Positions 1 through 64,000 of a stretch of 64,000 bases of DNA are shown piece after piece. The notes under the pieces are model-generated. The model searched no databases, was not told the origin of the DNA, and was given only the letters and a program-made list of their open reading frames with translations. The translations under genes and the position numbers were made by a program. The first letter of the stretch is position 1, and the number at the start of each line of letters is the position of its first letter. Origin of the DNA: Octopus vulgaris (taxonomy: Eukaryota); the NCBI GenBank assembly GCA_951406725.2, contig OX597816.1, positions 42,842,001 through 42,906,000 on the forward strand, written 5' to 3'.

Positions 1-577
1 ATTCCGTCGCCGGTGGATGAAGAACCTAAGTCATCTTGTCGGCATTATAGAGAACACCATAGGTAAGATCGACGGATTTTCGAAAGTTAAAATTATAAAT
101 GCTTAAGTTGGCTATTCGCAATTTAGAACCGACAAACAACAAGTACAGTCTTCACTAGAGTGATGGAGGATGCTACTAAGCTCCAGCGTTACTAGAAATA
201 AGAGTCGAAACGTGTGAGTACTTTTTTAACGGCTGACAAGTGACTGTGTGTGTGAACGTAAAAATAAATAACATATATACGTTCGCATGACCTCTGATAA
301 GGGACACATATGTGTCCTTCGGTCTATTTGTGTACATGCATGTATGCAGGTATGAGTATTCTTATGTATATTCACCTGCTGTCTCCCACTGGGAAAACAT
401 ATAACTAAGAGAGAAATCCCTTTGACCAAGGCAGACACACATAAACACTTACACTGCGGTCCCAGCATGGCTGTAGACTAATGATTGGCGTAAAGTAAAA
501 GAAAATATAAACAATTAAAATATTTATGCGTGCTTATATTTGTGGTTGATGTTGGGTTTTTAGGTTTTGCGTGTTTG

Positions 578-634
<57 letters not shown>

Positions 635-641
635 CATATAT

Positions 642-836
642 ACGACGGGCTTCATTCTGTTTCTATCTACTAAATCCACTCACAACGCTTTGGTCGGTTC
701 GAGGCTATAGTAGAAGACGCTTGCCCAAGGTGACACGCAGTGGGACTGAAACCGGAACCATGTGGTTCATAAGCAAGCTACTTACCACACAGCCATTACT
801 ACGCCTATACTTACCACACACGAACTACTACGCCTA
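642..836 (-). mobile_element. tRNA-derived SINE family 1, 5' half
   Basis: Same sequence as the copies at 23641-24006, 52028-52434 and 58877-59248. Pol III A/B-box-like head with a 29-bp head duplication. Confidence 0.85.
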
Positions 837-1026
837 TATATATATATATAGATAAGAAAGTTGGTTTGTGAAAGCACGTGGGTGAATATATAAAAAATAG
901 TAAAGAGTGAAAAAACGACAGAAGGCTTAAATGTTAGAAAATATATATATTTGCGTCAATATGTCTGAAGAATATTAGAAAATTTTTTAAACAAATTTTT
1001 TTTCCTTTATAATGACATAATTTTTA

Positions 1027-1065
1027 AAGAAAGACCGGTTTCGCATTTAGCTTTTCAAATTTCTT
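1027..1065 (-). ncRNA. minimal type-I hammerhead ribozyme, U3-A8 core variant, in the PLE 3' region
   Basis: Reads AAGAAA-U-UUGAAAA-GC UAAAU GC-GAAA-CCGG-UC-UUUCUU. Stem I 6 bp with one extra U, stem II 2 bp, palindromic stem III, GUC site. Confidence 0.7.
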
Positions 1066-1196
1066 GTGACGTTATGTTTATGTTTAATAGAGTTATGCTT
1101 GTGTTTAAGCTCCGGAGAGTTCTAAATAAGGGAAGGTAGTGGGTGATTTCTTCCGGTGTAAGGGAGATAATCGCTTAAAATTTTTTTTCCTTTCCC

Positions 1197-3607
<2,411 letters not shown>

Positions 3608-3641
3608 AATATATATATTATATATATATATATATATATTA

Positions 3642-3688
<47 letters not shown>

Positions 3689-4578
3689 GTATATATTTAT
3701 ATATATATATATAAATGTATGTATGTGTCTGTGAATGAGTGCGTATATGTGTATATGTGACTATATGGCACAGTCGCATATCTTTTTAGCTATCATCAAA
3801 AATATTATTGAACTGAAGATGTTAATACATAAAACATTTATGTGTTGGACAGTAACCATTATATTTCCTTCGTCGCAACACTTACTGAATCCGACAGAAT
3901 CTCAGAAATATGCTCACACATAGAGACAGTCACAGAAGTAATCTTCAAATCTGAATACTTTATTTTGTATCAGAGCATCACCACCATCAACACACTTCAC
4001 TATGGAAGAACATTTTGCAATCTTTTGCTTGCACAAATATGTTTTCTCTAGTTGTCAACATGGATCTTAATTTTTATACGTTTAGTTTTTCCTATAAGAT
4101 TTTCTTTCCTAATTACTATTATTTTTTTCGCGTAAAGAATACAATAAGCAAATCCGATTAGGTGAAGATGAATTTTATGCGCAATTACACCATCACACAT
4201 ATTCACACGCAAAGAGACACTCTCAAACACATACACACCTACATACACTCATGCACACAAACAAAAAAAACACAGCCCACGAAGACACAAGCCCTCACGT
4301 GCGGAAACACCCACACATAATGATAAGGTTGTATTGATATTACCACATAAACCTTGGATCTGATGAGTCTTGGTAAATTTTTAACAGTTATAGATTGTCG
4401 AAAATGTGATGATACTTGGTGCACAAACGTCTCAGACATTTACCATGCTGCGTTCGTTGTGTGTATGTGTTATGCTTATTTCTCTCCCAGATACTTTGAC
4501 TCCCATAGTTGCTACATTTGCCACGCTTTCTATTTGATCTCTTTCAATCTTTCTGTCTCCATCTCTCCCTTCCCATCT

Positions 4579-4643
<65 letters not shown>

Positions 4644-5073
4644 GTATGTATGTATGTATGTATGTATGTATGTATGTATGTATGTATGTATGTATGTATG
4701 TATAAGCAGAAATTGGAGAACACAGATCAACACACAAACAAATTAACCAATGTTGGTTAATTATTTCACTGAGTGAGAGATTCCGGAAGTTTTATAAGTT
4801 ATTTATAAATTTAACCTTTAAAGGTCTTTTTTAATATGCTGGCCATTGATAATTTTTTTTCGAAAAGGTTTATCCTATATTAGATATAAATTTAATAGTG
4901 TTCACTTCCGGACTCTCTTACTCTGTGGAAGTTTCTAGTTCGAATCGCACGTGTCTCGAGATGTGCTGGAGATTTTCTATTTTGGATATATTTGGGGTAC
5001 TTAGGTCTGCTCATGACATAGTGCTTGCTTTTTCTATGGGTATGAGTAAGTATTTCATTTATGTCTTACGTGT

Positions 5074-5134
5074 TTATCGCTGACGAGGAGAAAATTCTTA
5101 TGAATTAACTCTGAAATTGGGACCAATACGGTAA
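5074..5134 (+). ncRNA. canonical type-I hammerhead ribozyme
   Basis: UUAUCG-CUGACGA-GGAG[aaAAUUCuuauGAAUUaa]CUCU-GAAA-UUGG GA CCAA-UA-CGGUAA. Stems I, II and III all pair; AUA triplet. Confidence 0.8.
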
Positions 5135-5269
5135 TAACGGAATTTTTTAGAAATTTCTGTCGGCTTGTTTCGAGGCGCATGTTAATAGTAATAAATTATA
5201 ATGGGTATTGACTATTTGTCTATTTTCGGCACATTTGGCATTAGAATGTTTTCCTACATGAGTCATGTA

Positions 5270-6535
5270 AGAAAGGAAAGATTAGGAACATTTTCTCGCC
5301 ACATGTTTCTATATGTTCGCTCAATGGAATCTAGCGAACATTAGTGTTCCGGATTTGTTGTCTGTGGACTCGTAAGCGTTCCAATAATGCATTCCCTGTC
5401 TCACCAATATACAGTTCCTCACAATTAGGTCATTTTAAGCAGTACATCAAATTTCTGCCTTTGCAGTTAATATTTGCATTTGTGAAAATCTGTCCATTTT
5501 TTGTTCTAATAAATCTACCAGTATGCATGTATTGACACGATCCAAATCTATTATCGTTATATTTGGTCGCTGTGAATGTCTTATGCTATCTATTGATGTT
5601 GAATTTTGCCTTTGTTAATAGTTCTTTTACGGTGGGCGGTTGCTTATCTGCTTAATACAAGTGCTTGATTAGTTATCTAAAAAAATTTTTAGTTATTTTT
5701 TTAAAAATTTCACTTTGTTTCTTGCTTGGCATATTTGTTTTGCTGATGTTGAAAACATTTTGGTTATGTGTATCTTGTGTATCTTGTACTTGAAATGGTA
5801 TTATGTTCCGTTGAACGGCTCGCTTTCCTCGTGTTGCCGTAAGTTGTTCTGTAGGTAACTCTTTTGCTCGTTGTATGCTTATTTTCTATAAGCAGGAGAG
5901 GGAATTTTTGCTTCAGCGGTAATCATTTGAGTTCTATATGTCGTATGTTCCTGTTATTTGGATCTTCTACTAGAGTACAATTTTTCCTGATTAGACAGTA
6001 CAGGATGTTGTGTCTTGTGTGAGGCATGATTTGAAATGTAGGTACTGGTGTGTATCAGTGCTTTTGTAATGAATATCAGTTGTAATTGTGGTGTTGTTTT
6101 TAATTATCATTATGTCAAGATATGGTAATTGCGTGTTTCTCATTGCTCTTGTGAATTTGAGACTAGAGTGTAGATTGTTGAGGAGGATGCTGAATTCTAC
6201 CAGATTTTCAAGGGATTTGGTCCAAATTAGGAAGCAATCCTCGAGGTATCTTTTCCATGAGTCCTCTATATGTTTCTAAAGGCCATACCGTAGTTTTCTT
6301 CAGTTTCTTTATATAGAGAGTTTGTTCCAAGTATCCCAATGCTGAGTTCGCAAAACCTAGAGCAAGTCGTGTCACCATAGCTGTCCCTCGAATTTGGAGG
6401 TAGTTCTTTTCGTTGAAAAGGAATGTATTGTTTTCGAGGATGAGGCTGACTGCGCTTAGTTTGAAGGTTACATAAAATCTCCTGAGGATCACTTCTCTGT
6501 GTTTCTCTACCCAATATTTTATGGTAATAATTAAC
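5270..6535 (-). pseudogene. degenerate PLE (RT C-terminal half + GIY-YIG)
   Basis: NYLQIRGTAM, RYLEDCFLIW, LPYLDIM, HYKSTDTHQYL, LMYCLK*PNCEELYIGETG, IPLSEHIETC. Contains stops and frameshifts. Confidence 0.88.
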
Positions 6536-6587
6536 AAACCATGCGGCGTTCATTTTGTTATTTTTAAATCTTTCAGAGAGGAAGTAA

Positions 6588-6626
<39 letters not shown>

Positions 6627-6884
6627 TGAATGAAACAGTGAGGGGTGACGGCGTTCGTTTTCTTTTTGGAAATGTTTATCACATCGCAAGAAAAGTAGAT
6701 ACATAGATCTAAAAAAGTGCATACATAGATATATACACACATTGTTAAATTAAAGTGGGAGAGAGGAGGAACACATAGGAAGTGAAAGAGAAAGTGAGAA
6801 CGACAGTAGATACATAGATGCAAGAAAGTTTGCTACACAGTAAATATTTGATGTCAACTTCACTTTTCATTACCACACGAGGAT

Positions 6885-7575
6885 AAAATTAACAAGCAAG
6901 TGACTGTGTACTCCACAGACATGCATATCATAAACGTAGTTCTCAAGGAGATTCAGCCTCACACAGAATACGACAAGGCTGACTCCTTTCAATTACAGCT
7001 ACAATTTATTTGGCTAGCTGACTGGACTGCAGTAAGATAAACTTTCAAATGACTGAAAGTAAATGAAAACAGATCCTACATAGGGGCAGGAAGATCATTT
7101 TAGTTGGCAGGGTCACTATGAGTGTTACTCGGACCTAACGACGACGTTTATGGGTCTCACAGATCTGAAGGCCAAGCCCCCAGATAAAAACCGATTCGCA
7201 GGCCATTGTTATCAAACTAAGCGTGAGTCGACGGCGAATACATAGCTGAACAGCAATTATTTCGTCTTAGCTTTCGGTTACGACTACGAGGTTTCTGTTT
7301 TACTGATCTAAGAACAGTCTGCTCGTAAATTTAACGCGCAAGTGAGTGAGTACTCCACAGACATACATGAGGAAGTTCTCGGGGAGATTCAGCCTCACAC
7401 AGTATGTGTTAAAGCTGGCCCCTTTGAATTACAGCTACAACTCACTTTTGCCAACAGAGTGGACTGCAGCAAGGCGAAGTAGAGTACCTTGCTTAAAAAT
7501 ACAGCTCGCCGCAAGGGATCGTACTCGTGACTTTACGATCGGAGGTCGAATACTCCTAACCACTGAGCCACACAC
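6885..7575 (-). mobile_element. two related tRNA-derived SINE copies (partial ~6885-7035; ~7315-7575)
   Basis: Shared block tactccacagaca...gattcagcctcacacag...aattacagctacaa. The second copy has a tRNA-like head (gtggctcagtggttagg). Confidence 0.65.
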
Positions 7576-7935
7576 CTTCACTCTCTTAACCGTAGAGGAA
7601 AGGAGTGAAACGATAGAGACAGAGAAAGGAAAGCCTCAGTCATTTACAGACACAATTAGACTGAAATACAATCAGTCGTTGCTAGCTTCTTTAATTTTAA
7701 CAATGAAGAAAGAAGAGCGAACGACATATAGTAATGAATAGAGGGGAAAATCTTTCAGGTGTTTAAATTTTTATTCTGGGAGTTCTTTCTCCCACTGCCG
7801 GTACCTATTTACCTTCTTTCACGATTTTTCATGTCTTTTAGTTGGGCGAGTTGGAAGGTCATGATCTTTTTTTTTTTTTTTTTGAGACACGTTTAACGTT
7901 TTCTCTACAGACTCCAAACAAACCCTCACCATCCC

Positions 7936-7989
<54 letters not shown>

Positions 7990-8002
7990 CACGACCACCA
8001 TT

Positions 8003-8238
8003 ACCTATTTCTTTACTACCCACAAGGGGCTAAACACAGAGGGGACAAACAAGGACAGACAAAGGTATTAAGTCAATTACATCGACCCCAGTACGCAACT
8101 GGTACTTAATTTATCGACCCCGAAATGATGAAAGGCAAAGTCGACCTCGGCAGAATTTGAACTCAGAACGTAACGGCAGACGAAATACAGTTACGCATTT
8201 CGCCCGACGTGCTAGCGATTCTGCCAGCTCACCGCCTT
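8003..8238 (-). mobile_element. tRNA-derived SINE family 2
   Basis: Matches the head ggcggtgagctggcagaatcg...gttctgagttcaaatt...ggggtcgataaattaagtacc seen at 14285, 44050 and 53800. Confidence 0.85.
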
Positions 8239-8427
8239 TATCGCCGCCCAATAATTGTGCCAGCACGACCACCATTACCACCATTGTTTGGATCATCAAA
8301 ATCGTGAGCTTCTTCGCTACCACGAACCTTTTAAGTTATCTGTATTATTTTTGTCTGCATTATTCAATACGGACATCTCTATCATTGCACCCCTGCTCTT
8401 TTAACATCCTATTCCACGCCGTGTCTA

Positions 8428-8460
<33 letters not shown>

Positions 8461-8604
8461 GATCATCGTCATCATCATTATTACATTGATTTCATCCTTC
8501 GATGTCGATAAATTAAGTACCAGTCAAGTACTGGAACCGATGTGATCGACCATGCCACTCTCATCAAATTCCAGGCCTTGTGCCTATAGTAGAAAAAAAA
8601 TTAA

Positions 8605-8644
<40 letters not shown>

Positions 8645-8668
8645 GTTATTATTATTATTATTATTATT

Positions 8669-9242
8669 CAGTGGTGTTATTTTTATCACGTTCTTTCACT
8701 TCACTACCGAGCGCAGCTCTGTGTGCCTTGGGCATGTGCTGTGGTTTGTTGTGATGCTCTTATATTTAATGTATTGAAAGTGTTTTATGTAGGATGTATG
8801 CGCTACCTAGTAGTGCTATTTTCTGTATATCATATATATCTGTTAGTCCTGGTGTTTTTGTTATGTATTTATCTAAATAGTTATTTTTTTATCATACCTG
8901 AAGTGCCTATTAGGATAAGAAATGTTTCTGCTTTTAGACTCCACATTCGAGTTATTTCTATTTCCAGGTCTTTGTATTTTGAAAGTTTCTCCATTTCTTT
9001 TAGAGAAACGTTGTCATCTGCTGGTATTGTTACATCTATAAGAAAGCATTCTTTTTTTCTTGATGATCTCTGACAACTATATCTGGCATATTGGCCTTAC
9101 TTTCTCCGTGTGTCCCAGAGCATGGTTGCTTTCAGATTTTCTGTGACCTTTTCTGGTGTGTACCTATATCATCTTTTTTCTGTTGTTATCCCATTGTGTT
9201 AGTATAGCTTCCCGTGTATGTAGGTCCAAATCCTGTCGTGTT

Positions 9243-9243
<1 letters not shown>
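8669..9243 (-). mobile_element. R4/Dong-like non-LTR retrotransposon 3' end (REL endonuclease), degenerate, inserted in (TAA)n
   Basis: HD..., MPDIVV...FLIDVTIP...EKLSKYKDL...QKIALLGSAYIL. 3' UTR ends in (TAA)n, and TAA repeats lie on both sides. Confidence 0.85.
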
Positions 9244-9303
<60 letters not shown>

Positions 9304-9579
9304 CATCATCATCATCATCATCATCACCACCATCATCATCATCACCATCATCATCACAATCGTCACTTTTATTTCGTCTCTCTCCGTCTGTTAATTTTCG
9401 AAGTTATCTAGTTTTCGAAAAGATACAAGTAATAGTTACAATTAGTTTATTTATACTAAAGATACTTTCTGTTTATATTGCTATACAATATATTTAAACG
9501 ATAAATGCTCATTTCTTTAGCCGTTGGTTTTTTTTTTTTTGTTTGTCTTTGTTATTCGCAGCCGCAATAACAATTTTTA

Positions 9580-9617
<38 letters not shown>

Positions 9618-9618
<1 letters not shown>

Positions 9619-10067
9619 TTTTTTTTTCTTCTTTCAAATTTGCTTCCATTTCTTGCCGAGTGTCTTCCCGACTCCTAGGGCAAAGAAACTCATAGTATAC
9701 ATTGGTAGGCCATTAAACCAAACTCAATAGTTCGTTCATTTTTTTTTTTTTTTTAAGTTAAATTAAAATACATGAGCAGCAACAGTTCTCACATCGACAA
9801 TGCTCTTCTCAATACGTGTGATGTACCAGTTAAGACAATCTTTTGCACTTCTTGCAGGGATGGTAAGCCAGGGATCATTCTCATATAATTTTCGGTTCCC
9901 TTCTTGATCATTCCTAGTGCTCCTACGATCACTGGTATTGTAACCGCCTTGAGATGCCACATTTTCTCAATTTCAATGAGTAGGTCTTTATATTTTCTGA
10001 GCTTGTCAAACTCTTTCGCTGAGATATTATGATCACAGGGGAAACTCATGTCGATCAATAAGCAAAC

Positions 10068-10070
<3 letters not shown>
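9618..10070 (-). mobile_element. R4/Dong-like LINE 3' end, second subfamily
   Basis: CLLIDMSFPCDHNISAKEFDKLRKYKDL...IPVIVGALG...QKIVLTGTSHVLRRALSM*, then 3' UTR and (TAA)n flanks. Confidence 0.87.
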
Positions 10071-10346
<276 letters not shown>

Positions 10347-10920
10347 GGTGGTGGTGGTGGTGGTGGTGGTGACGGTGGTCAATAGTATTAGTAGTAGTAG
10401 TAGACGAAGGAAGAGGAGGAATGGGTGTTGGTGGTGTTGATGGCGGTGGCAGGAAAAGTTGTAGGAGTGATGGTGGAAGGGGTCGATGATAGTAGCAGCT
10501 ATAGTAATAGTCGTAGTACTTGTAGCAGTAGTAGTAGTGGTAGCAGCAGCAGCAGTTGTTATTGTGTGAGAATATTAATTGATTTTATTTCGTTGTTGTG
10601 TTTTTTTTTTTTTTCATCTTTTAAGTTTTCATTAAAAGAAAACAGAAACAGAGAAAAACAAAAAAAAATTGACACGAAAAATTTTCTCTGAAGCAAAATA
10701 AGACATTAATGGTTTATATTTTTTCGGCAAGCAGTTATTGTTGCTCTTAGAGACATTGTTGATGCTGTTGCTGTTGTTATTGTTGTTGGTGTTGGTGGGG
10801 GTGGTGCTCGTGATAGCGGTGGTGGATTTGATGTTGACTATATTTTGTTTGACTTCATGACTTTATCATTGTTTTTCCTTTGCTGCTGCTCCTTTTACGG
10901 TTTTTTGTCTATTTATTTAT

Positions 10921-10984
<64 letters not shown>

Positions 10985-11894
10985 TATTATTACTATCATT
11001 ATTACTATTATTTTCAACTCATAATGATTTCCTCCGAGAGAGTAATTCTCATATTAATATATCAATACAACTTAGGTAGGTAAGTACGCTTTTTACTTTT
11101 GTTTCCTTTTATCCGTCTCCTTAATCATAAACACAAATATATTATGAAAATATAGTCGATCAGGGCTATGAAATCCTAGAACAACATCGATTTCAGTTCT
11201 AAAATCAATAAACAGAGCATAATAACTTTTCTTTTATTACACTCAACATCACTATCAACAGCGTAAAATATTTGAAAAAAAAAAGCAACATCACTGCATT
11301 AAGTACTATATATTAATGAATCTATTAGGAAAGACCCTATCACAAATACTTCTTCCTACTACTTGTTTAACCTATATTTGTAACAATGAATACTTCCAGT
11401 AATTGTTGTATTCACTTTTGTTGATATTCTGTAATTTAGAATAATAAAGAAATAACCCAATACATACAAAAAAAAGAAATGTTTTTTTTAAATAGTCGTT
11501 GGCAGGGATTAATCAATGGAAAACTAGGTCAGAAGGGTGTGACGAAAATCTAAAATAAGTATAATGGAATAAGACATATATAAAGAAGTACAGCTAATCA
11601 TATGTAATACATCTATCCACGTTTTACGCGGGGATTTGGTTACAAAATAAACATAGCGTTAAATGAATCAATGATAAACAGGTTTACTTGTTTATAAACA
11701 CAGTTTATACATAGATAAAAGAAGTAAAATAGCAATTTCCTTTACGAAACGTGTATACTTAATAACCAACTCTATGCGATTTTTGAACACATCATTTCTT
11801 GTGGATGTGCAGTTACGCCAAAAATATATTCCCAGCATCGTATTTTGAATAGTTTTTCGTTATGGATAGCAAAGGAGAGATAAACGTGTTAAGC

Positions 11895-12107
11895 ACTCTT
11901 TTACTTGTTTCAGCCATTTGACTGCGGTCATGTTGGAGCACGGCCTTTAGTCGAGCAAATCGAACCCAGGGTTTATTCTTTGTAAGCCTAGTACTTTTAC
12001 TATCACTCACATTTGCCGAACCGCTATGTGACGGGACATAAACACACCAGCATCGGTTGTCAAGCGATGTTGGGGAGACAAACATACACACATACATACA
12101 TACATGC

Positions 12108-12156
<49 letters not shown>

Positions 12157-12210
12157 CATATATATATACGACGGGCTTCTTTCAGTTTCTGTGTACCAAA
12201 TCCACTCTGC
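11895..12210 (-). mobile_element. SINE family 1, head truncated
   Basis: actcttttacttgtttcag...central TA/CA tract...acgacgggcttctttcag. Confidence 0.85.
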
Positions 12211-12323
12211 GAGTTCCAATTCTGCCGAGATATTGGGCACTGGGATCGATGGAATCGAATATACCCCTCCCAACAAAATTCAGGCTTTGTACCTGCTGTA
12301 GAAAAGATTTTTGTTATTGTTAA

Positions 12324-12406
<83 letters not shown>

Positions 12407-12409
12407 TGA

Positions 12410-12580
12410 AGTTAGCGAGCTGGCAGAATCGTGATTGCGCTGGGTGAAATGCTTAGCGGTATTTTGCCCTTCGCTACGTTCAAATTCCAGAGATTTTCTT
12501 TGCCTTTCATCTTTTCGGGGGTGAAAGGCAAATTAAGTTACCGGTGAAACTCTGCCTTTGTAGCAAAATTTGAAGCCATT
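12410..12580 (+). mobile_element. SINE family 2, degenerate
   Basis: gcgagctggcagaatcg...gaaatgcttagcggtattt. Confidence 0.7.
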
Positions 12581-13359
12581 ATTATAATTATTATGCTTAT
12601 TTTTGTTATGACATGTCTTTGTTTTTGTCTCCCACAACCGTTTGACAACCGGCATTGGATAGTTTATGTCCAAGTACGTAACCTTCGGGGCATAAGGGGC
12701 TGATGAAATATATGGCAGATTTAAAAGTAAATATTGCTTCGAATTGTTCGAATAAACACTCGAAGGTGTTGTTTCAGCATGGCCACAGTCCAGTGAGTGA
12801 AAGAATTGATAGCTAAACTATACCTGTCCTTTCTTTTGCACGTTGTATAACGTTTACAGAAATTATCTTTCCTACAATACTGATGCCCGATTATTATGTG
12901 TCGTGGTACATCATCTCTCGGTTCTATACTGCGCATGAGGTTTTCTTCACTGCCTTGTACGGTACCTATGTCAAGTTACAAAGAAAGAAAAAGGAAATGC
13001 CGTAGAGTACGAAAGTAAAGAGGAAGTGACCAAAATAATTTATTGTTCAGAGCAGTGAAGGAGCTTTAAAGGAATCTTTTAGATGATGGTCTTAAAGGAG
13101 GCAATGCAACTATATAATGCGACATATATCCTATGTTATCTTCTCACGCGATTTAGTCTCTATTTGCCAGTAGGCTCCTGCTTTCCTGCTCTCGATTCGA
13201 AATAAATGTTCATAAATGAAGAATTTGTCTTAACCGTATTTTGTATACGTATATTTCTCTTCAATTTCATATTGCTTCTTTTCTTTAGTAGAATTAGATA
13301 ATGTGTTCTTTTCTACAAACATTTACACATATCGTCAGATATATACATACATACATACA

Positions 13360-13390
<31 letters not shown>

Positions 13391-13542
13391 GCGGTGTATG
13401 TATTTTACGCTGCGCAGTTGCTGAAGGGGATGATTCGTGATGTCCGGTTAAGCAGGAGGAGAGCCGCAGCAGGCATAGAAACTACAGGCTCGAACCTAAG
13501 TGAATAACCTAATGCATGGGTAGTACTGACATTTTCCATGAC

Positions 13543-14110
13543 CAACGGTTGAAAATTGTGGACGCCCAAACTGTGGAACCTGCCCCAACCTTCTTGAAGG
13601 CTCGGATTTCCTTTTCAAACAAGGACAGAGGTTCACAATTAAAACTAGTTTCACCAGTGCCTCTGAGAACCTAATTTATGTAATAACCTGCTCGGGTTGC
13701 GGACACCAGTACATTGGACAAACGAGTATGACCTTGAGAAAGAGAATCACTCTACATAAGGAGCAAATCCGTTAACGCAATACAGACAAATTCCTCTCAG
13801 TGAACATATAGAAAAATGTGCAGAAAACATCAAACCAAATTTCACAGTCTTCCCTTTCTACCAGTGCAAAGACGCAATCTCTCAACTAGAACGTTTAAAT
13901 AAAGAAACTTTTTTCATTGAAAAATACAAAACAAGTTTTAATATGCACGTATAACCAACTTTTACGTTTTTCCATATTTCAATTCACGATTACATCACTG
14001 TACATAAATCCACTACTAAACAAGGTTTTTAAAACCTGTTTCTGTTCTATACACATATATAATCCCCAGCCATTACCGAAAGCTGAACAGTTATCTCCCT
14101 TACCTACAAC
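13543..14110 (+). pseudogene. PLE GIY-YIG/3' end relic closely related to the 853-3428 element
   Basis: CGRPNCGTCPNLLEGSDFLFKQGQRF...LIYVITCSGC..YIGQT...IPLSEHIEKC...RLNKETFFIEKYK. One stop/frameshift. Shares the UTR motif ttatctcccttac. Confidence 0.9.
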
Positions 14111-14119
14111 AATAACAAT

Positions 14120-14213
14120 ATTAATCTGAGGTTTACTCCGTTTTCAGATTATTTGTATATATATATATATATATATACAAATAATCTGAAAACGGAGAAA
14201 ACCGCAGATTAAT
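14120..14213. repeat. ~94-bp palindrome centred on a (TA)n tract
   Basis: attaatctgaggtttactccgttttcagattatttg / caaataatctgaaaacggagaaaaccgcagattaat. Confidence 0.9.
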
Positions 14214-14281
14214 ACACACATCTTTTGGACTACATTTAATACACAGCATGACATAACACATAGGGGACATAACAAATCTTT

Positions 14282-14485
14282 CAGCTGGTAGAATCGTTAG
14301 CATGCGGGATGAAATGCTTAGCGATATTTCGCCTGTTGCTACGCTCTGAGTTCAAATTCCGCCGAGGCCGACTTTCACATTCATCCTTTCGGGGTCGATT
14401 AATTAAGAACCAGATGAGTACTGCGGTCGATGTAATCGGCTTAACTCCTCCACAAAATTTCGGGCCTTGTGCATATAGTAGAAAT
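14282..14485 (+). mobile_element. SINE family 2
   Basis: agctggtagaatcgttagc...gagttcaaattccgccgagg... Confidence 0.85.
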
Positions 14486-14870
14486 ATTTGTATTTTACAG
14501 AGTGAATCAGGAGATATAAACCCAGACGCTTCATGTTGTTACATTTGTAGCTAGTCTGAAGAAACGATTAATAGATAATTTATTTATGAACTAGTAATAT
14601 AACGCATTATGCTGCTTGATAAAATCATTTGACTTAGAATTGAAACGATGGTCATATCATGTTTGTGTACATTTTTCTCTGCAATGAATGGACTCAACTC
14701 ATAATTTGTGTATTTCAACTGAACTACATTTTGTAAGGAATGCTAGGTGCATTAAGTAGGCACTATCTGGTGATTTTATTCTCCATACAATTCGATTGCC
14801 AAAATTTCGTGCCCGCCCGAAATGGTGAGAGATACACGCCTGGATTACCTAAATCCATATGTATATGAGA

Positions 14871-15070
14871 CCTCGTGAGCACCGCCAGCAATTTTTTTTC
14901 CTCTGTCTTCCCTTCCCGGGATCTTTCCTTCTCCTTTGTTTCCGACGAAGAGCTCCGCTCGAAACGTTAAGCCTTCCTTCTTCCCTTCTTTCCTGAGCGT
15001 CCAATAATACTTTATTTGTTCCACGTCCTTGCGTTGCTGTGTTTTTTGTGTTTTCTTGTTTGGATTAACT
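14871..15070 (+). mobile_element. HHR-bearing short element family A (PLE pLTR-like); HHR at 14938-14972
   Basis: GUUU-CCGACGAA-GAGC UCC GCUC-GAAAC-GUU-AAGC. Homologous to 63434 onward (minus strand). Ends at (TA)n. Confidence 0.75.
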
Positions 15071-15097
15071 GTATATATATGTATATATATATATATA

Positions 15098-15269
15098 GGG
15101 AGAATTCACGAAAAAAAAAAAACAAAGGACGAAGACAGATGGTGTAGAAAACAAACAGATGTATTAGTATAACCCTCAGGAATTGAAAAAGTCTATAATG
15201 TTTCGAGCCTACGCTCTTCCACAGAAAGGATCACAGAAAGAAACAAGGAAAGAAAAAAATGTGTGTAGT

Positions 15270-15280
<11 letters not shown>
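15098..15280 (-). mobile_element. HHR-like short element family B; motif at 15191-15230
   Basis: CUGUGGAA-GAGC GUAG GCUC-GAAAC-AUU. Homologous to three copies at 49.6-50.5 kb; TA flanks. Confidence 0.75.
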
Positions 15281-19140
<3,860 letters not shown>

Positions 19141-22100
19141 CATTCATATATATTATTGCATGAGAGCGTGTGTGCTAGACTTTCAGACTTATTGCTACAG
19201 GTACAGACATTGGTTTCAATACATATTCAACTATTAATGCGAAAGGATATAATTGCACAAATACATCTGCTTTTTGATACGGGCGTATAAGTTTCTATAT
19301 AAAGGAAAGTATATAAACCCACGTGCGTGTGTGCGATTGTGTGAGTGAGATAACTGTGTGTCTGGAAGTATATACACATACAAGTTCTCGAATATATATT
19401 TATGCAGTTCATCGTGTTTCTTCCCTTGCATGTCAAATGAAACACTTTTGTTTCAAATTGTCCTTGTGGTATCTGGGATATTTATACGTATTTCTTGACA
19501 TTGGCTACCGTGGCATATTTATAATGAATGATATCATGTATCATTATGTTACAATGCATAATGCTATTATATATATATATATATATATATATACGAAAAA
19601 GTAGTGCCTGTTTGGATATTTTTATGAATGCGTTTATATGTATATGCCTGTTTAACCAAACCGAATCATCAGGGAACACATAAGTTATCTGTAACTTAAA
19701 GCAATAATCTTCCCTGCTGATCTGTTTTATATGTATATATAACAGCAATAATTATAACGTGAGAGAATAAGGATACTAGAACATCTTCAAATTATATTAT
19801 TTTACAATGTCCTACACCATATTCTTATGGTTACGAAGTCCTACATGTGTTCCAACAGCACAGTACATGTAATTCTTTATTAATTATATGTATTTCTTTA
19901 TTCCGGCAGTACAGTATATGAACACTTGCATATGCAGCCGGGCATACTTTTCAGTACAGCTTCGTTCGTGGTCATTCAACCAGCTTGGGTCTGTGCAGTG
20001 GAAACATGTGTAGGTGTACGTAACCATAAATATATGCTGTATGATATTGTAAAATAAAAGAAAATGATATTTTCTGTCGTTATAATTTTGGTAAATATAC
20101 ACTACAGACAACATTACCATACATTGGATCGAACATACAGTTACCCATCGGAAGAATTTACAGCGTGATTTACAGCTCCTTGCACTCATAGACATTAAAT
20201 ACAAATCGATGCATTCAGCCGTAACCTGGAGCATAACTGAAAGCTACCAGCGATCCACCTGCATAATATATCCCTCTAAACACACCTCTCTCTCTCCCAC
20301 TCTCTGTCTCTCTCTCTCTCTGTATACACACATACACACACACACACACGCGCATTTATATATGGATCGTTAAAGGCATGAAACTAGGTATTAGCCAATT
20401 TCGCTCGATAACTGACGAAATATTAGGGTTCTGGTGTCTGTCCTACGTGTACGCGTTGTGGCATTTAATGCCCCACTGCAAAATAGTTATCGTTCTGTTA
20501 TCTATTTTATTCGAAATGTCTGAACTGCAGTTATGTAAAGGATCGCAATATATCGGAGCTTTTCTGCTCTATACAGGATCAGATTTATGTCATTTGAGAG
20601 TTTCTACAGAGACAGAAAATTTCGAAAGCATCAGGTCAACAATTTGGAAATAAAGAAGGTCACCTGGCAACATATGTTATTATAATTACATAAAACGTTC
20701 CCCGCAAAAAATGGGAAACATTTAATAAATTATCTTATAATATGCCAACAAATTCCGTTTTTGTCTGTTGTCTCACTTATAGCAAATTTAGTCTTGTAAT
20801 AATTGTGGAAGATCTTTCTCAAAACAGCTTACAGAATTAACGACACAAAAGTGTTTGAAATCTGTCGACATCTCTTTGATTACCGGAGTCACTATGGTGA
20901 TATCTCTTGGGAACAGGTTCCTGTGCATACCATCAACAGCTGACAAATGTAGAATATCATTCATCCGCAATTACAAGCTAGGAAGAGACAGTAGTACAGA
21001 ATGATACTAAAAGGCGGTGAAGTAATTTTGGTTGTATTTGATAAAGAATTGCTTCTAGCGGAAGATGTTAGCTGTCAGATTGTAATACATGTGTAACGAT
21101 TTTAAGACGTAATGAAAGGGATAAATCGTATGACTTCGAACTTTCGTTAACAATTTGTGAAAGCAAAGTAGTCATATTATATACTATTATAATGTGTATC
21201 ATCTGACAGTTTTGTATTTTAGTGATTCATATTTCTATTAAAAACAGAATTCTTAAAAGATACTGGTTTGTTCTTATTAGAGAATAACTTAAGTCATAAT
21301 TGAAAGAAGATTTACTACTGTTAGATATTTAACCACAGTAATACCAAAAACAAGATTAGTTCTTGGAAATGAAGCTTCACATATTTCAAACAGACATTTG
21401 TTCAGACGAAACTCTGCTGTAGAAATTGAGTTATGCATTCAGACTCGAAGCGTTTTTCTACGAATCATTAAATCAGAAATTCATTCCGGTGATTAGTTTG
21501 TAACCAAATGTGGAATTGTCAATCGGGAAATTTGTGAGTTCAAATGCTGTTGCCTTCAGTTTTCTAGCCTTCTTAGAATTAACGAACGATTAGCCTTCGT
21601 AAATGACGATTCATCATTCAACAATTTACAAGATTATAATGACGAAAGTACATTTTCAATCACATCTTCATTATTGAATCATGAATTTGCGAGAATAATC
21701 TTTCAAAAATTCTATAAAGACAAGAAATGTTACAACTCTAAAATAAATTTAATAGAAATGAATTTTGAACAACTGCCAGCGAAAGTGTGTTAATACGGCA
21801 CTCATCAAAACAAGACCATTACTATTGGATCATAATGCCTTTGATCTCTTTCGCTAATACAGTGTATATATCTGTCCAATTATCTTTAAGATGTTTCAGA
21901 AAACATCTTTTCAAATAAACGAAAGTAAAATAACTAATCTGCGGTAACCATTGTATTTCCTTTTGTTTTTATTACTGGTAAAAATCATGCCTTTTTCTAT
22001 CCTAAGGTATTGTTTACTTACATAGCAGAAAAAAATTGAAATAAGTCTCAATGTAACTTTAGCTAAATCAGAGAGTAGTTCATTATTATATATCATTTAA

Positions 22101-22591
22101 TGCAGTTCTATATTTAAGAGATGAGGAATTATGTACATTATTTACATTATTTATATTTGACGGATTTTTGTTCTCATGTTGTGATAACAACAAACAAGAT
22201 GAGGACAAATATCAGTCAAATGTAAATAATGTATATATATATTATTTGCTAAACACTTTGATAAGGGGACAGACGATGTATGGGGGAGAAAGAATTAAGT
22301 TGTTTTTTTTTGTTTTTGTTTTTGCTGATGTTTTTCCTAAGTTAGTCGATATGGAAACTCCAAAAACTTTCTGAAAAGTACTAAAGAATACGAAGTTCTT
22401 CATATCGTGCAAAATAATTATTTCCTTTGAGATATTTATAAAAACTGCAGTTATCTCATTTGAAAAAGTATTTCAGTCTCACCGAGTCAATAATAGTACT
22501 AAGAAGCGTTATCACTTTGTCATTCTAGGTTACCCATCCTTTCTTAATCAACTTTGATAACAGTTTTGAAGGCTCTGACAGGGGAGTCAGA

Positions 22592-22840
22592 TTTTAATTA
22601 CCCAACCGATAAAACCTGAGTGCAAAAACATAAAAAAAGGCAATATATATTTTAATATATATTTCAATTATATATTATATATATGTTGTATATATATGTT
22701 ATATATATTATTTATATATATATATTATATATATATATATATTATATATATATATTATATATTATATATATTTTAATATATATTTTAATTACCTAACCGA
22801 TAAAAACTGAGTGCAAAAACATAAAATAAGGCAATATATA
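22592..22840. repeat. ~58-bp direct repeat separated by a degenerate TA tract
   Basis: ttttaattacc(c/t)aaccgataaaa(c/a)ctgagtgcaaaaacataaaa(a/t)aaggcaatatata at 22592 and 22783. Confidence 0.85.
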
Positions 22841-23104
22841 TTTTGGTATATTTTTAGCTGATAGTTTAGTTTAGCAGATATGACAATATCTTGTGAAGAT
22901 AACCAATTAATTGCTTCAATATTTCTCCAAGCTGATAAGGCATTTGATCTCATCATAATCACATATAAGATAGAATAATCCAATGTGTAACTAATGAAAA
23001 GTAAGCAAATCCATCCAACCTGCCGATATTCTTTCAACAAATTCCAATAATCGGAGTATTAGAATTAATCTAAATACTTCTCTGGTTGACGATATTGTAG
23101 GTTA

Positions 23105-23330
23105 TCTAAAGCACGTAATAGCCTTTGTAAGTTGCAGCATCAATTCTTGAACGAAAGACTACTTACTCCAGAAATATGGGTATTTCCTACCTTAGTTTAT
23201 GCACCTGAGAACTGGACGCCTCTTAAGTCACATTTATAACAGATAGTTTATTCACACATTACTAGCGCAACATATATAGACACACGTGGAAGGATAGAGC
23301 ATGTAATGTTGATCTGGTCAAGAATTATGA
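23105..23330 (+). pseudogene. highly degenerate RTE-like LINE fragment
   Basis: WVFPTLVYAPENWT resembles the RTE motif VLPTLLYGxETWT. Confidence 0.45.
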
Positions 23331-23640
23331 TATTTCAGGAATTCAAGTTTTATTACCTAGTTTCAATTTGGGTTCATATAAGTTATATGATTTATATGCT
23401 CAAGATACATATAATTTATGAGATATATTTTCGTAAAACTTTTGATCACTGGAGGCGGGGAATTCATCAATGTATATAAGCATCAAAGATTCAAAGTTAA
23501 CTATAAAGATATTGTGTTGCCTTTCTTAGTTTAACAGTTCTATAATGGTTCGAGATAAATCATCTTTACAAATAAAAGAAAGAAATTGATCTACACCCCG
23601 AACGCATTCTTATGAGGAAGCTATCTCTGTGCGAGATGGA

Positions 23641-24006
23641 TTACTCTTTTACTCTTTTGTTTGTTTCAGTCATTTGACTGCGGCCATAATGGAGCACTGC
23701 CTTTATTCGAGCAAATCGACCCCAGGACTTATTCTTTGTAAGCCTAGTACTTATTCTATCGGTCTCTTTTGGCGAACCGCTAAGTGACGGGGACGTAAAC
23801 ACACTAGCATCGGTTGTCAAGCAATGTTTGGGGGACAAACAAAGACATACAAACACACACACACATATACATACATATACATATATACGACGGGCTTCTT
23901 TCAGGCTATAGTAGAAGACACTAGACCAAAGTGCCACGCTGTGGGACTGAACTCGGAACCATGTGGTTGGTAAGCCAGCTACTTACCACACAGCCACTCC
24001 TGCGCT
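23641..24006 (-). mobile_element. SINE family 1, near full length with an internal deletion
   Basis: Head gcgcaggagtggctgtgtggtaagtagc; tail (AAAAGAGT)n. Confidence 0.9.
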
Positions 24007-25046
24007 TAAAACATGGAACCTATTAGGTGATAAAAAAAATGTTCTGAATGTTCATGTTATTAGTCATGATCTTTAGTCATCTTTCTAAGAGTAATCCGCT
24101 TCTGGGTGGGTGATAGAATGTGAGTGACGTCTGTGGTTTTTGTAGGCATACGAAAAAGCTATACTTTCAGGAAAGAAACAGAGTTATTGTTTACGAGGCA
24201 AGGTCTTAAATGCATTTTTGCCTGATCAAATAAAAACTTCCCTGGAGTGTTTCCAATGAGCAGTTCAAATGCGTACGCCAGAGCAAAAAAAACACACAAT
24301 TATATGCGCCATTTGGGGATTAGTAATATGAACTTGTTCAACTATGGGAATTATGTTTGATTGCGGTGAGTACAGCAATGTTATAGGTACTATTAGTTCT
24401 GGTAGTACTAGTAATTTCAAACTGTCATAAATAAAAACATCTCCGAAAAAAACTGGTCGACAAAACAAATTGATTGTTTCTGATGAGATAAATGAACAGT
24501 GTATGATGTAGTCTGCTTGTTAGAAATTCCATGTGAGAAAAAAATGGTTGGTTGTATAGGAATTTCAGGAAAATTTTCCGCTGTGTCCCGAAGGTAAAAA
24601 CGACTTCACGTATTTCAAAGCAAATGTTCTCAATCAAAATATTCCCTCAGAGGAATGGGAGATCAGCTTTTTCAGCTTTTGTTTTGGTTTTGTTTTCAAA
24701 GTTCATTACACTATTACAGAAATAGTTCAAACGATTTTTAGAAGGACATAACTGTTCAAGGACACTCAAAATCTCCTTAATGTTTGCACCAAGCAATAGA
24801 AATTTTGAACGATAGTATTCAATAATAGCTTCCATTAATAATAATAATGTTGTTATTCAGGAGCATCTGGTGGTGCAGATGTATTTCATTGGGTGATAAA
24901 TAAATACAAATTGGGAAAATTTAACTTACTGTCTTGTAACTTTCTATTTCGAAGAGAGAAAAGCAGCCAGACGGAGGAAATATCTTCATTTATATAGAAG
25001 ATCAAAAACAAAATTACAGATGACAAAAAAAGAAGCGAACACCCAA

Positions 25047-25078
<32 letters not shown>

Positions 25079-26710
25079 CTAGCAGTATCGCTCGGCGTTG
25101 CTCGGGTTTGTAAGGGAAATAACTATATAAGCATTTTTAGAGAGTTATAGCAAAAAAATAGCAAAAAAATGCATTAAAAATGGAATAAAAAATTATGGTA
25201 ATTTTTTTTTAAATCGTTGACTCATCGTAAACATTTTTAGAGAGTTACTTCCCTTATATAATAGCGAAAACATGCATTAAAATGGAAAAAATGATGGTAA
25301 GTTTTTTTTTTAAATCGTAGAATCATCGTAGACGCGCGCTAATACCCAGAAGGGCTCGATATGAATCACGACTATAAGATACCCGAATTTGGTTAAACTG
25401 CACCGCAAAATGTGGGGGTAGTTAGGAATCTAAATCGGAGTAGACAGACACACAACCTTACTTTTATATATAAAGATTTGTGCAACAACTAAAACATTCG
25501 GTTGTGCAAATTGTTTGCACAGGAAACCTGCCCTGTGTGGCGGTTTTTGCCGTTTTTGTGGATCTGTTTCAGCTTTTTTAGCGATTTCTGTTTTGGCGAC
25601 TTAAAGCCATGAAGTCGCTGTTCTAAAAGAACGGTGGTCTCCTTGACAACGCTTTACGACGTTGATTTCCCTACCCTGCCTTCCCCACAGCTTCACGAGG
25701 GAGGGAAGAAGGGGGGAGCTACACAGGTGCAGGTGCGAGCATGAACGCCAACGCCGCCACCGACAAACGAAAAAAATTGAAGAACCCAGACTCCAGCTTC
25801 AGCCACCACCACCACCACCACTACGACCAACACCATCATCACTACCACCATGACCAGCACCACAACTACGCCCATGACCATCACCACCACCATCACGAAG
25901 ACCACCACGACGACCACCACCACCATCATCATCACAACGACCACCACCCCCACCATCAACACCACCCCCACCACCAACAACAACAACACCACCACCACTA
26001 CCACCACAAACACGACGACCACCACGACCACGACCACTATCACCACTACCAGCACCACCGCCACAATCGCTGCCACTACCACCGCCTCCACCACCACCAT
26101 ACTATGCCTCTGCTCTCTCCTTTTGGCTACTAAATCCATTACCATATTTCACAAGTACCATCGCCATACAATATTGCCTTCAAGAGTTTGTGTTTGGATA
26201 GTATTTTTTCAGTAAAAGTTGTGCAACAACTATAACATTCGGTTGTGCAAATTATTTGCACGGGAAACCTTCCCTGCGTGGCGTGTTTCCCGATTTTGTA
26301 GAATTTGCTTTCGAGCTTTCTTAGCCATTTCTGTTTTGGTGTCTTCAAGCAATGAAGTCGTTGTTCTAAAAGAACGCTGGTATCCCTGACAACGCTTTAC
26401 GACGTTAATTTCCTTACACTCCCTTCCCCACAGCTTCACGAGGGAGGGAAGAAGGGGGAGAAGCAACACAGGTGCAGGTGTGAGCCCTTTATTAAAAAAA
26501 TATGCGTTAAAATGGAAAAAAATTATGGTAAATTATTTTTAAAATCGTAGACTTATCGTAGACGTGCGCTAATACTCAGACGGGCTCGATATGAATCACG
26601 ACTATAAGATACCCGAATTTGGTTAAACTGCACCTCAAAATGTGGGAGTAGTTAGGAATCTAAATCGTAGGAGACAGACACTCACACGACTTCACTTTTA
26701 TATATATAGA
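25079..26710 (-). mobile_element. composite non-autonomous Helitron
   Basis: Minus-strand 5' a|TCTATATATATAAAAG at 26710 and a second similar 5' end at 25476. 3' GC hairpin (cccgagcaacgccgag) followed by CTAG|t at 25082-25079. Duplicated internal blocks 25477-25740/26219-26485 and 25260-25475/26490-26710. Confidence 0.7.
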
Positions 26711-26747
26711 TATATATATATATATTTATGTATGTATATATATATAC

Positions 26748-26785
<38 letters not shown>

Positions 26786-27026
26786 ATTGTTTCACGTGTT
26801 TCAGTCATTTGACTGCGGCCATGCTGGTACACCGCCTTTAGTCGAATAAATTGACTCCACGATTTATACTTTGTAAGCCTAGTACTTATTTTATCGGTCA
26901 CTTTTGCCGAACCGCTATATTATGGGGACGTAAACACACCCGCATTGGTTGTCAAGCGATGTTGTGGGGGACAAAAACAGACACACAAACATATACACAC
27001 ATATACATACATACGTACATACATAC

Positions 27027-27060
<34 letters not shown>

Positions 27061-27194
27061 ATGTATATATATATAATTATCAATAATATAGGGTGAAATT
27101 AATTAATTTAGAAATAATCATTAATTTTACCAAGTAGAGTTCGGCATGTAAAGGACCCATTCAAGGTAGGTTTAAGTAATACTAATTAATTAAG

Positions 27195-27366
27195 GGTTCA
27201 GCAACGTTTTGCCTCACCACACACCGAATTTAGAAATAGCAGTCAAAAAGTTTTGGCTATTCTATCTACTTAAAAGGGGGATCCCCCTTTTAAGTAGAAA
27301 GAATAGCCAAAACTTTTTGACTGCTATTTCTAAATTCGGTGTGTGGTGAGGCAAATCGTTGCTGAA

Positions 27367-27368
<2 letters not shown>
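27195..27368. repeat. 174-bp near-perfect loopless palindrome (family D fold-back)
   Basis: 87-bp arms centred on aaaaggggga|tccccctttt, with 2 visible mismatches. Confidence 0.95.
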
Positions 27369-27440
<72 letters not shown>

Positions 27441-27505
27441 CGTATATATATATACGACGGGCTTCTTTCAAGTTCCATGTACCCAATCCACTCAGAAGGC
27501 TGTGG

Positions 27506-27960
27506 TCTTCTTCTTCTTCCAATCAGGACTCACGTCATTAGCCGCAAAGAAGAATCTCTAGTTCCAGCTTACTCTAAGCTACTAACAATGCATGTGGCAA
27601 CTTGAAGATCCACCCACCACACGTGATAGCCTGGCGGTTGCACGGGAGCGAGAGCCACGTTGTTATCCTGATTCCGTAAACGGTGACTTTTACCGGGTGC
27701 GGAACCATCCTGGGTACAGTGGATTCACAATCTAGACTAGGGTTTGAACGTTTACCACTCCATGGTGGGTTACCCCATGGTTCCTCTGCTTTGTGGCAGA
27801 AGTAGGAAGAAAGAGCGAGAGAAAGTTGTGGTGAAAGAGTACAGCGCCGGAGCCGCGTGGAGCTTAGGTATTTTTGCTCAATAAACACTCACAATGCCCG
27901 GTCTGTGAATCGAAACCGCTATCTTACGACCGCGAGTCCGCTGCCCTAACCACCACTGGA
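27506..27960 (-). mobile_element. tRNA-derived SINE family 3 with a (GAA)n tail
   Basis: Head gtggttagggcagcggactcgcggtcg...gtttcgattc, shared with 61712-62002. Confidence 0.8.
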
Positions 27961-27999
27961 CAATCAAGGCTGCGGTTGGCTACAGTAGAAGACACTTGC

Positions 28000-28050
<51 letters not shown>

Positions 28051-28101
28051 ATATATGTGTATATATGTGTATATATATATATATATAAACATATATATAT
28101 T

Positions 28102-28238
28102 AGGTTGTCCCAAAAGTTCGTAAACACTTGCGAAATTTGAATTTTTACTCGCCAAGTACTAACAAAAACAACAAAAATTATTCCTCAAAATAAAGACCAT
28201 TATTTACCAAGACTTTCTACGAACTTTTGGGACAACCT
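28102..28238. mobile_element. mariner-type MITE
   Basis: 21-bp perfect TIRs aggttgtcccaaaagttcgta / tacgaacttttgggacaacct, in TA context. Confidence 0.88.
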
Positions 28239-28247
28239 TATATATAC

Positions 28248-28336
<89 letters not shown>

Positions 28337-28744
28337 TAGTGTGTCATTAAATTGAGCAAACCATAAGGGTCTCACCAAAAGTCATTGTCATCTGGCAAAA
28401 TTTCCAAAAGAAAGTCTTTCTTTTCGCCATCCTGTATAAAATATTCAAGATAGCGTGCTCTTCATTGCCAAATGGAGAAGAGAGTATTGTGCGAGGTAGT
28501 ACTGAAGGCTAAATTGGTTTTCACACTCAGTCTCCAACAAACATAGAAGGATGTAGTAGCAGCAGGAACAGCAACAACATCACCAACGACAATACAGACA
28601 AAATCATAAAAAAGTTAGAAGTGAAAATAACAACACGAGCACCGCCACCACCATCGGAAAAGCCATACAAAGCAATAAAAATGAACAAGAAAATATAGAG
28701 AAAGAAAACAGAATTTTTACACATACAGGACGTGCAAATTCAAC

Positions 28745-28843
28745 AACCAACCGCCACCGCCACCGCCGCCACCACCACTGCCACCACCGCCAACACCGCC
28801 ACCACCACAACCGCCACCGCCACCACCGCCACCGCCGCCACCA

Positions 28844-28878
<35 letters not shown>

Positions 28879-29373
28879 ACCACCACCACCGCCACCACCA
28901 CCGCCACCACCACCACCACCACCGCCGCCGCCACCACCACCACCACCACCACCGCCGCCACCACCACCACCACCGCCACCGCCGCCACCACCACCACCAC
29001 CGCCGCCACCACCACCACCACCACCGCCGCCGCCACCACCACCACCACCGCCGCCACCACCACCACCACCGCCACCACCACCACCACAACCGCCACCGCC
29101 ACCACCGCCACCGCGACCACCACCACCACCGCCACCACCACCACCACCACCACCGCCGCCACCACCACCACCACCACCACCACCACCACCACCACCGCCA
29201 CCACCACCACCACAACCGCCACCACCACCGCCACCGCCACCACCACCACCACCGCCGCCGCCACCGCCACCACCACCACCGCCGCCGCCGCCACCACCGC
29301 CGCCGCCACCACCGCCGCCGCCGCCACCACCACCACCACCACCACCACCACCACCACCACCACCACCACCACC
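28745..29373. repeat. ~630-bp interrupted (CCA/CCG)n trinucleotide array
   Basis: Directly visible. It produces the poly-G/T/W/V ORF artefacts. Confidence 0.97.
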
Positions 29374-29606
29374 GTCGTCGTCGTCGTCGTTGTTGTTGTT
29401 GCTGCTACTGCTCATGTTGAAAAGGCAGAGTCTTTTGGGTACTGGGCAACATAATCGCTGAAAATGGCAGAAATAACAAATCTCTCCACAACGGGTTCGT
29501 ATCTGCAGCGAAGCAAATACAAGAAAATATGAATTTTTCGATAGACGCTATATGAAACGCAAAATCTTTATTAAAGAAAAATGGATGAAGCACCAGCAGT
29601 ATTAGT

Positions 29607-30030
29607 ATTATTACCTCCACCTTAGCGAATGTGGAGGTATTCTTTTTAAGTCGTGTTTGTTTCTTTGTTTGTCCGTGGACAAGATATCTCAAGAACCACT
29701 GGATGGATTCGGATGAAACTTTCAGGGATGTCTGGCCTCAAGACCTGCACAAACTGTTTACATTCTCGGATCGATCCGGCAGCGGACAAGGATTCCGCAT
29801 TATTTGTTATATTTTTTTTACTTTACATCATTGCAATCTTACGTAAACTTTCAAATCATTTTTCATTTATCTCCCTGTAGCTATTTTGAATGGTGAATTT
29901 GTTAAATTTGGCTTGTATTAGATAAGGATAAACTACTTATTAGCGTTACTAGATTTTGTACAGTCACTTTCACATTCAATGACTATCATTGGGATTGATC
30001 AGATACCGGACAAGGATTGTGGATTATTTT
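29607..30030 (+). mobile_element. DINE-1/HINE-like (Helentron-associated) non-autonomous element
   Basis: ttattacctccac...gtggaggta subterminal inverted repeat, then a (GTTT) microsatellite and a gaaccactggatggattcggatgaaactt core. Confidence 0.6.
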
Positions 30031-30240
30031 TCCGGGTTTCTTTTTCAATTAATTAACACGCCGGGCAAAATTCTTAGTAGCAGTTCGTCCGTCTTTATGC
30101 CCTGAGTGAAATTCCTTGTCTTTCATTTATTTCGGATCGATAAAATCAGTACCAGTTGTGCACTGGGGTTGATGTGATCGGCTTGCATCCTCACCTGATC
30201 TTGCTGGCAATGTTCAAAAATTTGAATTACTACCACCACC

Positions 30241-30290
<50 letters not shown>

Positions 30291-31771
30291 CACTACCACC
30301 ACCACTACCACCACCACCACCACCATTGTCGTTGTTGCTGCTACTGCTCATGTTAAGAGGCAGAGTCTTTTGGGTACTGGGCAAGTTACCAAACAGCTGT
30401 TCTCATTCTGAATTCAAATCTCGATAAAGTCAGCTGTTCTTTTCGTCCCTCCAGGGTCGATAAAATACTAGCGAACTACTGGATATCGATAATATCGATT
30501 AAAATCTTCTCAAATATACTGATCTTAAGTTAAATTCGAAGCAATTCTTTATTGATGTTTATGTTGATATGATAATTATTGTTGTCAGCTTCAGTTGATT
30601 ATTTAAAATCCCATAGTATTCGACTTTGAATTTTACCATCTTTCTCCAGAATATTAATTGAAGTCTGTAGTTTGTACTAAAGTGCTGTGTTTTCTACAAA
30701 ACTTTTGTCAAAGTTTCAGTTTTAAAATCCATACGTCTGATTTATTTAATATTTACAAAATAATATGAACTGCAGTGTAATATATTTTTTGACAACATCG
30801 CAAAATAATTCGAGGTCTGACTCTCTGATTACGTTTGTCGTTAGTTGACTTATTTTTCTGGCTAGCTGGTTATTTAGATGGTTGCCTTGTTGGTTAGTTG
30901 GTTGATTGAATGGATTTTGTATATCTTATTATCATTGTATTTTAGTAATTGATGGGTTTTGCTGAAGCTGTATTTGTAGCAGCTGTCGTATGATAAATGG
31001 GTTTAATTGTAAAGATCTTTTGACTATCAAGTGGATAATAGTAAGATGTATGAAATACGAAGAAGAATATATTGGATAAGGAATGAATAAAATTCGAAGA
31101 AATGGAATGTCAATTACTCTCACCTATATCTAAGCTTACAAACAAATACGCACACATGCGCCCACCTCTCAATATGTACTTATGCACGTATTTGTTTATA
31201 TATACTTATAGACAAGTATATTCTCAGAAGTTTAGTGAAGAAAAACGTCCAAGATATTTATTTGTTATATGTGACACTTATTTTATCGTTTTTTTGCAGA
31301 ACTTTTAAGTTACGGATAGCTAAATAAACCAACTGCGGTTGTCAGTTACTGGAAACAAGCGGGAAGACGCATACTTATTACGACGAATACATATCAAGAC
31401 ACTCGCACTGTATTGGTGGTGTCAGGAGATGTAGCAAAAGACATTTGGTCAACTTATGACGCAGAACAACTGAACACGAAAGTAGGCACTTGCAAAACCA
31501 GCCGGCTATGCCTATATGCGGTTTGACTGGCTGGCTGGCTGGGTGCAACTTCGTTCGTTTCGAGTATAATAAGTTACTTATATTGAATACATATATTTAT
31601 CATGATAAATAATAAGTAAAAATATGGAGGTTGAAGGACGGCGGAACAATTGTAGGTTTTACTTGACGAACGGGGCAGTACAATGCATCAAACATCTATT
31701 TTGATTTCCGAGTGACGAGTCTATTAAAGTTAAGGGAAATTTGCCTCAGACACATGTTGTAGATACATGCA

Positions 31772-31818
<47 letters not shown>

Positions 31819-31854
31819 TACATACTCGAAGAAACGTTAGCATGGTGGGCGAAA

Positions 31855-31891
<37 letters not shown>

Positions 31892-31898
31892 GTATATT

Positions 31899-32272
31899 TA
31901 AGTTAAGTAAAAATTTAGATTCAGTTTAATATGGTACTTATGTTAGAGGCACCAGAATTTAGTATGGTATTATCCATATATTTCAAAATGGGGTGACAAA
32001 AATCAAAATAAGCAACTAGGATATCCGGAGGTAATGCAATACGGTCGTTTCATGCGTCTCCAATTAATTCAACAATGCAAACATTACATGAATTTAAAAT
32101 GTAGAGCAATCTTCAGCTGCACAAGAAAACACAATTTAATTAAATGCTACACATTAGTATAATTTTATAGTATCATTTTAAATTGATGTAATGTTTGCAT
32201 TGTTCAATTAAATGGAGTCGCATGAAACGATCGTACTGCACTACCTCTGGTTATCCTTGTTGCTTATTTTGA
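31899..32272 (-). mobile_element. HHR-bearing element family C with an inverted partial copy (32174-32272)
   Basis: Homologous to 55895-56072. Internal inverted repeat 32003-32100 / 32174-32272; TA flanks. Confidence 0.8.
32035..32121 (-). ncRNA. type-I hammerhead ribozyme with a long stem II
   Basis: UGCAG-CUGAAGA-uUGCUCU...AGAcGCAu-GAAAC-GACC-GUA-UUGCA. The sister copies have the palindromic GAAAC-GAUC-GUA-CUGCA. Confidence 0.75.
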
Positions 32273-32396
<124 letters not shown>

Positions 32397-33109
32397 GTAT
32401 ACATACATACATACCTATGTATATACTTGTGTGTGTGTGTTCATGTATACCGATGTGAGGGACGTGGCATAGTGGATATGGTGTTCTACGCATGGTCATA
32501 AGATAGTGCTTTTGCTTCCTACATTGTGATGCGTTCTTCTTGAGCAAAACACTCCATTTCACGTTGATCCAGATCACACAGACATATCCCATTCATCTTG
32601 GGATATGTACGCCACAGAACCTTGGTATCCTTATGAGCCAATATTAATTCAACATTTTGAATGTATGTGTGTAGAAATTCATTTATGGATACATTGTGTT
32701 AAAAGAGCACAATACTTTACAAAGCTAGACGAAACAAAACAGGTCCGGAAGAGGCTACCTATGGGACAGATACATATTTTGTAGTTCTTCCTGCTTACCA
32801 ATGTCACATATTCGCCTCACCTCTGAAATAGAATTGAATCAGCTATTCCAAATATATACAAGTAGTGCATGTGTGTGCGGGTATATACACATATATATAT
32901 ACATACATATAATATATATGTATATAGTATATTTAGAAAAAGCGGGATGAAAATTTTTTGTCGTAATAGCCTTCTAGCAATTCAATCTTCAGATTCACTG
33001 CTACACTCCGCTTGTAAAATTTAAAGAAACATGTGCTCTATAAAACAGGATTGACTCTATGCTCAGTTTAGCGTTAATTTATTTCTATCATGACTTGGTG
33101 GAAAATGAA

Positions 33110-33165
<56 letters not shown>

Positions 33166-33282
33166 TGTGTGTGTGTGTGTACATGTATATATACGCACCT
33201 TAAACACAAACCCACTCGCACACACACACATACATTTATATATATAAGTGTGTCTGTGTGTGTTTATATAATAATGTCTGTG

Positions 33283-33338
<56 letters not shown>

Positions 33339-34454
33339 CGCACATACGTGTATATATGTGTGAGCAAGGGCGTACGTATGTTTGCTGCCAACGTCGAGTC
33401 TGCATATCCTCGGCTCGGTTATTACATAAACGATTCGGTGATTCTCTTTCAGCTTCTTATCCACTTGTTCTCGAAAGATGTTGTATAATACTATACAGTG
33501 TACAGACAGGATAGATTCGATTTTGACGTGAAATTTAATTAAAGTTATTCTTTTCCATATAGAATTAGAAGAATGGAATGCATAAGACTGGAGTTATCTG
33601 AAATTCTGTAAGCGCGAATACGTATTGTGACAGAAACAATAGTTATTCCAGCAATGGTTTTGCCGCGTGTTCTCTCAAAGAAAACACCTAATAACATGGA
33701 GATAAGGAATATATAAAAGAGCATGGTAGTTAGTATGGAACATCAAATAGATTGGTTTTAGAAGCTGCTTAAAAAGTAAACAAATAAAAGAAAAAAAACC
33801 GCATAGATATGTATTTAGCCGTCTTGACAACGTCCTCCTTCTCTTCTACTATATCAGTTCTTGTCAAGGCTGTTCTCTCCTTATTTTCGGTTTTCTTTTC
33901 TTTCGTTTTAACTTGCATGTCATTTAAATTTCTTAATCATATTCTTGTTTCCTTCATGTCTACTCCTTTTTCTTCTTTTCATCTTTCTTTCTGTTTTCTC
34001 TTTTTTTTCATTCTCTAATTGCCTATCTTTATCAATTTTTTTCTCTTGCATATACCCTGTAACTTTTTTTTATTATTATTATTCAGCTACATTTTGTTTT
34101 CTCTTCGATTTATTACTTCGACATTATTCTACTCATCATGATCATGAGCGTCATCATCATCATCATCTTCTTCTTCTTCTTCTTCTTCTTCTTCTTCTTC
34201 TTCTTCTTCTTCTTCTTCTTCTTTTTCTTCTGCTTCACTTTGCATCTCTTCTATACAGATAAATGCATGTATGTAGAATTATGCAAATATATATAAAATA
34301 TATAGTCACATACACATTGTATGTGTATATATAATTATATGTGTGTGTGTGAAAAATCAGTATATAATGGGTGGTTGCTAGAAAATTGGAATATTCGTGA
34401 AATGCCGATTTATATTATCAACACGATGAAAACTTTCATATGTATACACATACA

Positions 34455-34855
34455 AAATATTCTATAATTATAATCATAGTTACAATTAGGGTTCACGAAA
34501 AATTACTTCACCACATACCCAAATTTAGAAATAGCAGTTTCACGCAGGGAAAGAGAAAAAAATAACGAATCCACCCGGCTTTGATTAACTACATACGTGT
34601 TTCTGGGTTAAAGAGATGTAAAAAGATGTAAAATCATATTTCTACTCACTTACTCCCATCTTCAATATAGTATTTCAATTATATATTTCAGAGCACTGAT
34701 AGTTAACATACGTACTCGACCAAGTGCCATCTAATTATAATTATGCTTATAATTATAGAATTTTTGAATAAGGTTACCGGTAATTGTTATTTTAACATAC
34801 CGAACTACTTGGTAAAATTATTAATTATTGATTGATTATTTAATTTTACCTTTTA
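34455..34855 (-). mobile_element. HHR-bearing element family D with an inverted 3'-end copy
   Basis: Shares gggttca..caccac..aatttagaaatagcagt and aattttaccaagtag..ttcgg.atgt with 27090-27280. 34455-34487 recurs inverted at 34733-34765. Confidence 0.65.
34588..34671 (-). ncRNA. type-I hammerhead ribozyme (C3U)
   Basis: ACUAUA-UUGAAGA-UGGG...CCCA-GAAAC-AC-GUA-UGUAGU. Stem I 6 bp. Confidence 0.7.
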
Positions 34856-36154
34856 TTATTATGTATACACATATGTATAAATGCATATATACATACCTGT
34901 GTATATATATGCATACACATGTTTTCGCTTTTCTAGAGGAAAATTATACATATATAATTTTCCGCTTTTCTAGCGACCACCCTGGGATCTTTGTTCTTTT
35001 CATCAGTGTTTACAATTTTGTTTAAATTATTTCCAAATTTTATATATGGGTGAAGCTTTTATACTAATTATGAAGATAAAAAATCATTTTTCATATAAAT
35101 CCATATTTAAAAAGTTATTAGTGTTTAAAATTTGCAAAATTTGGGTATCTTAGCCTATCAGAAGCAGCTATTGTGCATATCACCGTGACAAAATCTCTTT
35201 TCCCAGAGTAACCAAGGATACTGTGCATGTGCACAAGGAGGAGAAGGAGATACGAGAAAGATAATATTATACTATCATAATACTTTTTCTCCGTCAAAAA
35301 TATGAATGAGAAAGAATGGAGTGATAGATGAATACGGAAGGAAGGAAGCCATCAATTTTGACGGCATGGGGTCAGATAGTTTAGTTTATAAAATCCTAGA
35401 GTATATTGCAAACTATCGTTCTTGAATTTTTCTAATAAATGTCTGTTTGAAACAATGGTTTGAGGGTTATTTCTAGCAATGTTTTAATATGCCGATGCCC
35501 CCTCCCCACCTGATGATGGAAGAGGCAGCGAACGCGCCGTTTTCGGATTGGCTGAAAAATCTGAAAATCTATCAAACTTTGAACACCTGTAACATTTCTG
35601 CAAAATTTTTCTGGAATAAATGAATAACAAACTCGGATTCAGCGTCAAAAATTACATCCATAACATACATTAAACCTGAGTTTTAAAGATAATTGTAAGC
35701 AGTGACGAAAAACCACAAAATCTCCACCCTGTATACACGCACACACACACACACGTGATTCGTTAGTATACGCATACGTACATGCCGATGTACATATAGC
35801 AGGGTATCTCAGAATTTCTCTACACATCCATACGATTTGGGTTCGATCACATTTATTCACTCGCTTAGTTTCTCAAAGGACCACATTCTTATCCATCGTT
35901 CGTGATGGGCGAGACAACATACAGTATGATATACGTTTTATTTATTATTTTGCACATTACTTAATCATTGGTATATGTTTTATCTTATATTTAATCTTTC
36001 TATAGGATGTAATTTTTCTAAACGGTATGATTTAATTTTTTCATTATTGAAAAAGGTGTTTTTTTTCTAATTTACATATTTTATTTATTTATTTATTAAA
36101 TATATATAACTATCAAAAAATATTAAAAAGTTTAATATAAGATAAAAATTAAAA

Positions 36155-36251
36155 CCACTAGGATCGTTTCATGCCCATAACCTAATTCGAATAACAATGA
36201 TTTAAATTCAATTAATAATTCGAATTATGGTTATAGTCGATCTTCAGGTTA
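36155..36251 (-). ncRNA. decayed hammerhead ribozyme with an extended stem II
   Basis: CUGAAGA...AUAACCaUAAUUCGAAU/AUUCGAAUUAGGUUAU...GAAAC-GAUC-CUA. Stem III G>C change and weak stem I. Confidence 0.6.
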
Positions 36252-36613
36252 ATGATAATAGTTAAATAAATAATCAAATATATTTAAACAATAATTTTTT
36301 AAAGAAATGAATAATATAATAATTTTTGTTATAAAAAACTCTATTATCAAACTAGAAGCTTTAACTATTATGATTATGTCATACAATCAATTATAATGTT
36401 AAATATTAATTTTTAAGGTAAGAATAGATAGAAAATGTATTTATCTATTCAAATATAATATGGCCTTTAAAAAAACATAATAAACCCACGAATAATCTAA
36501 TCTCAGTTATAGTCCATATCTAATTTACCTAAATATTAAAAAAAAAATCACTATTCATATTATATTATTCATATTATTAAAGTTAATTTCATATCAAATA
36601 ATTATTAAATAAT

Positions 36614-36644
<31 letters not shown>

Positions 36645-36662
36645 ATACATCAAGTACAGAAC

Positions 36663-36810
36663 ATCACCAACGAGTGAAAATTACGTAGACACACGAGCGA
36701 TTAGCACAGGACCAAGTACCAAAAAAATATACGATAAGAATATATCACCAACGAGTGGGAAATACGTAAACACATAATGAGAGAAAATTACGAGACAAAG
36801 TACCAAAAGT
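36663..36810. repeat. ~80-bp imperfect tandem duplication
   Basis: atcaccaacgagtg...tacgta.acaca...caagtaccaaaa occurs twice. Confidence 0.75.
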
Positions 36811-36972
36811 AGTCGAACTCCTCCTCAGCCGACTGCTATTTACTTCCTATTTCGGGCTTTACTCCCTATATCGACAATGTAAGAGAACTTCATAAAACAG
36901 CAGCATCCAGAAATTTTTTAAATGTAAAATTACTGGAGAGTTAGAGCTTCGAACGAAATGTCTGTGTGTGTA

Positions 36973-37054
<82 letters not shown>

Positions 37055-37055
<1 letters not shown>

Positions 37056-37548
37056 TGTAATGGCATGCATAAGATCTGGGCATCAAATCTAAGTAGAGAC
37101 TTCAAACTTGAAATCTTCAAAGCCACAGTCGAACCAATTCTACTATATGGCTCAGAAACCTGGACGTTATCAAAGAAGCTTGAGAGGCGGTTGGATGGAA
37201 CCTACACTCGCCTCCTTATGAAAGCTCAAAATCTCTCGTGGAAGCGTCATCCAAACAAAATGCAAATATATAGGAAACTACCACCTGTGTCATCTCTTGT
37301 GAAAGGTAGGAGAGTCCAGTTTGCTGGACATTGTTGTAGAGCTGAAAACGAGGCAATTTCTAATCCTTTCCTCTGGAAGCCATTTACTCGCAATACCAGA
37401 GGGCGCACACTCTCCTACCCTGATGTAATCTCCAGGGATACATGCATCCAGCAACAGGACCGCCGTAATGCTATGATGGACCGTGAAGTAGATTGCTAAA
37501 TTCCATTGTCTCGACCACGGTCGAACAATGATAATGGTGATGATGATG
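37055..37548 (+). mobile_element. 5'-truncated RTE/RTE-X LINE 3' end with a (GAT)n tail, inserted in (TG)n
   Basis: FKATVEPILLYGSETWT...RLDGTYTRLL...RRVQFAGHC. Confidence 0.9.
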
Positions 37549-37800
37549 TGTGTGTGTGTGCGCGCGTGTGTGTATGTGTGTATAGATGTATGTATGTATA
37601 TGTGTTTTCGCATTTGTGTGTATCTGTATATATGAGTGTGTGTATATTTGCAAGTATGTTTGTGTGCGTGTGTGTGTCAAAAATTATGCATTTTCATTTG
37701 ATTAGTGACAAAGCTGTGGTCAAATAAATTACCCACGCATATTTTTTGCAGAAGTTTAGGACATTGAAATGTTTAAACATGTTTCGCTGGTAATATATAG

Positions 37801-37868
37801 CTGTGATAAAAAATGCAAATATTCTGTGATAAAAAATGCAAATATTCTGTGATAAAAATGCAAATATT
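37801..37868. repeat. 23-bp minisatellite, 3 copies
   Basis: ctgtgataaaaaatgcaaatatt. Confidence 0.9.
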
Positions 37869-38399
37869 TATATCTGGTCACACAGAAGAGCAAAGCCAAA
37901 AACAAACGGAAATACAAAAAAGGCTACATGAAAGAAAAAGGCAAAATAAAGGAAAGCGGGAAATAAGGATGTATTTATTGTTTTTGATTAAGGCAACGGT
38001 AGTTATATGACTAGGTATGTCTTAGAAATAATTATCGTGAAATAAAATGAACGACGGGCAAATAAATCGTGTAGATGTTTATAGGAATATTACATCTACA
38101 CATGCGTACATACATATACGCATATTCATATAGACAATACCTCACATACACAGGCTCATATATAGATATTTACACGTAAAATACTAAGAAATAGAGTGAT
38201 AAAAGTGAGGAAAGAGGTGCTGGAGGAGGTAGAAGAAAGAAAATGTATTTGAATATGGCTGTGCTCATGCAAAAAAAAAATCTGATCTAAAACAATCGTC
38301 AGACTTTTACTTTTAGGCGGGGCTCACCCAGTAACTCAGATTTCCTCCCTGTCCATAGTAACAAGGTGAGACAAATTCCGTTCAAATTTCGGAAAATAT

Positions 38400-38700
38400 A
38401 CGAATGAAGAGATTTTTCTGAGAACTATATGCTTTTACTTCAAATTATAACTGCTATTGGGACTATCAAAAGACTTGAAATATTCGATGAAGCTCTAATC
38501 GATACTCTACGCTGCATCCTTGTGTTTTATTAGCTGCACGTGTCTGGCTACCGTCTTCGTGTTCAGATAACAGTAATGTCCAGAAAAGTCCAGATAGCAG
38601 TCGTTTCTCTTTTCAAGTTTCATTCTTCCTCTTTCTGGAGTTGTGGGGAGGGTGCAGTTGCCCCTTAATTATCATTACATCCTGGTCTGTTCTGTGCTAG
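38400..38700 (-). pseudogene. possible degenerate LINE RT relic
   Basis: SFIEYFKSFDSP resembles RT motif FIDxxKAFDSV; the surroundings are full of stops. Confidence 0.35.
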
Positions 38701-39181
38701 AACAGTAATACCTGTCAGGATCCCGTCTAAAGGTTAAATATTTCCCCCAGAAGTAGAGAAAACTCCCGTTAGTTTTTGGCAAGGTAGCTCTTCCAGGAGA
38801 AAGGTCTCTGATATAAAACCATGCCTTTGTCAATTAAATTCAATGACATACGGATGTGTCGATATCATTTTATTTCTTGATCAATTCAGTATTTCATAAT
38901 ATCCTATTGCGGTGGATGCGTGCCGGCTTGTAAAATTATATCCACACACAGGCAAGAATAAATTAAATCAGAACTATCAGGCTGAATGTGAGATGACTAC
39001 CATCTGACAATATAAGGCAATCATCTCAAATGCATGTATGTATGTATGCATGTATGTATGTACGTATGTATGCATGGATATGTGTTTACTGCCACCCCTT
39101 TCTGTATGCACACATATATGTATGCATTTGCGTGTGCGCGGCTCTTTCTGTGTGTGCATGTGTAGGAGGGTATATATATAT

Positions 39182-39739
39182 TTACCGGTTTAGTAAATGT
39201 TTTTATCTTCATTTCACTTAATTTATCAAGCTTTTGTATTCCTAGCACATATTTCGCCTTAATGTACTGATATATGAAAAATATATGGCTTGTGTTAGTA
39301 ATACCAGCGATTATAATTATTTTTATTTTATCGCAATTTGATTTGTTTACATATTTCTCGATAAATTATGAGCGCCAGGCGATATACCAGAATTCCCTAG
39401 TTTTGTCGGGACGTTCGGAGTCTGCGCAGTGATATGATTAGTTAGGGAGAGTAAAACATTAGAAGTACATGCTTCTAGTGAGTTAGGATCCCAGAAAAAC
39501 AGGGTCTCACTGAAGAGTTCTCCATGAGCAAATAAATTATCTTTATTGCTGAAAAGAAAGAAACTGCAGTCTGAGAATTACCGGTTTAGTAAATGTTTTT
39601 ATCTTCATTTCACTTAATATATCAAGCTTCTGTATTCCTAGCACATATTTCGCCTTAATGTACTGATATATGAAAAATATATGGCTTGTGTTAGTAATAC
39701 CAGCGATTATAATTATTTTTATTTTATCGCAATTTGATT

Positions 39740-39744
<5 letters not shown>
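39182..39744 (+). mobile_element. retrozyme-like non-coding retroelement: 1.4 tandem units of a 396-bp monomer containing one HHR
   Basis: 167-bp direct repeats 39182-39348 and 39578-39744 (2 mismatches seen), (TA)n on both flanks, no ORF. Confidence 0.85.
39505..39576 (+). ncRNA. canonical type-I hammerhead ribozyme
   Basis: UCUCA-CUGAAGA-gUUC...GCAAAUAAA/UUUAUUGC...GAAa-GAAAC-UGCA-GUC-UGAGA. Predicted cleavage after 39571. Confidence 0.88.
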
Positions 39745-39788
<44 letters not shown>

Positions 39789-40666
39789 CATACATACATA
39801 GAGAGATAGGTAGTGTTGAGCAACATCGTTGAATAATTGTCATCAAACAGCCGGTTCACTTCAGAGGGTATCTGAAAATGTAGGTTTAGTTATCTTATAT
39901 AGTAACACTATTTAATCAACAACACAATGTTTCAGTTATACGCATTACAATTTATATTAAAGCGAATTTATACTTACCACTGGGCTTACATTCATGAGAA
40001 ATATATCTGTGCATAATGTTTATAACATTCAACGATTTGCTGTCGTAAACAAAACATTTTTTCTGCAATGTTTTAGCATTTCTTGTCTGAATGCAATCAA
40101 ATGCATCTTACGATCCTAATTTCCCCCTGTAAATATATTGTTTGTGACTTGTTCTTACAACCAGTATTCATTAATCAAATAGCATAAAAAATATCATTTG
40201 CCATTCATTAGTTGTTTATACGAAACAAAAATGGAAAAAATGATACACTCTATACAAAATCTAATCACAAATAAGTATAGCATTTAAGCAGAGGGTCAAG
40301 GTCTTAGGAGAGTGATAAACTGAGGGGGTTGATCGGAGATATTTGAGAACTGAGGATCATAAACTGTCGATAGTAATTATAAAGAGACGTGGAGTTTGTA
40401 TTTTACATGTGTTGATTGGAAGGATTCGCTACCATTTAAAATCTTTAGTAATTTTACAAAGATGCATAAATGCAGTTATGGACGGCTGTATATGTATATC
40501 AATATATATGCATATATAACATCAGAATATTTATATTTATTTAACGTTCAAAGATTGATACAATAAATTGTGGAAGTTCTAGAGATAATTAATGAAAACG
40601 CTATATATACATATGTGTGTGTGTGTGTTAGTGTGTGTCTGTGTTTGTGTGTGTTAGTGTGTGTGT

Positions 40667-40900
40667 GGAGGCGCGTAGCTTAGTGGTTAGGGTATCAGCA
40701 TCATTGTGGTTTCGATTCCTGGACCGGGCGCCGCGTTGTGTTTTTGAGCAAAACACCTCATTTCACGTTGCTCCAGTGCACTCAGCTGGCAAAAATAAGT
40801 AACGCTGCGATGGACTGGCATCCAGTCCAGCTGGGGAACACATACGCCATAGAAACCGGGAAACCGGACCAATGAGCCTAGCTAGGCTTTAAAGGGCGCA
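40667..40900 (+). mobile_element. tRNA-derived SINE (CORE-like middle)
   Basis: ggaggcgcgtagcttagtggttaggg...gtttcgattcc...ttgagcaaaacac. 3' part shared with 61712-61815. Confidence 0.85.
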
Positions 40901-40936
40901 TATATAAATGTATATATATATATGTATGTATGTATG

Positions 40937-40969
<33 letters not shown>

Positions 40970-41053
40970 ATATATATATAATGGTAAAAATGGTAAAACA
41001 ACAAAAGAATGAAAGAGACCTCGACATTATGTAAATAGAGGAAATTATCTGTA

Positions 41054-41126
<73 letters not shown>

Positions 41127-41257
41127 GTATGCATGTATGTATGCATGTATGTATGTATGTATGTACGTATGTATCTATGTAAGTATGTATGTATGTATGT
41201 ATGTATGTATGTCGTTGTCGTTTTTGTTCTAATTATTGTTTCCGTTTTTGTTGTTGT

Positions 41258-41600
41258 TTAACACAGCACCCGAACGGAGAAGTATATCAACCAGTGGGCT
41301 AATGTAACAGTCCTCATTTGGATTTCGAGATCTTTGCAGAGGATTCGTGCACTACCAAGCAACGCTATCTTCTATTGATGGCCAATCTCCACATTTATTC
41401 CTATTCCACATTCTAGTTTGTGACCTTCGCACTTACAGTTCCAGGATTCCAACAACAAAAGAAGCACCGCTTCAATGCTCAGAATCCTTTTATCTCGCAC
41501 TTCAAGTGATCATTTCTGACTTGCTTCTCTTTTGTTTTCGATATGCTGTCATCGCCATGGCATGCAATATTTCTGATGGAACAGGATATTTTCATTATTT
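41258..41600 (-). pseudogene. old R4/Dong-like LINE 3' end
   Basis: IACHGDDSI..KEK...KIALLGSARIL, followed by a (CAA)n-like tail. Confidence 0.6.
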
Positions 41601-43478
41601 ACGACTATATTTGGCTTTCGATTTAGTGTAGTCATTCTAAAATATTGTGACTGCTACAGATAAATTTGCGCTGATATTTTTTACTGGGTAATGTGATGAA
41701 TTAGTGGCATGATGCTGGGTAGTGGCATGATGCTTATTTGTTATATTTGTTGTTTTTGCTGATACTGTTGCTGTGGCTGCTGTTGCAGTTGATTATGATT
41801 ATGTTGATCATGATAAGGGAATGAGCAGAACTTTGACCAATGCCAGCTACGACAATCGTGTTTCACTTTTTATTCAGGTATTGTGTCTTTTGATCGCATA
41901 TGACCATATCATAGAAAGTGCCGTTGTTGTTGTTCAGAAGGTAGGATATAATTTAAAGAGATTTCGCTTCTATTTCTTGTAAGTTTAACGCTTTCGTACA
42001 GCAACTTTTATTAACCCAATCAGTATTTGTGGGGTGAGATATATTCCGACGTTTCACCTAATAGTTGTGCATCTGGTTGGGTCTGAGCAACAGCTGCTAA
42101 CATATAAGTAATGAACACGAGTATGTAAATTTTCCTAATGTGCATATGCATCTCTCACACAGTCGATCAGTCTGTCACTCACTAACTCTCTGTCACTAAT
42201 TTTGGCTGCCTGTCTCTCACTCATTCTCTCTTTCTCTCTCTCTCCCTCTCTCTTCAAAACTGCTTCCGTGTCCTTTTCACATACGACACGTTAATGAAGT
42301 GTTTTACAGTACCACTCTATTTTCAAAGGTGATATCCAATCGGGCTTCAAACAAGAAGCTATTATGCAATACCTTATTGCCTTCAGATGAATCCAAAAGT
42401 GAGTTCAAAACACTCAAAAGAGAGAAATTGAAGAAATTGTAGACGTAGCTTTGTCTAAAAACTAAATTCTAGTCAGACATCTGCAACTTGAGGGAAATGC
42501 ATGTTATATTGGATCTTCCTTGCCACTAAAACCCTTTTTAGAGCAGAGATAGGGTTTCCGAAAAGTGAAGACCTTTATCTTCTCTACAGTGCGTGTTTAC
42601 ATAGGTAACTCTCCAACCATGTAGATATATGATACCTGAAAACAGTGATGGATAATCTATTCACTGGCTCAACACAAAATGTGTTGGAAGCTCATTGACA
42701 GAACATTCTAGGTTTTTCACAGGGATAAACCGTCATCAACACATGGGATTAACAAGAACTGTCCAAAAAACTGCCCGGTGGATCACTACTACCCCCTCTT
42801 AAATTTGCACTGCTGACTCAACAGAGAGAGCCTACATTCAACAGTTGAAAATTCGCTCTTTAATTTCATATCGTGGAGAGAAATCTATGTGCTTTAGAAA
42901 AGTTGGAATAGCTTCCGTAAGAAATAAAACCGTCATATAATATTCATACTTGTTGTGCGCAGTTTGGTGTCAAATGTTCAACAGAACTTACCGATATAGT
43001 TGCATTCAATGAAAGCAGTTTTCTTACTGCAGTCTCTCTTAGGATATCTGTCAAATCTACCTTCTCTCGTAGCTAGCTCTCACAAATAACTTATGTTTTG
43101 ACACATCTACCCACAGCGAAAATGATCAAACTTATCTATTATGCAGTTCAATTTATAATGAATGTGCACACATAAATATACGCACACACATATACACACT
43201 CAGAGGCACACACACGTACATGTATATGGACACATATATGCACATACAAAAATATATATTATATATATATATATGTGCATATATGCACCATGTATAATGT
43301 ATTATAATATGATATAATATAGCATAATATATATACGTATATATATATATGTAGATAGAGATAGATATATATATATGTATGTATAAACATACATATATAT
43401 ATATATATATGCACATATATATACATGCATATATATACATATATGTAAATTCCTCTATATAATATGGAGGTCTCTATC

Positions 43479-43510
<32 letters not shown>

Positions 43511-43784
43511 GTATGTATTTATGTATGTATATGTATATATGTATATATGTATATATATATACTTATTGAATGACAAACACCACCTTTTGGCTAAACAGTT
43601 AAAATACCAACCAAAATGAGGTGATGGAATTCGCTAATGGTTTTTTAAAATATATGTATAATATATAATAAATAAGGTAGGATGGAATGACACGTGAAAT
43701 ATTAATTAAATGTCGCTACATACAAGATACTGGTGTTTCAAATTGTGTTTGAGTTTACGAGTATACGTGGGTGACAATTGTGAG

Positions 43785-44260
43785 AATATGGGTTTCAAAT
43801 TTTGCCACAAGATCAGCAATCTCGGAGAGGAGGCTAGTCGGTTTCAACGACCCCAGTATTTAGCTGGTACTTATTTTATCGACCCTGAAAGGGTGAAACG
43901 CAAGCCTGACTTCGGTGATATTGGGACTCAGAACATAAGAATGACGATATGCCGTTAAACATTATTCTTTTTTTTTTTTTTTGGCGTGGTAAAGATTTTG
44001 TCAGCTCTTCGTCATTATAAATGTGGAAATTTTAAGTTCGAGGCTAAAGCGGTGGCCTGATTGAATGGTGAGCATGCCCGGTAAAATGCTTACCGGCATT
44101 TCGTCCGTCTTTACGTTCTGAGATCAGAGTCCACCGTGGTCGATTTTGCATTTCATCCTTTAGGGGGTCGATAAAATACACACTAGTTCAGCACTAAATT
44201 CGATGCAGTCGTCTTTCCATCTCCCCTAAAATTGGTGATTTTGTGCCAAGATTTGAAACT
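43785..44260. mobile_element. two degenerate SINE family 2 copies, head to head (minus ~43785-44010, plus ~44048-44260)
   Basis: ggtacttattttatcgaccc..gaaagggtgaa and gaatggtgagcatgcccggtaaaatgctta. Confidence 0.7.
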
Positions 44261-45327
44261 CGGAGGTGTGGCTCATATGTAAGAGTTTTTAAGGAAATAT
44301 AATTAAATAGGTAGTAATGAAATAAATTCTGAATTCAATGTATAGTGAAATAATTATATAGCTAAATAGAGAAATGAATAATTATTCTAATAATTAAATG
44401 CATCGAATAACTGAATAAAGAGATGACTTACTAAATTATTTATATAATTAAACAATTATTTAATGGCAAATACATGATTCCTAACTAACACTCCATTAGC
44501 TAAAGAATGTGCCGAGGGAACACGCGATAATTAACGATATATGATAACGAGGCAACAAGGAAGCTCGATGCTCGTTAAATATGTGTATTATACCGAACAA
44601 AGAGTTAAGGTATTACAATTACTGTTAACTTCACCAATTCGGTTACGAATTTAACAGATAATAACATCTATATTTTGTAACGGATTGATTTGTGTATCAC
44701 ATCCTGTTTGTTGTTCGTGTTATGACATGTATTTAGCGAGGGACATATAGTTTTTTATGTCACCTTGCATGTGTTATGTAACCCGATCTGTTATGATGAA
44801 TGTGTGGTCCGATGAGTTATTGCGTTTATGTGGTACATCATTTGTTCCTATATAAATAACGTGGTATGCGCAAGTGTGTTTTCGTATTTTATGTGTAGCA
44901 GAGTGTGTTCCACTCTATGATTAACTTCGTGTGTATAAGTGTAGGTGTAAATGTATTTGTAGTGCTGCATGCATAGAGGTGACCTGTGTGCTGTTCTATG
45001 TGAAGACACGAATTTGTAATTTTTATCGTATTTTGTTCTTTCATACACTGAACTACGTATGCTTGTTTGCAAATCAGGCTTTGTGTAAAATATGTTTTGT
45101 GATATATCTGCAGCGTGTAAAGTAGTGTGTAGCATAGTAAATTGCTTTGTAGTCGTGTGTGAATTGGTATACGTGTATTGCGTGTGCAGTTATGTATATA
45201 TTCAAGAAAGAGCCACTGATGTGTTCACTGATTTCCTCACAGTTTAGCAGGAGTGCCTCCCTTAGTGAATATCTAAAATCAACATCATGTATATACACAC
45301 ACATATTCACTCACACGTATATATGTA

Positions 45328-45505
<178 letters not shown>

Positions 45506-45970
45506 CCTTTTTTTCGTCCCCCCTTACTCAGTATATGAGAATCGCTACATAGATGATTTTAACTTGCGTGCGAGATGGATTGCGTAAATATATGTACGCA
45601 TGCATTTATGTGTATATATTAGATTTATATTTATACGTCTGTATATGTATGGCGTTTGCACGCATCCTTCTGTGTATGTTGATATATATATGTACACTTT
45701 AATAATAATATGTATTGCAGTGTAATATTTATAATATGCTTTAATTATACTTTCTTCATTAATGTCAATATGTATTTTATTCAATGTAAGGTTTTTTCCT
45801 CGAATTTTATAATTTTTATAAGTTTTTATATATATATATACATATATGTTTGACCTTTTTGTTTATCGCTCGAAGATTGACCGTTTTTTCTAAAGGTCCA
45901 TTTTTTTTTAAAGGTGTAGCGTTTGTAAGAGTCTAGATTGAATTGATATATCGGTCCCATTCTAGCAAAA

Positions 45971-46004
45971 ACTGTCTGATGAACGGCAACAAGAAACTCA
46001 CAGT
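45971..46004 (+). ncRNA. degenerate minimal hammerhead motif in a ~195-bp TA-flanked unit (45848-46042)
   Basis: ACUGU-CUGAUGAA-cggcaacaa-GAAAC-UC-ACAGU. Stem I is perfect, stem II is broken. Confidence 0.55.
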
Positions 46005-46042
46005 ATCAGATTTTGTTGAATTTTCTGCTGCTTAAAATAAAG

Positions 46043-46074
<32 letters not shown>

Positions 46075-46103
46075 TATAATATATATATATGTATATATAT
46101 ATG

Positions 46104-46235
<132 letters not shown>

Positions 46236-46339
46236 GGGGCGATGGGTAATTTTTTGGCAATTTTAGTTTTAATTTCACGCTTGCCATTATTTTTGATTTT
46301 TCGATCACATGCTTCACCCAGTTCTCGAGAGTTTTATTT

Positions 46340-46770
46340 TTTTCATTTAACTTTCTCAATGACGGTCTCTAATTGACCGTCATCGATGACAGATGGGCGA
46401 CCACTAAGCTCACGATTTTCAACGCTCAAGTCTCCTCTCCGAAATCGTTTAAACCATATTCGAGCTGACCACCCACTGGTCATTTACTCACCAAACGTTT
46501 CGTTGATGTGGCGAGCAATTTCAGCTGCTTTACGTCTTTGAAGTTGAATAGCAAAATTGCTCAAACATCGCGCTTTGAAAGTTTCATTTCAGCTGATTGC
46601 AACAAGAGTGAAAAAATATCAATGTTAATTTATTGATGCATTTGGGCAAGTCTGTGTCTGTATTATCAGATAATTGCCAAAAAATATAAATTAAAATTCA
46701 AATATCTACAAAATCCGGTACAAATCCTTCATGGTTCAAAATGTTACTTACTTTTTACTCAATCTGATAC
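46340..46770 (-). pseudogene. mariner transposase 5' relic with one TIR
   Basis: KAAEIARHINETFG...WFKRFRRGDLSVENRELSGRPSVIDD (HTH region). TIR-like tatcagattgagtaaaaagtaag at 46770. Confidence 0.8.
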
Positions 46771-47540
46771 ATACACGTTATTATGGACGTAAAAGTTAAA
46801 CCCTATATTACAAATGGGTTTCTATATACGAATGTATATGTATGTGTATATATGTGTGTAGAAACAAATGAGTTGCACGTGTTGGGGAATATTACCAGGC
46901 AGTTACATATGAGGATGCCTAACTAAATATCAAGGTACTTAACATTAGTGTACAACGTTGTGGTTGAAGCTGGCAAAAGCACAACGAGAATAAATTGATA
47001 GATATATCAAATTGGCGGATGCAGTATTTAGAAGTTTCCTTTGAAGATTATAGTATGTAACTATCCAAGAAGGGCCACCTATCACACAGATCTCTTTAAT
47101 ACTTACTACAGAAGAATTGCTACAAGGAAGAAGAAGAAATAACGTTCTCTCTTTTTATCCCACTGTAACAGACTCTCGGAGTTTCCTTCAATATTTCTTT
47201 GATTCAATTTTTATATACTTTTTTTTTATTACGGATTCGAACGTCTGTTTTCGCGTATTTCGTATATTTATTTTGTTTTGCATTTGCTCTTTCTTTATGC
47301 GTCAGTCAATTTCTTCCATACCAATATTATGTATTCCAGTTCTGGAAACTTTGGATTTCAATCAGTATTTTTCCTTCGTTGATGAATAACGATATTTTCG
47401 TTTTGTCTGTTTGATTTTTTTTTGTTTTTTCTTTCATACCTTGATTCACTAATATATATTTTGTTTTCATTTCTGTTACTTTTCATTTATTTTCTTGGAT
47501 TTCATTCGCACCACTTTGATCCTAATCTCTTTCATCTATG

Positions 47541-47586
<46 letters not shown>

Positions 47587-47694
47587 GATACATATATACA
47601 TATATATACATAGATACATATATACATATATTTCACTCTGTGTGTATGTGTATACGTGTACGTATATTTGTATATAATATATATATACATAGGC

Positions 47695-47732
<38 letters not shown>

Positions 47733-48116
47733 GTATAGATATACATATATATATATATATTCATTTATTGATTTATTCATTTACACGATTTTTCATTTCT
47801 ATTAAAACTGATGCTTTCATCTCCATTTCTTACCTATTTTTTCAATTATTGGTTATGATTCCATTGCTTCTTTCTGATTATTTCCTCGTTCCCATGACAC
47901 TCAGTAGAATGGCACAGCATTCTACTGTTATTAATAATGATTTCTTTCGACTATGCTGAGGGACACATTATTCAGGTGAGCTGATATAATCGATGGAAAT
48001 GGCACCTGGTAATAAATGGTACTTATTTTATTGATCCAAATGGAGGTCTATCGCTGACGTCTACCCGATAGTGTCTGAATGCAGTATACATATTGATGTA
48101 TATACATATTTATGTA

Positions 48117-48240
<124 letters not shown>

Positions 48241-48315
48241 CAGATATATCGAAATGCATATGTATGTATACATGTATATATGTATACGTACATATGGACA
48301 CATAGATGGATACAA

Positions 48316-48379
<64 letters not shown>

Positions 48380-49170
48380 TAAGAACGAGAGAGAGATGCC
48401 GCTGCTCTTGTATTTTGCATATATAGATTTAATGTGTACGCATGAGTCTTTGTATATGTTTCCGTGTGTGTGAGAAAATGTTAAATATTGTCATTTAAAT
48501 TTGTTTGTAGGATATGAATATTACGTCAGTTCCGTCGCATAGGGAAATTTTCAATAACCACTTTTTCTTCTTCTAGTTTTATGTATTATGGTGTTCGCTC
48601 CACCGTCTTGTATACGCATTGAAGACTCTTTTTCTTATCTGGTCGTTCCATAAAATAGAAATAGCAAGGCGATATATTTAATATTGCACCATGCTTTGTT
48701 AGATAATAAACGACACGTTAGACAGTCACTTTGACATCGGAGAAAAACGATGGAATAATACTGTTTGTAAATAGAATGAAAAATATATACTTGTACACTC
48801 AAGTGATATATATATATATCACTGTTTAGTATTGACTGTGGGAAAAAAGAGTAGCGATTGATAAAATTCTATTTTAGTCGATAATGGTTCACTTTCCATA
48901 CCGAAACTACTTTGTAAATTTTTTTAATTATTAAATTAATAATTCTTTACCTTGTATCTGTAATGATTTTTTCACTCCCGTACAACAAACTGCAGTTTTC
49001 TTTCTGTGGTGCTATCTTGTGCCGCACATGTTAATCTTCGAGGAAAAATACGAATTCCCTCATCTATATAATTTTGGATGTGCTGACTATCTTCTGTTAT
49101 TTTCCGATGGCGCTTGATCGGGATGCAAAGGGTTGGTTTCTAGCATTTTCAGATTATAAATTCTCGAAAT

Positions 49171-49228
49171 ATTTTGTTGATGACGGAAATGAATTTGTAT
49201 AATTCTAATCCAGAAACGCGTCCATAAT
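49171..49228 (+). ncRNA. type-I hammerhead ribozyme (C3U, slightly decayed)
   Basis: AUUUUG-UUGAUGA-cGGA..GAAUU/AAUUC..UCCa-GAAAC-GC-GUC-CAUAAU. Confidence 0.7.
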
Positions 49229-49443
49229 TAATCGAAGACTGTTTGATTTCGTTATTTTTTCTTCTTTCTGCCTATGTGTCTTACAAATATTGTTATATGT
49301 GGAGTCATATCTGTAGTAAAAAGAATGAACTGTCTTTGGCTTCTACTTCTAAATTTTCGGTATGTAGTGAAGCAACTTGTTGCTTAACCCTTAATTATAT
49401 TTAATTATGTATATATATATAGATAAGTATATAGATATAGATA

Positions 49444-49486
<43 letters not shown>

Positions 49487-49574
49487 TCATAGATATAAAT
49501 ATACCTGTATATCTATATATGTAGATATATATGTATTTATATATGTATATTTATGTCTGGATTCGCCATCATGA

Positions 49575-49752
49575 GATCGCTAGCCACTACACATTCTATA
49601 TTTTCTCTCCGTTTCTTTCTATGTTCCTTTCTGTGTAACAGCGTAGACTCGAAATGTTAAAGACATTTTTACTTCCCGACCGTTAAACTAATATATCTGT
49701 TTGTTGTCTACACTACCTGCCTTCATCTTTTGTTTTTTTGCGAAATCTCCCC
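49575..49752 (+). mobile_element. family B element, degenerate HHR-like motif at 49625-49664
   Basis: Homologous to 15098-15280. Confidence 0.75.
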
Positions 49753-49795
<43 letters not shown>

Positions 49796-49811
49796 TGTGT
49801 GTGTGTGTATA

Positions 49812-50004
49812 GGGAGAGTTTACGAAAACAATAAAAGACGAAGACAGGTGGTGTACAAAACAAACAGATGTATTAGTATTACGCTCAGGAATAGAAAAAG
49901 TTTTTTACGTTTCAAACCTACGCTCTTCTACAGAAAGGGACACAGAAAAAAAAACAAGGAGAGAAACAAGGATAGAAAAAAATTGTGTCTAGTGGCTACC
50001 GATC
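49812..50004 (-). mobile_element. family B element, HHR-like motif at 49903-49937
   Basis: CUGUAGAA-GAGC GUAG GUUU-GAAAC-GUA-AAA. Confidence 0.78.
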
Positions 50005-50060
50005 ATATATATATATATATATACATACATATATGTATATATTTATGTATATATATATAT

Positions 50061-50240
50061 GCAGTGTGGGGGAGACGGGAGGACGAGATGAGGTCGTGGA
50101 TGGTAGAGGAAACCGTCTGTTGGTAGCTGGGCGTGGGGTCAGAGAACAGAGGGCAGTAGAAAGATGTGTCATGGAGTTGGCGGAGAGATTCGGCCCTGTA
50201 GAGGTCCGCGCGCCATACCACCACAGCTCCAACCTTGTCG
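50061..50240 (-). pseudogene. GC-rich PLE RT N-terminal fragment between TA tracts
   Basis: DKVGAVVVWRADLYRAESLRQLHDTSFYCPLFSDPT matches the DKG motif region of Neptune-like PLEs. Confidence 0.85.
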
Positions 50241-50275
<35 letters not shown>

Positions 50276-50277
50276 AA

Positions 50278-50454
50278 GGGAAAGTTTACGAAATTAAACA
50301 AAAGACGAAGGCAGGTGGAGTACAAACAAACAAATGTATTAGTATAGCGCTCAGGAATAGAAAAAGTATTTTACGTTTCGAGCCTACGCTCTTCAACAGA
50401 AAGATACACAGAAAAAAACAAGGAGAGAAAAAATGCGTGTAGGAGCTAACGATC
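50278..50454 (-). mobile_element. family B element, HHR-like motif at 50369-50403
   Basis: UUU-CUGUUGAA-GAGC GUAG GCUC-GAAAC-GUA-AAA. Confidence 0.8.
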
Positions 50455-50526
50455 TACATATATATATATGTGTGTGTGGGTAGGTATGTATGAATGTACG
50501 TATGTATTGCACAAATGTACGTGTTT

Positions 50527-50586
<60 letters not shown>

Positions 50587-51675
50587 TGCGTGTTTGCCTG
50601 TGTCTGACTGTCTTATTATGATGTACTGCACAGTGATATAGGTGATAGTCATTTTCATATGTGACCTGCCAGTTCTATTTTTAAAGTAAACATCGTATTT
50701 TAGCCTCGCTTTGAACAGTTACCAACGTGTTTACATTACACCTCAAATATCTATTAGCAAATCAGAAGCTCTGCCGTTGATTCGTCTTGTTTATCGTCTT
50801 TCGCCTTCATCAAAAATATATCAAAGAACACACTTCCTCTGTCCAGGGACAGCTACTTGCTTCTAGCCATTTATACTGTTTACAAACTTAGATTGATCTA
50901 AAGTGTTCGCTATTTGTACTATTATGCAAGTATATAATTATTTAATATCTTGAAACTGGGAAGTGTTCATATCTGAGTGATGTAGGATTTATTTTACGCA
51001 TATGCTACGACATATGTCTTGCAAACAACTTGCACATGCAAGTGCTACCAGTTGAAAGCTCCGTATACCGGAAGCTAGCAAGTTTATGGTGTCATCAGGA
51101 GAGAATGCGCGCCGTTTCGGAGCCTACCTCTCGACGGCATCAATGCGCACCGGCCCCCTCACTGATATGAGGCCCCGCTTGCTAGATCAGCTGGTTATGA
51201 AGAACTCAATATACTTCTAGCCATTGCTCATCATCTCTTTTTAACACAAATTCAAAAGTAAACGTAAAACCCATACAAGACCCACACATCCACAGACTAA
51301 CCTACTCATTTACATATGCAAGTATACACGCACATGTATGTATGTATCTATTTATGTATGCATGTATGTATGTATGCATGCATGTATGTGTGCATACATG
51401 TATATTGGGGAAACGTCGCACAGTGTTTTAAGGTGTAACGTCGGGAGAACATACAAACCACAATATATCTATGCAACCTTTTAATATATTTCAATTGACT
51501 TACTATAAGAAATACTAAACTTCTAAATCTCTCGTAGAGACATGTATGGTGGTGGGGCGATAGAATGGTTGTATACTGTCAATCTAACACGAACGATGGC
51601 TTTGACACGTTTTTCCCTGTGTTCTTATATACATTTACGAAGGGGAGACAAACACCCCCGGCCGCCGGAGCTGCA

Positions 51676-51720
51676 TCTAGGGACACGTGTTTCAGGATCA
51701 TTGTCCTTCATCGGCCTAGA
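51676..51720 (-). ncRNA. type-I hammerhead ribozyme (U4C core)
   Basis: UCUAGG-CCGAUGA-AGGA caauga UCCU-GAAAC-ACGU-GUC-CCUAGA. All stems are perfect and loop III is palindromic. Confidence 0.85.
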
Positions 51721-52027
51721 GTAGCAGACACCGGTCAGCTGGCGATATTTGTCTCGACTTCGCATTGTATATATCTATAATTCTGTGTCTATTTGTACAA
51801 AGAGAAAGAAAAAGTGAGAGAGAGTCAATAGATGAGATTCAGAGAAGCTCGATATATAGGAAACACTGAGTAGCAGCCAAATGATTTGAACTTATACTCC
51901 GAAATCTTTACCGAGGTCTAAGTCCACGGGTTTATAGAGGTGCTACAAGAGGATTCCAGGAGAGCAGATATGGGTGATAATGATTCAAATAAATATAGAA
52001 AAAATGTTTGGGCTAGATATACAAAAT

Positions 52028-52434
52028 AGGAGTGGCTGTGTAGTAAGTAGCTTGCTTACCAGCCACATGGTTCCGGGTTCAGTCTCACAGCGTGGCACCT
52101 TGGGCAAGTGTCTTCTACTATAGCCTCGGGCCGACCAACGCCTTGTGAGTGAATTTGGTCGACGGAAAGTGAAAGAAGCCTATCGTATATATGTATATAT
52201 TCATTTATGCGCGTGTGTGTTTGTGTGTCTGTGTTTGTCCCCCTAGCATTACTTGACAACCGACGCTGGTGTGTTTATGTCCCCGTCACTTAACGGTTCG
52301 GCAAACGAGACAGATATGATAAATACTGGGCTTACAAAAAATAAACCCCGGGGTCGTGTTGCTCGATTAAAGGTGGTGCTCCAGCATGGCTGCAGTCAAC
52401 TGACTGAAACAAGTAAAAGAGTAAAAGAGTAAAG
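52028..52434 (+). mobile_element. SINE family 1, full length
   Basis: aggagtggctgtgtagtaagtagc...ggttcagtc...(AAAAGAGT)n tail. Confidence 0.92.
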
Positions 52435-53799
52435 ATTATATACATGGAAAAAGAGAGAAAAACAAGTGTGAAAATCTTACAATTAATATTCATGTAGAAA
52501 TATGTACATGTTTATATGTTAATGGGGAAGACGTATACAGAATACGAAAACACAGAAAATTAAGGAGAGAATGTATGGTGATATAAGTCCGTCAGCTGTT
52601 TCTGGGGTCTCGGGATTACATCGTTATGTTGGCAAATGTTCTTCCAAAAATAAAGGATATGCAACCGGTAATTGAAGCACATAAACATTAGGTAGACCCG
52701 TAAAGGTCTTCAGGGCTGAGAGATAAGTACATAACCTAGATACTTACTTAGAATTAAGCTCCCGAATTGCAATGATTTTTACCGAATTTCCAGTTTTGGT
52801 AATAAAAGTTTATTGATTTATTGAGGCTTAATAACCAGATTAGATTTGGGGAAATCAAAAGAGACCTGGGTTTGAATGTGGTCTTATTGTATGTCATCGA
52901 CTATAGTATACCATGTATCTTTCCTTCTTTTTTTTTTAGTTATTTACCTATAATTAGATAGAGCGTAAATTATTACCAGTACTTTACACAAAGATGGTAT
53001 GTATTTGATGGAAGCAGTGATTGTTCTTTTCTTTCCGTCAGTTTAGAAATATGATATCATTTGTTTAAAATACCTGTATTTCTTTTCTGATTAAATTTTG
53101 TATTCAAAGACATTGTAAAAGTTGCTAAAAGCGTTCTTTCCTACGGATACATTAAATGGATCATTTTGGTTAGATTTTTCATAGACTATAGTTGTTTCAT
53201 ATTGGAACATGTATTTTCTTCGACACAGATTCTAATGCAATATTTGTCACTGATGTTGCGTACTATGTTAATTAATTTTTCATATATTCTAGACCAGTTT
53301 GGCTAGTTCTGTTAACGATAAATGTGTGCCACTTCTACACTTTTGGCTGGTAAGTTTCCTCAATATTCATTTGATTACCTATTATTATATATTTATTTAT
53401 TTATATATCCTTGTTAATGTGTTTCATTACTGCTGTATTGTGATTGTATTGTTTTTGTATATAATTTAATTTGATCTGGTTGGTTATTCTACCTGTATAA
53501 GTGTGCTTCCATTATTTCATTATAACTTATGGGATTACGTCTTTACAGTTATGTATGCATACGTATATATGTTTCCTATTATGTATGAAACTTAAGCAAT
53601 AGTAGCCGAAAAGTGGGCCCCATGAGGCAGGGTTCATCATTACGCGAACTGCGCTACAAAAAGAAACCAAGGAAACATTTCATTAGGACTGCTATTGAGA
53701 AATTCCCCAGTTTGCCCATGGTTGTTCTATACTTTGAATATTGTTAATAATGAATGTCAGGCGTCTCACATTACCAGTGTTAATGTTGCGTTGCCAGAA

Positions 53800-54395
53800 G
53801 GCGGCGAGCTGGCAGGAACGTCAGCGCGCCGGGTGAAATGTTTAGCGGTATTTCGTCTGCCGCTACGTTCTGAGTTCAAATTCCGCCGAGGTCGACTTTG
53901 CATTTCATCCTTTCGGAGTCGACAAATTAAGTGACTGGGGTCGATGTAATCGAGTTAATCCGTTTGCCTGTCCTTGTTTGTCCTCTCTCTGTTTAGTCCC
54001 TTGTGGTTAGTAAAGAAGTAGGTATTTCGTCTGCAGCTACGTTCTGAGTTCAAATTTCGCCGAGGTTGACTTTGCCTTTCATCCTTTCGGGGTCGATAAA
54101 TTAAGTACGCACTGGAGTCGAGGTAATCGACTTAATCCCGTTGTCTGTGCTTGCTTCTCCTCTCGTTGTTTAGTCCCTTTTGGGCAATAAAGAAATAAGA
54201 AACGTCAGCGCGCCGGGTGAAATGCTTAGCGGTATTTCGTCTGTCTTTATGTTCTGAGTTCAAATTCCGCCGAGGTCGCCTTCGCCTTTCATCCTTTCGG
54301 GATCGATAAATAAAGTACCTGTAGCGTACTGGTGTCGATCTAATCGACTAGCTTGCTCTCTTAAAATTTCGGCCTTGTGCCTTCAGTAGAAACGA
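53800..54395 (+). mobile_element. SINE family 2 trimeric concatemer
   Basis: Body repeated three times, restarting at ~54021 and ~54201. Confidence 0.88.
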
Positions 54396-55894
54396 ATATT
54401 TGAGAATTCGAAGATGATATATCTTTTCCTTTCACTGGGGATCATTGAGGAAAATACTTCGGTAACTTAGACTATTGTGTACCTAGATCTTAATATTTTT
54501 CAACAAGTAATAGTGGAGTTATTGGATTCATGTATATACAAAGTAATTAGTTTTGCGATTGAAGAAAGAAAGATAGGTAAATTTGCCCTTGCCTATACCG
54601 ATGTCACTAAATGTTCTATATTGGCTAAATACTTTACAGTTTATGAGATTTTCCATGAGTTTCAAATGAAAAGCAAAATCTTTATTGTCAATTCTCTGGG
54701 TAGAACACATAGAAGAGGCTCAGGAAAGGAGACTTGCCAAATACCAAGAACTGGCATAGCGGTGCTAACAGGCAGGCAGGCAGTGGGGCAACATATGTTG
54801 AATTTTGAGGTTTTGTGGAACGTTCATCCTGGAAAGCTCTGACTGGATTTGGAGTTTTTCTTGTTGCAAAGAGACGGGGTACAAATTCATTTGCAGAAGC
54901 TGCAGAGAAGGCCATTTGGTGTCTTTGGATAAAGAGGGCAGACCAGTGGTTTGAGGCTGTGGGGATGTCTTTTGGGAGTTGATCAATTCCGGTTGCATCA
55001 ATAAAGCTTCAAAGATAACAAGGGGGATTTGGATGAAGGCAGCAGTCCCATGGACTAAATTATTCACAAGCATGTTGGGACTTAATTAAGTTGGGACTTA
55101 ATGTTGAGACAATGTTTGGACTTAATTAGTCAGCTCGACTAGGGGGTTTGATGTTTAAAGACATATAAGCCCCTTAGATACCTAAAATATCACTGACGAT
55201 GCATCCTACAGCATCCGCAAGATGTATCTAGATATTAAACTAATTACATTTATAATTATAATATAACCACGATAATGATGATATCATGTTTAGCAAAGAG
55301 TATCGCAAATTGAAAGTCATTATAGACATGAAATCGAGTGGTTTTATAATGGATGTTTTTGACATTGTTGACAAAGGTTGCTTCATATTTCTAGAAAATT
55401 CTACATTTAGCTTTATAAACATCGCATCAAATAAATAATTAATTATCTCAAAATGTTTTAAAATTCATTCATTTGAACGTATAATTACACAAATACGAAG
55501 CATGCTAGAAAGTTTACTCATGTTTCACACACCCTGTTTATATTGCTGGAATATTTAATTTACTCTTCATTGCTAAATATGAAACATCTATATTTGTCAT
55601 TGTTTCATGAGCACTTAATGTTTACCTTTTTCGCTTTCATTTTAGCAATAATCAAGCAAAGTATCCCCCGGTTTTCGTTCTTCTCTTCCACTCTATCTTT
55701 CTCTATCTCTCACTCACATTAAATAATACAATGTAGGCAAGTATATGAGACACTATTGAATGCTTATGTATATGTGTGTGCATATGTGTATGAGCGTATT
55801 TGAATGCACATGTTTACCTTCATAGGTAGAAGATCATAGGTTTATATATAGGTGCATAACTGCGTGTAAGTAGGAAATAATATATGTATATACA

Positions 55895-56072
55895 TATTAG
55901 TTCAGTAAAATTTAGATTCAGATGAATATGGTACTTAAGTTGAAGGCACCAGAATTTAGTATGGTAGTATCCATATATTTAAAAATAAGTTGATTACAAT
56001 CAAAATAAGCAACAAATATATCCAGAGGTAGAGGTAATGCAGTACGATCGTTTCATGCGATTCCATTTAATT
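55895..56072 (-). mobile_element. family C element, 5'-truncated inside the HHR
   Basis: Homologous to 31899-32070. Retains GAAAC-GAUC-GUA-CUGCA and ends in TA. Confidence 0.8.
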
Positions 56073-57197
56073 GATATATATATATATATAAATGTGTTTC
56101 TGTGTTTGTTTGAGTGTATGTATGCGTGCGACTATGTGCTAAAATATATATATCTGTATAAAACGATACGTTTAAGCTGCTCAAATACTAGAATACTCAA
56201 TGAAATGTATGGTGTTGAAGATATATATTAACCAACTATTGACAGGCAGGTTCTGGATGTTTGATTGAAAACTACACTGAATCACAACACATACAACTTA
56301 TTTATATAGTGGTGTATATAAATAGAAAAAAATGTTTTATTACAAAGCTATGGCAAAATATATTAATGAATGGAATTGCCATAAAGATATTTAGAATGCA
56401 ATGTATTAAATTGAATATCTTAACGAGTATTCGAAATAATTTTAGTGGTAAATGTTCTACGTCAGGATACTCACAAAATGTAGTGCTACAACCTAACTAA
56501 ATGAAATATGGTTATTTGAGATACGTAAACCAATGAACATAAACTAAAAGTACAAGACCGGTTACTTCCCAAAGTAAATAATACCTCATTCTGATCTGTG
56601 ATCTGTAAATAGATTAGTTGGCAAACAAAAGATATGAACATCCAGTTAGCGTCTGGAAACACCCAAGGTATAAATTTACCAATTGAATTCCTATTCGAGT
56701 TCATCAAACATCTACCTATGGGTCTCACAGGTAAATTTTCAACGAATAAATCTGAGAAAGTTCTGTAAAAGCAATGTCGCTTATAATAAATTATTCTAGA
56801 AACTATTTGATATACTGCGTGCCGGATTTTAAATTGTGATTCCTTCCATTTTTATAACTGCACCATAAAAGATGGGGTCTTGACTTAACATCCGTAAAAC
56901 CGGATGCCTTTCGGTATTTGTTTCAGCGTTATGCAGTTTGAGATCAAATCACTCCATGATGTTAGATTTAAGCCATCACCTGGGTATAAAAACATCAGGC
57001 TTTGGGTGCGTTTGTAAAATTCGTCTTTGTTCAAATGATTCAGGCCAGGATTGGAGATTAATTATGGCATTCTGCGCCTCATCCACCAGTTATAGATACC
57101 TTGAAATCGCCCACTGAGGGCGTTTTCCTCCTGATTAAAAGATTCATACATGTGAATCCATGTAACTTGCATATATTTATGTAAAAAAAAATATCGA

Positions 57198-58812
57198 TAT
57201 AGCTGTTTGGTAAGAAGTTTACCTGCCAACAACACATTTCCGGGTTCAGTCCCACTGTGCATTATTAGGGAAAATAACTTCTAAAACTCGGACTGACGGA
57301 TTCCGAGTGAGTGGATTAGGCAGATGAAACGTGAAATAAGGTTGCCATATATACAGTGCGGGGAAATAAATATTCCTACATGTCAAAATTATTTATCTAT
57401 TTAATTTCTAATTAACATAAATGGGATATACCAATACTATATTTGCATACAGATGCATAAACTAAGAATATGCAAAAGAAACTAATAAATTATAGTAACT
57501 TAAGGAATTTATATACAATCATAAATATTTAGGGGTGAAAAAAGTATTCGTAAAGAATAAATTTATGAACATAAAGTAGTATTGTAATAATGGCGAAAAG
57601 TAAAGAACTCACAAATACAGTGAAACATTTAATTGCTGAACAGAGGAAAGCAGGTAAAAGTTACAGGAAAATATCAAAGACCCTTTGTATTCCATTTTCT
57701 ACCATATCTTCATTTATTCAAAGATATAAAAAAATCGGGAACTGTTAAAAACAGGATAAGATCCAGTGCACCATGCAATATGTCCCCTAGAAAAAATGAA
57801 GTGAACAATCGAAAAAAAAACGTAATAATCACCAGAAGGGAGTTGCAAGAAGATTTGTTAGTTTCAGGGGCTAGTGTTACAATATGAACAATCAGCAATG
57901 AACTTCATAGGAATGAACTGAAGTCACCCTTTCCTAGAAAAACTCTGCTATTGACTAAAAGGCATAGAGATGCCCGTTTAAAATTTGTTTATGAAGATAA
58001 AGATAAACCTGATACATTCTGGAAAAATGTTCTATGGACAGACGAGTCGAAAATTGAATTGTTTGAAAGAAATTCGTGTAGCCATGTTTGGAGGAAAGAT
58101 GGTACTGCCTATTCGCCGAAAAACACAATTCCTACCATAAAGTTTGGTGGTGGCAATATCATGGTGTGGGGGTGTTTCTCTGCAAATGGTACTAGCAATT
58201 TACATGTGATAGATGGTAGAATGAATGCAGATATGTACCAAAATATTTTGAACAATAATTTATGGGACTCTGTAGAAAAGCTCCAGCTTTGTGAAGTGTG
58301 GGTTTTACAACAGGATAACTGTTGTGGAACTGAATAATGGTTATGCTACGCAGTATTAAATCAGAATTATCAGTTATTTATGTTCTATACGAATACTTTT
58401 TTCACCGCTAAATATTTATAATTGTATATAAATTCCTTAGTAGCTATAATTTATTAGTTTCTTTTGGATATTCTTAGTTTATGCATGTATATGCAAATAT
58501 AGTATTGGTATATTCCTTTTATGTTCATTAGAAATCAGATAAATAAAGAATTTTGACATGTACGAATATTTATTTCCTCCCACTGTATGTATGCATGAGG
58601 GGGGTGTCTGTGGGGAGGCTGTGGGGGGCTGTGAGCCCGTGAGTGCGTGTGTCTTCCTGTCTATGTTAGAGAGTTTACGTCCCCGTAACTAGAGATTGGA
58701 CAAAAGAGATTAATAAAATAAGTACCAAGCATAAAATGTGCTGTAGCCGATTCGTTCAAGGAAAATCTGTGGTGCTCTAACATGGCTGTAACTTATGAAG
58801 ATAAAAGATAAA
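57198..58812 (+). mobile_element. old SINE family 1 copy interrupted by the Tc1 element
   Basis: Head at 57198-57350 (tggtaagaagttt..cgggttcagtcccactg); tail at ~58670-58812 (tttacgtccccgtaact..ggtgctctaacatggc..ataaaagataaaag). Confidence 0.7.
57354..58585 (+). mobile_element. Tc1-family DNA transposon with ~200-bp IR/DR-type TIRs; defective transposase
   Basis: TA|CAGTG...CACTG|TA ends; TIRs 57354-57552 and 58388-58585. ATG at 57590 (MAKSKEL), then [23 protein letters not shown]. Frameshifts, and the third catalytic residue region is deleted. Confidence 0.93.
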
Positions 58813-58876
58813 GTTGGTTGTTGAACTGTTTCAGACAGGCAGCTTATCTAAAATTATACGATGATTATTCATTTAT

Positions 58877-59248
58877 ATTCTTTTATTTGCTGCAGTTATT
58901 TGAGTGCACCCATGCTGGAGCACCGCCTTTAGTCGCGCAAATCGATCCCGGGCTTATTCTTTGTAAACCCAATACTTATTCTATCGTTCTCTCAAGCCGA
59001 ACCGCTACGTTATGGGACGTAGACACACCAGCATCGGTTGTCAAGCGATGTTGGTGGGGACAAACACAGGCACATTTATATATCTATATACGACTTTCAG
59101 TTTCAGTCTACCAAATCCACTCACAAGGCTTTGGTTGGCCCGAAGCTATAGTAGAAGAGTCTTGCCGAAGTTGCCACGCAGTGGGACTGAACTCGGAACT
59201 ATGTGGTTCGTAAGCAAGCTACTTACTACACAGCTACTCCTGCGCCTA
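58877..59248 (-). mobile_element. SINE family 1, full length
   Basis: Same sequence as the other family 1 copies. Confidence 0.9.
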
Positions 59249-60328
59249 TATATGAACATATGTTAAAAGGTTTATATATTCGACAGAGGTAGTTTTAATA
59301 CCGAGAGGTAATATTTATTCCCACTTAAACGTGGATGTTCCATGTGTTCCGTTTCTGACTTCAATGTGTGAAACTTTTATATTGGCTGTTTGTTACAAAA
59401 TCCACTCATGTTTATATCGTTAACGGGAAGATAAATTCCTGCTCCCTCCAGCGCTGGAATCACCAGATTACGTGATATCGACGTTGTCTGCTCTTGTCAA
59501 TGATGGTCACTCGACCGCTAGGGGCAGCAGCGATTCATCTCCCCGCCAGCGATATATAGATTGACTGTGCCAGAACAGGGGCTGGTGTCGCGATTAGCCA
59601 ATTAGCTTTTGAAAAAATATATAAGGGGCAGAGGTATTATTAATGCAGAGAGGTAATATTTATCCCTACATAAATGTAGATGTTCTATTAGAACAAACTA
59701 TGCTCCACTTGTTATCACGAGGGAAAATCTTATATTTTCATTTTGGTGCAAATTGCAATTTTCATATCGCTAGCGTAAGTGTGACCGTAGAGACGTGACG
59801 TATCTTTCAGTGCCCCAGTCCTCTAACCCATTATTAGGTGACACAGACTCTACGGGTCAATACTTGAAACACTAGGCCAATATTTTACTATCTGTATACT
59901 ACTTCTAAACGAACACAGAAACATGAAGATGCGAAACAACTTATGAGTTGCCATTATCCTTATACATTTTTCTCCACGATTATGATTCAACCTATGTTTG
60001 TCCAAGAGGTCATTGACATATAGGTTTATATAGAGGTAAATTATAATAGTGATGTATAATTGCAATTTAGAATAATTTGGATTAGATGTTTGTGTTTGTT
60101 ATTTGTTGGTAATTTGGCCGACAGTCTTACATAACATTTCTCTATCCAGAATCATAATTGCCAGCTAATTTACGACGAGTATACAGCGAGAAATGAATAC
60201 AAAATGGAGGACATCAAAATAAACAGTAAGAGACACAAGGTGAGAGCGATCTACTCGTATATTGCTGAGTATATAGAGGGAAATGAATGATTAAAGCTGA
60301 TAGATAGATAGAGCGAGAGAGATAGTTG

Positions 60329-60395
<67 letters not shown>

Positions 60396-60490
60396 GCTGA
60401 TGCAGCATTTGTAATTCAGAGATATATAATTATGCGTAATAATAATAATAAATATTATAATAATAATAATAATAATAATAATGATAATAA

Positions 60491-60544
<54 letters not shown>

Positions 60545-60648
60545 GGCACCATTCTTTTATCTTGGTAAGTAATTAACATTAAATACGTAACTGTACATAT
60601 AACTAAATACACATTTATGTATAAATATGCAAACACATGCATATACAA

Positions 60649-60705
<57 letters not shown>

Positions 60706-60810
60706 GATAGATGCATCTACACGCTTATATTTACTTATATATACATATATACACACATGTAAATTTCTGCTTGATACACACTCGTTTATATAAATAGGAA
60801 TACACACACG

Positions 60811-60845
<35 letters not shown>

Positions 60846-60887
60846 TGTGTGTGTGTGTGTATGTGTGTGTGAATGTGCAAATATCTA

Positions 60888-60954
<67 letters not shown>

Positions 60955-60987
60955 GATGTACATATATATGTGTATATATGTATATGA

Positions 60988-61034
<47 letters not shown>

Positions 61035-61696
61035 TATATACATATATGTGTGCATATATGTATACACACACATGTATATATATATATATATACATATACA
61101 TACATAGTATGTGTACATATACTTACATATTCTCAAAGTGGCATAGGCACATATTCAGTGTATCATGTGCGAAATGTGATTATATTCTGATGATATAAAA
61201 TCAAAAACGTAATGAATATATAAATGAATGAGTAGATTGATATGAGTTAGGGTAATAATTTATGCATAGGAAGAGAAATTTACCGTAAATTCCCTGAAGG
61301 CGGAAATAATCAGTATAAGTGATGCGGCTGTGACTGCGGTATTTTGTAGTTGTGCTGTTACAAGTAATATTTAAAATATTGATTTCTAATATAGACACAA
61401 GGCCACATAATTTGGCAGATGGGTATATTCGATTAAATCGAATTTGTGCTCGCCTGGCATTTATTTTATCGACCCAGGGAACCGTGAAATGAAAAGAGAA
61501 AAAAAAAAACACATCTACAGCGACAGCGTTGTTTGAACTTTGAATGTAAAGTGTTCGAATACTGGAGTGAAGGACCGATCGATGTCTCTCGTGGCCTTTT
61601 CAGCGGTTACGTCAATTCACCTGAAAGAGTATTACTGATTTATAACTTAGGACCAAGGGCAATAATTAGGCTTAATAATGTGCTGCGTCTTATATT

Positions 61697-62002
61697 TTTA
61701 TTTATTATTTATGCGCCCTTTTCAAGCCTAGCCAGGCTCACAGGCCCGCTTTCCCGGTTTCTATGGCGTATGTGTTCCTCCCAGCTGGACGGGACGCCAG
61801 TCCATCGCAGCGATACTCAATAGATGAGAGAGAAATTTGGAGCGAAAGAGTACAACAGGGGTCGCCACCATCCCACGCCAGAGCATTGTAGAGCTTTAGG
61901 TGTTTTCGCTCAATAAACACACACAACGCCCGGTCTGGGAATCGAAATCGCGATCCTCCGACCGTGAGTCCATTGCCCTAACCACTGGGCCATTGCGCCT
62001 CC
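61697..62002 (-). mobile_element. tRNA-derived SINE family 3 with a 15-bp target-site duplication
   Basis: Head ggaggcgcaatggcccagtggttagggc. TSD gctgcg(t/g)cttatatt at 61682-61696 and 62003-62017. A-rich tail. Confidence 0.88.
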
Positions 62003-62488
62003 GCTGCGGCTTATATTACACCATATAATTCACTGGTGCCTGTTTTACTGGCGGTATAGTGAAGAGAGAAAATGTCCAAGCTGAAATTGAGCTCAGTAAG
62101 AATATTTGAGACTAGACACGAAAATAATTTTTGCGATACTCTGATAATCCAGATAAATCACTGCTGCGAGTTAACACTAAACATTATTAACAGAGGACGA
62201 TTCACCTTCGAGCCATGTAATGTATTGCATTATTTGTTCCGGATCATGGAGATTTGTGATCAAATCCAGAGGATATCCAAAGTCGTTTTCATTATTTTGT
62301 AGTCGATAAATACTGTCGATAAATACTGTACTGTCGCAGTCATTTCTCTCTTACACCAGCTATCATACCCTGTATGTTTCGTTGGATCAAGGTTAGGGAC
62401 ACATTTAATCTAACTAAATGGGTATGAAAGAGAGCAAAGGTTGCGTTTATATATATATATATATATATATCTAACTATCTATCTATAC

Positions 62489-62535
<47 letters not shown>

Positions 62536-63368
62536 TGTATGTATGTATGTATGTATGTATGTATGTATGTGTGTGCGTGTGTGTGCGTTTCTATGTATAT
62601 ATATAAGTGTGAATGTGTATAAATATATACTACGATTTCATATGTTTATTTGACGGACGGATGTAGTGGTTCCACTCTAGATACAAGAAATGCAACAGCA
62701 TAGCCATGTCGCTAGAAAGTCTGAAAAACTACTTTGTAATATTTGTCCTAACTCTTTACTTTGTGAGATCAAATCTCGTGGCGGTGTACTTTGCTTTCAT
62801 CCATTCAAGATCAATAAATAAAATACTAGTTAAATACTAGAAATGATGGTATCCAATTTAAAATATTTTGTTGCATACTTGGGTCATATACTTAACCGCC
62901 CAATTTAAATCGTTTGTGTACTTAATAGGCCCTTAATCTGTTACACGTGTTCGTGCATGCTTTCATGACTAACAGAGAAGTTACTGAAATTGTACATCGC
63001 AATCATTTCTTGTTTTCAAATAGATGTTTAAAGGATCTATAACATTGTCAGATGCCTTCTATAAATCAGAGACAAGACTTGCTAGTAGTATTAAACTAAT
63101 ACTGACTTTAGTAACAGTTTCCCATTTGGGAACTGGGTCTGCAAATTTGAAGTGAAGGGCTACTTAATTTCAACAATTTAATAGATACTTTATGTCAGCG
63201 AAATCCAGGGATTAAACGACAGAGACAAATAGCGCAAACTATTTCCCGGCGCTCTAATTTTTCTGCCGCTATTCGTCTTTCTATTGATATTAATATAGTC
63301 TCTTGGAAAGAAACATTAGAACGTTGGATAACTTAGTACGTGTTATACACAAACAAATGCTTTTATGC

Positions 63369-63433
<65 letters not shown>

Positions 63434-63436
<3 letters not shown>

Positions 63437-64000
63437 CCAAACGGGAAACAAAAAAACAACAACAATGGAACAATTACAGTATTATTATTAATAGGCGCTC
63501 AGGAAATGGAAGCAGGGAGGTATGACGTTTCGAGCGGAGCTCTTCGTCGGAAACATAAAGAAGGAAGAGAGAGGAAAGAAAGATCCCAGAGCGGGCAACA
63601 GGGATAGAGAAAAAAACGACTGGTGTTTACGAGTTACACATGGTGAAAGGCGGATGTTTACGAAAACAAGAGCAAAGTAGGTTTTTAAAGGCAAAAGAGT
63701 GGAGACAAGGTTGGTAACGCAACAGATGTGTGTGTATGTGTGAGTGTGTGCGTGTGCGTGTGTGTATGTGTGTGTGTGAGGCGAGATAAAAAAACAAAAA
63801 ATATATGTATGTGTTAGTGTGTGCGTCTGTGTGTAGGCGTGTGAGGTAGGGCGAGACAGTGGTCAGCATAGCAGACAAAGGTCAGTAGTAAGAAAAAGAA
63901 GGAAGGAGGAAGGGAGGGAGGGGAAGGGGTGGGGCGTATGTAGCGTGCCAGCGTGTGTTGAGTAGTAGTGTGTGTGTGTGTCCAGTGTCGTGGTAGTATT
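63434..64000 (-). mobile_element. family A HHR element (HHR at 63520-63554), probably the 3' end of a PLE running off the window
   Basis: GUUU-CCGACGAA-GAGC UCC GCUC-GAAAC-GUC. Homologous to 14871-15070; 3' end abuts (TA)n. Confidence 0.72.

Follow-up and report, generated by a model that had tools for sequence, protein, structure and literature searches.

The non-LTR retrozymes described in metazoans (PMC7229834) share several properties with the octopus element reported here, designated family A: a non-coding unit of approximately 400 bp with a GC content of 34%, one type I hammerhead ribozyme with a short palindromic helix III, occurrence in partial and multiple tandems, and the presence of Penelope-like elements (PLEs) in the same genome. 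In the account of Li, Clavereau and Pollet (2026; 10.64898/2026.07.22.740005), retrozymes are derived from PLEs, are non-autonomous and occur as monomers, dimers and multimers; family A shows a like range of copies and may be a derivative of this kind. Neptune-clade PLEs and non-autonomous Chlamys such as MRC1 (PMC8557442) resemble it in microsatellite-biased insertion, partial tandem structure, 5′ truncation and a hammerhead near the 3′ end. For Poseidon PAc, a PLE of the anole, AT-rich DNA was nicked and reverse transcription started inside the RNA in vitro (Frangieh et al. 2024, PMC11167929). R2 with its 5′ HDV-like ribozyme (PMC3774820) is a further parallel, with ribozyme cleavage setting the 5′ junction of the inserted copy; unlike family A, R2 is autonomous, rDNA-specific and not tandem, and it carries another ribozyme.

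How animal retrozymes enter DNA (enzyme, primer, circular or linear template) and the role of cleavage in Penelope-type mobilisation are open questions in the cited papers. Octopus and cephalopods have no mention in the main text of PMC7229834, where insertion-end mapping was likewise not found; in the accessible text of Li et al. (10.64898/2026.07.22.740005), neither a mollusc among the named groups nor end mapping was found. The literature covered contained no paper on the present family or on retrozyme end mapping; an unnamed repeat entry for it may exist in Repbase, Dfam or supplements, which were outside this scope. Family A adds a non-LTR retrozyme family, with a testable in vivo footprint, to an element class that is already known.

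In this study, a window of 64,000 nt of Octopus vulgaris DNA (contig OX597816.1, positions 42,842,001 to 42,906,000, forward strand) was analysed, and the genome (2.8 Gb in 227 contigs) was searched for relatives of an element within it.

Structure of the window copy and its hammerhead

The element at 39182–39744 of the window is 563 bp long and consists of a 396-bp unit preceded by 167 bp of the same unit. Unit positions run from 1 (39349) to 396; the predicted cut lies behind position 223, and the base that comes next is called +1. The features are as follows.

39171–39181, no strand: left part of the (TA)n target, read from the sequence
39182–39348, + strand: 5′ partial unit, covering +7 to +173 as counted from the predicted cut; it forms the upstream copy of the 167-nt repeat
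39349–39354, + strand: TA-like hexamer lying just 3′ of the fixed end in tandem or circular RNA; judging from the sequence and 3′ junction counts, the putative pairing site at which nicked (TA)n would prime reverse transcription
39349–39744, + strand: complete 396-bp non-coding unit, closing at the fixed 3′ end of the family (89 of 107 elements end at the same base)
39505–39576, + strand: type I hammerhead with helix I at 39505–39509/39572–39576, CUGAAGA at 39510–39516, helix II at 39517–39559, GAAA at 39560–39563 and the predicted cut after C39571
39639–39694, + strand, with a second occurrence at 39243–39298: predicted hairpin whose 3′ foot is a ribozyme-independent truncation hot spot common to families A and B
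39745–39800, no strand: right part of the (TA)n target, read from the sequence, with no discernible target-site duplication

The initial annotation had described 1.4 tandem copies of a non-coding 396-bp monomer with 167-bp terminal repeats that differ at two positions, inserted in (TA)n. Both the TA tracts and the repeats were confirmed, the latter lying at 39182–39348 and 39578–39744 (167 nt each, offset 396 nt) with mismatches at 39223 and 39234. The unit, with a GC content of 0.338, is indeed non-coding, since stops occur 6–15 times per turn in every one of the six frames and the longest Met-to-stop stretch is 52 aa. The 167-nt repeats are the overlap of a 1.42-unit partial tandem, not LTR-like ends; no true LTR exists in family A, where the length of the terminal repeat tracks the 5′ truncation point of each copy. 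The 5′ end at 39182 corresponds to unit base 39578, the first 6 nt past the predicted cut being absent, and the proposed distance of 6 nt between insertion end and cut was thus reproduced. The copy had also been called young. It is young, yet its six private substitutions in 563 nt (1.07%) make it the second most diverged among 38 scored elements of subfamily A1, for which the median is 0.2%. It has one ribozyme only, where the "active" criterion of Li et al. calls for two. As to host gene context, a Pfam scan of 108 of the 313 complex reading frames returned two transposon fragments and nothing else. A Tc1/Tc3-like transposase fragment lies at 57888–58334 (+) of the window (PF01498, E = 4e-6, under the curated cut-off).

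In the predicted hammerhead, helix I is UCUCA/UGAGA (5 bp), helix II is long, and helix III has 2 bp with a palindromic UGCA loop, GAAAC-UGCA-GUC occupying 39560–39571. CUGANGA was found once on the + strand of the element (39510) and not on the − strand. The motif had been annotated as one canonical hammerhead; a single hammerhead-like motif with a CUGANGA/GAAA core was retained, and the word canonical was dropped, helix II having no G10.1–C11.1 pair at its base. The position of this pair is G·A in the window copy, a private change, and A·A in 62 of 64 family-A elements, and an alternative helix II register of family A (an extra A, then U–A) likewise lacks it. An A·A or G·A at the helix II base would be expected to slow cleavage, the U·U of the axolotl ribozyme being a comparable case. 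PLE hammerheads conserve G10.1–C11.1 (PMC4209133), and no measured cleavage rate for A·A or G·A at this place was found in the literature covered. In axolotl HHR_Amex2, whose helix II base has a mismatch as that of family A does, cleavage is weak for the monomer and good for the dimer (PMC7229834); for family A, cleavage is a prediction. By this analogy, the family A hammerhead would be an attenuated yet working ribozyme.

An Rfam scan gave no hammerhead match at E ≤ 1, and folding of single sequences also missed the motif (a 91-nt fold was no better than shuffles, z 0.27; a second fold had z −1.42), so that the reality of the hammerhead rests on comparison across the family, in which CUGANGA, GAAA, NUH and helices I and III of a type I hammerhead are present. 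N7 alone commonly varies in the family A core (A in 41 elements, U in 11, C in 11 and G in 1), and a C replaces U4 in 2 elements. Copies were found in part by means of the 3′ half of the ribozyme core, whose conservation is to that extent built in; the CUGANGA half played no such role. A lineage-level U4-to-C change (CCGANGA) was seen in both families A and B, in L069, L095 and several B copies.

A looser pattern search detected the sister families B (399–404 bp, 83% identical) and C. Helix II reads GCCU/AGGC in family B and GUCU/AGAC in family C, which has GUA at the cut; G10.1–C11.1 is present in B and most of C, and some C copies have A·C at the helix II base. Among 14 hand-picked haplotypes, one pair of helix I switches between C–G, U·G and U–A, and 96% of cells pair compared with 29–51% in slid controls, a score inflated by kinship, with both sides changing in one pair only and the proximal helix II unscorable in one register. 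Taken together, this covariation, the use of all four bases at N7 and the GUA at the cut in one sister family suggest that the ribozyme is under selection. In public runs with four organism labels, 38–65% of the words of the element were present, and eight runs showed pieces 85–100% alike; contigs covering the helix II base read A wherever listed, like family A.

Copies, 3′ ends and target

That the monomer would be multicopy was borne out. Exact patterns yielded 157 ribozyme 17-mers and 245 3′-end 21-mers, with 0 for reversed controls, and a DNA search with the unit yielded at least 97 matches, mostly of 95–100% identity, with 39 of 550 candidate places scored. A family-A element was present in 107 of 108 merged loci; these 107 mapped elements, taken from among the matches listed, are near complete for 3′-anchored copies on contigs C1–C11 and biased to long copies elsewhere. 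Five complex elements were left out of the end-exposure, haplotype, A1 and lineage counts, and four of them were restored for the single-caller comparison of A with B and C. One locus (L034, 1 of 30 from the exact ribozyme pattern) was a chance match, and L210–L212, from the looser pattern, were unrelated. For families B and C, 90 of 103 3′-anchored copies were called, 10 listed and 3 unlisted copies not being used.

Copies of family A ranged from 25 bp to 10,959 bp (27.7 units), and at least 14 had two or more full units. The 3′ end was at unit position 396 in 89 of the 107 elements and at 392–396 in 104; a TA tract adjoined the 3′ side in 103 and the 5′ side in 86. Five copies retained the TA-like hexamer at the 3′ junction (the rare ACATAT junction, 5/107). 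Families B and C (e.g., L180, L188, L221 and L260) have the same 3′ end and target. Two-armed structures with both strands were observed in none of the 107 family-A loci and in 2 of 121 B/C loci. Short duplications (6–15 nt) of element 5′ sequence, interleaved with TA repeats, were seen at the 5′ junctions of L010, L019, L046, L089 and L092, which suggests repeated priming attempts.

A short low-GC non-coding unit (150–450 bp) with a type I hammerhead per unit and co-resident PLEs fits the non-LTR retrozyme class, and we are confident that the 396-bp units form a real, young family of it. Compared with the metazoan retrozymes of PMC7229834, family A consists mostly of dispersed short copies (approximately 150–250 units) with one fixed 3′ end, a strict (TA)n target and no visible target-site duplication, and some of its lineages show a pile-up of 5′ ends at the cut site. 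Unlike Neptune-clade PLEs (PMC8557442), it has no ORF, one 3′ end instead of two separated by a tail, and no inverted arm in 107 of 107 loci.

The shared 3′ end in (TA)n combined with 5′ ends that vary across copies was the starting observation for a mechanism, and internal priming of the PLE type is very probable. An endonuclease would nick (TA)n, and the nicked strand would anneal either to a (UA)n read-through tail or to the TA-like hexamer within the RNA, so that copying would be primed at a fixed point 173 nt after the cut. Such a 3′ pattern equals target-primed reverse transcription at a fixed internal site, as for the anole PLE (PMC11167929), with the addition that the site resembles the target; the start site of Poseidon PAc is not homologous to its target.

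Position of 5′ ends relative to the predicted cut

A check of the 5′-end distribution, suggested in the initial annotation, showed that the ends are not random and pile up just past the predicted cut. Beyond the first unit, 17 of 53 ends were at +1 to +29, compared with 7.6% exposure (p = 2e-7; as extreme a result arose in 0 of 300 scan permutations), in a 29-nt zone that was chosen after seeing the data and with copies from one source not being independent. The C1–C11 set had 18 of 80 ends in this zone. When one caller was used for ends within −58 to +87, family A had 25 of 44 at +1 to +29 (20% expected) and B/C had 7 of 37 (Fisher p = 0.0006); the total for B/C was 7 of 85 ends with 8.6% expected, i.e. 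no pile-up. The edge in A1 was sharp, with 10 ends at +1 to +12 and 1 at −12 to −1, and the pile-up in A2 was weak (7/18, p = 0.049). Three copies started exactly at +1, two of them being 173-nt copies. Stops in the zone were commoner on the second pass than on the first, which is not expected from plain linear monomers.

Many 5′ ends sit on TA or AT dinucleotides, as expected from microhomology joining of the cDNA end to the left (TA)n. TA/AT density was rejected as the sole cause of the pile-up, because family A has 6 such sites at +1 to +29 and 6 at +30 to +58, yet 25 versus 2–3 ends; scarcity at −29 to −1 (2 sites) may lower the count there. One copy starting 6 nt past the cut proves nothing, and the coincidence across the family is far beyond chance. 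The pile-up after the cut likely records ribozyme cutting in the living animal, as read from genomic sequence. We consider it rather probable that ribozyme cleavage caused the 5′ end of the copy at 39182–39744.

In an alternative explanation, 5′ ends are inherited from the boundary of one or a few source copies, or are fixed by transcription that begins near +1, and a source of 1.4 units flanked by TA tracts is copied whole like a SINE. The distribution among lineages agrees with it. A1 elements that reached the zone on a second or later pass stopped there in 13 of 18 cases in the base and 21C/150G lineages, which include the window copy, whereas the A1-116C lineage, which holds the longest arrays, had stops at +1 to +29 in 0 of 7 elements (45 passes); this split was made post hoc. 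Neither this absence nor that in the sister families was anticipated in the initial annotation. Three copies of the 21C lineage start at +8, and two of these carry the rare ACATAT junction; PLEs are also described as having promoters in the pLTR (PMC8557442). Against inheritance, the ends in the zone are spread over approximately 15 positions in three lineages, and copies with ends at +8, +12 and +26 carry variant 360A in each of their two repeats, which would need copying of a single unit that a source with one ribozyme would not supply. A founder boundary or start site would moreover fall in the 29-nt zone by chance in about 7% of cases. This explanation is unlikely. Because the 116C lineage has mostly the same ribozyme as the pile-up lineages, ribozyme sequence alone does not explain the pile-up, and the source locus or folding outside the ribozyme must matter.

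Slightly less likely still is that all copies derive from circles or uncut multimers and that, in some lineages, a structure lying immediately 3′ of the cut makes the reverse transcriptase stall, be it the folded ribozyme, an alternative helix or a ligation scar. Structure can stop this enzyme, since a second hot spot, at +117 to +145, is common to A and B and coincides with a hairpin predicted at about −15 to −17 kcal/mol. For circular A1 RNA, an A1-specific helix of +24 to +33 with −7 to −16 was predicted (p ~0.8), and its foot at +33 could explain ends at +22 to +29; seven other ends, at +6 to +9, lie at the foot of helix I. However, the A1 fold was computed on a unit of the 116C lineage, which has no pile-up, local folding energies at +10 to +30 are alike in A and B, and folding predictions gave no comparable A-specific hairpin at +1 to +20. 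Five ends at +1 or +3 are inside helix I, and the excess breaks off at the cut. Family B should fold its ribozyme at least equally well, yet has no pile-up. Cleavage at the ribozyme is retained as the preferred source of the cut-site ends. A point against it comes from Poseidon PAc, which did not require ribozyme cleavage in vitro and gave no reads terminating at the site (PMC11167929); the 5′ ends of family A differ in that they track the cut.

Penelope-like elements, templates and array growth

Three Neptune-like PLE families with a C-x4-C-x2-C linker before GIY-YIG were present, two of them with long open frames; approximately 31,000 PLE-like candidate places were obtained and about 60 were scored per protein search. 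Such a linker is characteristic of Neptune/Nematis and has been proposed as the cause of their microsatellite bias (PMC8557442). One family is represented in the window by a frame of 744 aa (1197–3431, −) with reverse transcriptase, linker and GIY-YIG, inserted in TA repeats and with many near-intact relatives. The 5′-truncated PLE in (TA)n that holds this frame spans 850–3431 (−). A minimal hammerhead-like motif with a U3–A8 core, a variant described before (PMC4209133), lies in its 3′ UTR at about 1028–1065, and this UTR has two alternative 3′ ends approximately 42 nt apart. The second family (L303–L332, e.g., G000:C8:9192606-9194864) is 56% identical to that of the window and has many copies, open frames of 758–876 aa and a conserved 3′ region of microsatellite-like sequence. 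Of the third, a broken 3′ fragment is at 13542–14215 of the window, with a short inverted piece beyond a TA tract; its relatives L334–L352 have a minimal hammerhead-like motif that reads as an A3–U8 core, and two 3′ ends. In the two PLE families with readable ends, these ends likewise lie in (TA)n and precede an internal ATAT motif.

Units A and B had no significant DNA match to the three PLE families, the third of which was represented by 13542–14165 of the window; the one weak match (E 6e-4) was in the flank, outside the PLE. In Xenopus, by comparison, homology of retrozymes to pLTRs was reported (10.64898/2026.07.22.740005). Since none of these three PLE families matches the unit in DNA, the argument for a Neptune-like partner comes from the shared target and end geometry.

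The unit could also be the pLTR or 3′ end of a coding PLE, and the copies its 5′-truncated descendants. In favour of this, PLEs are known for partial tandems, TA targeting, hammerheads and fixed 3′ ends, and Xenopus retrozymes derive from pLTRs (10.64898/2026.07.22.740005). Every copy beyond one unit, however, runs on into another unit and never into an ORF; a joint to a reverse transcriptase plus GIY-YIG ORF was seen in 0 of 107 family-A and 0 of 90 B/C elements, PLE fragments near a few copies were not contiguous with them, and arrays reach 9.6 and 27.7 units. With 0 of 107 mapped elements continuing 5′ into a coding PLE, a reading of the unit as merely a pLTR, raised in the initial annotation as a possible refutation, is already unlikely for the present copies and was given very little weight; an ancestral pLTR origin is possible.

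Units within one element agree with one another, 165 lineage variants being in all units and 14 discordant, and five private variants occur in every unit of their array. From this agreement it follows that each new variant goes through repeated copying of a single unit. The simplest way to achieve this is rolling-circle copying, as in the published model; template jumping or gene conversion could have the same effect. Discordance between repeats, used as a test for a linear dimer template, gave no recurrent pattern and had low power. Four of the eight public runs had single contigs of 426–428 nt (about one unit plus one word), of uncertain kind and expected from tandem DNA and circular RNA alike, and these were given no weight. 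Two 850-bp copies with two ribozymes carry the 21C/150G haplotype of several 544–562-bp copies and could be sources of either template, linear or circular.

The array of 27.7 units at G000:C5:112643581-112654540 has one variant in all units and nested subsets of others (16C in 11/27, 106G in 16/27, 205T in 20/28), and appears to have been seeded by one template and then expanded locally at the DNA level. Spread of the family as a satellite or minisatellite by slippage or unequal exchange, with a decayed ribozyme, for which these nested shared variants are the mark, is most improbable, being contradicted for dispersal by copies that are scattered among unrelated flanks, share a single target and a fixed 3′ end, differ at their 5′ ends and have ribozymes that vary at tolerated positions only; it holds only for the growth of large arrays.

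The preferred reading, which we regard as moderately probable, is that the copy at 39182–39744 is a young non-LTR retrozyme copy written into (TA)n by a Neptune-like PLE reverse transcriptase from a linear RNA with a ribozyme-cut 5′ end. Arrays with two or more ribozymes would be transcribed and cut, and fully cut monomers would be ligated into circles; copying round a circle would give homogeneous arrays of any length and phase. In the lineages with the observed pile-up, many transcripts would be cut at one ribozyme and not at the next. After 569 nt (or 173 nt) the enzyme would reach the cut 5′ end and run off, and 0–28 nt would be lost as the cDNA joins the left (TA)n end at a nearby TA or AT. 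The 563-nt window copy would be such a run-off product of a half-cut linear RNA. The initial annotation named two templates. For this copy the better fit is a terminally redundant linear RNA, since circles offer no end at the cut, and for the longer arrays it is circular RNA.

A more tentative proposal, which we put forward as somewhat short of probable, is that two template forms are recorded in one retrozyme clan, with circle-copied lineages having no preferred 5′ end and long arrays, and lineages copied from half-cut linear RNA having cut-site ends and a ceiling of about 570 nt. Family A offers a fixed priming site, a strict target and close lineages with and without the cut-site footprint, a ready comparison for cleavage and reverse transcription in vitro. 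If true, the two-template record would be genomic evidence of in vivo hammerhead cleavage in Penelope-driven mobilisation, and small changes (A·A at helix II, 116C outside the ribozyme) or the source locus would tune the balance of circle to linear RNA and hence insertion size.
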